Source: a phage. From it: a stretch of DNA of 64,000 nt. The notes below the pieces were generated by a model. That model saw only the letters and a program-made list of their open reading frames with translations, was not told where the DNA came from and did no database searches. How positions within the stretch are numbered: the stretch's first letter is position 1; each line of letters starts with the position of its first letter. A program made the position numbers and the translations under genes. This document shows positions 1 to 64,000 of this stretch, piece after piece. The DNA is taken from NCBI GenBank assembly GCA_036930585.1, contig GCA_036930585.1_3066.1. One strand, written 5' to 3'.

Positions 1-962
1 CGATATGTATGACGGGGAGATGTGGATTCTTTAAATCGTTTTACATCTTCATTAAATGCTTTCTCACTGAGTTCTTTAACTCGTTCAATAATATTTTTAC
101 GAGTACGATCATCCAGTGAAAGAGCCTCGCGAGATGGAGCAATATCAAGTGAACCCATTGGAAACTTAATGTAATTCACTTCATTGCGAATGCTTAGCCA
201 GTTACGGTCTCTAATAACACCATCGATAGGATAAACAATACCGCCATAGATAGCATATAATCCACCACGATCAGGCCAGTATCTTTCTGGATTTACACCG
301 TAATAGTCATCAAAATCCGGAAAATAATCAATTTCGCGGTCAAGACCATTAATGATAGCCAAATCTTTGAACGGTCGCATGATATAAGAAACTTCATAAG
401 CAAAGTTTCTAAAGTCTTTTTCTTCAACTGGAACTACGATTTCAATACCAGTTTTATCATCTGGACCCATTTCTTTTACGAATGTAGGTTTAATCTGTGG
501 GCCATCACCATCCATGTAAGCTACATAACCACGAATTTCACCTTTATGATACGAAGTAATACTAAATGTATCAGTATAACTAAACGGAGATTTAGAACCT
601 AAACCAAATCCGCCAATAAAGTCATTAGATTCAGCTTTAGATGAACTGAAGTATGAATTATACAACCCAGGAGAATTATCATCACCTTGAATATCAAAAT
701 CGCTCATACCTGGACCAAAATCTCGACAAACAAATCGCGGATCTAATCGTCCTGGAACTTGAATGATAAATTTTTCAGGATTTCCATTGAGAGCATGGGC
801 ATCAATCATGTTGGTAATCAATTCACGGACTACTGCGCGAATCTTGTTTGTATACAAATCAGATGACAGAATTTTGAATACTTTAGGAGATGCTGTGATG
901 CTAAATGCCTTTGATTTAGAACCATTGCCAAGAATTGTTTCTTTTTCAGTGGTGATAATCAT
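1..962 (-). CDS. rIIA: rIIA protein, N-terminal part (gene continues beyond window start)
   Basis: ATG at 962 (minus) opens a frame that runs off the window edge; translation [56 protein letters not shown]... matches the T4 rIIA N-terminus (GHKL-type ATPase region). Absent from ORF track because no stop lies in window. Confidence 0.85.
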
Positions 963-972
963 AATTTCCTCA

Positions 973-1176
973 TTAATTCATATTGCGTTTAATAACTTCA
1001 GCAACTTCTAGTAATTCATCTTTAGTTGCGGTGTCGGATTGAATTTTATCTCTAATAGCCTTAAAGCGGTTTTTAAACTCTTCGGCTTCTCCCATATCGA
1101 AAAAGCGTTGAATGATTCTATATTCTCGATGAACTGCTTTATCAAAAAGTTCTAAATTTACTTTATATGATTTCAT
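973..1176 (-). CDS. small hypothetical protein (rIIA.1 position), 67 aa
   Basis: ATG-initiated ORF between gene 60 and rIIA; position-based assignment. Confidence 0.55.
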
Positions 1177-1201
1177 TTCAATATCCTCATTTGCCCAATT
1201 A

Positions 1202-1233
1202 ATTATACCACATCCTTGTGGTAAAGTAAACTA
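1202..1233 (-). promoter_or_regulatory. T4-type early promoter (-35 GTTTAC, 18-nt spacer, -10 TATAAT) overlapping gene 60 stop
   Basis: minus strand reads GTTTACtttaccacaaggatgtggTATAAT; identical 32-nt copy at 46673-46704. Confidence 0.5.
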
Positions 1234-1763
1234 CTGGCTCATCCATTCTTTACGAAGGTCAGCATTATCTCCCATGAGCATTTCAAAAAGTTCTTTCCAA
1301 TTCTCAGGAAGTTTAACAACATCATATACTGGATTTTGAATCATCTCACGATATTCAGATTTTTCCAAAGAGCCAAGTCCTTTAATATAACGGATGCTAT
1401 GTTTAGGTAGAGCATCTTTGGCACTCTCATATTCAGCGACTGTATAAAACCATTCTTGTTTTTTACCGACCTGAGCGATGATTACAGGAGTTTTGACGAA
1501 GCGAATTCTTCCTTGTTCAAACAGTTCTGGCCAATTACTAAAAAATCCGAGCAGAGAAGGATAAATAGAACCTAATCCAATAATCTCTTAATTATGAGGT
1601 ATTTCTATAGATAGCCCGAAGGCTATCCATCGTGATCTGCGTCTGTCATAATAGCGACATTCGCATAGTTCATTGAAGAGGATTTAATAGAACGACGAAC
1701 ATTGTTCTGCAATTTATATTTTTTCATATCAACGCTAGAAGAATCAATTTTTACAAATTTCAT
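1231..1763 (-). CDS. 60: DNA topoisomerase II small subunit gp60, decoded with 50-nt translational bypass (codons 1-46 at 1626-1763, resumes 1231-1575)
   Basis: N-terminal MKFVKIDSSSVDMKKYKLQNNVRRSIKSSSMNYANVAIMTDADHDG ends at take-off GGA followed by TAG; after the 50-nt gap the frame resumes LGSIYPSLLGFFSNWPELFEQGRIRFVK...RKEWMSQ; SD GAGGTG upstream of ATG. Confidence 0.9.
1576..1625 (-). other. gene 60 ribosomal bypass (hop) element: 50-nt coding gap between take-off GGA (1626-1628) and landing GGA (1576-1578), with UUCG-loop hairpin
   Basis: minus strand reads GGA UAG CCUUCGGGCUAUC UAUAGAAAUACCUCAUAAUUAAGAGAUUAUUGGA UUA, the classical T4 gene 60 bypass sequence. Confidence 0.9.
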
Positions 1764-2562
1764 TATACACCTCATAGAACTTTTCATCAGGAATCCAACC
1801 GCGTTTAAATTCATTAAATGCTCGGCCGAATAATTTTGAATTCACAGTTATATTATTAACTGATTTCCATTTAGCAACTCCCGTTCGTTTATAATGATCG
1901 GGGTCATATTTCGTGACGTACCATTCATATAAATTTGGTATTAATTTTACAGCCTCTGGATTTGTCGCTGATTTATTATACCATGGTTTCGCTTTTTCAA
2001 GTTCAGCTGCTTTTGCAGTAGCAGCAACAGTATTTCCAATACCAACTAATTTTTCAGCTTTAATGCGTGGGTCATTAACATGAAGACGAAAAACTTCGCC
2101 TTTTTCATTTTTAAAGCATGTCATGCCTTTAATTCCAGGAAGCTTAACACCTTTATTAACGCCGCACCATTCCTTTGGGTTAAATGATCCTTTAATTAAT
2201 AAGGCGCATTTACCCGATTTAATACTTCTCATTAAAACTTTATTTTTCATAAAGTTTTTTGACCATTCAGATACTGCTCTTTGATGGTAAATTCTAGCAA
2301 TTTCATATAATTTACTAGAACGTAAATATTTTTCAGTGTTTAACATTCTATTCATCGCATATGCCATTTCACGATTACGATGAATTTTATATAGTAGAAA
2401 ATGTGCTAAAAAGTGTTCACGAAAAGTCAGTTTCACCAAATTTTCTTTATCATCAGAACCTCCCATTGATCTTGGAAGGATATGATGAATTTCACCCTTA
2501 AATTTAGAAACGCGGGTTTTACCCCGCGCTATTAAGTCATTATAGATTTTTTCGTAATTCAC
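1744..2562 (-). CDS. mobA: HNH homing endonuclease (MobA-like), 272 aa, sitting between gene 39 and gene 60
   Basis: HNH motif region EIHHILPRSMGGSDDKENLVKLTFREHFLAHF; overlaps the 3' end of 39 and the 5' end of 60; only GTG available as start (no in-frame ATG near 5' end). Confidence 0.7.
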   Translation of the reverse strand: MNYEKIYNDLIARGKTRVSKFKGEIHHILPRSMGGSDDKENLVKLTFREHFLAHFLLYKIHRNREMAYAMNRMLNTEKYLRSSKLYEIARIYHQRAVSEWSKNFMKNKVLMRSIKSGKCALLIKGSFNPKEWCGVNKGVKLPGIKGMTCFKNEKGEVFRLHVNDPRIKAEKLVGIGNTVAATAKAAELEKAKPWYNKSATNPEAVKLIPNLYEWYVTKYDPDHYKRTGVAKWKSVNNITVNSKLFGRAFNEFKRGWIPDEKFYEVYNEICKN

Positions 2563-4090
2563 CTACTGTTATCCATTTACCATTAATCTGTACTTCATCA
2601 TTTTCATTTACGATAATTGTATCGCCATTTAGTTCGAAAGTAAACCACTCGCCATCTTCTTTTTCTTCAAACGCCTTTTCACCGAGAACTAATCCAGTGA
2701 TTGCGCAAATATCAAACAATTCTTTGTTTTTAAGCATATCAGCATATGACATACCCCAACTGTTGAGAACTTTACCGCGCAATGGATAACCACCATGAAG
2801 TTCTTTATCACGAACATCAATAAGATATCCGATAGCAGAATCACCCTCAGTCAAGAAAAGAGTAGTGTCAGCATCTTTACCGCAAAGATTCGCTTTAATG
2901 TGTTTATGAACCTTAGCTTTAGAAGCCTTTTTAGCTGCTTTAGTTTCTGCTGCCTTTTCTGCCGCCAATTTACGAGCCAAAGCAGCTTCAATAATCGGCA
3001 TTAGAATTGCTTCATTATTTAGAATAGCACGTGAAATCTTTTTAGCATCAAGTTGAATATGACTACGGATTTCACCAAATGGAGAAGTCAAACGCTCTTT
3101 AGTTTGAGAATCAAATCGCATGTTTTTCATATCACGGACAAACATAACGATAGTCAAACATTCTTTAACGCGTGCTTTAGTCACATCAATTTTGAACTTA
3201 CGTTTGATTTGTGGAATAAGGTCTTCACAAATATCATCCATAACACAGTCAATGTGATGGCCACCATTCTTAGTGTGAATGTTATTCACATAAGTTAATT
3301 GACGAAAACCATCCGGTGAACGACCAACCGCAATAGAGCAATTTTCTTGTTCTTGAACGATAGCATGTTCATCATATTGGCGTGCATATTTCTTAAAATT
3401 GCCCTGAACCTTTTTACCATTAAAGGTAAATTGAATATCAGGATAAACTACTGCAAGTGTCTGGAGACGATCTAGTGTAATGTCAAGATAAACTTGGGAC
3501 AGCTCATTAGTTTCAAATGACATAAAATCAGGAATGAAAGTAACACGAGTTCCTTTCCATTTTCCAGGAATAGTTTCCCATGATTTATTTTCCATGCCAT
3601 TTGAACAACGAACTACAATATTATTTTGACCATCACCAGTTTCACCGACAAACATCACAGAAAAAATGTTTGTCAAACTAGAACCAACACCATTCATACC
3701 ACCGGTGACACGTTCTTTATCATCACCAAAGTTACCACCTGCTTTTGGAATAGTCCAGGCAGCAACAGGACCAGGAATTTCTTCACCAGTAGGTGTTTTG
3801 ACCATCGCTTGTGGAATACCGCGACCGTTATCTTCAACTGTTACTTGATTGTTTTTAATAGTAACATTAATTTTATTTGCGAATTTAAACTTAGTACGAA
3901 TACCTTCATCTACTGAGTTATCGATAATTTCATCAATAAGCTTAACAAGACCAGGTACATACTGAACACTTTCCCATTTACCAAACAGAAAGCGCTCATG
4001 CATTTCATTAGCAGAAGAGCCAATATACATGCCGCTACGCTTTTTGATATGTTCAATATCGCTCAGAATTTTAATTTCATTCTTAATCAT
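2540..4090 (-). CDS. 39: DNA topoisomerase II large subunit gp39 (GyrB-like ATPase), 516 aa
   Basis: translation MIKNEIKILSDIEHIKKRSGMYIGSSANEMHERFLFGKW...; GHKL ATPase motifs (VEDNGRGIP); ATG at 4090 preferred over track GTG at 4093. Confidence 0.9.
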   Translation of the reverse strand: MIKNEIKILSDIEHIKKRSGMYIGSSANEMHERFLFGKWESVQYVPGLVKLIDEIIDNSVDEGIRTKFKFANKINVTIKNNQVTVEDNGRGIPQAMVKTPTGEEIPGPVAAWTIPKAGGNFGDDKERVTGGMNGVGSSLTNIFSVMFVGETGDGQNNIVVRCSNGMENKSWETIPGKWKGTRVTFIPDFMSFETNELSQVYLDITLDRLQTLAVVYPDIQFTFNGKKVQGNFKKYARQYDEHAIVQEQENCSIAVGRSPDGFRQLTYVNNIHTKNGGHHIDCVMDDICEDLIPQIKRKFKIDVTKARVKECLTIVMFVRDMKNMRFDSQTKERLTSPFGEIRSHIQLDAKKISRAILNNEAILMPIIEAALARKLAAEKAAETKAAKKASKAKVHKHIKANLCGKDADTTLFLTEGDSAIGYLIDVRDKELHGGYPLRGKVLNSWGMSYADMLKNKELFDICAITGLVLGEKAFEEKEDGEWFTFELNGDTIIVNENDEVQINGKWITVGELRKNL

Positions 4091-4143
4091 CACTTATCCT
4101 CGTTTGGTTTCGGGAATATTATACTCCGGTAATCATAAAGCTA

Positions 4144-4165
4144 AAGGCCCGAAGGCCTTTTATTT
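4144..4165 (-). terminator. stem-loop with UUCG-type loop followed by U-run (intrinsic terminator / RNA-stabilising hairpin)
   Basis: aaaggcccgaaggccttttattt. Confidence 0.5.
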
Positions 4166-4420
4166 AAAACGAATAGTCGAATCCTTGAAGAATAGTCCAG
4201 AACATACTGTTCCTTCTACTTTCTGCCCAGTAGGTCCAATAGCACGAAATCCAGTACGCTGGAAATCATTTTCAGAGCAACCGAACCAATTATATCCAGT
4301 GATTTCAATATTAGTAAAACCACTTGAAGACAAAACTTTGGTTGCATTATCAGCATCAGTACATCCTATTAAAGACACTGCTAATACTAATGCTGCGATA
4401 GAACGATTAATATATTTCAT
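4160..4420 (-). CDS. putative lipoprotein, 86 aa (signal peptide with LIGC lipobox)
   Basis: MKYINRSIAALVLAVSLIGCTDA...; ATG at 4420 preferred over track GTG at 4429. Confidence 0.6.
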   Translation of the reverse strand: MKYINRSIAALVLAVSLIGCTDADNATKVLSSSGFTNIEITGYNWFGCSENDFQRTGFRAIGPTGQKVEGTVCSGLFFKDSTIRFK

Positions 4421-4425
4421 AATTT

Positions 4426-4797
4426 TCACTTAAATTTAATGGCTTGAAGAAGACTAATAACTCTCAAGCGGCTTCTTTCATCTTTAACTGTAAAGGAAAG
4501 AGGGTCACCAGATTTCATAGTGATAGTGCATTCAAAATCAAAATCTTCGGGAACTTCTTCGAATAGATCAAATTCTTCATCATATATTAGAACATTACTC
4601 TGAAAACTGTGAAGAATTTTTCCGTCATTTCCAGATGCTGTACTAATCATTGTAACGTTATTACCTTTCATATCTTCAACGATAAATTCGCTTGTAGATA
4701 TTACATTACTAATAGAACCATTCCTATAAATAGCAGAAAATAGATATTTCTTTTCTTCACCTTCGCGAATGCGATATTTCTTACCGATTTTAAACAT
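4426..4797 (-). CDS. hypothetical protein, 123 aa
   Basis: ATG-initiated ORF in operon context. Confidence 0.55.
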   Translation of the reverse strand: MFKIGKKYRIREGEEKKYLFSAIYRNGSISNVISTSEFIVEDMKGNNVTMISTASGNDGKILHSFQSNVLIYDEEFDLFEEVPEDFDFECTITMKSGDPLSFTVKDERSRLRVISLLQAIKFK

Positions 4798-4799
4798 AA

Positions 4800-4976
4800 T
4801 TACCCTTTAAGTAAGTCGTAAAATCCGCCATTCACATGCTTAGGGGCAGAGACTAACCGAATAGCAATCCGATGACAATCAGGACATACATCAGTATCTC
4901 TTTCAGAAATTTTCTTGATTTTTTCGTATTCTTTTGCGCAGTCTTTTGATTGACATTTATAATCATAAAGCGGCAT
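4800..4976 (-). CDS. small zinc-ribbon protein (FmdB-like CxxC...CPxC), 58 aa; not in ORF track
   Basis: MPLYDYKCQSKDCAKEYEKIKKISERDTDVCPDCHRIAIRLVSAPKHVNGGFYDLLKG; fills the gap between flanking genes with 2-nt spacing. Confidence 0.5.
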   Translation of the reverse strand: MPLYDYKCQSKDCAKEYEKIKKISERDTDVCPDCHRIAIRLVSAPKHVNGGFYDLLKG

Positions 4977-4978
4977 AA

Positions 4979-5392
4979 TTATTCCTTAAAGTGAGCTTTC
5001 AACATCTGATACAAGGACCATGCCTGTTCATCATTTTCAATAGTAACTTTCATTACAGGGAATTTAGATTGATCAGTTATCGGTGCAGATTCTTCCTGCT
5101 CTTCAGCTGCCTGGTATGGATTTTCAACTTCATTAAAGAATTCAGCTTCATTCGATGAAAGCCAAATAAAATCTTCATCCAAAATATCTTTACCAGAAGA
5201 TAGTACTAAATTTCCAGCAAATGACATAATTTTAATAGGACGCCCAAGAGCATCCACATCTAAAATTTTAAAAGGATGCATGCCTAAACGGCGTGCATAG
5301 ATTCCGTTATCAGTATGGTCTTTAATAAAATTTTCTTGAGCTTGTTTATTTTTAAATTGATACCATTTATTAACTTCAAATTTAATAGCCAT
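4979..5392 (-). CDS. hypothetical protein, 137 aa (position of T4 goF/comC-alpha; not verified by sequence)
   Basis: ATG start, TAATG overlap with upstream gene. Confidence 0.55.
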
Positions 5393-5610
5393 TAATAAAT
5401 TTCCTTCCAGTAAGTTGTACCATCTTCAGTGATTTCACGAAATACACCGTAAATTGGTTGTTTATCCCCAACCTTTTCATACACATAAACCGAAGTCAAG
5501 TGAGTAAACTTAGCAGTGTGTTCCTTTTGAACTACTACCAAATCTGGATCGAATAACACATCTTCAAATTCATCATTAGTGCAATTCTGAATAATTTTAC
5601 GTTTCATCAT
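5392..5610 (-). CDS. hypothetical protein, 72 aa (position and size of T4 cef; not verified by sequence)
   Basis: ATG start; gene order. Confidence 0.5.
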
Positions 5611-5707
5611 AATTTCCTCATTAATTGAACATTGGAGCGATGCGTTTCAGAAGAGTAGCAGCACCTTTGGCAAATTTTCCATTTTATTCTCCAAGTTGTT
5701 TTCTGTA

Positions 5708-5746
5708 TCAGTAGTTGATATTGATATAGTACCATAATCAACTACT
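5708..5746. repeat. inverted repeat (11-bp arms cagtagttgat/atcaactactg, 17-nt loop) containing the recurring tatagtacca early-promoter core
   Basis: cagtagttgatattgatatagtaccataatcaactactg in intergenic region. Confidence 0.5.
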
Positions 5747-5779
5747 GATGTATATAGTTTTATGAAAAAATTTTAAACT

Positions 5780-6271
5780 TTATGCATAGCGAGCTTTGCT
5801 GTAGTGTTTAATCCAACTTTCAGGAATGACTTTGTATGTTCCTAAAAATACCGCGTTGTATAACTTAACGCCATCTTCTACCCATTGATCAGTAATGTAT
5901 GCACACATAGCGCGAGTACGCCGAGGAAGTGGTTGTCCACCTTCGATAAATTCAAACTCATAAGGAGCAATGAACTTAATAGCTTGACCGAGTTTCCACT
6001 TAAAGTCTACACCTACATGCGAAGTATCAATCGTTTCAATTCCTTTAGCGGGAACAGCTTTCAAAAACGCAGATTCAAGAAATTTCGCGCGAACATAACC
6101 AAACTGAGGTTTAGACTTTCCATCTTTAGGAATGATACGCACTTTTACTTCAGAATCTTCATCTTTAACGCCGTGTTTAAGCTGAATGCTTACAATTTCG
6201 ACCAATTTTCCTGCTGCTTTAGAACGGGATTTATCAGATACACGAGCAATTTCACCAATATTAATAATCAT
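5780..6271 (-). CDS. motB: MotB-like protein, 163 aa (position/size of T4 motB)
   Basis: ATG start; position after cef-like gene; paralogous C-terminal motif ITDQWVEDGVKLYNAVFLG shared with next gene. Confidence 0.5.
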   Translation of the reverse strand: MIINIGEIARVSDKSRSKAAGKLVEIVSIQLKHGVKDEDSEVKVRIIPKDGKSKPQFGYVRAKFLESAFLKAVPAKGIETIDTSHVGVDFKWKLGQAIKFIAPYEFEFIEGGQPLPRRTRAMCAYITDQWVEDGVKLYNAVFLGTYKVIPESWIKHYSKARYA

Positions 6272-6315
6272 AGTTATCTCTCACTTGTTAAAAAGATTTT
6301 ATACTCCACAGGACC

Positions 6316-6344
6316 ATTATACTCTGGTCCCAAGAGTTTGTAAA
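6316..6344 (-). promoter_or_regulatory. early promoter (GTTTAC-17-TATAAT)
   Basis: minus strand GTTTACaaactcttgggaccagagTATAAT upstream of 5780-6271. Confidence 0.5.
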
Positions 6345-6347
6345 CTA

Positions 6348-6893
6348 TTAATTCAAAATAGCTACCACCGCACTACGAGGTACTACACTAAAATCTCCTG
6401 CATGGACAACGTTCAGAAGCTCAACACCATCTTCAATCCACTGGTCTGTTACCCAACCACAGATAGGATTATCAAAAGGACGACGGATAGACACAGCAGC
6501 ACACAACAGGTCTGTAGGGTCTTGTTCTTCAACTTCTTGGAACAGGATGAACTCATCTTCATAAACCAGGTTTTTCTTTATTTTGTTATTATCTAACCGG
6601 CGACCGTGGATGACGTAAGATTTGTCAAACCACTCACTTTTGGCAAATTCTTCAACAATAAATTCGCCTTCGCCAAAAACATCAGTCAGAGTTTTATGAC
6701 CAGAAATCAAGGCATTAGTTTTAATTTTAGGTTCAACCAGTTTGTAGGTTTTGCCGATTTCAATAGCGGTAGTCATAGTAGGTTCCTTAATTTCCAGTGG
6801 TTTAACAGGGCATACATAAGTACTTACAACGTCAAAATCAATCAGTTTAGCTGCCGGATTCGGTGTGTATTCAGGATTATAATTAAATTTCAT
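6348..6893 (-). CDS. hypothetical protein, 181 aa, paralog of MotB-like gene
   Basis: shares C-terminal motif VTDQWIEDGVELLNVVHAG with 5780-6271 product. Confidence 0.55.
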   Translation of the reverse strand: MKFNYNPEYTPNPAAKLIDFDVVSTYVCPVKPLEIKEPTMTTAIEIGKTYKLVEPKIKTNALISGHKTLTDVFGEGEFIVEEFAKSEWFDKSYVIHGRRLDNNKIKKNLVYEDEFILFQEVEEQDPTDLLCAAVSIRRPFDNPICGWVTDQWIEDGVELLNVVHAGDFSVVPRSAVVAILN

Positions 6894-6895
6894 AA

Positions 6896-7393
6896 TTATC
6901 TCATTTCAATAAAATCTACAAGTTCAGCATGGGATTTACGGAACATTACTTGATGCCCGCCAATGATAACTTGGTCATCTGGTACTTCGTATACAGCAAG
7001 ATAAAATCCTTTCGAAGCTAATTCTTCACGCTCTTCTCGTGTGAACCATCTCATCATATCATATTCGCTAGCGAAAGCAAAATGATAAAGAGCTATAAAC
7101 CATCCTGGAATATGATATTCTACTCCAACATAATCTTTCTTGAACTTAGTATTAATTACTATATTAGCGTTTTTAACTAATAGTTTATCTTCGTGTGGTA
7201 AAGGAATTCTTTTATTATCGCTATGATGCATAAAATTAGGTCTGTCATAACCTACGTGTAATAGCCACTCTTCGCTCCATGAATCTATTATACTCCTGTA
7301 CGGCGTTATTTGAACACAAAGATTTCGACGTATTGTTATAGCATCTTCACAATCAAGAATACTAAACGATGATTCAACACGATAAATTTTCAT
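6896..7393 (-). CDS. hypothetical protein, 166 aa
   Basis: ATG at 7393 (MKIYRVESS...) preferred; track TTG start at 7432 lies inside the promoter. Confidence 0.5.
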   Translation of the reverse strand: MKIYRVESSFSILDCEDAITIRRNLCVQITPYRSIIDSWSEEWLLHVGYDRPNFMHHSDNKRIPLPHEDKLLVKNANIVINTKFKKDYVGVEYHIPGWFIALYHFAFASEYDMMRWFTREEREELASKGFYLAVYEVPDDQVIIGGHQVMFRKSHAELVDFIEMR

Positions 7394-7420
7394 TTTATTA
7401 TCCTCAGTAGCTATGGTGTT

Positions 7421-7450
7421 ATAATACCACAACTAACCGAGGAAGTAAAC
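7421..7450 (-). promoter_or_regulatory. early promoter (GTTTAC-18-TATTAT)
   Basis: minus strand GTTTACttcctcggttagttgtggTATTAT. Confidence 0.5.
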
Positions 7451-7456
7451 AACTTT

Positions 7457-8140
7457 TTATCGTTTTGTTGGAAGAGATAGAGGATCGCAATCTTCCTCTG
7501 ATGGAGCATCTTCAAGACCCATAGCATATCGCAAAGCGTACTTCATCATCAGGATGTCTTTCGCACAGTCATGAATAGAATCATGCGCAACGAATCCATC
7601 TAAAGTTCCTTTTGGAAGAGGACACGTGGTCATATCACGAACAAGTAGAAGTGCTTCAATTCTGGTACGAATATCACGCTGATTCCAGAATTTACATGGT
7701 TCTAACTTAAATGTGTCAAGCTCATTCTCAGAAACACCATTAAGACGTTGAATATCACGAATGAGATCGACTAAAATTGGAAAATCAAACGACATTCCAC
7801 GGCACCAGCCTTGAGATTTCCAAGGATCGATATTATGTGCATTGATGTAATCATTAAATTTTGCAATACCATCGATAGTGCTTACATCTTCATCTGATGG
7901 TGCAATATTTTTTCGAGCTTCAGGAGATTGATTCTTCCACCATTCGATAGTGCTTTTAGTAAAAAGACGATGTCCTTTTTGGCTTTTTAAATCAAACTTG
8001 ATTTTAATGCCGCGTGAAACTAATTCATCAAATGTTTCAACTACTTCTGGATTAGGGTCAAAAGCAATTACAGCTAAATCAATAACAGCTGCTTTTTCAC
8101 CACTTCCCATTGTTTCAAAATCTATAATAAAATCAAACAT
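7457..8140 (-). CDS. dexA: exonuclease A (DnaQ-like 3'-5' exonuclease), 227 aa
   Basis: MFDFIIDFETMGSGEKAAVIDLAVIAF...; DEDD exonuclease motifs; T4 gene order. Confidence 0.8.
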   Translation of the reverse strand: MFDFIIDFETMGSGEKAAVIDLAVIAFDPNPEVVETFDELVSRGIKIKFDLKSQKGHRLFTKSTIEWWKNQSPEARKNIAPSDEDVSTIDGIAKFNDYINAHNIDPWKSQGWCRGMSFDFPILVDLIRDIQRLNGVSENELDTFKLEPCKFWNQRDIRTRIEALLLVRDMTTCPLPKGTLDGFVAHDSIHDCAKDILMMKYALRYAMGLEDAPSEEDCDPLSLPTKR

Positions 8141-8382
8141 TAAATTTTCCTTGCTAAATCGCGAATTTGACCTACAGTATAATCTTGAATATAAACTTTA
8201 TTAATAGGTTCATCAATAAATTTTGCCATAGATTCAATATCTTTTTGTATTTCTTCAAGACTGTATACTATCTTTAAAGCTTTTTCGCGAATAGTAATAT
8301 TTTCAGGACCCTGATTTTCTTCAATGACAGCTTTAACATTTGTCATAAGAGATTTAAACTGGTACCAACTCAATTCAATCAT
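8140..8382 (-). CDS. hypothetical protein, 80 aa
   Basis: ATG start, overlaps dexA start. Confidence 0.5.
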   Translation of the reverse strand: MIELSWYQFKSLMTNVKAVIEENQGPENITIREKALKIVYSLEEIQKDIESMAKFIDEPINKVYIQDYTVGQIRDLARKI

Positions 8383-8620
8383 TAATAATCGCCTTATAAA
8401 GATAGCTAATTTCGCCTAAAATATAATCATTGATTGTAACAGTTTTCACTTCACCACAAAAGAATTCTAACGCAATTAAATCTCGTTCAATTTCTTCTAA
8501 TTGAAGCCTCAACTTACTAGATTCTATTTTTACAGTTTCACGATTTTTGCTATAAGCAATTTCATAAATTTCGCTTACTTTATCTTGAAGAAGATAAAAC
8601 TGATCTTTAGTTATTTCCAC
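8375..8620 (-). CDS. hypothetical protein, about 81 aa (likely GTG start with GAGGAA SD)
   Basis: no in-frame ATG; GTG at 8620 preceded by GAGGAAG. Confidence 0.45.
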   Translation of the reverse strand: MEITKDQFYLLQDKVSEIYEIAYSKNRETVKIESSKLRLQLEEIERDLIALEFFCGEVKTVTINDYILGEISYLYKAIIND

Positions 8621-8641
8621 GAATAGCTTCCTCAAATTTAA

Positions 8642-9961
8642 TCATACATAAAACACATCATAACGACCACGGGTTACACCAACATAAAGAAGTTGTTGAG
8701 CCAATTCAGCATCTGCATAATGAATACAAGGCGTATAAATGAAAGCACGGTCTACAGACATGCCCTGTGCTTTATGGAATGTTGATGCAGGAAGTGCTTT
8801 CACTTTACTAAACTGTGATTTAGCATCCCAAAAATCACTCCACGGGGCTTTTCCGCCTTTATTCCAATTTTTATAAGTTTCTGCCGTTTTACCTAAAAAT
8901 AGGTTAAACTTATACAGTTCTTCATCAGATGAAATTATTTTAATCTTTTCACGATAATATTCATCATCGCCATAAGTTTCTACTGTTAAATCCCAATGAC
9001 GAATTAAGTATTCTCCAGGAACACCACGAGCTTTAACAAACGTCGATGTATACTCTGCTTCTATAATACGAACTAATTGTCCGTTATTAAAAATAATTTC
9101 TGACACAGGCTTTCCATCAATTTTATATGTTTTAATTAATGGTTCCTGCATTACAATAATTTCACCGACAATAAAATCTTTATCAGTTTCAAAAATCTTT
9201 TTACGAATAATGCTATTTAACTTGTCAACAGATTTATTCGTAAATGCCATTACGCGATTTTCAAACAAATCATCTAGTGATTTTACGATTGAAAAATAAT
9301 TTACCATAAAATCGCGTAAAGCGGTATCACCTGTAAATCCACGTACTCCATGCCCGTCAACAATTTTATCATAAATCCACTTACCGTTACGAACGTCAGT
9401 AGCTACATCAATAATAGGAGCATTACTGCGTTTAACTTCAGTAAGTTCACACTGATAAAAATCTTTGTGTGTAAAGAATGGACTGATATAAGCAGTGTTT
9501 TCTCCTGGGTCAACAGGTCTAATTTGCTTATTATCACCTATTCCAATTATAGTACACCAAGGTGGAATAGTTGAAAGCAGAATTTTAAATAGCTTTCTAT
9601 CATACATTGACACTTCGTCGCAGATTAATACCCTGCATTTAGCTAAATCTGGTACTTCCTTCTGTTCAAAAAGAACGTTTTCTTCATACGTAACTGGGTT
9701 AATTTTAAGAATACTGTGAATAGTATTCGCTTCTTTCCCCGACAGTTTTGAAAGAATCTTTTTAGCTGCATGTGTAGGAGCTGCCAAAATGATACCAGTT
9801 TCGCCTGTTGATATTAAAGCTTCAATGATGAACTTAGTAAGAGTAGTCTTACCAGTACCAGCAGGTCCATTAATAGTTACATGATGTTTCTTTTCTTTAA
9901 TAGCCCTCATAACGATGTTAAAGGCATTTTTCTGGCCTTCGGTCAAATCATCAAATGTCAT
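8642..9961 (-). CDS. dda: Dda DNA helicase (SF1B), 439 aa
   Basis: MTFDDLTEGQKNAFNIVMRAIKEKKHHVTINGPAGTGKTT...GVTRGRYDVFYV essentially identical to T4 Dda. Confidence 0.95.
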   Translation of the reverse strand: MTFDDLTEGQKNAFNIVMRAIKEKKHHVTINGPAGTGKTTLTKFIIEALISTGETGIILAAPTHAAKKILSKLSGKEANTIHSILKINPVTYEENVLFEQKEVPDLAKCRVLICDEVSMYDRKLFKILLSTIPPWCTIIGIGDNKQIRPVDPGENTAYISPFFTHKDFYQCELTEVKRSNAPIIDVATDVRNGKWIYDKIVDGHGVRGFTGDTALRDFMVNYFSIVKSLDDLFENRVMAFTNKSVDKLNSIIRKKIFETDKDFIVGEIIVMQEPLIKTYKIDGKPVSEIIFNNGQLVRIIEAEYTSTFVKARGVPGEYLIRHWDLTVETYGDDEYYREKIKIISSDEELYKFNLFLGKTAETYKNWNKGGKAPWSDFWDAKSQFSKVKALPASTFHKAQGMSVDRAFIYTPCIHYADAELAQQLLYVGVTRGRYDVFYV

Positions 9962-10269
9962 CGGAAAGTCCCTGCAATTGGAATACTAACAATACGCCCA
10001 GTATCTAGAATTCGTTGATATAATCTTTGTGTATCTACATCAGGCTTAACATGTTTAACTTCTATTTTATTAAACCAAAACTTGCGTGGAGTCTCAACTA
10101 ATCTTGGAATTCCCTTACCTAAAGCTAATCGATACTGCTCTTTGAGAGTAGTAAAAACTCTATCAGCAATCTCTCTTTCAAAAAACACAGCAGGACGATG
10201 TTCATCAAGTGGAACTGGCGCCGTAAATCCGTCTTTGTCTCGGTAAACTATCGCATATACATAAACCAT
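9958..10269 (-). CDS. hypothetical protein, 103 aa
   Basis: ATG start overlapping dda. Confidence 0.55.
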   Translation of the reverse strand: MVYVYAIVYRDKDGFTAPVPLDEHRPAVFFEREIADRVFTTLKEQYRLALGKGIPRLVETPRKFWFNKIEVKHVKPDVDTQRLYQRILDTGRIVSIPIAGTFR

Positions 10270-10270
10270 A

Positions 10271-11017
10271 TTATCCTCGGATAAGTTTAAAAATTGAACA
10301 ATTTAGCGGATATCCTCTTTTCAGTTTAAGTTTATCAATAAAAGACAAGTTTTGATACCGCTCTACACCTTGAATAATTTTATCACACATATCATATTGC
10401 ATTTCTGCTTCTGACAGCTTTTTCACAGTTTTCCAATCCGAGCCTTTAAGAAGAACGTTCAATTTAACAACTTCAGCGCCTTCTGCTATACGAGAACCAT
10501 CAATACGTGCTTTAAGTGCTATAATCCTTAGCTTAATGTCAGAGGTCTGTTTTGATTTAGAAAGCTGAGAAATGTGTTCAATTCGGTTTTCACGTTTTTT
10601 CTGTATAGCTTTAATTTGATTATAAGTCTTTTTGATTTTAGCCCATTTCTTTTCATCTAAATTTAGTTTATGAACTTTTTTCGCAGATGAACGACCAATT
10701 CGCAAAGCAAATAAATCACGCTTTTCAATCAACTCTTCTAAAGTATAATCAGAACGAAATGTATTATACTTTTTCTTTACTGCAATAACATTCCCTTTAA
10801 TGTATCCAACGTTATTATCAAAACGTTCTAATGATAATTTCTCTCCTTCAATACGATTATCAAAAGGTTCTCCTGAATAGGCACAAACTTTTTGATCTAA
10901 AATGTTCTTAATGTAATTGAAGTCTAAGTTAAAATCTTTAGAACGTCTTTTTGCAGATGCCTGAGTATGCTCTAGACGACGTTTAATTTTACGAATTTGG
11001 TTATTAGATAGCTTCAT
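10271..11017 (-). CDS. srd: Srd-like protein, 248 aa (position/size of T4 srd)
   Basis: gene order dda - dda.1 - srd - modA - modB; basic coiled-coil-rich protein. Confidence 0.6.
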   Translation of the reverse strand: MKLSNNQIRKIKRRLEHTQASAKRRSKDFNLDFNYIKNILDQKVCAYSGEPFDNRIEGEKLSLERFDNNVGYIKGNVIAVKKKYNTFRSDYTLEELIEKRDLFALRIGRSSAKKVHKLNLDEKKWAKIKKTYNQIKAIQKKRENRIEHISQLSKSKQTSDIKLRIIALKARIDGSRIAEGAEVVKLNVLLKGSDWKTVKKLSEAEMQYDMCDKIIQGVERYQNLSFIDKLKLKRGYPLNCSIFKLIRG

Positions 11018-11053
11018 ATTTTTCTCACATCTTACGGACGGTTAACTACTTAT

Positions 11054-11083
11054 ACTATAACATTTTTACCTTAACTTGTAAAC
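11054..11083 (-). promoter_or_regulatory. early promoter (GTTTAC-18-TATAGT)
   Basis: minus strand GTTTACaagttaaggtaaaaatgTTATAGT upstream of srd. Confidence 0.45.
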
Positions 11084-11140
11084 AACTTTATGTAAAAATG
11101 CTTTAAAACTTTCATGGTATAATGAATCTAAGTCCTTCCA

Positions 11141-11743
11141 TTATAGATTAAATCCTTCAAAATCAAGAGTATAGATAGTGTATGTTGAATACTTTTTGTA
11201 CTCATATCTATCTGCAATTCTAAATACACTTCCAGCTGGTATCATTACTTCTTGTTCATCTGAAACTAATTCCATATTACGATAACGATGGCTATCCGGA
11301 AACTTAAAGTTTGGATTGTATTCTTTACAACGTAGAGCTTTTATAGCATACTCCTGGAAATTGAATACCATAGGAGCTTTGAATTCAAAAATAACTTGTG
11401 TGTTATACTCTAAACCGGAAGCAAAATGTAGAGCTATATTTTTATCATATGAAGCTGATACGACTTTATCAAATGTAATAATATCAATTCCTTGATTTAA
11501 TACTCGCTTAGTCTCAGCTGGAACACCTCTCCAAAGAGGTTTATCGTTTGGTTCCAAACGAGATTTGATTATTTCATTTAACCAAATATGGTCATCTGGT
11601 TTATTAGTAATACAATGAATTAAAAGTTCAATTTCAGATAAATTAAACCCTTCAGAAAGTAATTCTTCACGAATAGAAGCACGCACCGATGCATCCATTG
11701 ATTTGATTTTAAAATCTTTTAATTGCATTGCTGAATATTTCAT
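11141..11743 (-). CDS. modA: ADP-ribosyltransferase ModA, 200 aa
   Basis: size and order as T4 modA; paralogous to adjacent modB. Confidence 0.75.
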   Translation of the reverse strand: MKYSAMQLKDFKIKSMDASVRASIREELLSEGFNLSEIELLIHCITNKPDDHIWLNEIIKSRLEPNDKPLWRGVPAETKRVLNQGIDIITFDKVVSASYDKNIALHFASGLEYNTQVIFEFKAPMVFNFQEYAIKALRCKEYNPNFKFPDSHRYRNMELVSDEQEVMIPAGSVFRIADRYEYKKYSTYTIYTLDFEGFNL

Positions 11744-12363
11744 TCAACTACCTCAATATCATAAACTTTAAATGTTCCAAATGAATCGTGTAATTTTTCT
11801 TTTGAAATAGAAGTTATTCTATACTTTCCAATTGGAATCATCCATTCTTGTTCACGCACAATCATCATTAAGTTATCAGTACGCTCTGAATCTAGCCCAT
11901 CAGTATCTTCATACGTGTACTTAAACTCAGTATTAGGAGAAGAAAGTATAATATCGCTGATATGGTCAGAATAATTAAAAGCTTTATCAGTTTTTAAGCG
12001 AAATATTATTTCAGTGAAATACTCAACATAAGAAAAACCACATGCTGTGTGCAAACTAGTAGTAAATGAATCTACCCTATTCGTTGAAAACACTTCTCCA
12101 ACTTGTAAATCTTTAATGAGTTCTTTTGTCGATTTTGATATACCACGATATAACTGATAAGGTGATTTAGTTAAATGCTTTTTAACGATTTTATTCAACT
12201 GCCGATGAAGAGCTTCATTCTTTTTAGCTTCCATACATTGCCAAAGAATTGACTGCTCAAAGTCAGTAAATTTTTCACAGACTTTTTTATACATATCATA
12301 TTGAAAATCAACGCTTTCAGCTTTTATAGATAACTGTTCAACATCTGCAAGATTAATAATCAT
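11740..12363 (-). CDS. modB: ADP-ribosyltransferase ModB, 207 aa
   Basis: size and order as T4 modB; ATGA overlap with modA. Confidence 0.75.
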   Translation of the reverse strand: MIINLADVEQLSIKAESVDFQYDMYKKVCEKFTDFEQSILWQCMEAKKNEALHRQLNKIVKKHLTKSPYQLYRGISKSTKELIKDLQVGEVFSTNRVDSFTTSLHTACGFSYVEYFTEIIFRLKTDKAFNYSDHISDIILSSPNTEFKYTYEDTDGLDSERTDNLMMIVREQEWMIPIGKYRITSISKEKLHDSFGTFKVYDIEVVE

Positions 12364-12389
12364 GATAGCCTCCGTATACTTCAGAAGCT

Positions 12390-12419
12390 ATCATATCATC
12401 GTTAGAAAGGAAAGTAAAC
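12390..12419 (-). promoter_or_regulatory. early promoter (GTTTAC-18-TATGAT)
   Basis: minus strand GTTTACtttcctttctaacgatgaTATGAT. Confidence 0.45.
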
Positions 12420-12430
12420 AACTTTTTGAA

Positions 12431-12613
12431 TTATTTTGCCCAGGGAGCCCAAGGCGGAGGGTCAAGATGGTATGAAGCTAGTTCTTCTAGAAGAGCATCT
12501 GGGGCTTCAATTCCATAATTCTGTAATACTATACGGTACTCTTTCTTATAATCACTAGAATCATTCTGGTTATTCGTAGAATGATTATCTTCTAACATCT
12601 CAAATAAATCCAT
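12431..12613 (-). CDS. hypothetical protein, 60 aa
   Basis: ATG ORF. Confidence 0.5.
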   Translation of the reverse strand: MDLFEMLEDNHSTNNQNDSSDYKKEYRIVLQNYGIEAPDALLEELASYHLDPPPWAPWAK

Positions 12614-12621
12614 ATTAATTC

Positions 12622-13092
12622 CTAGCGATAAAAACCAAATTGACGATTAGCTTCAATAATCTTTCTTTCTTCTTCGGACATTCTCCAACGTAGTCCAACA
12701 TCAAAATGAGCCCAGACCATCTTAACAAATGCATTTATATCTTTAATATCTTCAATAATGAATGTTTTACTTTTAGAAGGTTGACTCACTAATTTAACTT
12801 TATCATCTTCAAACAGGTCAAAAAGACCATATTCATGAGCTCTTTTATAGCCTTTAATAGTTAAAGCTTCAGAAGAAGAAAACGGTGAATCTGTATTCTG
12901 CAAAATATCTTCAGTATGCTTTATAATTAGAATAACATTTTCTGGATATTTTCTTTCTTTTATATCTTTAATTAAAAAATCCGGATTTTCTGCTAAAGGA
13001 ATAATTAATGAGCATTTTTTACCAAGAGTATTTACTGATTTACCTTCTTTAGACATGAATTCTACTGAATAATGTTTTGCTACTTCAATCAT
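12622..13092 (-). CDS. hypothetical protein, 156 aa
   Basis: ATG ORF. Confidence 0.55.
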
Positions 13093-13249
13093 GTGATTTC
13101 CTTTTGCCTACTAATGGACCATCGGGAATTTTGTTTTCCTGGATATATTTCTCATTTTCTTCCATCATTTTACTGCCAATTTTAAGAAGCAAATCCAGTG
13201 CTTCATTTGCTTTTGCTTTAGCCTCTTCTAACGTTATATCTTTGTTCAT
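13085..13249 (-). CDS. small hypothetical protein, 54 aa (not in ORF track), translationally coupled at both ends
   Basis: [54 protein letters not shown]; ATGA overlaps. Confidence 0.45.
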
Positions 13250-13449
13250 GATTTATCACCATAGATGTCTCTCATCAATTTAAGCGCTGAGCGTTCTAAT
13301 TTCTTTTCTTTCTCAGCACTAATCATTGATTTCATCCATTCTTCCGATTCGTTCTGCATTTCTTTATTTGCTTGTTCAACCCAACCATCGTCAATATACA
13401 TTGAGTTTGGTCTATTGAACCATTCAAGAATCTTCTTGGGAGCTTTCAT
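13246..13449 (-). CDS. hypothetical protein, 67 aa
   Basis: ATG ORF. Confidence 0.5.
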
Positions 13450-13909
13450 TTATTTTACCTAAAACAATAGTAGGAGCATCGTCAAATTTATGAATTTTTA
13501 GTAAATTTGGATTTAACTTATTCCATAAAGAGGTAATAAAATATGATAGCGCACTTTCGTCCGTAATTATAAATTTATTTCCTTTATCTATTTTCCAATC
13601 ATATATTGAATCATATGAATAGAAGGATAACGGTTTATTATTATAATATGCTTCACTAACATCAATATAGTTAGATTTAGTAAATGCTTGAATTGCCATA
13701 AATGGAGAATTTTGTACAGTTTCAATAATTCCGATCTTTTTAAGTTTTATTTCAACATCTTCTGGAATTGGCATTGAAATAAAATCTTCTACTAGATACA
13801 TGTTATTGTCATATCTTTTATCAATCATTACTGCTACGGTAATTGGAACATCCTTGACAAACGCCATACTAATACTATTGATAGACATTTCAAACAAAAT
13901 TGCTTCCAT
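13424..13909 (-). CDS. hypothetical protein, 161 aa
   Basis: ATG at 13909 (MEAILFEMS...) preferred over track TTG. Confidence 0.5.
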
Positions 13910-13917
13910 AATTTTCC

Positions 13918-14259
13918 TCAATCACAAGATGTAGATGAACAACTAGAATCACAAGAACTTCCACATGAATCACCTGCCCATACGTGAACAGGAACATTTG
14001 TATCATATGAATCAGAACTAGACTGTGTTTTCTGTGCATTAGATGATGTAGTAGGTATTGACCAGCGCCAAGGATTTTTATAATATTCTTGGGCTTCTTC
14101 ATAAGTCATAGTAACTGCTTCTACTGTTCCATCTCCCATATAAACATACTCAACTACAGTTAAAGGAAGGTAGTCATTTGAAATAGGAACTACACCTTCT
14201 CCGGGAGTTGTAGAGAAAAAATCCGTAAAGAAACTTTTAAACCAATTAAAGATAAACAT
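13918..14259 (-). CDS. hypothetical protein, 113 aa, with Cys/Ser-rich C-terminal tail
   Basis: C-terminus [18 protein letters not shown]. Confidence 0.5.
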
Positions 14260-14465
14260 TACAAAAAGCCTCTTTTGAATTCAACTTGCTTCTCACCATA
14301 ATCATATCGAATCTCTGCATTAAATTCAACAGAACCATCTGCGTACATCATAAATGAATGCACAACAACTTCTGTAGACCATGGTTGTAGTTCATATTTC
14401 TTCATTACGTGTCGTGAAATGATAATATCTAAATCTTCATTCGGTTTAATCCAACGATTTAACAT
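14259..14465 (-). CDS. hypothetical protein, 68 aa
   Basis: ATG ORF. Confidence 0.5.
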   Translation of the reverse strand: MLNRWIKPNEDLDIIISRHVMKKYELQPWSTEVVVHSFMMYADGSVEFNAEIRYDYGEKQVEFKRGFL

Positions 14466-14492
14466 AGCGCTCTCCTCTATAAGATAATTCTA

Positions 14493-14521
14493 TTATACCA
14501 TACTCATTTTGGAAAGTAAAC
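14493..14521 (-). promoter_or_regulatory. early promoter (GTTTAC-17-TATAAT)
   Basis: minus strand GTTTACtttccaaaatgagtatggTATAAT. Confidence 0.5.
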
Positions 14522-14531
14522 CATTTAAATG

Positions 14532-14556
14532 AAAAAGGACTCCCGAAGGAGTCCTT
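14532..14556 (-). terminator. stem-loop terminator downstream of soc
   Basis: aaaaaggactcccgaaggagtcctt. Confidence 0.5.
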
Positions 14557-14580
14557 GAATTATTAACCACCAGTTACTTT

Positions 14581-14808
14581 TCACAAATCTTCGTTTGCAG
14601 CAATCCATTCAGTACGCTGATTTTCTTCATATACAGTAGTATATGCTGCTTTTTCTGAAGGGAACGTCTGGTAATGAGCACCAGAAATTTTGTGAACGTC
14701 AGAATAAAGAGGGAAAGCTACTGAAATTTCCTTTCCTTTAATTTTCTTATTTCCATCTAATTTCTGCTCAAATGTTTTGATATTAACATAACCGCGAGTA
14801 CTAGCCAT
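14581..14808 (-). CDS. soc: small outer capsid protein Soc; ORF closed by in-frame TGA 5 codons before a TAA
   Basis: MASTRGYVNIKTFEQKLDGNKKIKGKEISVAFPLYSDVHKISGAHYQTFPSEKAAYTTVYEENQRTEWIAANEDL then TGA AAA GTA ACT GGT GGT TAA. Confidence 0.85.
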   Translation of the reverse strand: MASTRGYVNIKTFEQKLDGNKKIKGKEISVAFPLYSDVHKISGAHYQTFPSEKAAYTTVYEENQRTEWIAANEDL

Positions 14809-14838
14809 GTAATTCTCCTTTTATTTAAATTACATGAT

Positions 14839-14846
14839 TATTTATA
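14839..14846 (-). promoter_or_regulatory. late promoter box TATAAATA upstream of soc
   Basis: plus tatttata = minus TATAAATA about 30 nt upstream of soc ATG. Confidence 0.5.
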
Positions 14847-14876
14847 ATAAATTCTCGCGGCTTTTAAGACGAGCTG

Positions 14877-15392
14877 TTAATAACCTCGGTCTTGACGTTC
14901 AAAATTATGTTTGTTTTTCAAATAATAAAGTTTAAAGATTTCTTCCGCATTCATTCCAAGGCCAGCAAACATATTTAATACGAAATGAAATATATCCACA
15001 AGCTCAAATTTAATTTCGAGCTGATCTTCTGGGGACATTTCATCAATGCGTTTTTCTTGCGCTTCAATATAACGTGCTTTCCATTTTTTCCAAACTGCCG
15101 ATGCATCTTTTTCACCACGTGACATTTCACCAAGAGAAGTCAGAAGTTCGCGGAATTCATCGTCAATGCAGTCTTTTTGTTCACGCATCCAAGAAACAAC
15201 ATCACCGGCAGTTTCTAATTTATCTGGATGATAGCAGTATTCGCGGTCATTTGCTAAACGAATCTGCAGAGATTTCTGCATGTCAAGCATTACCTGCAGC
15301 GGGTCTTTTTCATCACCGAGAATATCCCAATATTCATTTTGAGCTTTATCAGCGCCTTCGATCAGTTGACTACATTCGTTAAAGTAAGCCAT
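14877..15392 (-). CDS. 56: dCTPase / dCTP pyrophosphatase gp56 (MazG-like), 171 aa
   Basis: MAYFNECSQLIEGADKAQNEYWDILGDEKDPLQVMLDMQ...; ATG at 15392 preferred over track TTG. Confidence 0.9.
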   Translation of the reverse strand: MAYFNECSQLIEGADKAQNEYWDILGDEKDPLQVMLDMQKSLQIRLANDREYCYHPDKLETAGDVVSWMREQKDCIDDEFRELLTSLGEMSRGEKDASAVWKKWKARYIEAQEKRIDEMSPEDQLEIKFELVDIFHFVLNMFAGLGMNAEEIFKLYYLKNKHNFERQDRGY

Positions 15393-15427
15393 TATTTTTC
15401 CTTTCAATTCATTAATAAGTTAAATAA

Positions 15428-16240
<813 letters not shown>

Positions 16241-16342
16241 TCATTTATTGCAGCAAAAAACGAATTATATAATTCTTCATCATATGTATTTGATAGTAAT
16301 ACTAACACGTTTTGCGATAAATATTAATTTAAAGGAGGACAT

Positions 16343-16543
16343 ATGGCACAAAAATTAATGGCACTTGTTAATGCCATCAAAGGTAATAAAAAACGTATAG
16401 CTTTTACTATTTCTGCTATGATAGGAATTTTACTTTGGAATTTTGTTTTATCGCCAGTTGCTATTGCTCATGGTGTTAGTATTCCAGTAGTTACTCTTGA
16501 TACATTCGTAGATCTAGCATTTGCTTTAGTTGGGTTAATTTAA
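16343..16543 (+). CDS. small hydrophobic protein (predicted 2 TM helices), 66 aa, on plus strand with strong SD
   Basis: AAGGAGG 4 nt upstream of ATG; MAQKLMALVNAIKGNKKRIAFTISAMIGILLWNFVLSPVAIAHGVSIPVVTLDTFVDLAFALVGLI; only plus-strand ORF lying in an otherwise non-coding gap. Confidence 0.45.
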   Translation: MAQKLMALVNAIKGNKKRIAFTISAMIGILLWNFVLSPVAIAHGVSIPVVTLDTFVDLAFALVGLI

Positions 16544-17571
16544 ATCTTGGCATATTTAGATAACCGCATTTTAGCCATTAACCCCTGGGCAATATTATTT
16601 TTCATATATTCCACAATTTGTTCAGGGGTTGCACCTTCCTTTCTAATCATATCATTAACATCTTTTGATTTCCAGGGAGATTTATCCCAAAACATAACCC
16701 TTTCTCCTGCATCAACTAATTTAGTCATTCGCTTGATAGTGTCAGGGTGACGAGGTTCATTATCTAAAACCCACACTCGTCTATCTTTAAATGGAACAAC
16801 TTCTAGGTCTAATTGACCACCCGTAATAGCTATACCATTTTCAATAAAAAGTGAATCTATAGGTCCTTCTAGAACATATACATCACCATCTTTAACTCGT
16901 TCGACTCCATATATTTTTGTTGCCTCAGGATAAGCTTTGATGGTGATATATTTTTGAGGAGCATCTTTCTTTAATGCACGTCCTTGAAAAGACTCAGCTT
17001 TTCCGTTAGCATTATAAATTGGAATAACAAGACGAGGCTCAGGTGTTTCCTTTTTATATGTTCCTGGAGCTATACTATTAACTAATTTAGGCCATTCAGT
17101 TGTAAACCAAAGATATTTCCATTTATCCTTTGGAATACAACGAGCTTTTACATATTTTATAATTGGATGGTCTTCCGCCAATTTATCTAATCTGATGCAT
17201 GACGGAAGAGATTTAATTATTTTCTTCTCAGGTTGTTTAGGAAGTTCTTTAGGTTTTTCTACTGGACGACTTTTACCTTTTTCTTTTCTTATTTCAAAGA
17301 TATACTCACGATATAAATCAGGTTCAAACTCCTTTAAATATATTCCGATTGGTGCATGATAGTTACAGTTATAACAATGAATATTTCCTTCATTATTATC
17401 ATCGCCATAATACCATCCACGGGCTTTATTTTGATCGGTTTTTGAATCTCCACAAACGGGACATCTAAACCGTAATTTAAAAGTTGAACTATTATTTACT
17501 TGTGCGAATTTAGGTAAATGAGCCAATGCACGGTATGCAAACTCATTATCAATCCAAGGTATTGATGACAT
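16540..17571 (-). CDS. 61: DNA primase gp61, 343 aa
   Basis: MSSIPWIDNEFAYRALAHLPKFAQVNNSSTFKLRFRCPVCGDSKTDQNKARGWYYGD... zinc ribbon + TOPRIM. Confidence 0.9.
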   Translation of the reverse strand: MSSIPWIDNEFAYRALAHLPKFAQVNNSSTFKLRFRCPVCGDSKTDQNKARGWYYGDDNNEGNIHCYNCNYHAPIGIYLKEFEPDLYREYIFEIRKEKGKSRPVEKPKELPKQPEKKIIKSLPSCIRLDKLAEDHPIIKYVKARCIPKDKWKYLWFTTEWPKLVNSIAPGTYKKETPEPRLVIPIYNANGKAESFQGRALKKDAPQKYITIKAYPEATKIYGVERVKDGDVYVLEGPIDSLFIENGIAITGGQLDLEVVPFKDRRVWVLDNEPRHPDTIKRMTKLVDAGERVMFWDKSPWKSKDVNDMIRKEGATPEQIVEYMKNNIAQGLMAKMRLSKYAKI

Positions 17572-17573
17572 TT

Positions 17574-17738
17574 TTACTCTTCTTTTTCTTTAGATTCCTC
17601 TTTTTTCTTTTTAGGAATCTGTTCAGGACCTTTATTTACTACAGCGCCTGACGTTGTTCCAGTAGAGATATTTTCAGGACTACCACCTGAATCTCCAGCG
17701 ACCATATCTTCTTTGATAAATTCTTTATATGTTTTCAT
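17574..17738 (-). CDS. small hypothetical protein, 54 aa (61.1 position; not in ORF track)
   Basis: MKTYKEFIKEDMVAGDSGGSPENISTGTTSGAVVNKGPEQIPKKKKEESKEKEE. Confidence 0.5.
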   Translation of the reverse strand: MKTYKEFIKEDMVAGDSGGSPENISTGTTSGAVVNKGPEQIPKKKKEESKEKEE

Positions 17739-17784
17739 ATTAACCTCTATTCATAAAAGCATTAAAAATTTGGTCATCAATAGA
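17736..17784. repeat. 49-bp direct repeat copy A (37 nt identical, then 2 mismatches in 12) spanning the stop of the 118-aa gene and the start of 61.1
   Basis: catattaacctctattcataaaagcattaaaaatttggtcatcaataga. Confidence 0.8.
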
Positions 17785-18096
17785 TGGCGCAGTAATATTT
17801 TCTGCATCATTTAGCAAATCATTAATTTCATCAGATAGCATAACACACGTACCTTTATTTCCTGTAATTGTTACTGCACAATTACGAACGTTTTCTTTAT
17901 CAAATTTTAGGTTAATATTTTCATAGTGAAAATCCTTTAATGCCGAATATATCTTTAAAATGAAATTGTCTTTTACTACAATAAACCCAACCTCACTATT
18001 AAAACGCGGTTCATGGAAACTGTAATAAACCTTTTCATCTATAAAATCGTATGAAATTTTTTCCATTTTTAAATATGAAAATTCAGAACTATACAT
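17740..18096 (-). CDS. single-domain paralog of 61.2, 118 aa
   Basis: shares VKDN-containing domain and identical C-terminal 14 aa SIDDQIFNAFMNRG with the 210-aa 61.2 product. Confidence 0.6.
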   Translation of the reverse strand: MYSSEFSYLKMEKISYDFIDEKVYYSFHEPRFNSEVGFIVVKDNFILKIYSALKDFHYENINLKFDKENVRNCAVTITGNKGTCVMLSDEINDLLNDAENITAPSIDDQIFNAFMNRG

Positions 18097-18142
18097 ATTA
18101 ACCTCTATTCATAAAAGCATTAAAAATTTGATCGTCAATAGA
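18094..18142. repeat. 49-bp direct repeat copy B spanning the stop of 61.2 and the start of the 118-aa gene
   Basis: catattaacctctattcataaaagcattaaaaatttgatcgtcaataga. Confidence 0.8.
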
Positions 18143-18730
18143 AACTTTTACTTTAGGCTGTTCTTCAAACGGTAATTCATATCCACATATTACAATTTTG
18201 TGATCGATACCAAAATACACAGAAGCAATATGATTAATGATGTTTTCAGTAAAGTCTAAATTAACATCAATATCTTTTTGACCACAGCCCAAAGGATAAA
18301 TAATGCGAGTAATTCGATTATCTTTAACAAATATTCCACCGACATACTCTGTGCTGCGTTTAAAGTTTACACGTTTCCTAAATGAAAAATATTCAGGTTC
18401 TTTATGGGCTCGACTCATAGGGCTTAAAGTGTATTCCGAATATGAAATATCAAATCCTACACCTTCAATATGAGCCAAAGTGTCATGATTAAACCAATTA
18501 TAATCGTATGCCAAATCCATTAAATTGTAATATGTGAAAGGCACCGGATTAACATCATATGTTGTACCTTTAAAATCTGCCCAGGCAACGATTTCGTTAT
18601 CTTTAACAATTACAAAAATTGTGCCAATAAGATATCCACGGTTATTTTCATCGGGCGTTATATTATAACATTGTGCATCAGGAAATTTACCGTATTTAAA
18701 CGGTGGATTTTTGTGCATATAATAAATCAT
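18098..18730 (-). CDS. 61.2: 61.2-like two-domain protein, 210 aa (T4 61.2; possibly the protein reported as anti-DarT factor AdfA, from memory)
   Basis: position between 61.1 and sp; internal duplication of VKDN domain. Confidence 0.6.
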   Translation of the reverse strand: MIYYMHKNPPFKYGKFPDAQCYNITPDENNRGYLIGTIFVIVKDNEIVAWADFKGTTYDVNPVPFTYYNLMDLAYDYNWFNHDTLAHIEGVGFDISYSEYTLSPMSRAHKEPEYFSFRKRVNFKRSTEYVGGIFVKDNRITRIIYPLGCGQKDIDVNLDFTENIINHIASVYFGIDHKIVICGYELPFEEQPKVKVSIDDQIFNAFMNRG

Positions 18731-18731
18731 A

Positions 18732-19025
18732 TTATTCGCCTGTGATTTCGGTTACGATATTTTTATTATTGAAGTTTTTATCACAATACAGAACGTAATT
18801 ATACTGCATTACACCACCAGACTTAAGCTGTTTTTGTACTTCAGCTTTCATTTCAGGACGATCACGTTCAACGATATTCATAATATCCGCTTCAATTTGA
18901 GTTTCAACTTCAGTCTGATCTGCAGTCATAGACCATTCGCACAAATCTTTGTCATAACCCGCCATAGCAGGCTGAGCAGCGCAAGAAGATAAAGCAAAAA
19001 TTGCAGCAAAGATAAATTTTTTCAT
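18732..19025 (-). CDS. sp: Spackle (Sp), periplasmic protein with signal peptide, 97 aa
   Basis: MKKFIFAAIFALSSCAAQPAMAGYDKDLCEWSMTADQTE... Confidence 0.85.
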   Translation of the reverse strand: MKKFIFAAIFALSSCAAQPAMAGYDKDLCEWSMTADQTEVETQIEADIMNIVERDRPEMKAEVQKQLKSGGVMQYNYVLYCDKNFNNKNIVTEITGE

Positions 19026-19085
19026 GATAATCTCCTCAGTAGTTTATGTTTATATAGTATCTCAATTTCCAACAAAAGTAAATAG

Positions 19086-19343
19086 TTATTTTAAAACTTC
19101 TGCATAATCACATGTTACAAACTGTTTCTCTAACTTGGCGATTTTACGAAAGTATCTTTTGCATTGACGAATCTGTCGCTTTGTAGGGCGCACAGCAAAC
19201 TTAATAAATTCCACTCGACCAAATGGAGGGCTTTCTTCTGCCGGAATATCTAATACTAATTCCCACGTATCCGCAATAAGCGCTTTGAATTGCGTATTTT
19301 TCCTGACGTTATACGGAGTAGGTTTAAATAAAACAATATGCAT
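19086..19343 (-). CDS. hypothetical protein, 85 aa (61.4 position)
   Basis: ATG at 19343 with GAGGA SD; track TTG start rejected. Confidence 0.55.
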   Translation of the reverse strand: MHIVLFKPTPYNVRKNTQFKALIADTWELVLDIPAEESPPFGRVEFIKFAVRPTKRQIRQCKRYFRKIAKLEKQFVTCDYAEVLK

Positions 19344-19344
19344 A

Positions 19345-19527
19345 TTATCCTCGGCAATCCACTTCACATACCTTCTTGTCATCAATGAAAGCTTTAACTA
19401 GTGCTTTATTAACTTCAGCATATTGAGTAGTAGCCCATTGAACGTCATCTTTCATCATTGTGGTTTCTTTAGTAAACATGCTTTCATTCTTAAACCACCC
19501 CATAAAAACTACCTTTACCAATTCCAT
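19345..19527 (-). CDS. dmd: Dmd (discriminator of mRNA degradation; antitoxin of RnlA/LsoA), 60 aa
   Basis: MELVKVVFMGWFKNESMFTKETTMMKDDVQWATTQYAEVNKALVKAFIDDKKVCEVDCRG. Confidence 0.9.
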   Translation of the reverse strand: MELVKVVFMGWFKNESMFTKETTMMKDDVQWATTQYAEVNKALVKAFIDDKKVCEVDCRG

Positions 19528-19585
19528 AACAATCTCCTCATTTAACCAACAAGACTACTATACCATAGTCTTGTCAGCTTGTAAA

Positions 19586-21013
19586 CTAAAATTTTAATTC
19601 ATTTGCCAAAGCATCTAACTGAGCTCGAGTGGATTCATTTCTTTGATAGCGATTCTGTTCAGCCTGAATCTGTTGTGAACCTGCTACTTCACTCACTTCG
19701 GTTGGAGTAGAATCTTGTTCAATTTCTACCCATTTTTGATTTCCTTTTTGAACACCCATCAAAAACTTATTCCACTTATTCTTATCACCATATCGTGATT
19801 TGATTTGCTTAATGAGTTGCTGTTCAGCAGCTGCTAGCTCCTCTGTTTCAATGACCGCAAGCATAAAATCAGCTGTCGCAGGAAGTCCGGCAGACTCTGC
19901 AATATCGCTCATGTTAACATCAGAAGAATCCCAAGCTTGTTTACCAACCTGTGCCGCAGTCCAAAGAACAGTTTCTGTTTCAACAGCCAAAGCACGCAAT
20001 TCCTCTGCAATAGCTTTAACAGTTGTGTAACTGTTTTCTGAATAAACTCTGATGCGACAAGATTTACAAATACCTAGATAGTCGACAATAATGATTGTTG
20101 GAACAAAATTCTTCTTGAGCTTCAATTCGTTTAAAAGTGATCGAAATGTATTAGCATCTGCTCCACCAGTAGGATACTGTTTAACGATTAAACGGCCGAG
20201 AGTAGATTTCTCACGCCATTTTTCCATTTTTCCTTTATATTCAGCGTAAGAAATATGCCCATCATCAATGTCATCAAGAGAAACATCAAGCATGTTAGCG
20301 TCAATACGCTTAGCACAGACTTCTTCTGCCATTTCCATGGAGATATAAAGAACGTTATGACCAAGCTGTAAATAATCCGCTGCTAATGAACAAAGTCCTA
20401 ATGATTTACCAACGTTAACACCAGCCATTAAAACGTTCAGTGTTCCAGTCTCAGCTCCGCCTTTAGTAATTTTGTTTAGAATTCTGAGTTTAAATGGAAC
20501 CTTACGAGCTTTATTCATATAAGATAGCCAACGTGCTTCGTAGTCATCCATCCAATCATGACCAACGTAGCTATCAAATGAAATTGATAATGCTTGACGC
20601 ATGATATCAGGAATAGCACCTACATCTGGCATTTTCTTATTTCGTTTTTCCGGAGGAAGCTCAGCATTGGTTTGAATTTCGATTATTTTAGACGTAGCAT
20701 TAAACATCGCCCTTTGCTGAACATATTTTTCTGTTTCTTTTATTAACCAGCTGTGGTCTTCCGGAGAATCAACTAGTTTTGAAATAAGTGTTTTTACACC
20801 AGAATATTCTGTTTCAGTAAATGAACTATTTTCTAATGCAACATTTAACGCATTAATAGATGGAACGCTATGGTACTCATTAACATGAGATTTAATTAAT
20901 TTGAATGTATTTTTAGCTGGACCACTTTCAAAATATTCTGAATCCATATATGGCCAAACTTTTGAAAAATAAGCTTGATCAAATATGAGATGAGAAAGAA
21001 TAATTTCTACCAC
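19586..21013 (-). CDS. 41: replicative DNA helicase gp41 (DnaB family), 475 aa, GTG start
   Basis: MVEIILSHLIFDQAYFSKVWPYMDSEYFESGP...; Walker A GVNVGKS. Confidence 0.95.
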   Translation of the reverse strand: MVEIILSHLIFDQAYFSKVWPYMDSEYFESGPAKNTFKLIKSHVNEYHSVPSINALNVALENSSFTETEYSGVKTLISKLVDSPEDHSWLIKETEKYVQQRAMFNATSKIIEIQTNAELPPEKRNKKMPDVGAIPDIMRQALSISFDSYVGHDWMDDYEARWLSYMNKARKVPFKLRILNKITKGGAETGTLNVLMAGVNVGKSLGLCSLAADYLQLGHNVLYISMEMAEEVCAKRIDANMLDVSLDDIDDGHISYAEYKGKMEKWREKSTLGRLIVKQYPTGGADANTFRSLLNELKLKKNFVPTIIIVDYLGICKSCRIRVYSENSYTTVKAIAEELRALAVETETVLWTAAQVGKQAWDSSDVNMSDIAESAGLPATADFMLAVIETEELAAAEQQLIKQIKSRYGDKNKWNKFLMGVQKGNQKWVEIEQDSTPTEVSEVAGSQQIQAEQNRYQRNESTRAQLDALANELKF

Positions 21014-21022
21014 ACTTACTCC

Positions 21023-21367
21023 TTAAAAGAATTTAAATTTTTTCTTTGACCTTTTATTAAATGCATCTTGCAGTTGCATTGTAATACATTTTTCTACATG
21101 AGGAGCTAACTCAGCTTTTCTTTCTTGGTCAAGAACAGCAAAGTCCATTACGACTTTTCCATCAACCCAATCTAATTTTGTCACATACACAATGTGTGTA
21201 GAACCATCTTCTAGTTTAATGACAATCTCCTGGATAACATTTTCCATAGCGGATTTAATTATCTTAAGAGATTCATTAAAAAGACGTTCTTTTCTTTCTT
21301 CTTCCCCCTCCGAAGAGGGGGATTCATCGATAATTTCTAGATCTAAGTCTAAATCATCTTTATTCAT
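21023..21367 (-). CDS. 40: gp40 head vertex assembly chaperone, 114 aa
   Basis: ATG at 21367 (MNKDDLDLDLEIIDESPSSEGEEERKER...) 2 nt after uvsX stop. Confidence 0.7.
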   Translation of the reverse strand: MNKDDLDLDLEIIDESPSSEGEEERKERLFNESLKIIKSAMENVIQEIVIKLEDGSTHIVYVTKLDWVDGKVVMDFAVLDQERKAELAPHVEKCITMQLQDAFNKRSKKKFKFF

Positions 21368-22535
21368 TAAATTCTTCCATATCACTTAACTGCTCGAGGT
21401 CAGTTTCTAAATCAGCAGCTGATTTACTTTTACTTTCTGGAGATTTAAATTTTTCAACCTTTGAGTTAATCAATTCATCAACTTCAGCTTCAACAATTTC
21501 ATTACTATCAATAGCACCTAACTGATAAGCACGTTTAATAGCATCTCGGAATGGTTGATGCTTAAATAAAGGACCCCAGAATGTAGTGCAGTTAGTATCT
21601 TTTGCACGCCAAGATTTTTCTTCGCGAATCATCTCGCCGGTTTCTTCGTCAAGAAATTCACGAGCATACCAACCATTCTTAGGTTTTACTACAAATCCTA
21701 ATTCTAGAGCCATATCTAACAATCCAGAATAAGGATCGATACCACCGTCAAATTTAACATCAATAAAGAATTTACTTTTTTCTTTAACGGTACGAGATTT
21801 TTCTACATTTAGAACAAATTGATACCCCTGAAGATCAGAACCATCTTTAATCTGACGTTTACCGATAATGAATACAGTATCAGCCGAATACATCGGTCCA
21901 GTACCACCTCCCATAACTGTTTTACTAAACATTTCTTGTGTTTCGTATGTATGGTTAATAGCAATACATGGAATATTTTTAGTACTAAAATAGGGAGTTA
22001 CGATACGAAATAAGCTTTTCATTGTTTTAGCTCTAGTCATATCACTAACAACTTTTTCATTTAAAGCATCTTCAGTTTCTTTCTTAGAAGCTAAGTTACC
22101 AAGTGAATCGATAAAAACGACTACCTTTTCGCCGCGTTCAATTGCATCCAATTGATTAACCATGTCAATACGTAATTGCTCAAGTGATTGAACCGGAGTA
22201 TGAATTACTCGTTCTGGATCGACTCCCATAGACCGCAAATAAGCAGGAGTAATACCAAATTCACTATCATAAAACAAACATACTGCATCAGGATATTGAC
22301 GCATGTAAGATGACACCATTGTTAATCCAAAGTTTGATTTAAATGATTTCGATGGACCTGCCAAAATTAACAGACCAGATTGCATACCACCAGTAATTTC
22401 ACCAGAAAGTGCAATATTCATCATAGGAATTTTTGTTCGAACTACATCTTTTTCATTAAAGAATTTAGATGCTGTTAATTCTGCAGTCAATTTAGAAGTA
22501 GAAGCTTTAATCAAACGAGATTTTAAATCAGACAT
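21360..22535 (-). CDS. uvsX: UvsX recombinase (RecA/Rad51 family), 391 aa
   Basis: MSDLKSRLIKASTSKLTAELTASKFFNEKDVVRTKIPMMNIALSGE... Confidence 0.95.
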   Translation of the reverse strand: MSDLKSRLIKASTSKLTAELTASKFFNEKDVVRTKIPMMNIALSGEITGGMQSGLLILAGPSKSFKSNFGLTMVSSYMRQYPDAVCLFYDSEFGITPAYLRSMGVDPERVIHTPVQSLEQLRIDMVNQLDAIERGEKVVVFIDSLGNLASKKETEDALNEKVVSDMTRAKTMKSLFRIVTPYFSTKNIPCIAINHTYETQEMFSKTVMGGGTGPMYSADTVFIIGKRQIKDGSDLQGYQFVLNVEKSRTVKEKSKFFIDVKFDGGIDPYSGLLDMALELGFVVKPKNGWYAREFLDEETGEMIREEKSWRAKDTNCTTFWGPLFKHQPFRDAIKRAYQLGAIDSNEIVEAEVDELINSKVEKFKSPESKSKSAADLETDLEQLSDMEEFNE

Positions 22536-22543
22536 ATAATACC

Positions 22544-23209
22544 TTATAGTAGTGTTCTTGTTCCACGAAATACTTCGAGCATTCTTGCATAAGATTTATT
22601 TGGAAATCCAGCTTCAATTGCTAATTTTTTAAGCTTAATAGCACCGGGTTTTCCAGAGTTTTCCCATATTTCTTTAATCTTTTCAATGTTATCCCACATT
22701 ATTGGGTCACGTTTATGTGATGGTTTATTTCTATTATAACCATATGGATTATTAAGCAAAGCTTCTTTTCGTTTTGCTTTAGTTTCTTCTGACTGCTTTT
22801 TGCCTAGCTGGGCTTTCCGGCAAACATCACTAAATCCAAGATGTTTTGGTTTTCCTTTTTGAGCTTTTGAAATTTTTTCTTTGGTTTCTGATGAAACTCT
22901 ATAACCAATTCTTCTACCACCCTCTCCACCAATTTTTAAATTATAAGTCATAGGATCATTTACCACATCTATTGTTACTAATTCTCTTTCAGCATCACGG
23001 GCTGATTTAAAATCTTTATAAAACCCAAGAATGCTTAAATTAAAATTTTTCTTACCATACTTTTTCTTGGCTTGTGCTAATAAAGTTCCTGATCCCATAT
23101 AACCATCATTTAAATCATCGGTTGAATGAGTTCCATAGTAAATTTTATTATTAACTAAATTAGTTATAACATAAGTATAATTATATTTCTTTTCTTTATG
23201 TCTTTTCAT
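22544..23209 (-). CDS. segA: GIY-YIG homing endonuclease SegA, 221 aa
   Basis: MKRHKEKKYNYTYVITNLVNNKIYYGTHS... GIY-YIG motif; located between uvsX and the glucosyltransferase locus as in T4. Confidence 0.85.
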   Translation of the reverse strand: MKRHKEKKYNYTYVITNLVNNKIYYGTHSTDDLNDGYMGSGTLLAQAKKKYGKKNFNLSILGFYKDFKSARDAERELVTIDVVNDPMTYNLKIGGEGGRRIGYRVSSETKEKISKAQKGKPKHLGFSDVCRKAQLGKKQSEETKAKRKEALLNNPYGYNRNKPSHKRDPIMWDNIEKIKEIWENSGKPGAIKLKKLAIEAGFPNKSYARMLEVFRGTRTLL

Positions 23210-23213
23210 GTCA

Positions 23214-24062
23214 TTAATCAACTGCTATTGGATGAATAGCATTAAACTTATGAAATGCTTCTGATTTTTCTTTACGCGAAACACACATGCGAAGAACCTT
23301 TAATGGTTCGTCTTCTTCACCCAACGATTTTCGTTTTTCAATATTAGAAGTTTTCCAACGAGCTTGCTCTGGAAACTCTCTATTGATTTGCTCAAGCGCT
23401 CTATTATGTTTAGAATTACTACGAATTGAACTACACCCGCCAGGAGCTTGTGCTTTTCCAGATACAACCAGATATTTGAACAAGGCCAAATGCGGATAAC
23501 CTTGATTAATTAAATTGAGAAATGCATACATATCTTCGCACAAATCAATTTTTCCATACCCAATTTGTTCTGTCGTAAGTTTTCCGAGGTCATACCATGT
23601 ATTCGTGAATCCATATGAATTTTCACGATAATTACCCCAAGATGAAGTAATTTTAAAAATAGGTAGGCGAGCATGACCGTGATAATACCCGCAATCCATG
23701 GCATCTTCGACGTATTGAATCAATTCATAGAACTGTTCATGAGTCAATTGATTGACTTTATCTACACAGCGACGATCATCTTTCTTTCGCATTGAACTCA
23801 TACGAATAGTAGTATCATCGTCAATCATCCAGATTCGTTGACCTGCATACATATCAGTAATCGCTTTACGAGTACCAGCAATTCCATTAACATCATCAGG
23901 AATAGTTATAATTTTAGCTCTAGAGCCATAAGCGTCATAATAAGCTTTTTCTTCGTGTTCACGTACTACAATATGTGGTTCATAATCAGTCGGAAACATA
24001 TCAAGGGCAGAAACTGCCCCTACGCGTTGATAACTTGGAATTACGAATTGAATCATTTCCAT
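23214..24062 (-). CDS. GT-A fold glycosyltransferase (DxD), 282 aa, at the locus occupied by beta-glucosyltransferase in T4; candidate beta-glucosyl-HMC alpha-glucosyltransferase (T2/T6 type)
   Basis: N-terminal VIPSYQR and MIDDDTT (DxD) motifs; no resemblance to T4 Bgt (GT-B); locus between segA and 42. Confidence 0.65.
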   Translation of the reverse strand: MEMIQFVIPSYQRVGAVSALDMFPTDYEPHIVVREHEEKAYYDAYGSRAKIITIPDDVNGIAGTRKAITDMYAGQRIWMIDDDTTIRMSSMRKKDDRRCVDKVNQLTHEQFYELIQYVEDAMDCGYYHGHARLPIFKITSSWGNYRENSYGFTNTWYDLGKLTTEQIGYGKIDLCEDMYAFLNLINQGYPHLALFKYLVVSGKAQAPGGCSSIRSNSKHNRALEQINREFPEQARWKTSNIEKRKSLGEEDEPLKVLRMCVSRKEKSEAFHKFNAIHPIAVD

Positions 24063-24793
24063 TCACCGTTATAATCTTTTTTCGCAATATGAGTTTCACC
24101 AGTGTTCCACCAATGGTCAACTAAATAAAACTGATTTTCGTACACATGAAGACTTCCAACGTTCCATATAATAGAACCTGCTTTATATTGCCGCGATGGG
24201 TCGCCTGCATTCAAATCAGATACTAATTTATCTAGTACGTATTTTTGCCAAGCATAATCATTACGATAGCCTGCCCAGCAATCATTGCTTCTCATGCTAA
24301 CAACCGCATTGACTTTCTTATCACGAATCAGGTACTGTACTGTATTAGTACACATGAAATCTGACATACCATCTTTATTGTAGTCAAATTGCATGGATGG
24401 ACGAGTATAAATCATGATACCACGTCGAGAATCAGGATTTTGACCAAGTTCAGCTAAACACATATCATACTGGGCATAGTTATCTTCTGACCAAATAGCC
24501 CAACCATAATTCGAGTTAATTTCGCCTTTAGAAGATGCTACCTGCTGCCAAATCTTTGGTGTTTCACCTGGAATATCTTTAACAAACAAACTCTTAGATT
24601 TATACCATTCAAGTTCACGCTGAATGTATTCATCATTAAGAGCGCCAAAAATAAACGGTTCATCTGCTATAAATGATGCGCCAATAATTTCAATAGTTTT
24701 AACGCCAGTTTTATCAACTACGAAATCTTTTTCCTTTAATGCAAGCCCCAAATGAAGACGGATTTCTTCAACTGTCATAGAGTCACTAATCAT
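24053..24793 (-). CDS. 42: dCMP hydroxymethylase gp42, 246 aa
   Basis: MISDSMTVEEIRLHLGLALKEKDFVVDKTGVKTIEIIGASF... Confidence 0.95.
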   Translation of the reverse strand: MISDSMTVEEIRLHLGLALKEKDFVVDKTGVKTIEIIGASFIADEPFIFGALNDEYIQRELEWYKSKSLFVKDIPGETPKIWQQVASSKGEINSNYGWAIWSEDNYAQYDMCLAELGQNPDSRRGIMIYTRPSMQFDYNKDGMSDFMCTNTVQYLIRDKKVNAVVSMRSNDCWAGYRNDYAWQKYVLDKLVSDLNAGDPSRQYKAGSIIWNVGSLHVYENQFYLVDHWWNTGETHIAKKDYNGEWK

Positions 24794-24800
24794 TTAAACC

Positions 24801-24950
24801 TCAATTGATACATTCATATTTAACTTGTAACAGTAATAAACCCCACCCTATGATAAAAGTTGGAATCATAAGAGGAACCGTTACACTATAGTATATACTT
24901 ATTATAATCATCAAGATTAAAAGCAACACTGTTATAATTTTGCTTTTCAT
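24801..24950 (-). CDS. small membrane protein, 49 aa (imm.1 position; not in ORF track)
   Basis: MKSKIITVLLLILMIIISIYYSVTVPLMIPTFIIGWGLLLLQVKYECIN; ATGA overlap with imm stop. Confidence 0.5.
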   Translation of the reverse strand: MKSKIITVLLLILMIIISIYYSVTVPLMIPTFIIGWGLLLLQVKYECIN

Positions 24951-25198
24951 TCCTTCTCTCTGATGATAATTACCTGATTTGGCTGTGCAGACTTTTTAGT
25001 TTCACCCGCAATTGACCAAATAAATGTAATAAACCAACCAATAATTGACCAGTTAAACAGTAAAGATGTGAAAAAGATTCCTACTGTCGATTTTGACCCA
25101 CGCATCAAGGCAATGAACCATGGAAGCATGTATATAATAATAGCCAACACACCTGAAACTAAAACCATAAAAATTGAACCTGCTACTAAAGTTTCCAT
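24947..25198 (-). CDS. imm: superinfection immunity protein Imm, 83 aa
   Basis: METLVAGSIFMVLVSGVLAIIIYMLPWFIALMRGSKSTVGIFFTSLLFNWSIIGWFITFIWSIAGETKKSAQPNQVIIIREKE. Confidence 0.9.
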   Translation of the reverse strand: METLVAGSIFMVLVSGVLAIIIYMLPWFIALMRGSKSTVGIFFTSLLFNWSIIGWFITFIWSIAGETKKSAQPNQVIIIREKE

Positions 25199-25205
25199 GT
25201 TTTCC

Positions 25206-25586
25206 TCACTTAGTCAAATTTTTTACACATGAATTATAAGAATTCACTACATACTCCATCGGAGCATTTTTACCAGTACGCCATTGGTAATTATTAGCCC
25301 AATTAGCCCAAAGCTCGGCGCAGTAGTTTTCAATTTTTTCTTCGCGTGTAATTACATCTGAATTACGATATGCTTGAGCAGATTCATCTGGACGAATAGC
25401 TTCGTCAAAATTCGCCTGCATTTGTTCTACTGTTTGCTTTGGAGCTTCTTTATAACACTTGACATTAGGATTATAAAACTTGCTTGAACAGTTTACAATT
25501 TTTCCTGCATCAGACTGATTTACTACCGGTCCTTGAGCTACACAACCAGTAAGACCTAATGCAATAACCAAAATAGCGATTTTCAT
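25206..25586 (-). CDS. putative lipoprotein, 126 aa
   Basis: MKIAILVIALGLTGC lipobox signal peptide. Confidence 0.6.
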   Translation of the reverse strand: MKIAILVIALGLTGCVAQGPVVNQSDAGKIVNCSSKFYNPNVKCYKEAPKQTVEQMQANFDEAIRPDESAQAYRNSDVITREEKIENYCAELWANWANNYQWRTGKNAPMEYVVNSYNSCVKNLTK

Positions 25587-25596
25587 AATAATTTCC

Positions 25597-25833
25597 TCAA
25601 ATGCAAGTAGTAATTACTCCAGTAGTGCTTATGCAGGTATTACCCATTTGCACACCTAAAGATCCATTTGTATTCACATGAAGATTATCATCAATTTTAA
25701 CTGATATTTTACCATTAGTGTGAATAACGGTGCTAGATTCAATCACAGGTTGAGTATCATTTTCAACACTAACAAATGGAACTGCTGCTAATGCAACTAA
25801 ACAAACTGCTAAGCATCCCATAACAATTTTCAT
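25597..25833 (-). CDS. small secreted/membrane protein, 78 aa
   Basis: ATG at 25833 (MKIVMGCLAVCLVALAAVPF...); track TTG rejected. Confidence 0.5.
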   Translation of the reverse strand: MKIVMGCLAVCLVALAAVPFVSVENDTQPVIESSTVIHTNGKISVKIDDNLHVNTNGSLGVQMGNTCISTTGVITTCI

Positions 25834-25870
25834 TTCATTCTCCAAATCCGTATCAGTAGTTGATAGTTGT

Positions 25871-25900
25871 ATAGTACCATAGAAGAACAGGGATGTAAAC
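25871..25900 (-). promoter_or_regulatory. early promoter (GTTTAC-18-TACTAT)
   Basis: minus strand GTTTACatccctgttcttctatggTACTAT. Confidence 0.5.
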
Positions 25901-25987
25901 AGTTTTGTGAAAAAATTTTTAGGGAATCCAAAGGGTCCAGAATCATCTCTTTTTCATAAGTATAGATTTATATTACTTGTATGAAAA

Positions 25988-26005
25988 AGGGACCTGGAGG
26001 TCCCT
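25988..26005 (-). terminator. stem-loop downstream of gene 43
   Basis: gggacctggaggtccc. Confidence 0.45.
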
Positions 26006-26017
26006 AGATTTATTCTA

Positions 26018-28714
26018 TCAGCCAAACAGGAAGTCTAACGAAGCTTTTTCTTCATAGTCCATACCTGCCGATTCACACATACCCGCAAGCGGTTTAACAA
26101 ACGATTTTTGGAACAAAGTTGAGTGGTCAATCCAAGATAGCACATCAGAACGAATTTCTTTTGGAAGTTCTGTACCCGATGGCCAAGCAATGCACTTGTC
26201 ACCAAATGGATTTCCTTCACGTAATGGAAGAACCATTACTTTATTTCCATCCAAAATTGGAGCTACACCCAGACCACTAACAGCTCGACGATAAGTTAGC
26301 ACACCGCGAATATGGAACGGGCATTTAAATCCTGGCCAACCTTTATCATCATATTTCGCTATATCGTTCGCAGTTTTTACTTCAGCAATAACTTTATAGT
26401 CAAGTTGACGATATTCTTTCTCGAAGTTCTTGTAGTATTCTTGGACAGACTCTTCACCTTCTTGAAGAATACGACGAATACTTTCTTCGAGAGCTTCTTG
26501 CACTGCTTTTGGTGTTGAACTCTGCTGAGTTTCCATACCCATGATTTTTAGATGCGGTTCAGCAAATCGTTTATCTTCCATATCATAAACGTTCAGAGCA
26601 TAACGCTTTTTCGCTTTCCAAAATCCACCAACACCCTTTGAACCAAGTGGAGGGCAAGAAATAGCTTCACGGTCCATATGCATCAGATGCTCGCGGTTAT
26701 TCATATAATCACATAACTCACGATATGCAGCATCAATCATAGGTTCCATCTTTTTCTTACCGAACTGATTCATGAATTCAACTAAATCGTTCTGCTCTTT
26801 GAATCGGTCAAGACCAACTTTTTCAATAACTTTATCTACACAAACATATACCGAATCAGTATCACCTGCTGCGATGAAATCTTCACCATTAGTTCCGCAT
26901 ACTTTATTCAGATATTCATTAATTTTACGAGCAATCCACTGAATACCAACTTGGCCGAAAATTGTGATAGCAGTAGCATTTCGCAAATCATAGTAACGGA
27001 AATGAATATTACCAAGAGCACCGTAAAGACTGTTAATAAGAATTTTACGGTTCAGCTGATTTGTGTTAGCAAGTGTAGCTGCTTTTTCACATTCTTCAAT
27101 CAAACTATTGAGAACAGATTCGGTGTAATTCGATAGTTCATTTAAGAAATCATCACTGAACTTAACATATCGTTCAACTTCAGGTTTAGTTGAACAAGAC
27201 CCTGCGCCTTTCATAATAATCTTTTTGATAGCTTCGGCATTCATTTCTTCAGCGAACATTTTCTTTTTCCAGTCTTTACGCTGGAAAAATACTTTAGCGA
27301 TTTCCTTTGGAATGATACCTTCTTGATGCTTATCATACATCCATCCATTCGGAGAACAAGAATATTCATCACTTGGTTTAGGAGCTGTTCCTGCGATATA
27401 TTCATGAATTGGATGAACTTTAAACTGACCACGAATAGTCTCAGGACTAATGTTAACCTGACGAATAATGCTCGGATACAGAGACGTCAAGTCAAAACTC
27501 ATAATATATCGACGAGCAATTGGTTTAGGTTCAAATACGAATGCACCCGGAAAACTCTGTTTAACGTGCGAACCTTGTTGAGGAATAACCTTATGTTCAC
27601 CTTTCAATGAGTTAAAAATAATAGCATCCCAAGTTTTAATAGGACTCATTACACCAGAAAAAGGCATTTTAGCGTAATAAGACATACTTAAAACTAGATC
27701 GATAAACCCGCGAATTTTATCAATTGCTTGAACTGATTCTACGTCAATGATGTTATAACTAATGTATCGTTGATGATTAGTCTCACGAAGTTTATTAATA
27801 GGACCGTCGTATGGTAATTTACCTTTTTTGGTTTCATGTTGAGCAACTGATTCCAAAGAGAATGACGGCAAATTAGTAAAAGCGAATTTCTTGTACAAAT
27901 CTAAATAATCAAGAATAGATACGCCATCAATAGAATAAATTTCTTTGCTACCGTACACATTTTGAATTAGTTTAGATTTTACCCGACCGATTGGAGAGAA
28001 ACGTTTCATACTACGTTCACCGAGAACCATTTTAACACGATTCATGATATACGGAACGTCAAATCCCTCAATATTCCAACCAGTAAAAATAGCAGGTCGT
28101 TTCTGTTCCCAAAGATTAATATATTCCATGAGCATATCACGCTCATTATCGAATGGCATATAAATTACTCGGTCAAGAATTTCTTGAGGAACTTCATCAC
28201 CACCTTCACAGTCAAGCTTAGCAGCTAACTTTGCATCCCATTTTGATACTGAACCGTACATTGAATTCAAAAGGTCGAAAACATAAAAACGATCATCAAT
28301 TGAATCATAATGAGTAATAGCATCAATTTCATATTCTGCTTTCATTGGGTCAGGAAATTTATCACCAGTAACCTCAATGTCACAGTTAGCTACACGAACA
28401 AATTTTCGGTCATAAACAATTTCTGAACCGTATGTATCACTGATATAAGCGAGTTTAAAATCGTTCATACCAAGAGCTTCGAGACCGATGTCTTCCATTC
28501 GCTTCATCCAATCTTGAGCATCTTTCATTGATGGAAATTTTTGAGGAGCACAGTTTTTACCATAGATGTCTTTGTACTTTGACTCTTCCTTACAATGCCT
28601 AAACATAGTCGGAAGATATTCTACTTCACGAGTACGTTCCTTTCCGTTTTCATCAATATAACGTTCAACAATGTTATTTCCGACTGTTTCGATAGAGATA
28701 TAAAATTCTTTCAT
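26018..28714 (-). CDS. 43: DNA polymerase gp43 (family B), 898 aa
   Basis: MKEFYISIETVGNNIVERYIDENGKERTREVEYLPTMF...; exonuclease and polymerase motifs (YGDTDS). Confidence 0.95.
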   Translation of the reverse strand: MKEFYISIETVGNNIVERYIDENGKERTREVEYLPTMFRHCKEESKYKDIYGKNCAPQKFPSMKDAQDWMKRMEDIGLEALGMNDFKLAYISDTYGSEIVYDRKFVRVANCDIEVTGDKFPDPMKAEYEIDAITHYDSIDDRFYVFDLLNSMYGSVSKWDAKLAAKLDCEGGDEVPQEILDRVIYMPFDNERDMLMEYINLWEQKRPAIFTGWNIEGFDVPYIMNRVKMVLGERSMKRFSPIGRVKSKLIQNVYGSKEIYSIDGVSILDYLDLYKKFAFTNLPSFSLESVAQHETKKGKLPYDGPINKLRETNHQRYISYNIIDVESVQAIDKIRGFIDLVLSMSYYAKMPFSGVMSPIKTWDAIIFNSLKGEHKVIPQQGSHVKQSFPGAFVFEPKPIARRYIMSFDLTSLYPSIIRQVNISPETIRGQFKVHPIHEYIAGTAPKPSDEYSCSPNGWMYDKHQEGIIPKEIAKVFFQRKDWKKKMFAEEMNAEAIKKIIMKGAGSCSTKPEVERYVKFSDDFLNELSNYTESVLNSLIEECEKAATLANTNQLNRKILINSLYGALGNIHFRYYDLRNATAITIFGQVGIQWIARKINEYLNKVCGTNGEDFIAAGDTDSVYVCVDKVIEKVGLDRFKEQNDLVEFMNQFGKKKMEPMIDAAYRELCDYMNNREHLMHMDREAISCPPLGSKGVGGFWKAKKRYALNVYDMEDKRFAEPHLKIMGMETQQSSTPKAVQEALEESIRRILQEGEESVQEYYKNFEKEYRQLDYKVIAEVKTANDIAKYDDKGWPGFKCPFHIRGVLTYRRAVSGLGVAPILDGNKVMVLPLREGNPFGDKCIAWPSGTELPKEIRSDVLSWIDHSTLFQKSFVKPLAGMCESAGMDYEEKASLDFLFG

Positions 28715-28751
28715 AGATATTCCTTAGTTTATAGCCCGAGTTATTAGGCTC
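28715..28751 (-). promoter_or_regulatory. gene 43 translational operator (hairpin AGCC-uaauaacuc-GGGCU plus SD) for autogenous repression by gp43
   Basis: minus strand gAGCCtaataactcGGGCTataaactAAGGAatatctATG. Confidence 0.6.
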
Positions 28752-28772
28752 TTGATATATTATACTCCAATT

Positions 28773-28790
28773 AAGGGGCCGAAGCCCCTT
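28773..28790 (-). terminator. GC-rich stem-loop (aaggggccgaagcccctt)
   Basis: perfect 7-bp stem with GAAG loop. Confidence 0.45.
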
Positions 28791-28792
28791 GC

Positions 28793-29014
28793 TTAAATTA
28801 GTACTATTTGTCGGGTGAAAATTGTCAATCCATCTGCATTAATTGACTTAACGACCGCGGTAAAGTGTTTTTGTTCTGGGTGAACTAATTTTTGAAATTC
28901 TACCTGAAATTTTAGTTGAAGGTTTTCTGGTAAATCGAAAAGTGTTTCTGTTGCAGAAAGATTATATTTTTCTTTAAGAGACGCCATGTATTCTTGCGGA
29001 GTTATAGCAGTCAT
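28793..29014 (-). CDS. hypothetical protein, about 73 aa, in the regA-43 intercistronic region
   Basis: ATG at 29014 directly after regA stop (MTAITPQEYMASLKEKYNLSATETLFDLPENLQLKFQ...); track start at 29056 overlaps regA. Confidence 0.45.
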   Translation of the reverse strand: MTAITPQEYMASLKEKYNLSATETLFDLPENLQLKFQVEFQKLVHPEQKHFTAVVKSINADGLTIFTRQIVLI

Positions 29015-29015
29015 A

Positions 29016-29384
29016 TTAATTACCAATCGTATATTTAGGAACGAGTTTCCATTCATGTTTTTGTTTAAAAGAAATAACTCGGAAATTATTAGTTAAATCT
29101 TTCATAAAAGTTCTTTGACCAGGAACGATTTCAATCAGTCCCCAATCTTCTAACAGCCATGCAATCGAATCACGACGAACTTCATCTTCTTCTGTCATTT
29201 CAACTTGACGGCCATCCATACGAAGCATTTCTTTAAAATGAACGATATAGTATAGTCCTTTTTTCTGAAGAATATGACAGGACTGATACAGAACTTTATC
29301 TTTATTATTAGCAATTCCCATACGAGTCAAAGTTTCTTTTACTTTCAGAAAATCTTCAGGTTTTTTAAGAGTAATTTCAATCAT
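29016..29384 (-). CDS. regA: translational repressor RegA, 122 aa
   Basis: MIEITLKKPEDFLKVKETLTRMGIANNKDKVLYQSCHILQKKGLYYIVHFKEMLRMDGRQVEMTEEDEVRRDSIAWLLEDWGLIEIVPGQRTFMKDLTNNFRVISFKQKHEWKLVPKYTIGN. Confidence 0.9.
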   Translation of the reverse strand: MIEITLKKPEDFLKVKETLTRMGIANNKDKVLYQSCHILQKKGLYYIVHFKEMLRMDGRQVEMTEEDEVRRDSIAWLLEDWGLIEIVPGQRTFMKDLTNNFRVISFKQKHEWKLVPKYTIGN

Positions 29385-29385
29385 T

Positions 29386-29949
29386 TTACCATTCCAATGC
29401 TAGTTTTTTGAGTTGTTTCTGTTCTTTTACGTTCTTAGTCACTTCTTTCAAAAAATCATCCGTGACTAAACCTTTAAGTTCTTTTAATACTAAAGGTAGT
29501 TTTCCATTTTTAGTAAGAATTGATTTATAGTTAATTGCATCATTTGTATTAACTTGATACCGTTTAGCAAGTAACTTAATAATCAATACTTCGGTGGAAT
29601 CTTCAACCAGTTTTGCCCATTTACCATATCTTTTACCACGAGGAACTGCAGCCATTAGATAATTAAAATGAGCTTCATCACTTAATCCAGAACCGATTAA
29701 ATTCATTGCATACACTGCTGGCATGCACTCTGGAAATTGTGATAATGCATTTTCGACCATGAATTTTGAATAATCTTTTTGAGCAATAGAGCATTTAGTT
29801 TTATTATTGATAGCTCCAATTATTTCAAAAAACTCATTTTCAGCTTTTTCTTTAAAAGAATCAGCAGCAGATTGGACAGCTGTCCAATCTTTTGAATACC
29901 AAGCAACTTGATGCTCGTTTAATTGAATATCATCTTCAAATAAGCTCAT
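29386..29949 (-). CDS. 62: clamp loader small subunit gp62, 187 aa
   Basis: ATG at 29949 ([22 protein letters not shown]...). Confidence 0.9.
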
Positions 29950-29950
29950 A

Positions 29951-30910
29951 TCACTTCCACTGCATTTCACATGCTAATTGAATGAAAAGATAAGCTAGAT
30001 GCAATTCAGTATTAGCTGCAATACCATGATACTGATTATTTTCGCCGACAATTTCGTACATACGAATAATACTCGGTGGAGTTACACGTGAATAGATTTC
30101 TTCGGCAAGTTTACCCACGAACCACGAATAATCGGCTGCATATTTTGGTGCTAAAGCTCTGAGTTGTTTAACATCTTTATTTTTGAGAGACTCAAGAACA
30201 TCATCAATAGCACCACGATCGTTAGTAACCAGTGATAAAATACCAGCATCCAAAACACCTTTAGATGAATAACTATCGAGCTCGCCAATAGTTTTACGAA
30301 AATCAGGAAAATTCTTTTTAACCAAAGCTGCTACAACTTTCATATCAGCTATAGCAATTCCTTCATGCTTACAGATTTCAGTCAATCGACGAATCATCTG
30401 CTTCATCATTTCAATTTTATCTTCATCGGTCGGTTGACCGAACGTAATAACTCGGCAGCGTGACTGAAGTGGTTTAATAATACCATCAATATTATTAGCA
30501 GTAATAATAATACTACAGTTTGAACTATAAGCTTCCATAAAGGAACGAAGATGTCGCTGAGATTCTGCTAAACCTGAACGGTCAAATTCATCAATAACGA
30601 TTACTTTTTGACGACCATCAAATGAAGCGGCGCTGGCAAAATTAGTCAAAGGACCACGAACGAAATCAATTTTACAATCTGAACCATTCACAAACATCAT
30701 ATCAGCATTTACATCATGACACAATGCTTTTGCTACAGTTGTTTTACCTGTTCCTGGAGAAGGAGAATGAAGAATAATATGTGGAATCTTACCTTTACTT
30801 GTAATAGATTTAAAGGTTTCTTTATCAAAGGCGGGAAGAATACATTCATCGATAGTAGATGGACGATATTTCTGTTCAAGAATGTGTTCTTTTTCATTTA
30901 CGGTAATCAT
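29951..30910 (-). CDS. 44: clamp loader large subunit gp44 (AAA+), 319 aa
   Basis: ATG at 30910 ([22 protein letters not shown]...); Walker [11 protein letters not shown]. Confidence 0.9.
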
Positions 30911-30942
30911 AATTTCCTCATTCAAGTTTTAGTGTAAATTAT

Positions 30943-30960
30943 AAAGGGCCGAAGCCCTTT
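30943..30960 (-). terminator. stem-loop between genes 45 and 44
   Basis: aaagggccgaagcccttt. Confidence 0.5.
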
Positions 30961-30961
30961 A

Positions 30962-31648
30962 TTAAAAATCGTGGGTAGAATCAGCTTCAAGAGCTACCAC
31001 ATAATTCGCGTGTTCACCTTCAAATTTAGCAGCACCTTGTTTACCTTTTGCCCAGAGCAGAAGTTTATAATTTCCTGGTTGCATTTTCATATTTGCCATA
31101 TTGATAATGAAATTAAATGTGTTTTCACCATCATAATCACCAAGAGTCAAAGAATATTTAACACGAGTCAAAGCAGAATCTTCTACTTTATTAAAACCGT
31201 TAATTACGATTTTACCTTCTTTTACTGTGATAGCAATTGTATCAATCTGCAGACCGCGAGATACACGCAACAGCTGTTGAAGGTCTTCAGCTTTAATTTC
31301 GGTAACAACAGATGCTACCGGGAATGGAATTGGTTTATTAGGAGCAACTACTGTACTCGGATCGGCTGCTGGCCAAAAAATTGTTGAACGAGCATCAGCA
31401 ATTTTAATATTTCCATCTTCTGACTGAGAAATTTCTGCATCATCATTAACTAGCGACAGAATACCGAGAAAACCGTTCAAATCGTAAATTGCTACATCAA
31501 AATCAATAACGTCAGAAATATTTGCTTCCGCATAAGTTGTACCATTAACTGCGCGAGTCATAATAAATTGACCGGATTTAAGCATAATGCCAGAGTTAAT
31601 AGTAGCGAAATTTTTAAGCAGAGCAGTAGTATCTTTAGACAGTTTCAT
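30962..31648 (-). CDS. 45: sliding clamp gp45, 228 aa
   Basis: MKLSKDTTALLKNFATINSGIMLKSGQFIMTRAVNGTTYAEANISDVIDFDVAIYDLNGFLGILSLV... Confidence 0.95.
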   Translation of the reverse strand: MKLSKDTTALLKNFATINSGIMLKSGQFIMTRAVNGTTYAEANISDVIDFDVAIYDLNGFLGILSLVNDDAEISQSEDGNIKIADARSTIFWPAADPSTVVAPNKPIPFPVASVVTEIKAEDLQQLLRVSRGLQIDTIAITVKEGKIVINGFNKVEDSALTRVKYSLTLGDYDGENTFNFIINMANMKMQPGNYKLLLWAKGKQGAAKFEGEHANYVVALEADSTHDF

Positions 31649-31677
31649 GTAATTTCCTTCAATTCAAATGAGATTTA

Positions 31678-31704
31678 ATTTTATAACTAATTTAATAAAG
31701 CAAT
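31678..31704 (-). promoter_or_regulatory. candidate MotA-dependent middle promoter upstream of gene 45 (MotA box TTGCTTTA, 12-nt spacer, -10 TAAAAT)
   Basis: minus strand aaTTGCTTTAttaaattagttaTAAAATtaaatc. Confidence 0.4.
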
Positions 31705-32093
31705 TAACGATTAAAATCAGCCGCAATTGTTTCCGCAACAATTTGTGCAGCAACAATTAGACGTTCATCTGCATTACCGCAATAATCATCTTCAAGACGT
31801 TCACCACATGAAGTCATAATAAATTTAGCACCGGCGTTTAGGGATTCTGTAGTATGTTTGCGCATTAGTTCAATCCATTTATTACTTACTTCACGATCGA
31901 TAGCTTCATAATACGCATGACGAGCAGGTGCAGATTTAATTTTGTTCTGAATAACTTCCATTGCGTTATCAGAAAGAGACAAAACCCATGCTCGACGAAT
32001 TTTATTTTGGTTTTGTGGATTTGATTCAGAACGCACGTGTTTTGGCTGAATATCTTTTACGTCAACAGTATAATTCACAGTAATTTTAGTCAT
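31704..32093 (-). CDS. rpbA: RNA polymerase-binding protein RpbA, 129 aa
   Basis: size and position as T4 rpbA between 45.2 and 45. Confidence 0.7.
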
Positions 32094-32102
32094 AATACAC
32101 CT

Positions 32103-32291
32103 TTAGTCATAATAATCAGTAACAGTCCAAGCTTCATTTCTGTTGGACATTATTTTCGTATATTCTGATTTAAATGCATTCTTAAGCATAGATTCAGTAA
32201 CTATATGCTCTTCATTAGAAAAATTATTTCTCAGAATATATCGTTTTATTTCAGGAATAGTTAATAGATGCTGTCCAGTTGAATATTCCAT
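32103..32291 (-). CDS. hypothetical protein, 62 aa (45.2 position)
   Basis: ATG ORF. Confidence 0.55.
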   Translation of the reverse strand: MEYSTGQHLLTIPEIKRYILRNNFSNEEHIVTESMLKNAFKSEYTKIMSNRNEAWTVTDYYD

Positions 32292-32346
32292 GTTTTTCCT
32301 CCATAGAGATTATACTCTAATAAATTAAAGCATAATCTCTTATAAA

Positions 32347-34029
32347 TTAAACCATTACAGTAAATCGACCAACTTTCTTCATTTGAAGGTGCTGACCATA
32401 TGCTTGTGGGTCATGGTCTCTATGCGAAATAACAAAAACATTAGTATTTTTTAAACTATCTAAAATAGTTGAAATAGCTTTTACACCTTCAACGTCGGTC
32501 GCTGAATCAAAAACTTCATCAAGAATTAGTGTGTTTATTTTAACACCTGAAACTTTTTCAGCAATATCACGCCAAGTAAATAAAAGAGCAATATCAATTC
32601 GTGCTTTTTCACCTTGACTGAATGAAGCATAACTAAAATCTTCACGACCACGTGATTTAATTGTCTCATTAAATTCTTCATCTAATGTAAACACATAATC
32701 CGCTTCCATTATTTTAAGATAATGGTTAATCTGCTTATTAAATAATGGAATGTACTTTTTAATAATAGCACCTTTAATACCAGAATCTTTGAGCATATCA
32801 GTCAAAATTCCTCGGTGATATTTTTCCATTACTAAATTAGTTTTTGTCTTAACAATTTTATCAAGTTCTTCTTGAAGCAGTGCTATTTCATCAGCATGGT
32901 CAATAAACTCAGAAGATGCTTTTTCTATAGCCGCTTTAACCTTTTTAGCTTTATCTACTGCTGCGATCAGAGATTGCTTTTTATTGCGAATATCATTTGC
33001 CAACGTCTGCTGGGTTTTAATATTATCTCGGTATTCATCAACAAGAACTTTTAAATTATCACGATGTGTTGAAAGCTGTTCAAACGAATGCGTACATTCA
33101 GAAACTTTATCTTTAATTTTAGAAACAACTTTATCACCGGAACTTAATTGTGACAAGCAGGTTGGACATAATCCACCTTCGTGATACATATTAATGACTT
33201 TATTATACGAGTCAATTTTTGATTTAATTAAAACTGCTTCTTGACCGATTTTATTAAATGCATCAGTCGGGTCTTCATCTAAAACAATATTAACTAATCT
33301 TTCGTTAGCTTCTTCTATTTCCGATTTTAGCGTTCTAGCTTCTTTTGCCAAATCATCATACATATTTTGAAGACGAGTAAGGTTGTCACCCGTTAATTTT
33401 TTCTGGCGTTCAACGTTATCATTATATATTTTAATTTGTTGGATAATACTATCTTTTTTAACATCAAGCACTTGGTTTTGTGAATTTAATTCACGTATTA
33501 GTGCTTTATTAAGCTTATCCATTTCAGCTAATGTTCCTACCTCGAGCAGGTCTTCCACAAGCTTTCTTCGCGCAGGGGTCGACAAACCCATGAAAGGGGT
33601 ATACCCTGCTGTACCAAGGACAACAATCTGCTTGAAACTGGCATATGACATTCCGATAAGCTGTTCAAATTCTGCTTGGAAATCTTTACTGCTGGCAGAT
33701 TCATTAAGACGTGTACCGTTAACGGTGATTTCGAAAACGTTCGGTTTTTGTCCTCTTTTGATATAGTACTTTTTCTCATCATATTCCATCCACAGTTCAA
33801 CTAAAAGTTCTTTCTTATTTGTGCTGTTTATTAATTGACCTTTCTTTACATCACGAAATGGCTTGCCAAAAAGCCCAAACGTGATGGCTTCTAACATAGT
33901 AGACTTACCACCGCCATTTCGTCCAGTAATAAGAGTTTTTTGAACCTTATCTAATTGAATGTCAACTCCATTTTGACCAACTGACATTATATTTTTATAC
34001 CTAACTCGGTTTAGTTTAAAATTTTTCAC
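32347..34029 (-). CDS. 46: recombination endonuclease subunit gp46 (Rad50/SbcC-like ATPase), 560 aa, GTG start
   Basis: Walker A GRNGGGKST, coiled coil with CPTC zinc hook, Walker B ILDEVFDS. Confidence 0.9.
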   Translation of the reverse strand: MKNFKLNRVRYKNIMSVGQNGVDIQLDKVQKTLITGRNGGGKSTMLEAITFGLFGKPFRDVKKGQLINSTNKKELLVELWMEYDEKKYYIKRGQKPNVFEITVNGTRLNESASSKDFQAEFEQLIGMSYASFKQIVVLGTAGYTPFMGLSTPARRKLVEDLLEVGTLAEMDKLNKALIRELNSQNQVLDVKKDSIIQQIKIYNDNVERQKKLTGDNLTRLQNMYDDLAKEARTLKSEIEEANERLVNIVLDEDPTDAFNKIGQEAVLIKSKIDSYNKVINMYHEGGLCPTCLSQLSSGDKVVSKIKDKVSECTHSFEQLSTHRDNLKVLVDEYRDNIKTQQTLANDIRNKKQSLIAAVDKAKKVKAAIEKASSEFIDHADEIALLQEELDKIVKTKTNLVMEKYHRGILTDMLKDSGIKGAIIKKYIPLFNKQINHYLKIMEADYVFTLDEEFNETIKSRGREDFSYASFSQGEKARIDIALLFTWRDIAEKVSGVKINTLILDEVFDSATDVEGVKAISTILDSLKNTNVFVISHRDHDPQAYGQHLQMKKVGRFTVMV

Positions 34030-34289
34030 AAAAGATTCCTTTTAATGTATCTTTTAGACCATTCTATCATATCATCATAATCTAAAAAGTATTCATCAAA
34101 TTCAGCCATGCAAACAACACCTTGTGCTGTTTTTGATGTAATATAAATTATTCCAACATATCTAGAATCTTCTTCGGTGTAATCAATATTTGCTATGAAT
34201 TCATCATTAATGTCAAATGTCGAAAACTTCACAGTATGCATCCTTAATACAAGATACAGCCATATCTCGTAATGATTTAGGTGTATCAT
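34026..34289 (-). CDS. hypothetical protein, 71-87 aa (46.1 position); start uncertain (ATG 34289 or 34241)
   Basis: overlaps next gene in a different frame. Confidence 0.45.
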   Translation of the reverse strand: MIHLNHYEIWLYLVLRMHTVKFSTFDINDEFIANIDYTEEDSRYVGIIYITSKTAQGVVCMAEFDEYFLDYDDMIEWSKRYIKRNLL

Positions 34290-34476
34290 TATCTAAAATG
34301 TTGAAGTTAAAAGATACGGCCCAATCAGTGCATACCGTAACCTTTTTAATACAATTATCTTCAACCTCTAGCGGTTCAAACCAATATTCAATAATTTCTT
34401 TATGCCCAATATCATCTTTTACTTCGCATTCAAAATGCTGACTCATCATAACATTTTTAAATTCATCAAAAGTCAT
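34213..34476 (-). CDS. hypothetical protein, 87 aa (46.2 position)
   Basis: ATG ORF overlapping gene 47 stop. Confidence 0.5.
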   Translation of the reverse strand: MTFDEFKNVMMSQHFECEVKDDIGHKEIIEYWFEPLEVEDNCIKKVTVCTDWAVSFNFNILDNDTPKSLRDMAVSCIKDAYCEVFDI

Positions 34477-35492
34477 TGTGTTGCCTCTACATATAACTGA
34501 TTTGCATATTGAATAAGTGCTTCACGGTCAGAATCAGTGATGTCTGGAATTGCATTAATGTATTCTTCCATCAATGTCTGAAGCGATTGAACTTCAACTT
34601 CTTCACTGTCATCTGACTCGACAGAGTTATCAATCTTTGACACAACTCGTAATGAATGCACAACTTTTTCTAGTTCAGATTCGAACTTCGTCAGATTTTT
34701 GTCTACTTCAGTTACTATAACACGTACTGATAGATTTGTAAAATCTTTATAGTCAATTTTTCCTTTAAATGGATAATGAATTCTACGATGCCAGGTAGTA
34801 TTATTTGGAATAAATTCCATTCGTTCTGTTTCTGTATCAAACATCCAGAACCCACGAGGGTCATTCTCGTCACCTGCAGTTAGTGTCCATGGTGTCCCAA
34901 TATATCTGACGTTAGCAGCCTCAGAGATAGTATGGAAGTGACCAGACCACACTTCCTTATAAGTCTTAAGGAAATCAGGTTCAAGACCGTGAGATTTCAT
35001 TCCTTTATAAAAATAAAATCCGTTCAGTTCCCAGTGACCAACACAAAAAGAAGCAGATGAAGTTTTGATATGCTCAAGAATTTCACCAGTATTTTCTTCA
35101 CACATCCAAGGAATTAAATCAATTAAACATCCGTCAAAATCTACTGTAGTAGGCTTATCATATACTTTAACATTAGGATATTTAGCCAAAAGCTCAGTAG
35201 AGGCATTTGGATGCATTACATTTTTATAGTGGAGATCGTGATTTCCTACAATAGTATGTAATGTGATTCCAGCACCATCAAGCATTTGAACTATTTCACG
35301 GGCAAACTCCATAGTTTTATGCGTGATTGCTTTTCGCACATCAAAAATATCACCATATTGAATCCAGGTAGTAATTCCATTTTTCTTAGAATATTCTATC
35401 GCTTGCTTAATTCCGTCAAGTTGAATACCGCGAATCCATTCATCATCAGCTTTAACGCCTAAATGCCAATCACCTAAATTTAAAATTTTCAT
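34473..35492 (-). CDS. 47: recombination endonuclease subunit gp47 (Mre11/SbcD-like phosphoesterase), 339 aa
   Basis: MKILNLGDWHLGVKADDEW...GNHD phosphoesterase motifs. Confidence 0.9.
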   Translation of the reverse strand: MKILNLGDWHLGVKADDEWIRGIQLDGIKQAIEYSKKNGITTWIQYGDIFDVRKAITHKTMEFAREIVQMLDGAGITLHTIVGNHDLHYKNVMHPNASTELLAKYPNVKVYDKPTTVDFDGCLIDLIPWMCEENTGEILEHIKTSSASFCVGHWELNGFYFYKGMKSHGLEPDFLKTYKEVWSGHFHTISEAANVRYIGTPWTLTAGDENDPRGFWMFDTETERMEFIPNNTTWHRRIHYPFKGKIDYKDFTNLSVRVIVTEVDKNLTKFESELEKVVHSLRVVSKIDNSVESDDSEEVEVQSLQTLMEEYINAIPDITDSDREALIQYANQLYVEATQ

Positions 35493-35629
35493 ATATCAAG
35501 AACCGTCATTGAAATGCAAAATAAAATTATTGAAATAAATCCATCTGGAGTGCTAAAGAACCCAATCCAACATGCTCTAGTGAATAGATAAAATGCAAGA
35601 AAAAGTATCACATATCCAAGAAATATCAT
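35489..35629 (-). CDS. small hydrophobic protein, 46 aa (not in ORF track)
   Basis: MIFLGYVILFLAFYLFTRACWIGFFSTPDGFISIILFCISMTVLDI; ATGA overlap with gene 47 start. Confidence 0.4.
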   Translation of the reverse strand: MIFLGYVILFLAFYLFTRACWIGFFSTPDGFISIILFCISMTVLDI

Positions 35630-35653
35630 TATATCAAACTCCGTATAAAGCTA

Positions 35654-35670
35654 AAGGGCCGAAGCCCTTT
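35654..35670 (-). terminator. stem-loop at 3' end of alpha-gt
   Basis: aagggccgaagccctt. Confidence 0.45.
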
Positions 35671-36871
35671 ATTTTGTAATAATGTCAAACTGTTCTTTAA
35701 AGCAGAAGCTTGAATCTTGATGCTGATACAAAAATTCATATGCTTTTTCTCGCTCACGGTCATAAAGAGCTCGGTCAGATGACAGTTCTTTAATACGCTC
35801 GAATGTTGATTCCATGTCATTTTCATCAAACCAAATGATACCGCTATCATGCGAGGTCAAAGGAGTATTATCAACACGGAATTTTAAATTTTCGCCAGTA
35901 GATTTCCAAAATACCGGAATTGTTCCACATGCACCAAGCTCGAGATGAGTATATTCTAAAGAGCGCTGTAGATATTTTTTATCCAACTTACTCAACTGAT
36001 AACCAAAACCGGATTTACTCATACGTTCAAGCATTTCGCTATTTACATAACGGTCAAGAATTTGCGTTGGCAAATTAGGAGCAATTTTAATTTGGTCTAC
36101 TTGATGAAGACGATAATACTCGTATGGAATTCCTTTTTCTTTAATAGGAATGAACGCTGGAGAACGTTCCAGACCTTCCATAATAGTACTTAGTCCTGCA
36201 GGTTTAAGATGTTTTTCGTGAAAATCAAACATCTGATAAAAACCTTTCCATGTAGTCGTACGACCAATCCAACGGTTGATATTCATATTAATTTCAGAAA
36301 CATCTTTCCAGTAGGTTGACCGAACCTTCGCAATATCCATAGGAGGCTGAAAGTTATATACGGTCGGTGCTTCTTCAATATCATCAAACAGAGAAACAGT
36401 TTCTGGATACCATTCTTTCATCAGAACTTTATTAAAATCACCATTATCAGAATGACTAAAAATAACATCAGCTCGACGAACAGTTTCTTCTAATCCCAAA
36501 TTTCGACGCAAAGAAAGAGAAGAATGGTCATGTTGATAAACTACAACACGAACAGAAGGTTTAATGTTATCAATAATTTTTTTATAGTTATTAATAGTGT
36601 CTTCTTCAACCGAAGTAGCAGGAACTGAATTGATAATTAGAATATCACAATCATTTACCAGCTTAAGTGTTTTATCGTATTCTTTTGCCAATAAAACCGG
36701 AATTGAAAATGATTTATAATCATGCGCGCAATTACGAGTAAATGATTTATCTTTAGCATAAACCAAAGTCACTTCATGACCATTTTTAATAAACCAATCA
36801 CGTTGCTCGAGTGAGAATTTTGTTACACCACAACCTTCAAGACCTCGAGCCATAAAAATACATGCTTTCAT
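35669..36871 (-). CDS. agt: DNA alpha-glucosyltransferase, 400 aa
   Basis: MKACIFMARGLEGCGVTKFSLEQRDWFIKNGHEVTLVYAKDKSF... Confidence 0.9.
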   Translation of the reverse strand: MKACIFMARGLEGCGVTKFSLEQRDWFIKNGHEVTLVYAKDKSFTRNCAHDYKSFSIPVLLAKEYDKTLKLVNDCDILIINSVPATSVEEDTINNYKKIIDNIKPSVRVVVYQHDHSSLSLRRNLGLEETVRRADVIFSHSDNGDFNKVLMKEWYPETVSLFDDIEEAPTVYNFQPPMDIAKVRSTYWKDVSEINMNINRWIGRTTTWKGFYQMFDFHEKHLKPAGLSTIMEGLERSPAFIPIKEKGIPYEYYRLHQVDQIKIAPNLPTQILDRYVNSEMLERMSKSGFGYQLSKLDKKYLQRSLEYTHLELGACGTIPVFWKSTGENLKFRVDNTPLTSHDSGIIWFDENDMESTFERIKELSSDRALYDREREKAYEFLYQHQDSSFCFKEQFDIITK

Positions 36872-36922
36872 TTAATATCCTCTTTGTTTTGGTTTATTTT
36901 ACCAAAAAATTTATAAAGCAAT

Positions 36923-36942
36923 ATAGGAGCCGAAGCTCCTAT
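36923..36942 (-). terminator. stem-loop upstream of alpha-gt
   Basis: ataggagccgaagctcctat. Confidence 0.45.
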
Positions 36943-37115
36943 CCGCATAATACACCGTATAGAGGCTCATTAGAGCTTCTAAATTTTATGCGCTTATATT
37001 TTATAGTTCCTTCTGCTTTAGCTTTATCATGAGACTCTTTAAAGAGTCTCATCATTTCCTTTTTAGAGGAACGAATTTTATTATAATCTATTTCAGAAGT
37101 CTGGGTGTTCATCTT

Positions 37116-37319
37116 TCATAGTTGCCACCATTTTTTGACTTGATAGGAATCAACCCACACTTTCATATTAGGGTCTGCTCTTACAATAGGAGGATTAACT
37201 TCTTTAATTGAACTATCGTGGTATTCTTTTTCAGAAATTTTCACACAAAGATGACCATTCAAAGATTCAGTAAATCCTGCATTAATTTTAAGACGCTTGA
37301 ATTTTACGCGTGTAAGCAT
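37116..37319 (-). CDS. hypothetical protein, 67 aa
   Basis: ATG at 37319. Confidence 0.45.
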   Translation of the reverse strand: MLTRVKFKRLKINAGFTESLNGHLCVKISEKEYHDSSIKEVNPPIVRADPNMKVWVDSYQVKKWWQL

Positions 37320-37605
37320 CAATCATATCCTCAATCTGCGATCTAGTAGTCTTCCAAAGAATACTAATGAGTTCATCGTTATATGGCTGTTTTAGAATAT
37401 CCCGACTTTTCTTGATAGCATATTCGTATTGAGCAAAATTATTATTTTCAGCTGCGATCTGAGCATGCTTATAAAGACGATTCAGTTCGCGTTTGTTTTT
37501 AGACAATAACTTATTTGCTTTTCTTTCTGCTTCAAGACGGTTCTTTTCTTCAATAGAAGAAATAAGCTTTTCCACTTCATCATTAATTTCGGGTTTATCA
37601 GTCAT
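37288..37605 (-). CDS. hypothetical protein, 105 aa
   Basis: ATG ORF. Confidence 0.5.
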   Translation of the reverse strand: MTDKPEINDEVEKLISSIEEKNRLEAERKANKLLSKNKRELNRLYKHAQIAAENNNFAQYEYAIKKSRDILKQPYNDELISILWKTTRSQIEDMIDAYTRKIQAS

Positions 37606-37606
37606 A

Positions 37607-37825
37607 TTATTTCTCTAATATAAAATAAAAATCATCATCTGTTAAATGATATCTGTAATTTAATTCTACACCATTAGATTTAAAAGCGGTATCATACGGA
37701 TTTTCTGGATCAATATCAATGTCAAGAGCTAAAACTTCCCTGAGATACATTTTAAGTAAATAGGGAATAGCTTCAACTTCAGGTATTTCTTCCAAGAATC
37801 CGGAGAGGTTAATCGTTAGCCTCAT
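37607..37825 (-). CDS. hypothetical protein, 72 aa
   Basis: ATG ORF overlapping gene 55 stop. Confidence 0.5.
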
Positions 37826-38366
37826 ATAAAAAATCCAAACTAGGAGAATCGTCTACAACACTTTTCTTTTCAGCCCCCGGTGTTCTATAGGTTGATTCTT
37901 CGTAATGCGTCATTTTATCGTAGATGTCTTGAATAAAAGTTTCATCTACTAACGCAACCATATCGTCGTCACGACTGTCATAGACATTGTGAACGAAGTA
38001 ACTATATTTCTTTGCAACTTCCTTACGTTCTTTTTTAATACGTTGGACGAATGCATTAAAACAAGCTTGAGTTATATATGCATGTGGGTTTTTATATTTC
38101 GTTTCATCAAAATTATGAAGCCCCTTAATAGAAGCTTCTATACCATCTGCAATCATTTCTTGTTTCCAAGACTGGGTGTATCCTGAAAAGTTGAAACGTT
38201 TAGATAAGCCTTCTGCAATAAGCATAATGGCTAATCCGATAGTATCATTCTGACGAACTACTTTATTTGGGTCTTTATTATTTGCTAATTCTGTTTTCCA
38301 ATCAATAATAGCTTGTAAAAGCTCTTTATTGTTTACGTAATTATATTTAGGCTTAGTTTCTGACAT
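37809..38366 (-). CDS. 55: late-transcription sigma factor gp55, 185 aa
   Basis: ATG at 38366 ([58 protein letters not shown]...). Confidence 0.9.
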
Positions 38367-38444
38367 TTTCACCTCTTAGCTCAATTCATAGATCTATTAT
38401 ATCATAATATTTGAAGATCTATCTTAAAGCATAGAGGATATCAG

Positions 38445-38714
38445 TTATCTAAGTAAACAGTATGCTTGGAATACTTTCTCCATCATCTTTTTAAATTCAT
38501 GAATATCTATATAATGACTAGTTAGATCAGCATGATATAAAAAGTCTAAAAACTTTTCATGTGTACTAACATATTCACTTTCATTTAATTCAGAAACATG
38601 GCTTTCCCAATATCCAACACCAGTCTTATTTGGGAAAAATGAAATTTTCATGTATTTGTCAACATAGAAAATGCCATAATTTTCAATAGTAATAGAAATA
38701 TTAATAAATTTCAT
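38445..38714 (-). CDS. hypothetical protein, 89 aa
   Basis: ATG ORF. Confidence 0.5.
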   Translation of the reverse strand: MKFINISITIENYGIFYVDKYMKISFFPNKTGVGYWESHVSELNESEYVSTHEKFLDFLYHADLTSHYIDIHEFKKMMEKVFQAYCLLR

Positions 38715-38926
38715 ACATTCATCAACTTAGCCGCTTCAAGAGCTGCATCTAGTGAATCAAATTGATCAACATATTCAATCAATTCGCCGTAATTAGCATA
38801 TAACCACCATTGGCTAAATTCATACTCAAGGATGAATCCGTTTCCTTCAATTTGAGTTAAACCAATGCCATTTGTATTTACTTCATACCAAGCAAGACGT
38901 AAATCGTTAATAAGAGCTTCGTTCAT
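38711..38926 (-). CDS. hypothetical protein, 71 aa
   Basis: ATG ORF. Confidence 0.5.
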   Translation of the reverse strand: MNEALINDLRLAWYEVNTNGIGLTQIEGNGFILEYEFSQWWLYANYGELIEYVDQFDSLDAALEAAKLMNV

Positions 38927-38928
38927 AA

Positions 38929-39255
38929 TTATACCTTAGTAATTTTCAGGTCTGCAAATTTTTTCTTGCGTTGATTTTTCATGCGACGAATAGTTTTATC
39001 GGAAATTTCATGCTTTTGATAAGCTTTAGATTCTACACCAAAAGCTTTAACATCAAATTCTGACAAGATATATTGAACCAACAATTCACGGACAGTATTG
39101 CGTCCAATCTTCTGATCATTCTGTTTCATCGTCTGATGAAGCTCTTTTTCCCATTTATCCAAAATTTGAGGAGTTACAATATCGCCTTTTTCTAGCAAAG
39201 AAACTACTTTATCATATGCGTAAGAATTAATGACGTTTTTAATTTGAATAGTCAT
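38929..39255 (-). CDS. hypothetical protein, 108 aa
   Basis: ATG ORF. Confidence 0.5.
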   Translation of the reverse strand: MTIQIKNVINSYAYDKVVSLLEKGDIVTPQILDKWEKELHQTMKQNDQKIGRNTVRELLVQYILSEFDVKAFGVESKAYQKHEISDKTIRRMKNQRKKKFADLKITKV

Positions 39256-39293
39256 ACATTATCCTCAATTACGTTAAAATTTTATTATCCAAA

Positions 39294-39309
39294 AAGGGCC
39301 GAAGCCCTT
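39294..39309 (-). terminator. stem-loop (aagggccgaagccctt)
   Basis: perfect 6-bp stem, GAAG loop. Confidence 0.45.
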
Positions 39310-39508
39310 AGCTAAACTTTTTGGCACCCTTCCAGCCTTCGTACATCATTGCGACTGACAATGACAAAGCTCCTTCACATGCTGCATACTTATTATTCCA
39401 GAACCAATTTAGAAAAACTTCATCCTCAATACCATTGTGTTTCATGTTCTGGAAAAATTTGGCGCGTTCTTCAGCAATTCGCTGCGATAATTTAGATTCA
39501 GGATTCAT
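39308..39508 (-). CDS. hypothetical protein, 66 aa
   Basis: ATG ORF. Confidence 0.5.
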   Translation of the reverse strand: MNPESKLSQRIAEERAKFFQNMKHNGIEDEVFLNWFWNNKYAACEGALSLSVAMMYEGWKGAKKFS

Positions 39509-39640
39509 TTAAATTTCCCAATTGCCATTTTCATCAATAAATTTAATCCAGTCATTTACTGACCACTTAGTTGTATCGCCTTTTGGAGTAACATTTAAAG
39601 TATATAACCCCTGCTTAAAAAGCATTCGTTTGATATTCAT
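39509..39640 (-). CDS. small hypothetical protein, 43 aa
   Basis: ATG at 39640 with GAGGA SD (MNIKRMLFKQGLYTLNVTPKGDTTKWSVNDWIKFIDENGNWEI); the longer track ORF start overlaps the upstream gene. Confidence 0.4.
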   Translation of the reverse strand: MNIKRMLFKQGLYTLNVTPKGDTTKWSVNDWIKFIDENGNWEI

Positions 39641-39647
39641 ATTTTCC

Positions 39648-39941
39648 TCAGCTATAACGATAACACTCGTTTGATTTACGTTTAGCAACTCGTTGAGAAG
39701 TATTATAATCAAAATCATCGTCAATGTAAACTGATTTTTTCAACTTTCTTACTTCACCGCGTAATTGACGATTTAACTCATCTTTAACTTCTGAATCAAT
39801 ACCTTTCATTCTACGCCATTTATCTGAGCGAAAAATGTTTTCAACCATATCTTTATGACTTACAGCATCAGGAGCTTTACGCTTTCCGAAATAGTCATAA
39901 TCACGAACTTTCAAGTCTTTACGACGATACGTTTTACCCAT
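39648..39941 (-). CDS. hypothetical basic protein, 97 aa
   Basis: ATG at 39941 with AAGGAA SD. Confidence 0.45.
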   Translation of the reverse strand: MGKTYRRKDLKVRDYDYFGKRKAPDAVSHKDMVENIFRSDKWRRMKGIDSEVKDELNRQLRGEVRKLKKSVYIDDDFDYNTSQRVAKRKSNECYRYS

Positions 39942-40116
39942 GGAGTTTAATTTCCTTAGCAACTGAACTAAATGCAGCACGATCGCAAATCATGTGTTTA
40001 TGTAACTTAAGTATAAGATAATAAACATCATAACCATTTACGTAAGTAACACGAACAGCATTACCATTAATGAGATAATACTGCCCCTTTTTAATTTCTT
40101 TATCAACCATAACCAT
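39934..40116 (-). CDS. hypothetical protein, 60 aa
   Basis: ATG ORF. Confidence 0.45.
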   Translation of the reverse strand: MVMVDKEIKKGQYYLINGNAVRVTYVNGYDVYYLILKLHKHMICDRAAFSSVAKEIKLHG

Positions 40117-40145
40117 ATCAATTCCTCAAAGGCAATTCATATGTT

Positions 40146-40175
40146 AATAATACCACAGTTTGAGCTCGTTGTAAA
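40146..40175 (-). promoter_or_regulatory. early promoter (GTTTAC-18-TATTAT)
   Basis: minus strand GTTTACaacgagctcaaactgtggTATTAT. Confidence 0.5.
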
Positions 40176-40274
40176 CAACTTTGTGAAAATTATTTTAGGG
40201 AATGATAAGAAGGGAACGATAGCTTAGAATGGTAATATACAGAATGTGAGAAAGAAGGACCCAGAGGGCCCGTC

Positions 40275-40598
40275 TTAGTCTTCTATGATATCTCTATCAT
40301 ATCCAAGTGAAATGAGAGTTTCTTTGAAGTGTTTAATGTTCTTTTGTCTAGAATCATTAATGAAAATGACTGGATAACGAATGTTAAGAGATGTGAATCC
40401 AGCGCGTTTAGCAAGAGATACAATCAGCGGACGATCATACTCAATCTTACCGTTATTTGTAAGAACTTTATAGAAAGTAAAAGGAGCATTGAGCTCCTTT
40501 AGAAGTTTTGTAACTGATTGACATCCAGGACAACGACCTACTTCTTCGGGGATGCCATAGATTTCAATCTTATTCTTTAAGTTCGAGTTTTGTTCCAC
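40275..40598 (-). CDS. nrdH: glutaredoxin-like protein (CPGC active site), NrdH-like; start uncertain (GTG at 40598 with AAGGA SD proposed)
   Basis: KIEIYGIPEEVGRCPGCQSVTKLLKELNAPF...; long track ORF N-terminus overlaps upstream gene and is low-complexity. Confidence 0.55.
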   Translation of the reverse strand: MEQNSNLKNKIEIYGIPEEVGRCPGCQSVTKLLKELNAPFTFYKVLTNNGKIEYDRPLIVSLAKRAGFTSLNIRYPVIFINDSRQKNIKHFKETLISLGYDRDIIED

Positions 40599-40881
40599 GA
40601 GAAATAATTCCTTGATAAGCCCAGTATGGCGGGTTAACAGAATCCTCACCAGAGTTTTCTTCAGGAAAATAAACCTGGATAACAAATCCAGATGCATCAA
40701 AGGTAAAATAAACCGTAGGCAGTTCACCTAACAATTCGGCACGAGCATTAATTTCTTCGAGATCTCGTTCACGTCCAGCCCAAAAACTAGGATTTAGACT
40801 ACATTCGTAAAAATAATAGTCATTACCGAACATATCAAAACCCTTCCAACTCTCTACTACATACCGCTCAAAACTAATCAT
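40570..40881 (-). CDS. hypothetical protein, 103 aa
   Basis: ATG ORF. Confidence 0.5.
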   Translation of the reverse strand: MISFERYVVESWKGFDMFGNDYYFYECSLNPSFWAGRERDLEEINARAELLGELPTVYFTFDASGFVIQVYFPEENSGEDSVNPPYWAYQGIISRGTKLELKE

Positions 40882-40883
40882 AA

Positions 40884-41099
40884 TTAAGCCTTTTTATCAA
40901 GAACAGAATTCAGCTTGTTAGTAATTTTATCCAGACGCTCATTGAACTCGCTAGAAGATAAACCCTTTTCTGGAGAAATCAAACTAATCACGAAAAATAT
41001 AGCAATAAAAGGAATAAGGAAAATAGCTCCAACTGCCATAAACAGAAAGAATGTTACAGTTGTAAGAAAATCAGCTAAACCTTTACGAAATTTATACAT
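40884..41099 (-). CDS. small membrane protein, 71 aa
   Basis: hydrophobic N-terminal segment. Confidence 0.5.
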   Translation of the reverse strand: MYKFRKGLADFLTTVTFFLFMAVGAIFLIPFIAIFFVISLISPEKGLSSSEFNERLDKITNKLNSVLDKKA

Positions 41100-41214
41100 A
41101 TTTTACCCTTAATCGATTAACCGAGCATTGATAAGTACTAAACTATACTGCGAATAAAATTCTGGACCAAAATGAAAAATCATATCATTTATAGTATCCA
41201 TAATGTAATTCAAT

Positions 41215-41652
41215 TTAATCATGTGTCCACACCCCATCGGTATTTGACCAAAGCCGCTGATTATCTGATCCTCGCCACAGCTTTTTGGTCGGAAGATTTT
41301 TCTCATACTTCCCATCAATAATAACATCAACATATTTAAGCATTTCTAGCTGTTTAATATCTTCAAACTTATATCCTGTCCACAACCAAATGTCTTTCTC
41401 AGGAAATCTTGCTTTAACCCAAGAAACTAAATTTGAAATCTCTTCTCGGTTCTGTGGATAAAGCGGGTCACCACCGGTTAAGGTAAGGCCTTGGATATAT
41501 GATTTGCTTAAATGGGACGCAAGTTCTTTAACGGTATTCATAGTGAATAACTGTCCGTTACGAGCATTCCAAGTACTACGATTATAACAACCTTCGCATT
41601 TATGCAAACAACCTGTAACGAAAAGAACGGTCCTGCATCCAGGGCCATTCAC
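41215..41652 (-). CDS. nrdG: anaerobic ribonucleotide reductase activase NrdG (radical SAM), lacking a canonical ATG start
   Basis: VNGPGCRTVLFVTGCLHKCEGCYN (CxxxCxxC); only GTG at 41652 available; in-frame TAG TAG 7-8 codons upstream. Confidence 0.7.
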   Translation of the reverse strand: MNGPGCRTVLFVTGCLHKCEGCYNRSTWNARNGQLFTMNTVKELASHLSKSYIQGLTLTGGDPLYPQNREEISNLVSWVKARFPEKDIWLWTGYKFEDIKQLEMLKYVDVIIDGKYEKNLPTKKLWRGSDNQRLWSNTDGVWTHD

Positions 41653-41716
41653 AAAGCAGCACGGGATTGTCTACTAGAGAGGTTCCCCGTTTAGACCGGT
41701 TTTACATGAGCCTGAA

Positions 41717-42263
41717 TTAAATTAACTCATACGCCTGGAATGCATCGTATACATCTTTTTCTGTTTTAGATTGGGCATAATTCAATGCATCAGCGATTTG
41801 CCATTTTTCTGCGTCCTCAATATGTTTTGCGTAGGTACGTTTAACATAAGGAGAAAGTACTTTATCTACATTCGCAAAAGTCGTTCCGCCGTATTGGTGA
41901 GAAGCAACCTGTGCAGTAATTTGTGCCATAATTGCAGTAGCAACACCGATTGATTTAGGAGTTTCAATCTGTGCATTACCAAGCTTAAATCCGTTTTCAA
42001 GCATTCCTTTTAAATCTACTAAACAACAATTAGTAAATGGCAATGATATACTGTAATCTAAATCATGGAAATGAATAATTCCGCTTTCATGCGCTTTCAT
42101 AATAAAAGACGGGACCATATTTTTGGCAATGTGTTTAGACACAATACCAGGCCATAAGGTCCCGTTGAGTTGGAAAAACACGAGAATCTTTATTAGCATT
42201 CTCGTTTAAAAGGTCTTTATTAGTTTTATGAATCAATCCTTCAATTTCTTTTTCAATTGTCAT
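41717..42263 (-). pseudogene. nrdD: nrdD (anaerobic ribonucleoside-triphosphate reductase) remnant: only about the first 180 codons, with a +1 frameshift near codon 37 and no C-terminal catalytic/glycyl-radical region
   Basis: frame 1 MTIEKEIEGLIHKTNKDLLNENANKDSRVFPTQRDLMA then stop; second frame continues GIVSKHIAKNMVPSF...IHFHDLDYS...VYDAFQAYELI-stop; homology to NrdD N-terminal region ends abruptly about 65 nt before nrdG. Confidence 0.8.
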
Positions 42264-42733
42264 TTTAAACTCTTTCTAAGCTGCTTCTTGAATGAAGCTA
42301 TTAATTGTGTTTTGGTGTCAGATTCATTATATTCAAATCCTCTTTGAAGCATCTCGGCCATCATTTCCTCTTTTCCGAAACGAGAAAATTCCTTTGATTT
42401 ATCTCCAACAAAGTTAGGGTGAATATTATTTTGGGTGTAATCGGATTTTAAATAAGTAAGTAAATTTTCTAACCATTCAAGATAATCAACACCTTGTCCC
42501 TTTAAGCCAGAACGATTAAATTTATGCTTCATTTGACCTTCTGCGGCATTGCATAGATTACAAAGCAATCCACGTACCTTTCCTGCTTTTGGTCCATTTA
42601 ATTCATGGTCATGATCAAGATGATTAGCTTGAACATCAGGATTTAGTTCTCGTTGGCAAATTAAGCATTTACCGTTTTGTGCATCATAAAATTTCTGTTT
42701 TTCTTCTTTATATAATTTGCCAGTCAATAACAT
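42260..42733 (-). CDS. 49: endonuclease VII (Holliday junction resolvase) gp49, 157 aa
   Basis: MLLTGKLYKEEKQKFYDAQNGKCLICQRELNPDVQANHLDHDHELNGPKAGKVRGLLCNLCNAAEG... Confidence 0.95.
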   Translation of the reverse strand: MLLTGKLYKEEKQKFYDAQNGKCLICQRELNPDVQANHLDHDHELNGPKAGKVRGLLCNLCNAAEGQMKHKFNRSGLKGQGVDYLEWLENLLTYLKSDYTQNNIHPNFVGDKSKEFSRFGKEEMMAEMLQRGFEYNESDTKTQLIASFKKQLRKSLK

Positions 42734-42774
42734 AATAAACCCTTACCTTAAATAGATAAGGGTATTTATTATTT

Positions 42775-43260
42775 TCAAGTATTGTAAAACATTTGATTCA
42801 ATCGCTTATATTGCCGAATCTTTTGGTCAGAAAAAGAAATTTGGGTTTCAAGCCATTCAATGTACTCTGCGGCAGCTTGCATCAGGTTACCTTCATAGCC
42901 ATCGTTATTTTCTTGCGCAGCTAATTTAGCTAATGCGTATGAAATACGTTCACCTTGAAAAGCGGCTTTAGGCTTCTGAACATCTTGGCTAGTTCTCTCT
43001 ACAACTTCTTCAATTTCGCCATTTTCTACTGATTCAGTATTCCACAAACACCAGTATGTAATTGGCTTATCATAGATGTTAATAATCTTTCCGTCAGAAA
43101 GTTCAATTTCAATAATTCCAGTGTCAGGCTCTATATCATCTTCACATTCTTTTACAAGTTCACGAACTTTAAAGACAGTACCTGCACTAAGTTCCGGCCA
43201 GTAATTACACAGCCCTGTATCAGCACGATTAATTCTAAACCACTTATCTACTGTAATCAT
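42775..43260 (-). CDS. pin: Pin (inhibitor of host Lon protease), 161 aa
   Basis: ATG at 43260 gives 161 aa as in T4; position next to gene 49. Confidence 0.7.
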   Translation of the reverse strand: MITVDKWFRINRADTGLCNYWPELSAGTVFKVRELVKECEDDIEPDTGIIEIELSDGKIINIYDKPITYWCLWNTESVENGEIEEVVERTSQDVQKPKAAFQGERISYALAKLAAQENNDGYEGNLMQAAAEYIEWLETQISFSDQKIRQYKRLNQMFYNT

Positions 43261-43382
43261 GTCCCATCTCCATATCAATTAAGTCATTTATCGTTGGTTC
43301 ATTATATACTGTTTCTTCATCAGTGTAAACCGGTTCTTCCGGCTCTGGCTCTACAGTTTCCCATCTAGCCGCCCACCAAGGT

Positions 43383-43553
43383 TTAACCCCGAAGCTTATT
43401 AAGTTCTTCATCATCAATCCAGGATTCTAGTCCTGATGGCAGGTCACATTCAATTTCCCAAAGAAGTTCTTCAATTTTTTGAAGACGATCTAGTTCTTCA
43501 GCAGGAATAGTAACCATTGACGGAGCTCTTGCTACATTAATATCGTAAATCAT
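43383..43553 (-). CDS. small hypothetical protein, about 56 aa
   Basis: ATG at 43553. Confidence 0.35.
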   Translation of the reverse strand: MIYDINVARAPSMVTIPAEELDRLQKIEELLWEIECDLPSGLESWIDDEELNKLRG

Positions 43554-43555
43554 AT

Positions 43556-43771
43556 TTACCCCAGTTTGACCATACAATCGCCGTATTTCCACTTAGAAAT
43601 AGACTTTTCACCATTAGAATAATAAACTTCAAGTTTAGCACGATTATTTTTAATTTGAATAACCTTTGCTGTCATCAAAGTTCCATACCCATAATAAACT
43701 GCAACTTCATCACCTACATATACCGCACTTCCGCGGTAATCGTGAATATAGTCAGTTCCTTCGAGCATCAT
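43556..43771 (-). CDS. hypothetical protein, 71 aa
   Basis: ATG ORF overlapping nrdC stop. Confidence 0.5.
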   Translation of the reverse strand: MMLEGTDYIHDYRGSAVYVGDEVAVYYGYGTLMTAKVIQIKNNRAKLEVYYSNGEKSISKWKYGDCMVKLG

Positions 43772-44031
43772 TTAAAGTATTCCCGCAATTGGTCAAATCC
43801 ACCAATATGACTTCCATCTGGAGCGAATACCTGCGGCATTGTCAATCCAATTTGAGTATCACGACCTAGTTTAGTCAGAAGCTCAGCGATTTTCTCATCA
43901 TCAAAAACACCTTTTTCCGGCATAATGTTGATAAATTCAAACGGCTGTTTCTTCACGGTCAAAAGACGTTTTGCATTATCGCAATACACACATTTATGGA
44001 TGTTGCTATCATAACCATATACTTTAAACAT
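43768..44031 (-). CDS. nrdC: thioredoxin/glutaredoxin NrdC, 87 aa
   Basis: MFKVYGYDSNIHKCVYCDNAKRLLTVKKQPFEFINIMPEKGVFDDEKIAELLTKLGRDTQIGLTMPQVFAPDGSHIGGFDQLREYFK. Confidence 0.9.
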   Translation of the reverse strand: MFKVYGYDSNIHKCVYCDNAKRLLTVKKQPFEFINIMPEKGVFDDEKIAELLTKLGRDTQIGLTMPQVFAPDGSHIGGFDQLREYFK

Positions 44032-44032
44032 A

Positions 44033-44275
44033 TTATTCCTTAATTCCTAGTACTTGTTTAAAAGTCTCGTCGTAATCAAGACTTTGGCCCGTTTGTTCTT
44101 TATGTTTGTATATAATATCACTTACTTCTGATAGCATATTTTTATATGAACGAGTTAAAGCAGATTTAAGCACGCTGTATCTATCAGGAAATTTACCATG
44201 TTCATTATAATAAGCTATTGCTAATTCACGGACTGCCTTTTCAGCAGCCTCCATATATTCTTTACGCTTGGTCAT
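44033..44275 (-). CDS. hypothetical protein, 80 aa
   Basis: ATG ORF. Confidence 0.5.
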
Positions 44276-44277
44276 TT

Positions 44278-44667
44278 TTAATCCAAAATATTATTAGGCA
44301 TTGGTTGAACACTCACAAGTTCTTTAAAGAACTCAGTAGAGTCAGGCAATTTAACCATTTCCGGAGCATGCTTACTGAATTTATGTTTACATTGACGGCA
44401 TTTATATTCAAGCTCTGGTTTACGCCAGTTAATCAATTGAACTTGTTCAGTTCCACATTCAGGGCAATTAGGAACGTTTTTAGAAGCTCTTTCACGTCGT
44501 TCAACCATAGCCATAATAGCATCCCATGCTGGAGGTTTAAAATCTAAATCGTCGCAGCCGTGAATCTTTCCACGCATTTCCATATCATCTTCCTCACCAG
44601 CCATAATAATTTTAATTAAACTGGAATTACTTGAAGCTGCAATGTCTTCTAATAGACGCTTTTTCAT
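44278..44667 (-). CDS. hypothetical zinc-binding protein, 129 aa
   Basis: CPECG...CRQCKH cysteine pairs. Confidence 0.5.
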
Positions 44668-45590
44668 TTCAATACCTCAATAGCATTACGTAAACCATTT
44701 GCTTTGGCGGTTAAAGCCTTAAGAACTTTAGTATGCTCTTCAATTTGTTTTTCAACTTCAGTCAAACGGACATTGAGATATTCACGTTCTTCTTTCATAG
44801 TATCATTTCCATGATTGGGTTTTGGTATAGGTTTAAATTCACTAGGGTCCTTTAATTTAATAACAAATTTAGTTTCAAACAGTGAAAGACCATAATTCGT
44901 ATTATCATCAAAGGATTTGACTACATCCATATCAGATAATAACACGCGCAAATTATAAGCCAAAGAACTAATAGTTTCATTGTGTTTATTAGCTTCGCGT
45001 GGTTTCATATACGGAAGATTTTTATATATCTCATGCGGAGCGCAAACGATAATTGACAATTCAAATTGTCCATTCTGGGACGATGGAATGAATTTAGCCG
45101 TAACCCAGTCTTTTACATTCACATTAATAGTACGGTTATCACCATGACAAAACAGTCTACGAGAATGCTTAAAAAGCATATTCACGTTATTATTGAATTC
45201 GTGTGAAAATTCACTAGCAAATTTTTCTTTACTATCTTTAGAAAACCATTCTTCTAAATAAGTTCTTTTCACGTCGTTAATAATATTAAATGTAACAACA
45301 CTAGCATTTGATACATTAGTCTTAATGTAGCTTGGATACATAAATTTTTTAACATTATTAACAGCTATCACAGAAGATAGTAATCGGGAACGTTTGAACC
45401 ACTCGAGCAAAGAACCAAGAGAATGTGAATACGCATTTTGTGTATCTTTACAAATATGGTTTTCCCATCCAATATAGTCTAAAAAATCACGAAGAATATT
45501 ATTGATTACTGCTCTGTGTCCGATCTGATAATTACGGTGTTTAGTAATAAGACTGTCAAAATAATCAATATAATGTTTACGAGTTTTCAT
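44664..45590 (-). CDS. hypothetical protein, 308 aa, member of tandem paralog family with C-terminal coiled coil
   Basis: MKTRKHYIDYF... N-terminus and C-terminal coiled coil shared with the next three genes. Confidence 0.6.
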   Translation of the reverse strand: MKTRKHYIDYFDSLITKHRNYQIGHRAVINNILRDFLDYIGWENHICKDTQNAYSHSLGSLLEWFKRSRLLSSVIAVNNVKKFMYPSYIKTNVSNASVVTFNIINDVKRTYLEEWFSKDSKEKFASEFSHEFNNNVNMLFKHSRRLFCHGDNRTINVNVKDWVTAKFIPSSQNGQFELSIIVCAPHEIYKNLPYMKPREANKHNETISSLAYNLRVLLSDMDVVKSFDDNTNYGLSLFETKFVIKLKDPSEFKPIPKPNHGNDTMKEEREYLNVRLTEVEKQIEEHTKVLKALTAKANGLRNAIEVLK

Positions 45591-45642
45591 ATTCTTCTCA
45601 CTTGGTTAATGGTTTATACTCCGAGCCATCCTTGGCTTTAAA

Positions 45643-46644
45643 TTACTTAATTAACTGTAAAGCTTGTTCAAGACGATTAAGACGATTAACGGATTCTTCC
45701 CAAATCTTTTTAGCCTGCTCATATTCTTTCTGCGCTTTATTAGAAATTTCTAGAACTTCTTTATAAGCTTTTTCTAGTGCAATAACTTCTGGACGAATTT
45801 CTACTGGTTCAGGCGAATCGTCAAGACATTCCATTAGTTCCTCAAGGGTAGTTTCTTCTTTAGGAGTATTCACAATTTCATCACATTTTTGTTGGTAAAT
45901 TTCTTTATCAGTCGGTGAGTACGCACACTTTACTTCACGGAGACTAACTACAATTTTATATCCTTCCCAACCGCATATATTCTTAAAAGGATAAGTATGA
46001 ATATTTTCTACTGTTTCCATACAAAGTAATGCGGTCTCTAATTGACGAGTTATAGTGCTAGCAATTGAGAAAAATTTATTAATGTTCTTTTGATTAGCTT
46101 CTGGTGTAAAAAATCTGTAATTAATAAAAATAGCTACTTTGTTTTTATCAAGTTCATATTCTTCTGCTATAATCATATCATCAGCTAAGGGATGAATTTG
46201 ACGATAATCGCCATAACATAATTTAGAAGCTGATTTTAGAATTTGCTTCGTAAAACTCCTAAATTCACTAACCCAACGACGAGTAAAAATATTCTCAGGG
46301 TCTTCTTTAGTATTAAGATGATAAGTATTAACATCACCGAACCAATTATATCCTACTACATCTTTAGTTCGTTTAATTTCTTTCCCAAATTTACTAAGAA
46401 TATCTCTGTTGACTAAGTATGAAAGAAGACGAGACTCTTTAAAGGTTTTCTTGATAAGATCTTTATCTACACGACTAGAAATTTTACGAATTTCATGAAT
46501 AAATTTGCTGGAAGAAACAATACTTGCATCAGTATTGTTGAGCCACTGATTGATAATAGAAAGAACACTATTCTGACTAGACATAGGTTTAACTTTATCA
46601 TCAATAACGCTATTGAATGATTTGATATATTCGTTACGAGTCAT
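45643..46644 (-). CDS. hypothetical protein, 333 aa, tandem paralog family member
   Basis: ATG at 46644 with GAGGAG SD (MTRNEYIKSF...); track start at 46674 lies within the promoter. Confidence 0.6.
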   Translation of the reverse strand: MTRNEYIKSFNSVIDDKVKPMSSQNSVLSIINQWLNNTDASIVSSSKFIHEIRKISSRVDKDLIKKTFKESRLLSYLVNRDILSKFGKEIKRTKDVVGYNWFGDVNTYHLNTKEDPENIFTRRWVSEFRSFTKQILKSASKLCYGDYRQIHPLADDMIIAEEYELDKNKVAIFINYRFFTPEANQKNINKFFSIASTITRQLETALLCMETVENIHTYPFKNICGWEGYKIVVSLREVKCAYSPTDKEIYQQKCDEIVNTPKEETTLEELMECLDDSPEPVEIRPEVIALEKAYKEVLEISNKAQKEYEQAKKIWEESVNRLNRLEQALQLIK

Positions 46645-46672
46645 ATTAATCTCCTCAGTAGAAAGTAAGAAC

Positions 46673-46704
46673 ATTATACCACATCCTTGTGGTAAAGTAA
46701 ACTA
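46673..46704 (-). promoter_or_regulatory. early promoter; exact 32-nt repeat of the promoter at 1202-1233
   Basis: attataccacatccttgtggtaaagtaaacta identical at both sites. Confidence 0.5.
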
Positions 46705-47730
46705 GTTCAGTGCATTTAATGCATTGTTCAGTTTAGAACGTTGCTTCGTGAGATTTTTGACTTTTTCTTGTGCTTTTTCTAGCATCTTTTCAGCTTCTAG
46801 CATTTCATTGGTCGCTTTAACGAGTTCATCATCTACTGCCTTAAGAGACTTTTCAATCGCATCAGCGTGCCATTTTTCTACAGGTTTAAAATTTGAATTT
46901 TCAGTAGGAAGAAAACTCACTTTATTAAGTTTACATGCATCTATGTTACTTGAACTGTACATCCAACATTTAGGATCGTTTGATAAGTAATTGGATAAAT
47001 TTAAATTTAAGGTATCTTGCACTTCCTGCTTTTTCTCTTGCGGGACTTCATCCTTTCTCAAAAAATCGTATTTAAATGAAACGATCATATCAAGTTCATA
47101 CGTTGTTGTATGTTCCCAATTTCGCTCAAAATGAGGTAAAATCTTAGACTGAACAGCGGCAACAACATCCATATACTTAAATGCTTCTGTCAACTGTGAT
47201 TTAAGGCATTCACAAATTGAAAGAGAATTTTTTGTATTAGGTTTAAAGCTAATTCGTGCAGTTCTATTATTTTCTTTTAACGGTCTTACTTCCATCTGAA
47301 GAGTATAACCATCAAATTTCAGGTTCTTTAAGTTAATGTCAGAACCTTTTAATCGACTAGCCGTCGACAAAATTTGCTTTAATTGTCTACGGAACAGAGC
47401 AATAAATCTCCATTCAATGCGATAATGATTTGGATTGAAAAATCCAGATGATAAATCGACCTTACTCTGACCAACACCTTGAACAAATAGAGGATTTTTA
47501 TAATCAATAGTTTTACAGAAATCGGTGAGCTGTTCACGAGCAGTCATTTGAGTAATATACCCAGCTTCATTAAAATTACGCACCCATTCACTGCTGTTCA
47601 GATGTTTAAAGGCGTGAATGGAACAATTAACTTTACCAAGGTCTAAATTATTTTCGCACAAAAATGTCATAGCATCACGAGTATAGCTGGCATTACGAAC
47701 CATATCTTCAATTTGAGAACGAGTTTTCAT
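46702..47730 (-). CDS. hypothetical protein, 342 aa, tandem paralog family member
   Basis: MKTRSQIEDMV...; C-terminal coiled coil. Confidence 0.6.
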   Translation of the reverse strand: MKTRSQIEDMVRNASYTRDAMTFLCENNLDLGKVNCSIHAFKHLNSSEWVRNFNEAGYITQMTAREQLTDFCKTIDYKNPLFVQGVGQSKVDLSSGFFNPNHYRIEWRFIALFRRQLKQILSTASRLKGSDINLKNLKFDGYTLQMEVRPLKENNRTARISFKPNTKNSLSICECLKSQLTEAFKYMDVVAAVQSKILPHFERNWEHTTTYELDMIVSFKYDFLRKDEVPQEKKQEVQDTLNLNLSNYLSNDPKCWMYSSSNIDACKLNKVSFLPTENSNFKPVEKWHADAIEKSLKAVDDELVKATNEMLEAEKMLEKAQEKVKNLTKQRSKLNNALNALN

Positions 47731-47738
47731 GGTGTTCC

Positions 47739-48626
47739 TTAAGATTTAAGTAAATCGATAATTTTAATTAACTTTTCACGCTCAGATTTAGCTTTACTAC
47801 TCAGTCCAGATAGTCTGAAAATTTCATCATCATATTGTTGAATAGAAATATTCAGTTCTTCAATCTGTTTATTAAAATAATCAATTTGTTCAGAATGTTT
47901 TTCGTTACTACGAACTGGTACAGGTTTCGTAGGCAATGTAGTTGAACTGGATTCATCCGGGCGATAAATTAAAATACAATTTGAACCAATCGGGCATTTA
48001 GCACCAGACACATATTCTAGTGTTCCAGCTTCTTTTAAAACTTCAAAAGCTAAACAGAGATGATGACCCATATTGACATAATCTGTAGAGTGAGCTCTGA
48101 TATAATAATCATCTCCACGAGTACTAAATTTAAAGCATTTAAGGTCTTCTGTATTATTAGTTTTAAAAATCATTTGTTTATCTAGACCTTTAGCTAATCG
48201 AGCGCCTAATGCTAATAATCGTCGTTGATTTTCCCACAAATCTGCGATCATTTGGTCAAATGATAATTTCGGCATTAGTCGACCATAAAGGTCATATCCT
48301 TTATTATAATTGCGAAGGATTTCACACGCATTAATACGAGACAACGCTCCAATTTTATTAAGTGCTTTCATAATGCGATTAGATAAAAGCATTCCAGACC
48401 CGTTTGTTCGTTGTAAATGTTTATCTAATCCAAACCCAATATCAACTTTAAACTTATCTAAAATTTCAGCATGAACATCTCTGTCAATAACATTCAAATC
48501 CAAAGTTGGGTTAAATCTATGAAAAAATTTATCTGGTTCTCCACGGCGAAGTACAGTCCATTCATTTGATTTTTTATTAACTAAAGATTTAATTACTGCA
48601 TTGACATTATTAATTACTACTGACAT
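47739..48626 (-). CDS. hypothetical protein, 295 aa, tandem paralog family member
   Basis: ATG at 48626; C-terminal coiled coil ...SEREKLIKIIDLLKS. Confidence 0.55.
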   Translation of the reverse strand: MSVVINNVNAVIKSLVNKKSNEWTVLRRGEPDKFFHRFNPTLDLNVIDRDVHAEILDKFKVDIGFGLDKHLQRTNGSGMLLSNRIMKALNKIGALSRINACEILRNYNKGYDLYGRLMPKLSFDQMIADLWENQRRLLALGARLAKGLDKQMIFKTNNTEDLKCFKFSTRGDDYYIRAHSTDYVNMGHHLCLAFEVLKEAGTLEYVSGAKCPIGSNCILIYRPDESSSTTLPTKPVPVRSNEKHSEQIDYFNKQIEELNISIQQYDDEIFRLSGLSSKAKSEREKLIKIIDLLKS

Positions 48627-48637
48627 ATTTTTCTCAC

Positions 48638-49042
48638 TCAATTTTCAATTTTACTAAATACACAGAATATGATGGAAAAGACTATATAAGCACCGCATAC
48701 AGATTGAACTAATACCATTCCAAAGAACCAAACAATATTATCAAACAATGTCTGTTTTACGTCGAAAGGACGTAAACTTACAGTAATATTATCGCCTTTT
48801 TCTATTGATGAATACATCTCTGGGGAAATATATTCACTAAATCTATAACCGTCTTTGAGTTCATATACGGCAATAAACGATAAACTAGACCCCTTTCCTT
48901 GAGTTCCTGTAAGGGTATTAACTACAGTAACATCATAATCTTTATAATGCATATAATCATTAATTGCATAATAACCATATGCAACTACTACACATAAACA
49001 ACATATCAATAAATTCAATCTTTTAATTATCAACTGTTTCAT
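48638..49042 (-). CDS. membrane protein, 134 aa
   Basis: N- and C-terminal hydrophobic helices. Confidence 0.55.
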   Translation of the reverse strand: MKQLIIKRLNLLICCLCVVVAYGYYAINDYMHYKDYDVTVVNTLTGTQGKGSSLSFIAVYELKDGYRFSEYISPEMYSSIEKGDNITVSLRPFDVKQTLFDNIVWFFGMVLVQSVCGAYIVFSIIFCVFSKIEN

Positions 49043-49097
49043 AATAATCTCAATTAAAAGGGCTTAGAACCATTATACCATCCTTGGTATAAAGCGG

Positions 49098-49625
49098 TTA
49101 TGCGAGTACCGTCTTTAACCGTTCTTCAAACTTCCGAAGAGTATTTTGGCGTTCAGCTCTTTGCTTTTTGTAAGTTTCAATACGCTCTGAAATGAGAGTG
49201 TATCGTTCATTTACTGATTCTTTCATAAAATCAGGAATTTCACGAGAAGCTTTAATCTCATCAAATTTATCAATAACAGCTTGCTCTTCAGCAATTAAGT
49301 TATCATACATCAAAATATCTTTCTTGATGAACTCAATATCTTCTTGAGTTACACGAGATAATTTAGATGCTTTATCCTTTTTGTACTGTTCGTTAGTATC
49401 ACGAGACCAGTGTAATGTACGATTTTTATTCGTATTCTTGTAAATTTCTACAATACCAATCTCATCGATAATAACGATCCAATTCCAATGAGATTTGTAA
49501 ATTTGTCCTCCGTCAACCGTGATTTCACCTCCGATTGAGATGTCATTAAAGAACTTGCTTTGTGCTTCAGATTTAAATTTACCATCGTTGTAATTTACCA
49601 GGTTGAAAATATCTTTAGCGTTCAT
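49098..49625 (-). CDS. hypothetical protein, 175 aa
   Basis: ATG ORF. Confidence 0.55.
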   Translation of the reverse strand: MNAKDIFNLVNYNDGKFKSEAQSKFFNDISIGGEITVDGGQIYKSHWNWIVIIDEIGIVEIYKNTNKNRTLHWSRDTNEQYKKDKASKLSRVTQEDIEFIKKDILMYDNLIAEEQAVIDKFDEIKASREIPDFMKESVNERYTLISERIETYKKQRAERQNTLRKFEERLKTVLA

Positions 49626-49653
49626 TTTGTGTTCCTCCGTAGTTGATAGTTGT

Positions 49654-49683
49654 ATAGTACCACAGAGGAACAGTCTTGTAAAC
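49654..49683 (-). promoter_or_regulatory. early promoter (GTTTAC-18-TACTAT)
   Basis: minus strand GTTTACaagactgttcctctgtggTACTAT. Confidence 0.45.
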
Positions 49684-49685
49684 CA

Positions 49686-50000
49686 CTAAAAGAAACTTCT
49701 TTCACAATTTTTTCCACTGAACCATGCGCTTACCGCTTTCTTAGTCTCAGGAGCAGTGTTATCCATAAACCATTCAAAGGCAGCCTTTTTATGATTCTGG
49801 AGGGCTTCTCGGGCTTTAATCTGCTCACGGTCTATTAACACTAACATATGAGCCTTTCTTGTCACCATGGGCTTCTTATGATTTTTTGAATACTCCCAGT
49901 CATTTGTCCAACGCATCGTTGTTGCGAACTGATGAACCGCGTCTTTAATTTTAGTTTCGTAAATTTCACGAGCCTTTGAGTATAACATCATTACCTCCAT
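49686..50000 (-). CDS. hypothetical protein, 104 aa
   Basis: ATG ORF. Confidence 0.5.
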   Translation of the reverse strand: MEVMMLYSKAREIYETKIKDAVHQFATTMRWTNDWEYSKNHKKPMVTRKAHMLVLIDREQIKAREALQNHKKAAFEWFMDNTAPETKKAVSAWFSGKNCERSFF

Positions 50001-50090
50001 TCACCAGTTTAATTCTAGTCATCTTTTTAATGGCAGTCCATATAATCTATTTCTGAACTGCCTTTTTGTCATAGAAGTCCTCTTATGAAT

Positions 50091-51059
50091 TTATTTCAGA
50101 AGAGTAACCTCAGCGATTTCTTGCCAACCGTTTTTGTCGGTCATAATAAAGTCAGCAAGATAAAGTGCAGTACGCAGTGAAACATTGCGTAAACGATTAA
50201 CATTGACTTTCATCCATGATAATGCTTTATAAGTTTCTTCATCAGAAAGACCGCGCTTTTGCATCATGTCAGTTGAAAGAATAACATCTTCAACCCTGAC
50301 CATAATTTCTTCATTAGTGTGAACACCCAAATCCAAATAAACCGAGCGGGACACTAATGCTTGTAAATGTGGAGCAAGTTTAGTACCACGGTCTAATTCG
50401 CGGTCAATGTCAACGTTTGTGATAAAAACAATCGTTCCTTTAAATTCAAACTCACGCTCAATGCCTTTTTCTTCTAAGTAAGAAGATGCGGTGCTCCAGC
50501 AGACTTTACGGGTCTCTCCAGTGTCCAGAGCAGCTTTCAGAAGATTAAGAATGTCCATATCAGAGAAAACATCCACATCATCAATCAAAAGGACAGAATT
50601 CTCTTCACGATTATTCCAAAGTTGTTCATAAAGACCGATACCGGAGATTTTACCGTTAATGCTTTTATATTCAATGTATCCATTATCATTTGCTTTATTC
50701 AAAGCTTTATCTAAAGAATACGTTTTACCAATACCCGCCGCACCAGAGATAATTAATGAACGAATGTTTCCGTTAATAATACCATTCGTCATCATTCCCA
50801 TAACATTAAATCTTTTATTAATGCGGGTTTTCATATCTTCATATGATTCTTTAACTTCTTCAACTTTTACACCATCATATGAAATGTCTGATTTGTAAAC
50901 CCAAACACCGCGACGCTTACCGTCAATTTCAACAAAAACTTTACCATCTCCTTGTGCATCTACCGGAGCATTATCTGGGAACCATTCACCTAAGAACTCA
51001 AAAGTTCCAGAGATTTCTTTACCGAAGTAGATACCCTTATTGATAGTTACAGTTTTCAT
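50091..51059 (-). CDS. AAA+ ATPase, 322 aa
   Basis: Walker A GAAGIGKT, Walker B LLIDDVD; ATG at 51059 with GGAG SD. Confidence 0.6.
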   Translation of the reverse strand: MKTVTINKGIYFGKEISGTFEFLGEWFPDNAPVDAQGDGKVFVEIDGKRRGVWVYKSDISYDGVKVEEVKESYEDMKTRINKRFNVMGMMTNGIINGNIRSLIISGAAGIGKTYSLDKALNKANDNGYIEYKSINGKISGIGLYEQLWNNREENSVLLIDDVDVFSDMDILNLLKAALDTGETRKVCWSTASSYLEEKGIEREFEFKGTIVFITNVDIDRELDRGTKLAPHLQALVSRSVYLDLGVHTNEEIMVRVEDVILSTDMMQKRGLSDEETYKALSWMKVNVNRLRNVSLRTALYLADFIMTDKNGWQEIAEVTLLK

Positions 51060-51128
51060 TTTATTCTCCAATCTCACATTTGTTTTGATAGGGTAATAGT
51101 ATCACACTACTACCCTTCTGTAAACAAT

Positions 51129-51392
51129 TTATTTTAACGTTCGCCAAATTTTTACTGCTTCACGGCGAGATACTTCTACAGCTCCAAGTTCTACAGCTTT
51201 TTGGCGTCGGCGAGCGTGTAAGTCATAATGTTTAATGCGTTTATCTTGAAACCAAGAACGTTTCATTCCTATTGCTTCTGCCATTTCATGAAGCTCTTCA
51301 ATATCTCCATCAGTGAACATATGACAATTTTTAGTTGGATGACCGCGAAGTTTCCATCCATGATTCATTAAAACATCTACGTAAACTGTCAT
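51129..51392 (-). CDS. DUF4031-like small protein, 87 aa
   Basis: MTVYVDVLMNHGWKLRGHPTKNCHMFTD... Confidence 0.5.
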   Translation of the reverse strand: MTVYVDVLMNHGWKLRGHPTKNCHMFTDGDIEELHEMAEAIGMKRSWFQDKRIKHYDLHARRRQKAVELGAVEVSRREAVKIWRTLK

Positions 51393-51538
51393 TGATTCTT
51401 CTCCAAATAAGTTTCGATAATTTTCTGAGCGAGATAAACTGCATTATCTTCAGTTGCATCTTCTAAGAAACTTTCAAAACACTCTGAAATTTCTTCTGTG
51501 TCAATCAACTTTTTTACTTCAATTGGTGTAATTTTCAT
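51389..51538 (-). CDS. small hypothetical protein, 49 aa
   Basis: ATG at 51538; the longer TTG-initiated track ORF would start inside the promoter. Confidence 0.4.
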   Translation of the reverse strand: MKITPIEVKKLIDTEEISECFESFLEDATEDNAVYLAQKIIETYLEKNQ

Positions 51539-51575
51539 TTTGTTTTTCCGTTTAAGTGTTTGTTTTGATAGTTGT

Positions 51576-51605
51576 ATAGTACCATAAAGCTTTATGCTTG
51601 TAAAC
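51576..51605 (-). promoter_or_regulatory. early promoter (GTTTAC-18-TACTAT)
   Basis: minus strand GTTTACaagcataaagctttatggTACTAT. Confidence 0.5.
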
Positions 51606-51635
51606 AATTTTGTGAAAAATTTTTGAAATAAAAAA

Positions 51636-51653
51636 GGGAGCCCGAAGGCTCCC
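51636..51653 (-). terminator. stem-loop downstream of nucleotidyltransferase gene
   Basis: gggagcccgaaggctccc. Confidence 0.5.
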
Positions 51654-51655
51654 TA

Positions 51656-52666
51656 TCATTTATAATAACTTCGGTGGTTTTCAAGATAAACCCTCTCAAG
51701 GAAGTCATCCCAGAAACCCATGTCTACTTTTTGCTGCATACCGTTCTTAGAAGCTTCAGTAGATGCTGCTTCTACTTGATCGACCACATCTTCCAAAAAC
51801 TCTTGAACCGTTTTAAATGGATGTTTACCCAACTTCACGTCGAGAATAAATGGAGCATCTTTGAGTGGATAAACCAAGTCACCAGTTTTGTAAATTTCCA
51901 ATAGTTGGAGTCCACCACGGCAAGCATGGCTCAGAGCTTTCCAGTCAATACCTTCATTGGCTTCGGCCTTACGAGCACGTTCACCATATTCAGCATCTAA
52001 TTTGTTCAGTGACTGCTTAAGCTCAATAAGAGAAAGCGTTGTCTGATATTTACGACCCAACACTGTGTAAAACGTCTGTGGGCCTGTTTTCTCATGATTA
52101 TGGAACACCCATTCACAGAATTCGTTTTCTGGAAGACGATGCTTAATATCTTCAACTTTAGTACGACGCTGCTTAATGGAACCGTCTTCTTGGTAATCAA
52201 CCCATTGCTCAGGGATTTGATTAACTACTTTCAATACATCACGTAATGCAGCCAAACGAGAACCCTTGACACCGTATTTAGAAGCTTGCTTGCGGACATA
52301 TCCTAAATAGGATTTCATGTTAGTCGTATAAAAACGAGAACGGTTGTCTTGAATAAACTTCCACACATCAGGCAAATCAGATTTAACCACTAGTTCAGGT
52401 GGAGTGTGAAGCATATCCAATGCTACAGTTTCACCATCTGCTGCTAATTTAAAGAAATATTTAAGACTGTATAGTTCATGGTCAATATCATCTTTAGTGT
52501 TTTTAGATGATGTGTTGTTAGTGTTTTTACTCATGTGCTCTTTAACGTTTCCGATAAGAATATCACGAGCAGGAGGAACAAAGATTTCTTTAAAATCTAC
52601 ATCAGATTCTGGGGTAGAAGTTCCATAAAGATGACTACCAAAATAAGACTTAACTACAGTTTTCAT
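51656..52666 (-). CDS. Pol-beta-superfamily nucleotidyltransferase-like protein, 336 aa
   Basis: N-terminal FGSHLYGTSTPESDVDF (GS...DxD minimal nucleotidyltransferase motif). Confidence 0.55.
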   Translation of the reverse strand: MKTVVKSYFGSHLYGTSTPESDVDFKEIFVPPARDILIGNVKEHMSKNTNNTSSKNTKDDIDHELYSLKYFFKLAADGETVALDMLHTPPELVVKSDLPDVWKFIQDNRSRFYTTNMKSYLGYVRKQASKYGVKGSRLAALRDVLKVVNQIPEQWVDYQEDGSIKQRRTKVEDIKHRLPENEFCEWVFHNHEKTGPQTFYTVLGRKYQTTLSLIELKQSLNKLDAEYGERARKAEANEGIDWKALSHACRGGLQLLEIYKTGDLVYPLKDAPFILDVKLGKHPFKTVQEFLEDVVDQVEAASTEASKNGMQQKVDMGFWDDFLERVYLENHRSYYK

Positions 52667-53127
52667 TATTCAGCCTTATATTCAATAACAGGACATACTT
52701 TAGCTTTACGAGCTTTTAAAAATTCAACGATAACCGATTTCTTTGGTTGAATAGGAGGTAAACCTTTATACGCCCTATCAATATTTTCTACATGTAAAGC
52801 ATAATCCTTTTTCCATTTATAATCTTTATATTTTTCATGCAGTTGTGCAGGAATAACAAATGAACCAATAATAAGTAAAATAAGCAAAATGGCAAGTATA
52901 AATGCTGATGGAATAAGAGTCCATAAACTACCAAAAATAAGCCATTTCTGTATGATTTCTGCACAGATAATAGTTAGACCTGCGAGTATAGTACATCCGA
53001 AAAAAGAAACGAAAAATGTAGGGATAACAATAGACCAAAAGTATGCACACAATGTCTTAGGTCGTTTCCATTCGTCGTTAAACAGTTTGAATAATTTATA
53101 GTGCCAAGAGTTTTCATTAATAATCAT
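52666..53127 (-). CDS. membrane protein, 153 aa
   Basis: multiple hydrophobic helices. Confidence 0.55.
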   Translation of the reverse strand: MIINENSWHYKLFKLFNDEWKRPKTLCAYFWSIVIPTFFVSFFGCTILAGLTIICAEIIQKWLIFGSLWTLIPSAFILAILLILLIIGSFVIPAQLHEKYKDYKWKKDYALHVENIDRAYKGLPPIQPKKSVIVEFLKARKAKVCPVIEYKAE

Positions 53128-53129
53128 AA

Positions 53130-53651
53130 TTATCCTTTCATTGAAGGTGTAACAGTTGTTAAATACTTAATCATAGCCTCAGCTTCTGATTTTGATAATG
53201 AAATTTCTTCATTGTTTTGACGAATAGAAATAAAATCCGGATGACGGTCACCACCAGCTTTTAAAACACACATATAAGTATCAGTTTCATCTTCAATATC
53301 TGAAATGATTGAAGCAGTTCCACATGAATGTGGTTTTTGATAAATCAATACAGCTTTTCTTCCACCGTTTGACTGTTCATAAACTTTTAACACATCAAAC
53401 AAATCGCTTCTTTTATCAATAGCTAAGATGTTGTTTTCATCTTCAATATTAAATCCTTCGGATACTTCATAAAGTGTCACCCATAAATCACCAATATCAA
53501 TAACAGCGTTCACTTTTCCATGACTTTCAAGAGCATTACAAATTTTCTTAATTTCATCATAACTCATTTTAATAATATCATCTCCTTGAATAAGGAAGAT
53601 GTCATTTTTAAATTCAACACGAATTAAACCGCTTCCACTTGAAATAAACAT
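53130..53651 (-). CDS. hypothetical protein, 173 aa (paralog pair with next gene)
   Basis: similar C-terminus to 53658-54191 product. Confidence 0.5.
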   Translation of the reverse strand: MFISSGSGLIRVEFKNDIFLIQGDDIIKMSYDEIKKICNALESHGKVNAVIDIGDLWVTLYEVSEGFNIEDENNILAIDKRSDLFDVLKVYEQSNGGRKAVLIYQKPHSCGTASIISDIEDETDTYMCVLKAGGDRHPDFISIRQNNEEISLSKSEAEAMIKYLTTVTPSMKG

Positions 53652-53657
53652 ATTTCC

Positions 53658-54191
53658 TCACTTTGAAATCATAGTTGGAATGACAGAATCAAGATAAGTC
53701 TTTAACGCAATAGCTTCGTCTTTGGTAAATGTGACAATATGTGCTTGAAAATCGTCAATTTGACGAATAGTTAAGACATCTCCCTCTTCATAACATTTTG
53801 ATACATTTAAAAGAGTTTCATCATTCTGATTGCAAGCGTTAGTAATAATAGCATTGCAATTTTTGAGCCATTTTAAACTATGTTTTCTTTCATTAGAATA
53901 ATAAAAATATTTAATCTTAGCTATAAAACTATCCCAATGGATAACTGATAAACACATTGACTCACTTTTAATATTAAATCCTGGGCATGAAGAATAAAAA
54001 TGAATTTTGTGCTCATCATTGATGCTTACTATTTTATCAGTATAAGGATATTCAATTTGGGTTAAATGAATGATTTCACTAGGCGTAAAATATAGCATAT
54101 CGTCTTCTTGCGTCAAACGATACATGTTATTTACTTTTTCTATAGCCAATTCACCAAAAAGCGGACTAACTTCTAATACTAATCGTTTCAT
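53658..54191 (-). CDS. hypothetical protein, 177 aa
   Basis: ATG at 54191. Confidence 0.5.
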   Translation of the reverse strand: MKRLVLEVSPLFGELAIEKVNNMYRLTQEDDMLYFTPSEIIHLTQIEYPYTDKIVSINDEHKIHFYSSCPGFNIKSESMCLSVIHWDSFIAKIKYFYYSNERKHSLKWLKNCNAIITNACNQNDETLLNVSKCYEEGDVLTIRQIDDFQAHIVTFTKDEAIALKTYLDSVIPTMISK

Positions 54192-54192
54192 A

Positions 54193-54459
54193 TTAATCCT
54201 TTTTATTGGCACGAATTTGTTCTAAAATTTTAGAATATTCCTTTGTATCAGATTTACGTACAATTGATACACTATAAGGCATACTATCGGTGTCTTTTAT
54301 AAAGCGTTCCAAATGACACTCTAACAAAATTTCTGGATTATAAATCGTGTACATCAAATTACCTGTTGCTCCACGATATTGGCAGATTTCTACTGATTGA
54401 ACACCATTCCATAATTTTGTTAAAACTAAATCACCTACTTCTAATTTAGGAAAGCCCAT
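54193..54459 (-). CDS. hypothetical protein, 88 aa
   Basis: ATG at 54459. Confidence 0.45.
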   Translation of the reverse strand: MGFPKLEVGDLVLTKLWNGVQSVEICQYRGATGNLMYTIYNPEILLECHLERFIKDTDSMPYSVSIVRKSDTKEYSKILEQIRANKKD

Positions 54460-54460
54460 G

Positions 54461-54646
54461 TTATTCACCAATTAAAGTTTCAATATAAGAATCAAGATTT
54501 ACTTTAGCTTCTTCCATAAGAGTTTTGTATTTAATCTTGTTAGCATGTCCGGAGAAAGCTGATTCATCAATAACTGTTGATGTATGAACAGCTCTACTAT
54601 ACGTCTCAATTAATTCTCTTAATTTAAAAGCCTGCTCACTTGTCAT
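54461..54646 (-). CDS. small helical protein, 61 aa
   Basis: ATG ORF. Confidence 0.45.
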   Translation of the reverse strand: MTSEQAFKLRELIETYSRAVHTSTVIDESAFSGHANKIKYKTLMEEAKVNLDSYIETLIGE

Positions 54647-54778
54647 TACATACTCCTTTGAATCATATCAATAATATTGTTCACCAGATTATAAGTAAAC
54701 ATTGGATAATTATATTGAATCATCACATACACAACAAACAAAACTTTCATTCTCTTCTCCTTGGCAGTTGACAAGATT

Positions 54779-54808
54779 ACTATATCATAACCTTGCCAAC
54801 TTGTAAAC
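54779..54808 (-). promoter_or_regulatory. early promoter (GTTTAC-18-TATAGT)
   Basis: minus strand GTTTACaagttggcaaggttatgaTATAGT. Confidence 0.45.
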
Positions 54809-54810
54809 CA

Positions 54811-54984
54811 TTAAATGACGTTTTCAATAAAATTCTGAAGCTTTGTGTGAGCATCAACCATGATTTTCATTTCTTCCTTTGCGAAAGCTGTACCTCTTTC
54901 CCTAGCAGAATACTCATAGTCAGAAACTGCATTAGCATATTCTTCAATTAGCTTCATTAAAAACATCTGCTTTTCAGTTTTCAT
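54811..54984 (-). CDS. small helical protein, 57 aa (not in ORF track)
   Basis: MKTEKQMFLMKLIEEYANAVSDYEYSARERGTAFAKEEMKIMVDAHTKLQNFIENVI. Confidence 0.4.
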   Translation of the reverse strand: MKTEKQMFLMKLIEEYANAVSDYEYSARERGTAFAKEEMKIMVDAHTKLQNFIENVI

Positions 54985-55168
54985 TATTCCACCTAATCAT
55001 TTCAAGATATTGAACTAACTTAGCTTTGGATTTATCCAAATCCTTTTTAGCTGCTTCTATACCATCGTATGAGTATCCTTCACAATGCTCAACTGCTAAT
55101 TGATATGAATCTATTTCAACATCACGTGCTAATTTAATAATTTTTTCAAACTGTTCACGTGTTAGCAT
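54974..55168 (-). CDS. small helical protein, 64 aa
   Basis: ATG ORF. Confidence 0.45.
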   Translation of the reverse strand: MLTREQFEKIIKLARDVEIDSYQLAVEHCEGYSYDGIEAAKKDLDKSKAKLVQYLEMIRWNNEN

Positions 55169-55170
55169 AC

Positions 55171-55374
55171 TTAAACTCTCGTATTATGATCGATAATTTC
55201 ATCAAGAAACATATCTAAAGCTTCTACAGCATTATCAACTTTAGCTTCAAATTTTTCAATACCTTTATTTGCAATGCCTGCCGAAAACCAAGCAAAGTCA
55301 CTAAGTTCCTCATCTGCTTTGCGAATTAAAGCTACCAATTCTTTAATTTTATCTGCTTGTTCAATTCTAGTCAT
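55171..55374 (-). CDS. small helical protein, 67 aa
   Basis: ATG at 55374. Confidence 0.45.
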   Translation of the reverse strand: MTRIEQADKIKELVALIRKADEELSDFAWFSAGIANKGIEKFEAKVDNAVEALDMFLDEIIDHNTRV

Positions 55375-55562
55375 TATTCCACCACATATGAAAGAGAGAA
55401 TATTGCACACGCCATATGAGTTGCAGCTTCATCACACATATCATAACGTTTCTTAAGAAGTTCTACAAGTTCTTCACTAGTGACTTCATCCATGTCGACG
55501 AAAAAATCACCATTAATGATGACATAGATATTTCCTTCTTGATTAAGTGCTTCAATTTTCAT
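55374..55562 (-). CDS. small acidic protein, 62 aa
   Basis: ATG at 55562. Confidence 0.45.
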
Positions 55563-55590
55563 GATGTTCTCCTCTTTATCCGATGGTTGT

Positions 55591-55620
55591 ATAGTACCAC
55601 AGCTCAAACGGAAAGTAAAC
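55591..55620 (-). promoter_or_regulatory. early promoter (GTTTAC-18-TACTAT)
   Basis: minus strand GTTTACtttccgtttgagctgtggTACTAT. Confidence 0.45.
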
Positions 55621-55634
55621 CGGTAAAATGAAAA

Positions 55635-55653
55635 AAGTCTCCCGAAGGAGACT
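55635..55653 (-). terminator. stem-loop (aagtctcccgaaggagact)
   Basis: 7-bp stem, CGAAG loop. Confidence 0.45.
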
Positions 55654-55657
55654 AATG

Positions 55658-56044
55658 TTATTCGAGGGAAAGAAGATATTTGCTCTGGTAAAACATCCCA
55701 GTAATATCATCTATCGTGCTTTGAATGGCTGGAGGCATTTCTTTATAAATGCTGTTAGATTGGTCTAGTATGTGATCAATCATTCTAATTGTGTCGGTAG
55801 GAAGTTTACTGGCATCTGGAATAGAAGGCGTGTATTTTCTACCAGAATACCCCAAATATTGCTCACCAAATTTATCAATCAAATCTGGCAACTCGGAGAA
55901 AATAAAATCGTATGCTTTGTGTCTAGCATAACTTTTAGTTTCAAAATGCGCAGAATGAAAATAAGCTTGTGCAGCCATTAATAAACCTAAGTATTCATCT
56001 GCCTTTGAAGGTTTTCCACTTTGTGAAAAGTCGCTGAATTTCAT
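55658..56044 (-). CDS. hypothetical protein, 128 aa (rI.1 position)
   Basis: ATG ORF overlapping rI stop. Confidence 0.5.
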
Positions 56045-56334
56045 TCAGTCTCCAATTTAATGTTCATAATTCTAGCGTATGATTGTGCCATCTCCGCGCC
56101 TCGCTCTATACATTCAAAATCGGAAGAGCACGGGTCATTTTTATAAGTCGTTCGCATAAAACTATAGAACTGTTCAGATGATTCTATGCTTTTGTTTTCA
56201 AAAAGCATATAAACGTGTCTAATACCAGATTCCATAAATTTATCAAAATGAGGATCGACATTCGCTTCAATTGGTGGAGATAAAGCAAACGCTAATCCTA
56301 GCATGACAAATAGTGCCGTTGCTTTTAAGGCCAT
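56041..56334 (-). CDS. rI: lysis inhibition regulator rI, 97 aa
   Basis: [97 protein letters not shown]. Confidence 0.85.
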   Translation of the reverse strand: MALKATALFVMLGLAFALSPPIEANVDPHFDKFMESGIRHVYMLFENKSIESSEQFYSFMRTTYKNDPCSSDFECIERGAEMAQSYARIMNIKLETE

Positions 56335-56346
56335 AAAGGCCTCCTA

Positions 56347-56559
56347 TCATTTTTGTCCTGTATTTACTTTATGCCGATGCACGGCCTTAACTTTATCAAG
56401 GTATTTTTCAAAATTTCGCAATCTAGTATAGTCTGCCGGAGATTGGTTGAGTGATACTTCTCGACGCAAAGCTGAAATGATATTTCCAACTTCCCTACGA
56501 ATTTCATCTAATTGAAGAACAGTAAGATTGCGAAGTTGCTTTTCAGTTAATTGTAGCAT
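56347..56559 (-). CDS. hypothetical protein, 70 aa (rI.-1 position)
   Basis: ATG ORF. Confidence 0.5.
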
Positions 56560-56602
56560 ATATACCCCTTTAGTTAGATAAAACCTATTTATAACTTTTG
56601 CA

Positions 56603-57184
56603 CTAACCGAGCTTTTTAGTTAATTCATTCCAATGTTTTCTACACAAAGAAACATAAATTTCATCACCAATACAGATTTGATTACCTTCTTTAACTGGTG
56701 TTCCATCTTCCATTAATCGAGCTGTCATAATAGCTTTTTTACCACAATGACAAACTGCCTTTAGTTCAATAAGTTTATCTGCAATCGCCAAAAGTTCTTT
56801 AGAACCTTCAAATAATTTTCCAGCGAAATCAGTCCTTAGCCCATAAGCCATAACAGGAACATTATATGTATCAACAATTCGACTTAATTGATGCACCTGT
56901 TCAGTTTTTAAAAACTGAACTTCATCTACAAATACACAATGAATATCTTTTTGTGCTTCAGCCCATTTATAGAACTCAAAAATATCCATATCATCCGTAA
57001 TAATATTCGCTTCCTGCTTAATTCCAATGCGAGAAACGACTTCACAGACAGAATCGCGAGTATCAATAGCAGGCTTAAGAACTAATACACTCATCCCACG
57101 TTCTTTATAATTATGCGCAGCAGTCAAAAGAGAAGCAGATTTTCCAGCATTCATTGCTGCATAAGTAAAAATTAAACTCGCCAT
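56603..57184 (-). CDS. tk: thymidine kinase, 193 aa
   Basis: [44 protein letters not shown]... Confidence 0.95.
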
Positions 57185-57193
57185 ATCACCTTC

Positions 57194-57379
57194 TTAAAGC
57201 ATATTCACATAAGCTATTAATTCGTTTTCTTTCTTATCAAACCGATCAGCAAATTCTTCTTGCTGTTCGGGAGATAGCGGGCCGTATTCATCATAAAAGG
57301 TGTTTGCTTCTGTATGCTCATCTAGAAGTTCATGGATAAGCTCAAACAATTTATCTTTTTGTTCTTTACTCAGACTCAT
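57194..57379 (-). CDS. small acidic protein, 61 aa
   Basis: ATG ORF. Confidence 0.5.
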   Translation of the reverse strand: MSLSKEQKDKLFELIHELLDEHTEANTFYDEYGPLSPEQQEEFADRFDKKENELIAYVNML

Positions 57380-57549
57380 ATATTAATTTCCAGGAGTTTT
57401 AAAATAATTCGCTTTTGCTTAAATATTTCCATAGTTAAATGACCAGTATCTTTTTGACCGATTCCAATGGCAAAACCTTTATTGACAGCGAGTTCAATTA
57501 AATTATCAAGCTCACGTAACACTTCATACTGTAACTCAAAACTATTCAT
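57376..57549 (-). CDS. small hypothetical protein, 57 aa (not in ORF track)
   Basis: MNSFELQYEVLRELDNLIELAVNKGFAIGIGQKDTGHLTMEIFKQKRIILKLLEINI; ATGA overlaps. Confidence 0.4.
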   Translation of the reverse strand: MNSFELQYEVLRELDNLIELAVNKGFAIGIGQKDTGHLTMEIFKQKRIILKLLEINI

Positions 57550-57758
57550 TTCGGTTTACCTTCTTTAACGAAATCTGGATAAGGATAAAATCCCGAATAA
57601 AATCCTTCACCTTTATGATTGATGCATCCTTTATTAGAACAATAGCACCAATAATCGAAATCACAAGCCATTTCATCGTTGCATAAAGCAAAAACAACTG
57701 GCCATTTACACTTTTCACAATGGGCATTTTTAAGAATACTAGTTTGGCTCATAACCAT
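57546..57758 (-). CDS. cysteine-rich small protein, 70 aa
   Basis: CEKCKW...CDFDYWCYCSNKGCINH. Confidence 0.5.
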   Translation of the reverse strand: MVMSQTSILKNAHCEKCKWPVVFALCNDEMACDFDYWCYCSNKGCINHKGEGFYSGFYPYPDFVKEGKPK

Positions 57759-57961
57759 GTAACCTTTAAGCAGTATTCTTCTACATGCTGTTTACGACCT
57801 TTCTTATCAATAAAGGTATATTCAACGAATGTTCCAATGTAGTCTTTATCTACATCATGCGGACTATTAATTGGACATTTAGTACGGCAAATGCGTTCCC
57901 ATTGACGAATAATTACTGCCTTATTCTTTGGGTCATATGGATGTGGATAATGTATATTCAT
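57749..57961 (-). CDS. hypothetical protein, 70 aa
   Basis: ATG at 57961 overlapping macro-domain gene stop (ATGA). Confidence 0.45.
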   Translation of the reverse strand: MNIHYPHPYDPKNKAVIIRQWERICRTKCPINSPHDVDKDYIGTFVEYTFIDKKGRKQHVEEYCLKVTWL

Positions 57962-58425
57962 AATAACGGTTCCCAATCAACAATCACAATTTCTAATTTA
58001 GAGGAATATGTATCTAAAATCCCCTCAATAATATCCCAGTTCCCTTTACCTATGCCTGCACCAATCCTAGGCATATAGATTGTAGGTTTAATCAGTTTAT
58101 TTTCACCAAACTCATTTAATTCTAACATACAATTCATTAAAGCGGAATACTCAAAATTTGGCCCTGGTTGAAATTGAGTATAAAGGTTGAAGCAATACGC
58201 TTTATGAGTCCTAAAGTATTTTTCATAGACTGAGTAAGAACCGAGTTTAGTTACATCACCCCATTCAGTCTGTAATTTATCAGCTTCCAAAATTTTAGGG
58301 AAAGCTTTGGTTAATTGACCCGCTACGCCTGAACCCATAGTATGAAAACAATTGCATCCATGCGCAATATTTTTACCTTCAGCGAAAAGGGCGACAATAT
58401 CGCCCTTGATATATTTTACAATCAT
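57958..58425 (-). CDS. macro domain protein (putative ADP-ribose binding/hydrolase), 155 aa
   Basis: GDIVALFAEGKNIAHGCNCFHTMGSGVAGQL and MPRIGAGIGKGNW resemble macro-domain glycine-rich loops. Confidence 0.55.
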   Translation of the reverse strand: MIVKYIKGDIVALFAEGKNIAHGCNCFHTMGSGVAGQLTKAFPKILEADKLQTEWGDVTKLGSYSVYEKYFRTHKAYCFNLYTQFQPGPNFEYSALMNCMLELNEFGENKLIKPTIYMPRIGAGIGKGNWDIIEGILDTYSSKLEIVIVDWEPLL

Positions 58426-58763
58426 CTAGTACTCAATCCTCGATTATAAGAATCTACCAAACGGTCAACCATTGAATGACAAGCGGCTTTATCTTTCTCC
58501 TCCGCAACTGAACATTCTAAGGTATTCCACTTTTTAGCATATCGTTTTAATAATGTATCGTTTTTGTATCTGCTTGATTTATCTCTTTCTCCGTCTTTAT
58601 ATGCATATATTAATTTCTGCGCAAATTCAGCTTGGCATTCTTTATTTTTCCCACAATAATCCGCGGCAGTACGGTTTACATACTCTCTAATTTCAGTATA
58701 TGATGTATCTGCTAACGCAGAAAATGAAATTAATCCTATACATAAAACCAAAATTTTAGTCAT
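58422..58763 (-). CDS. secreted protein with signal peptide, 113 aa
   Basis: MTKILVLCIGLISFSALA signal peptide. Confidence 0.5.
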   Translation of the reverse strand: MTKILVLCIGLISFSALADTSYTEIREYVNRTAADYCGKNKECQAEFAQKLIYAYKDGERDKSSRYKNDTLLKRYAKKWNTLECSVAEEKDKAACHSMVDRLVDSYNRGLSTR

Positions 58764-59301
58764 TTACTATTTCCAAAAGTTTATTATTTTTAAGGTAATT
58801 AGCCTTTTCTAGGACTTCAGAAGCATATTTAGAACCAGCTTTAACATTCCATCCCGAATTATAAGAGGATATTGCTTTTCTTATATCGCCCTTATGTATA
58901 TTTAACCAATAAGAAAGTTCAATGCACGCCCAGGAAGCTGAATTGGATCGTTTATTCAACATTCTTTTTATTTCAGCATCGGTCATATTATAACCAAGTT
59001 CCTTAACTCTTGCTCGCATAGTAGGCAAATAATTTTGGAACATTCCATAAGCGTGATGCTTTGGTTTAGATTTTAAATTAACTCCGCCAGAGCTTTCTTG
59101 CCATAAAATAGCAGCCATTATATGACCTAATCCGCTCTTGCGGATATTTTTGTGTGTTTTATATTTTCCATCCTTAGAAAATTGTTCCCCGAATTGATAC
59201 GCGTAACGCATGTTATCGAGTTGGACATTACTGAAAGTATGCTCGGAGCTATGTGCCATCATTGAAATGGCCAATAGACCAGCGAGTAGTGCTTTTCTCA
59301 T
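58756..59301 (-). CDS. periplasmic lytic transglycosylase-like protein, 181 aa
   Basis: signal peptide; ILWQESSGG...YGMFQ resembles Slt catalytic motif. Confidence 0.5.
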   Translation of the reverse strand: MRKALLAGLLAISMMAHSSEHTFSNVQLDNMRYAYQFGEQFSKDGKYKTHKNIRKSGLGHIMAAILWQESSGGVNLKSKPKHHAYGMFQNYLPTMRARVKELGYNMTDAEIKRMLNKRSNSASWACIELSYWLNIHKGDIRKAISSYNSGWNVKAGSKYASEVLEKANYLKNNKLLEIVND

Positions 59302-59308
59302 GCTTACC

Positions 59309-59770
59309 TCATTGAGTTTTAATTACTGCTTTAGAAGCCTTTCCTGGTAAACGACGACTGTTGATAATTGCCATCCTACATTGAAGTGACGGGTCTTTGA
59401 ACTTCGCGTTAGGTTTACAAACTGTAAATCCAAGCCAAAGATTTCCATCTGTGATTTCTAAACGTCCAGGACGGTATTCAACCCCATCAATAAAATCCTC
59501 ATCAATGTCAGGACGCGGAGGCATACTCAGGAATTCATTAACTTCTAAAACATGGTCTTTTATTTTGTGGAATAATTCAAAAACATATGTCTCATCAATC
59601 TCCCGTTGAATTGCACGATCAAGAAGATGCTGAGAATATTTTAGATGAAACGATGAGACCCCTGCTGCTTTTGATGCCTCACGAATATCATTGTTAATTT
59701 GACGAAACTCCGACTCAAAGTGACGACGAAGCTTATTTCGACGGATAAAAACTTCTGTGTTGATAGTCAT
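59309..59770 (-). CDS. regB: endoribonuclease RegB, 153 aa
   Basis: MTINTEVFIRRNKLRRHFESEFRQINNDIREASKAAGVSSFHLKYSQHLLDRAIQREIDETYVFELF... Confidence 0.9.
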   Translation of the reverse strand: MTINTEVFIRRNKLRRHFESEFRQINNDIREASKAAGVSSFHLKYSQHLLDRAIQREIDETYVFELFHKIKDHVLEVNEFLSMPPRPDIDEDFIDGVEYRPGRLEITDGNLWLGFTVCKPNAKFKDPSLQCRMAIINSRRLPGKASKAVIKTQ

Positions 59771-59797
59771 GTTATTCTCCTCTTAACTGATAGAAAA

Positions 59798-59827
59798 ATT
59801 ATACCACAGTCAAGAGGAAAAGTAAAC
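59798..59827 (-). promoter_or_regulatory. early promoter (GTTTAC-18-TATAAT) upstream of regB
   Basis: minus strand GTTTACttttcctcttgactgtggTATAAT. Confidence 0.5.
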
Positions 59828-59829
59828 AG

Positions 59830-60108
59830 TTATTCTTTAAATCTAATCAATTTATTCATAGACTTTGAAACTTCGGCACGAACCTCATGTAGATTTTTGA
59901 GCTGTTCAAGACGCTGCGTATAGTAAGCAATTTCATCTTCTTCGAGACAGTCCTGTGAATCTTCTTTAAGATACCGTGCATAGTCCTGGAAAGCGTTACG
60001 GACTACTTCCTGGAAGTCATCAAGACTTTGAATTTTCTTAGGAGCAGCAGACACACGACGAGGGGCAGTATAATACTCATAACCAAACCCTGCGCTTAAT
60101 TGAGCCAT
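59830..60108 (-). CDS. hypothetical protein, 92 aa
   Basis: ATG at 60108. Confidence 0.45.
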
Positions 60109-60374
60109 TAGTATTTTTCCTCTGGTTGGAACACAGCACGACAAGCCCACATACTGGCTTCTTTGAGTTTCGTTTTAGCAATAGCTAACTGATCGAGGCT
60201 TTCAGCATAATTCTTCGCGAGTTCAAAGTCTTCGCAATTATCTAGTGCTTCCCAGAATTCATCATATAAAGCATCAAAGATAAGTCCTAAACGAACTTCA
60301 GCGTCTTTAATAGCATTTACTTTACCGATTTTTTCGTCGGTATGTGGCTTATAACCTTTAATATCTTCAATCAT
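60108..60374 (-). CDS. hypothetical protein, 88 aa
   Basis: ATG at 60374. Confidence 0.45.
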
Positions 60375-60588
60375 ATTTGACTTCCTCACCAGTACATAAA
60401 TCGTATTCAACTAAACGAATAGGTTCATGAATGCCATATCCTTGAACAGAAATTTCTGTCGTAGGATAAATTCCACTAATATCACCCATATTCCACGCTT
60501 CATTAAATTGCTGTTCGCCTGAATTACTAAACCATTCTGCGAAAGCATTTAACACATCTTTAGAACCTTCAATAATTATCTTTGCCAT
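60367..60588 (-). CDS. hypothetical protein, 73 aa
   Basis: ATG ORF. Confidence 0.5.
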   Translation of the reverse strand: MAKIIIEGSKDVLNAFAEWFSNSGEQQFNEAWNMGDISGIYPTTEISVQGYGIHEPIRLVEYDLCTGEEVKYD

Positions 60589-60949
60589 TACAAGCTCTCA
60601 GTAAAGGTACGAGCGATAACGTCGCGCTGCTGTTCCGGAGTCAGAGAGTTAAAGCGAACTGCATAACCGGATACACGGATGGTCAGCTGCGGATATTTTT
60701 CCGGATGCTTAACTGCATCTTCCAGAGTTTCACGACGCAGAACGTTAACGTTCAGGTGTTGACCACCTTCAATTTTAACTGTAGGCTGTGGTTCAATTTC
60801 AATTTCACGGGCATGCAAACCGTAGAAAATTTCTGGGTCTACAAAAGAGTCCTCTTTAAAGGTTTAGAAACAATAATTCGTGCTTGAATACCATCTTCAA
60901 AATAAATAGTACCTTTATGTGTGCCTTCAAGAATTTGATATGCTTTCAT
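60588..60949 (-). pseudogene. grcA/yfiD-like autonomous glycyl-radical cofactor gene (T4 Y06I-type), interrupted by a 1-nt frameshift in a homopolymer run
   Basis: frame a [36 protein letters not shown]-stop; shifted frame [90 protein letters not shown] (glycyl radical motif RVSGYAV). Confidence 0.75.
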
Positions 60950-60955
60950 ATAACC

Positions 60956-61285
60956 TCAATTAGAAAATAAATTTATCCAAGATTGTTCTTTAATTAAAAA
61001 TGGCTCAGAATCATATGCCATTAAACTCTGTGTGATTAGTCCTTTAAAAGGCCCATCAATAAATTCCATGGTAAAATATGGAATTTTATTCATTAGCCGT
61101 GCATTAGGAGCAGTACATAAAACTCTGCATCCTTTGAATACACCTTTTTGTAATTTGTATTGCTTGGGATAAAATTCGCTCAAAATGTTATTATTTGCTA
61201 AAATTTCAAAATGATTCACCAATTTATTTTTAATAGTTTTTGGCGAAAAATAAAGATATTCGAAAAGCTGTGTGTCTGTCATCAT
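60956..61285 (-). CDS. hypothetical protein, 109 aa
   Basis: ATG ORF. Confidence 0.5.
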   Translation of the reverse strand: MMTDTQLFEYLYFSPKTIKNKLVNHFEILANNNILSEFYPKQYKLQKGVFKGCRVLCTAPNARLMNKIPYFTMEFIDGPFKGLITQSLMAYDSEPFLIKEQSWINLFSN

Positions 61286-61824
61286 TGCATTCCAATCACA
61301 AAAAATTGAGGACGAACTGTTTCACCTGTTTCAGCATTATAGCTTCGACAACAGTGCTGCACAGTTTCAATATGAATATCGTAAATTTTATCCATATCAG
61401 GAGATTTAACAGGCTCATCAATTATATACAAAATTCGTGAAAGCGATAAACCTCTGAACTTGCTACCTCTATTACCAATAAAACTGCGCACAGAATCAGT
61501 AAATAAACGAAAACGTATATCATCATTAGAATAACGCGAAAATTCCTTTTTAATGTTATTTGCAGAAATTTTAGCGTAAGCTGAAGTATTAGATAGAACA
61601 ATAACTGTTCCGCCATCATACAGCCAATTAGCAGCAAAGTTAGTCACAGCAAGTGATTTACCGGATTGACGTCCACCATCTATACGAAGTGTGCAGTACT
61701 GTTTAAGTACGTCTTCAAATGGTGGGACATAACCGTTCTTACAAATTTCTTCTACTCTAGCATCAGAATGGTGTGTAAAAGCATTCATCAGGGATAGATA
61801 AGGTCCAGTTAAAAATGTTCTCAT
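61282..61824 (-). CDS. P-loop NTPase, 180 aa
   Basis: Walker A GGRQSGKS, Walker B-like ILYIIDEP. Confidence 0.55.
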   Translation of the reverse strand: MRTFLTGPYLSLMNAFTHHSDARVEEICKNGYVPPFEDVLKQYCTLRIDGGRQSGKSLAVTNFAANWLYDGGTVIVLSNTSAYAKISANNIKKEFSRYSNDDIRFRLFTDSVRSFIGNRGSKFRGLSLSRILYIIDEPVKSPDMDKIYDIHIETVQHCCRSYNAETGETVRPQFFVIGMQ

Positions 61825-61982
61825 TTAGTTTCTCTTTTAGGTTGGGCCATTCCGTGGCACATGAATTGTCCATTTCTGTATTTACCCATTACCGCACTTG
61901 GGCACGACCTTATTACAGGTTGGCGGGAATCCCTCATAGAATCATGAGGTCCAGGTTGTTCCCATTTTATTTGAATGTAAAT

Positions 61983-62000
61983 AGGCCTAAGTATAGGCCT
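61983..62000 (-). terminator. stem-loop formed by two palindromic AGGCCT sites downstream of ipIII
   Basis: aggcctaagtataggcct. Confidence 0.4.
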
Positions 62001-62002
62001 TA

Positions 62003-62581
62003 TTAATTACCGCGGGCCGCATTAGCGACGGCGTAAGCGTACTGAACATTAGCGTCTTTAAACGTACCTTTAGAGGTATCTATTTCTGCCTTAAAGCCAC
62101 CTTTAGCCATAACATCGGCAAATTCTTTACGGAAAGCCATTGCATCAAGACCTTTCCATGATGATTTATGCTTGGCAAATTCAAGACCAGCGTAGTTGAC
62201 AGCTTTAGCTAATTTATTATCAATAACCCATTTACCGGCTTTAGGCACAAACTTCGGGCCTTTTTGTTTAGAGAACAGTTTTAAATTCCAGCGACGAAGA
62301 TCACTGTCGGCTTTAACAAAAGCTGCATCTAAGTTACTAGCAACAACATCTTCAATATGAGCAAATTTGAGTCCGTCAACTTCAATATTTAGATCGTTAC
62401 GCCAGCGAAGTCCTTCCCAAGCAAAGGCTTTAAAATCAGAAGCCTTTGTAGCTAAGTACCGTTCAATAGGAGCAGTTTTAGGGTCAAAGCCGTTTCCGCC
62501 ACGATAAGTCCACTCGTCCTTATTAATGCCTTGAGCTTTTCCTGCAAAGGCCTCGGCGATAAATTCTTTATACGTTTTCAT
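62003..62581 (-). CDS. ipIII: internal protein III (IPIII) with N-terminal capsid-targeting sequence, 192 aa
   Basis: MKTYKEFIAEAFAGKAQGINKDEWTYRGGNGFDPK... Confidence 0.8.
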   Translation of the reverse strand: MKTYKEFIAEAFAGKAQGINKDEWTYRGGNGFDPKTAPIERYLATKASDFKAFAWEGLRWRNDLNIEVDGLKFAHIEDVVASNLDAAFVKADSDLRRWNLKLFSKQKGPKFVPKAGKWVIDNKLAKAVNYAGLEFAKHKSSWKGLDAMAFRKEFADVMAKGGFKAEIDTSKGTFKDANVQYAYAVANAARGN

Positions 62582-62670
62582 TTTTGTTTCCTTTAAATAT
62601 TTTAATTGGTAATTGTCTATTCAAGTAATTGTGAATATACTATCACAATTCTAGGAGAAAGTAAATAACT

Positions 62671-63639
<969 letters not shown>

Positions 63640-63643
<4 letters not shown>

Positions 63644-63933
63644 TTTAATTTCCTGCAATCACTCACAAACTCTTTCATTGATTCATTTTCAATATAAGAC
63701 ACGTAGTTGTTATATTCTTTTAATTGTATTTTGTAATCCTTTTTTCTTTGCCAATTTATTTTAAAATTATCATAATGAAAATATAACATAATACCAAAGA
63801 ATGAAAATAATGAAATAATTTTAGTATAGTGAAGTTCACTCCAAACTTCTATTATATCTACTGTGCCGTCGATGTTTAAAATAAGACAGTCAATTAACAA
63901 TCCAAAAAGACTACCCGCAAGAGCTGCAGCCAA
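63640..63933 (-). CDS. hypothetical membrane protein, up to 97 aa; start uncertain (TTG only)
   Basis: in-frame stop at 63958-63960 limits N-terminus; no ATG near 5' end. Confidence 0.4.
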
Positions 63934-64000
63934 CGCTACAGCAAAAATTAAAAATGACTCAGGAAGCGAATATTTGACTTTATTTAGTTTTGGCTTTTGC

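Follow-up and report, generated by a model that had tools for sequence, protein, structure and literature searches.

A conserved, compact structured RNA element between ipIII and vs.8 of a T4-like phage, and its relatives beside tRNA genes in other phages

In phage T4, the genes vs.8, denV, ipII, ipIII and e follow each other in this order, whereas the phage analyzed here has the order vs.8-gap-ipIII-e. What does the gap hold: debris of the lost genes, a reading frame, ordinary intergenic sequence, or a functional RNA? To answer this question, we analyzed the gene order, the sequence and the predicted fold of the locus, and compared them with those of other phages.

The gap and its neighbours

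The window, which is the whole 64,000-nucleotide stretch of DNA analyzed in this study, carries all genes of its 58.4–64 kb part on the minus strand, arranged in T4 order. The gap and the genes around it are:

63203–63658, minus strand: nudE, T4-order neighbour
62671–63165, minus strand: e, T4-order neighbour
62003–62581, minus strand: ipIII (internal head protein III), upstream neighbour of the gap, with its stop codon at 62003–62005
61825–62002: the gap, 178 nt, between ipIII and the vs.8 homologue
61282–61824, minus strand: vs.8 homologue, a 180-aa P-loop NTPase with Walker A motif GGRQSGKS and Walker B-like motif ILYIIDE
60956–61285, minus strand: vs.7 homologue, 109 aa, 99% identical to T4 Vs.7, PHROG 2049
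59309–59770, minus strand: regB, further along, past a GrcA-like gene

The ipIII product shares 92.7% identity with T4 IPIII over 192 aa, and it was assigned to PHROG 5341 (internal virion protein, E = 8e-118). The 180-aa protein is 87% identical to residues 38–219 of T4 Vs.8 and belongs to PHROG 1488 (E = 1e-78); it is weakly similar to terminase ATPases, and a PDB sequence search with Vs.8 returned marginal matches only (E ≥ 0.14), to a DNA translocase coupling protein. A preliminary description of this DNA had placed a 180-aa Walker A/B NTPase and a 109-aa protein beside the gap; both ORFs are present and the motifs can be seen. It had also taken the locus for a gene-replacement site, which we do not uphold: the two genes are the ordinary vs.8 and vs.7 of T4, located just beyond denV in the T4 genome, and the order regB...vs.6 (GrcA)-vs.7-vs.8 is the same as in T4.

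The gap had been described as distinctly richer in GC than its surroundings and as free of any credible ORF, and both statements agree with our analysis. Its GC content is 42.7%, rising to 48.8% in the core (61840–61960), compared to a window mean of 34.3%; the standard deviation among 178-bp windows is 4.2%, and only 3.3% of them reach the value of the gap. The only ORFs within the gap are 38 aa (61821–61937, minus strand) and 63 aa (61815–62006, plus strand) in size, and neither of them matches any protein family in Pfam or PHROG. ARAGORN found no tRNA gene in 61000–62700. The absence of denV and ipII from the window, also described before, was reproduced by tblastn across the 64 kb: the best match of T4 DenV had an E-value of 3.8, and T4 IPII matched just the N-terminal leader that it shares with ipIII.

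Predicted fold and covariation of the element

We derived an RNA fold for the gap by hand first, and then tested it. Covariance model R1 was built from a MAFFT alignment of 14 T4-like sequences of other genera. Its sole match in the 64-kb window is 61872–61968 on the minus strand (59 bits, E = 1.8e-14), and it matches the T4 genome once; with model R2, the element of the window scores 85 bits (E = 1.4e-19). The element and its predicted parts, listed from 5′ to 3′ of the RNA, are:

61872–61968, minus strand: conserved structured RNA element, full covariance-model match
61959–61963, minus strand: P1 5′ strand GGGAA, pairs with 61925–61929; 5 of 5 pairs covary in 49 sequences
61952–61954, minus strand: pseudoknot 5′ strand CUG, in the junction after P1, pairs with CAG at 61876–61878
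61932–61949, minus strand: optional inner hairpin CCUCAU-GAUUCU-AUGAGG, enclosed by P1
61925–61929, minus strand: P1 3′ strand UUCCC, covariation in 49 sequences
61922–61924, minus strand: P2 5′ strand GCC, pairs with GGU at 61884–61886; both of the 2 modelled pairs covary
61907–61920, minus strand: H1 hairpin ACCU-GUAAUA-AGGU with GNRA-like loop, 100% paired in 49 sequences
61894–61903, minus strand: H2 hairpin GC-CCAAGU-GC, pair variants in the 49-sequence alignment
61887–61893, minus strand: invariant junction strand GGUAAUG; GGUAA is invariant in all members found
61884–61886, minus strand: P2 3′ strand GGU, covariation
61876–61878, minus strand: pseudoknot 3′ strand CAG; the equivalent helix covaries in other T4-like genera
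61844–61873, minus strand: T4-like-specific 3′ extension AUGGAC...AUGUGCCACGGAAUGGCCC, with the invariant small hairpin GCCA-CGGAA-UGGC

From 5′ to 3′, the fold starts with an A-rich lead, followed by P1 (5 bp), the pseudoknot junction strand, the optional inner hairpin or branched domain, P1′ and P2. One unpaired nucleotide connects P2 to H1 (ACCU-GUAANA-AGGU), and a junction of 2–3 nt (commonly CNN) connects H1 to H2; the invariant GGUAA(N)(N), P2′, a linker and the pseudoknot 3′ strand complete the fold. P1 is GGGAA/UUCCC in the window; among the other forms are GGGAG/CUCCC, AAAGG/CCUUU, AAAGC/GCUUU, GAAUG/CAUUC, GAGUG/CACUC, GUGUA/UACAC, GGGG/CCCC, GAGGG/CCCUC and GUAGG/UCUAC. At the position of the inner hairpin, other lineages carry a larger branched domain or nothing. 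The pseudoknot helix is 3–6 bp in length and covaries in other T4-like genera; in the window it has only 3 bp (CUG/CAG).

In 43 distinct sequences the outer pair of H1 is A-U, and in 2 it is G-C; mixed forms do not occur. H2 is of the general form GC-NNNAGN-GC; it occurs as GC/GC, GU/AC and GG/CC and in the longer forms GUC/GAC, GCC/GGC and GCG/CGC, and its second pair is C-G in 38, U-A in 9 and G-C in 2 sequences. A specific tertiary fold, which would have a defined partner, is suggested by the invariant junction and by two GNRA-like elements, namely the H1 loop and the GGUAA junction. The 3′ extension (30 nt, AUGGAC...AUGUGCCANGGAAUGGCCC), which separates the element from the vs.8 ribosome-binding site, is conserved across the T4-like genera; no covariation was found in it, and we rejected it as a covarying fold. 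A long-range stem between an upstream UAUUUAC and a downstream GUAAAUA was also rejected, as it is not conserved in phage SH7.

In the 14 T4-like sequences, 86.6% of the cells are paired, compared to 27–41% for slid partners. Both sides change in eight pairs, and the pseudoknot contributes four of these; pair 17/113 of this alignment, for example, is C-G in 6, A-U in 4, U-A in 3 and G-C in 1 sequence. Across all groups (second model, 49 sequences), 96.1% of the cells are paired versus 20–44% with slid partners, and the covariation score is 0.59 versus at most 0.13, in alignments that were fitted to the model and thus favour the structure. Nine of the 13 pairs change on both sides here: five in P1, two in P2, the outer pair of H1 and one of H2. 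The G-U pairs fix the transcribed strand, which is the gene strand.

Single-sequence energies do not single the element out: its fold is no more stable than those of shuffled sequences (z = −0.72), and the minimum-energy fold of the window copy has a GCCC/GGGU pairing instead of P2 and H2. RNAalifold also gives a different pairing for the invariant core, and this pairing is contradicted only by the GG/CC variants of H2 (L107 and L117). Across groups, a self-versus-cross test of the pseudoknot discriminates weakly, with 3.8 versus 3.0 pairs. Taken together, the covariation supports a predicted fold of P1, the pseudoknot and a three-way junction (P2, H1 and H2) with the invariant GGUAA. A small structured RNA had been offered before as one of two explanations of the gap; owing to the covariation in both the T4-like and the cross-group alignments, it is the one that fits.

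Distribution and genomic context in other phages

The 178-nt gap has matches in 1029 phage records. In five T4-like phages the core is nearly invariant, with denV, ipIII or ip4 as the upstream gene, and the same sequence precedes vs.8 in T4 and KarlGJung (denV upstream), SH7 (ip4-like) and moha (ipIII). About 125 nt are almost invariant among the compared T4-like phages; the coding regions there differ by ∼7%. An unannotated gap of 140–200 bp is always found at the same place in seven T4-like genera.

The 43-nt core also matches rV5-like phages. In one of them, Murica, it is located in an unannotated 335-bp gap beside a tRNA cluster, and the flanking hairpins differ in sequence but keep their pairing. 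Scanning public collections with CCTGTAANAAGGNCNNGCNNNAGNGCGGTAA yielded 39 viral and 27 metagenomic loci, and none in 185,579 bacterial genomes (one per species); nor was the core found in E. coli genomes. Origin as a copy of a host RNA is not evident, as no homologue of the core was found in E. coli or in the one-per-species set. A relaxed pattern, filtered with the covariance model, added ∼20 more divergent members, one of them on a 359-kb contig. The carriers are T4-like phages, two rV5-like groups, relatives of Kagunavirus, siphophages of ∼46–70 kb related to T1-like Klebsiella, Shigella and E. coli phages, many uncultured contigs and the 359-kb jumbo-phage contig. Not all members of the siphophage groups carry the element: its distribution among them is patchy, and it is absent from BUCT541 and Golestan. 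These comparisons showed that the sequence and the predicted fold are conserved far beyond the T4-like phages.

At most loci outside the T4-like phages, the element lies on the strand of the tRNA genes and within a few hundred nucleotides of them. It is located between two tRNA genes in three contigs (L058, L111 and L116), just downstream of a tRNA gene in two (L076 and L080), and directly after tRNA-Ser, which it abuts, in another (L121). In the T1-like contigs, a repeated basal stem, GUUGUGAC...GUCACAAC, brackets the element and is extended by a second helix; the same stem is found around neighbouring units too, a pattern suggestive of excision by processing. One rV5-like contig (L038) has a near-consensus promoter (TTGACA-17-TATACT, with TG) ∼90 nt upstream of the element and the next promoter ∼60 nt downstream of it, and no ORF lies between the two promoters. 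In the Kagunavirus-like contigs, the element follows the endolysin gene and is itself followed by promoter-like sites before the next gene; a GC-rich hairpin and T-run before this gene were read by eye, where the automated scan made no call. Homologues of vs.8 and vs.7 are absent near the non-T4 copies, and no neighbour protein recurs; the only families shared between the groups are terminase and one other syntenic protein. These contexts showed that in other phages the element, as predicted from its sequence, is an autonomous unit within or beside tRNA gene clusters.

In Rfam 15, even at permissive thresholds, the element gave chance-level matches only (≤21 bits, E ≥ 2), restricted to the hairpin region, and there was no match for the Murica, Dhakavirus, class-T or Kagunavirus versions. 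The Rfam tRNA model finds all of the flanking tRNAs and misses the element at every locus. GOLLD and ROOL are ornate structured RNAs of 500–800 nt that are frequently phage-borne and frequently found next to tRNA genes; both are in Rfam. Like GOLLD and ROOL, the element is a structured phage RNA near tRNA genes; different from them, it is only ∼85–120 nt in size and matches no Rfam family. RNAs C and D of T4 (species 1 and 2) are likewise small phage RNAs whose genes lie with tRNA genes and are transcribed together with them. However, they have no sequence or structure relationship to the element: the rnaC and rnaD sequences do not contain the core motif, neither R1 nor R2 matches T4 69500–73500 (the tRNA/rnaC/rnaD region), and the T4 copy of the element (T4 64847–64943) is ∼6 kb away, between denV and vs.8. 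A 2010 review of T4 post-transcriptional control names RNAs C and D as the only orphan small RNAs of the phage, with roles unknown at that time, and states that apart from them no riboswitch or trans-acting RNA had been characterised in T4 (Uzan and Miller, PMC3014915). The element is not described in the literature searchable by gene names, topic and literal sequence; a 2023 catalogue of 8495 unnamed candidate viral RNAs from IMG/VR may include it (PMC10690425). We place the element, as a new family, among the small structured RNAs that phages carry in association with tRNA clusters.

From the sequence comparisons, we consider it probable that 61872–61968 belongs to a new family of conserved, compact and stable phage RNAs, most likely trans-acting. 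The RNA would share its direction of transcription with ipIII and vs.8, be cut out of a polycistronic transcript or stabilised within it, and then act in trans. Its invariant junction and loops are the putative binding sites of a protein or small ligand, and its probable target is connected with tRNA or translation, or else is a host defence factor. We infer the transcription of the RNA as well as its boundaries and its stability. A more specific reading, somewhat short of an even chance in our judgement, is that the family is horizontally mobile and that its three-way-junction core may serve as a specific binding site or catalytic centre. If so, it could be a decoy against a host factor or a defence nuclease aimed at tRNA or translation, or a new class of ligand-binding RNA, and this would explain why unrelated virulent enterobacterial phages all gained and kept it. 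The element is short, mobile and autonomous. T4 has one of the most intensively studied genomes, yet it carries the element; an RNA of ∼100 nt with a covariation-supported pseudoknotted fold, retained by more than 1000 T4-like genomes and also present in rV5-like, T1-like, Kagunavirus-like and jumbo phages, is a candidate for a new phage RNA function.

Alternative readings of the gap

The element could instead be a cis-acting leader of vs.8, either a riboswitch or a protein-binding translational operator, with an aptamer and the 3′ extension gating the ribosome-binding site; we regard this as rather unlikely. In every T4-like genus examined, the element is 45–110 nt upstream of the next gene start, and the next gene is vs.8 except in Klebsiella-phage lineages, where a 101-aa ORF intervenes. 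This constant position before one gene fits a leader, as do the tandem copies in two loci (L028 and L104), which are known for some riboswitches, and the conserved junction nucleotides between variable stems, which resemble an aptamer; the invariant GGAA of the 3′ extension could also pair with UUCC at the P1/P2 boundary. However, the 3′ extension does not covary, and a different gene follows the element in Klebsiella phage Roth01. Outside the T4-like phages, no particular ORF is consistently found downstream, and no vs.8 homologue is nearby; the element sits between tRNA genes, before a promoter, or before a promoter-like site with hairpin and T-run. Riboswitches are leaders of functionally related genes, whereas here no downstream gene is shared, and only the T4-like phages have the element at a constant position. 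Owing to the tRNA and promoter contexts and the lack of a recurrent gene, a stable trans-acting RNA fits better than a one-gene leader. For the T4-like lineage itself, a cis effect on vs.8 is possible: there the RNA is fixed just upstream of vs.8, and the extra conserved 3′ segment may affect vs.8 translation.

HDV-like ribozymes of the ‘theta’ type occur next to phage tRNAs, and some contigs have the element right at a tRNA 3′ end. It also shares the nested double-pseudoknot strand order of HDV-like ribozymes: P1, pseudoknot strand, hairpin, P1′, branched domain and the second pseudoknot strand. A self-cleaving or processing ribozyme, which would split the upstream mRNA from the downstream tRNA or mRNA, is nevertheless improbable. 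No Rfam ribozyme family matches, even at E-values up to 10. The conserved nucleotides lie in another domain: the most conserved part of the element is the equivalent of HDV P4, and P4 is dispensable in HDV ribozymes. The P3/L3 equivalent is dispensable here and missing in several lineages, the J4/2 equivalent is not conserved, and in the T1-like group the linker for the catalytic C shrinks to 1–2 nt.

Two mimics of known RNAs were considered and rejected. The H1 loop is found as GCAA as well as GUAA, which makes it GNRA-like and not an anticodon, so a mimic of the tRNA D-arm or of an anticodon loop (tRNA-Tyr) was discarded. The GCGGUAAU octamer shared with the 16S 530 loop is close to chance expectation.

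A purely DNA-level origin of the gap, either as a remnant of deleted denV and ipII or as a PeSL-like recombination cassette, has in its favour two features on the ipIII side:

61983–62000, minus strand: hairpin AGGCCUA-UACU-UAGGCCU, 7 bp, directly after the ipIII stop codon, terminator-like
61976–61981, minus strand: TTTACA, −35-like hexamer of the T4/PST PeSL type, read from the sequence

The AGGCCT hairpin reported before could be confirmed as AGGCCTA-TACT-TAGGCCT with a 7-bp stem. The terminator scan labels it terminator-like, though its tail, AUUUACAUUC, is U-poor; the scan called two such sites versus 1.2 ± 1.1 expected by chance, and the hairpin alone is not significant. Phage moha carries the same AGGCCT hairpin with an inverted loop. 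PeSLs of the T4/PST type consist of a stem-loop adjoining a promoter, TTTACW-N17-TAYWAT (PMC4122927); they sit at the gene-exchange points of hyperplastic regions, including the internal-protein locus (PMC2839356, PMC4122927). The hairpin and TTTACA of the window (61976–62000) correspond to the stem-loop and −35 halves of such a cassette. Different from a PeSL, the site has no −10 box at 16–18 nt from TTTACA (17 nt on, the sequence is CAACCT), and the promoter scan called no promoter at 61976–61981 on the minus strand. It is likely that the hairpin represents the stem-loop portion of a PeSL cassette that has degraded.

The internal-protein locus is a documented hot spot of gene shuffling, with exchanges tied to PeSL cassettes (PMC4122927, citing Repoila 1994); in moha, denV is found on the other side of ipIII. 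Adjacent to the hairpin and TTTACA, the sequence TATTTACATT recurs at the 3′ end of KarlGJung denV and upstream of T4 ipII. Owing to this history of shuffling, the PeSL-like border and the recurring TATTTACATT, we attribute the lack of denV and ipII to ordinary variation, in the form of cassette shuffling of the internal-protein locus that is unrelated to the RNA. On the ipIII side, TATTTACATTCAAATAA also resembles the 3′ end of KarlGJung denV and the sequence upstream of T4 ipII, and at most these ∼20 nt could be junction debris. As an account of the whole gap, however, the DNA-level origin is very improbable. The core adjoins intact denV in T4 and many other phages, and it is therefore not a deletion leftover. 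In no frame does it resemble DenV or IPII, and the structured core has no PeSL feature, the promoter hexamers being absent from it in the promoter scan. Judging from the compensatory changes and the G-U pairs, it is an RNA strand and not duplex DNA that is under selection. The preliminary description had proposed a remnant of deleted genes, to be given up if the segment aligned to ordinary intergenic sequence of relatives. It does: the gap aligns base for base with the T4 sequence from denV to the vs.8 ATG, and more than 1000 relatives have the same gap downstream of denV, ipIII or ip4. This ‘ordinary’ intergenic sequence is nonetheless the object of interest.

Hardly credible is a protein-coding role, as a 38-aa peptide (61821–61937) or as the N-terminal extension of Vs.8 annotated in the T4 reference. 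In 33 of 62 distinct contexts, one frame holds an ORF that begins 18 nt ahead of the core; the stop of this ORF coincides in part with the vs.8 ATG in the window (ATGA), and in T4 and ZX14 the ORF is in frame with vs.8. However, the other 29 contexts lack any start codon between the core and the closest in-frame stop upstream of it, the ORF ends are scattered from 42 to more than 600 nt past the core, the third codon positions are equally invariant (7/10 versus 8/11 and 8/10), and the gap ORFs lack Pfam and PHROG matches. In five class-T contexts, a UAA stop even stands directly before the core; it arises from a change that is compensated in P2 (ACC/GGU to ACU/AGU). These results showed that the stretch is not coding.

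The T4 reference (NC_000866) annotates Vs.8 as a protein of 219 aa, the first 39 codons of which are the RNA element. This extension frame exists only through a 7-bp insertion just before the internal ATG, and other phages, which annotate a protein of 179–180 aa, differ at this spot by indels of 2 or 9 nt, among them lengths that are no multiple of three. More than 1000 relatives begin vs.8 at the internal ATG, which gives proteins of 177–180 aa. The T4 annotation of vs.8 should be corrected, with the internal ATG as the likely start of a 180-aa protein, and the same correction applies to spurious ORF calls over the same gap in other records.

Reading frames over the RNA element and the start of vs.8

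In the T4 reference annotation, vs.8, which encodes the P-loop NTPase downstream of the RNA element, has a product of 219 aa, and its codons 1-39 overlie the element. These codons are in frame with vs.8 solely through one 7-bp insertion (TTATAGAGCTTATAGAG); the internal ATG, as used in relatives, is probably the true T4 start. One further segment, specific to the T4-like phages, separates the RNA element from the ribosome-binding site of vs.8. Its sequence is kept among them, and no covariation was found within it.

L004 3285-3413 (T4 NC_000866, about 64784-64912): annotated N-terminal part of vs.8 over the RNA element
Window 61844-61873, minus strand: T4-like-specific conserved segment AUGUGCCANGGAAUGGCCC

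Hypothetical CDSs are also annotated over the RNA element, on either strand, in several GenBank records (e.g. 1226-1384 of L006, Klebsiella phage Roth01), and in other records vs.8 was named 'terminase large subunit', 'endoribonuclease' or 'TraG-like'. Both these CDSs and these labels are annotation artefacts.

Second copies and surroundings of the element in other phages

In some phages the RNA element is present twice. The two copies are in tandem in L028 (5082-5308) and L104 (8963-9190), where the second copy is more divergent and its H2, the second hairpin of the junction, reads GUC-CGC-GAC or GCC-CGC-GGC; L102 gave two matches to the conserved core. In four T1-like contigs (L015, L021, L035 and L056), successive units are located around the element, upstream of the tRNA genes. 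The long basal stem that brackets each unit is the same throughout (AGTGCTCTTTCCGTTGTG ... CACAACACACAACAGGTAAGAGCAT), which suggests an array of excised small RNAs with the RNA element as only one member. In rV5-like phages, the element is flanked on both sides by a second motif.

L038 (rV5-like), about 55-80 and about 185-205: motif CCCTTAGAGGGCTTGATAGTGC
L005 (rV5-like), about 2600-2640: the same motif

Other features of the window

The hairpin near ipIII (61983-62000) has its loop in the opposite orientation to that of phage moha (L002), AGGCCTATACTTAGGCCT versus AGGCCTAAGTATAGGCCT; from the sequences, the difference resembles the outcome of an inversion between the two arms of the repeat.

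Window 60588-60949, minus strand: split vs.6/GrcA-like gene (autonomous glycyl radical cofactor)
Window 17574-17738, minus strand: 54-aa ORF starting MKTYKEFI, just upstream of primase gene 61

Aligned to T4 Vs.6, the split gene comprises two ORFs of 36 and 76 aa; residues 1-32 match 60949-60854 and residues 30-120 match 60863-60591, in two different frames. It is either a frameshifted pseudogene or the product of a sequencing error. The 54-aa ORF shares its N-terminal leader, of the capsid-targeting type, with ipIII; beyond the leader, the sequence continues as a low-complexity acidic/lysine tail.
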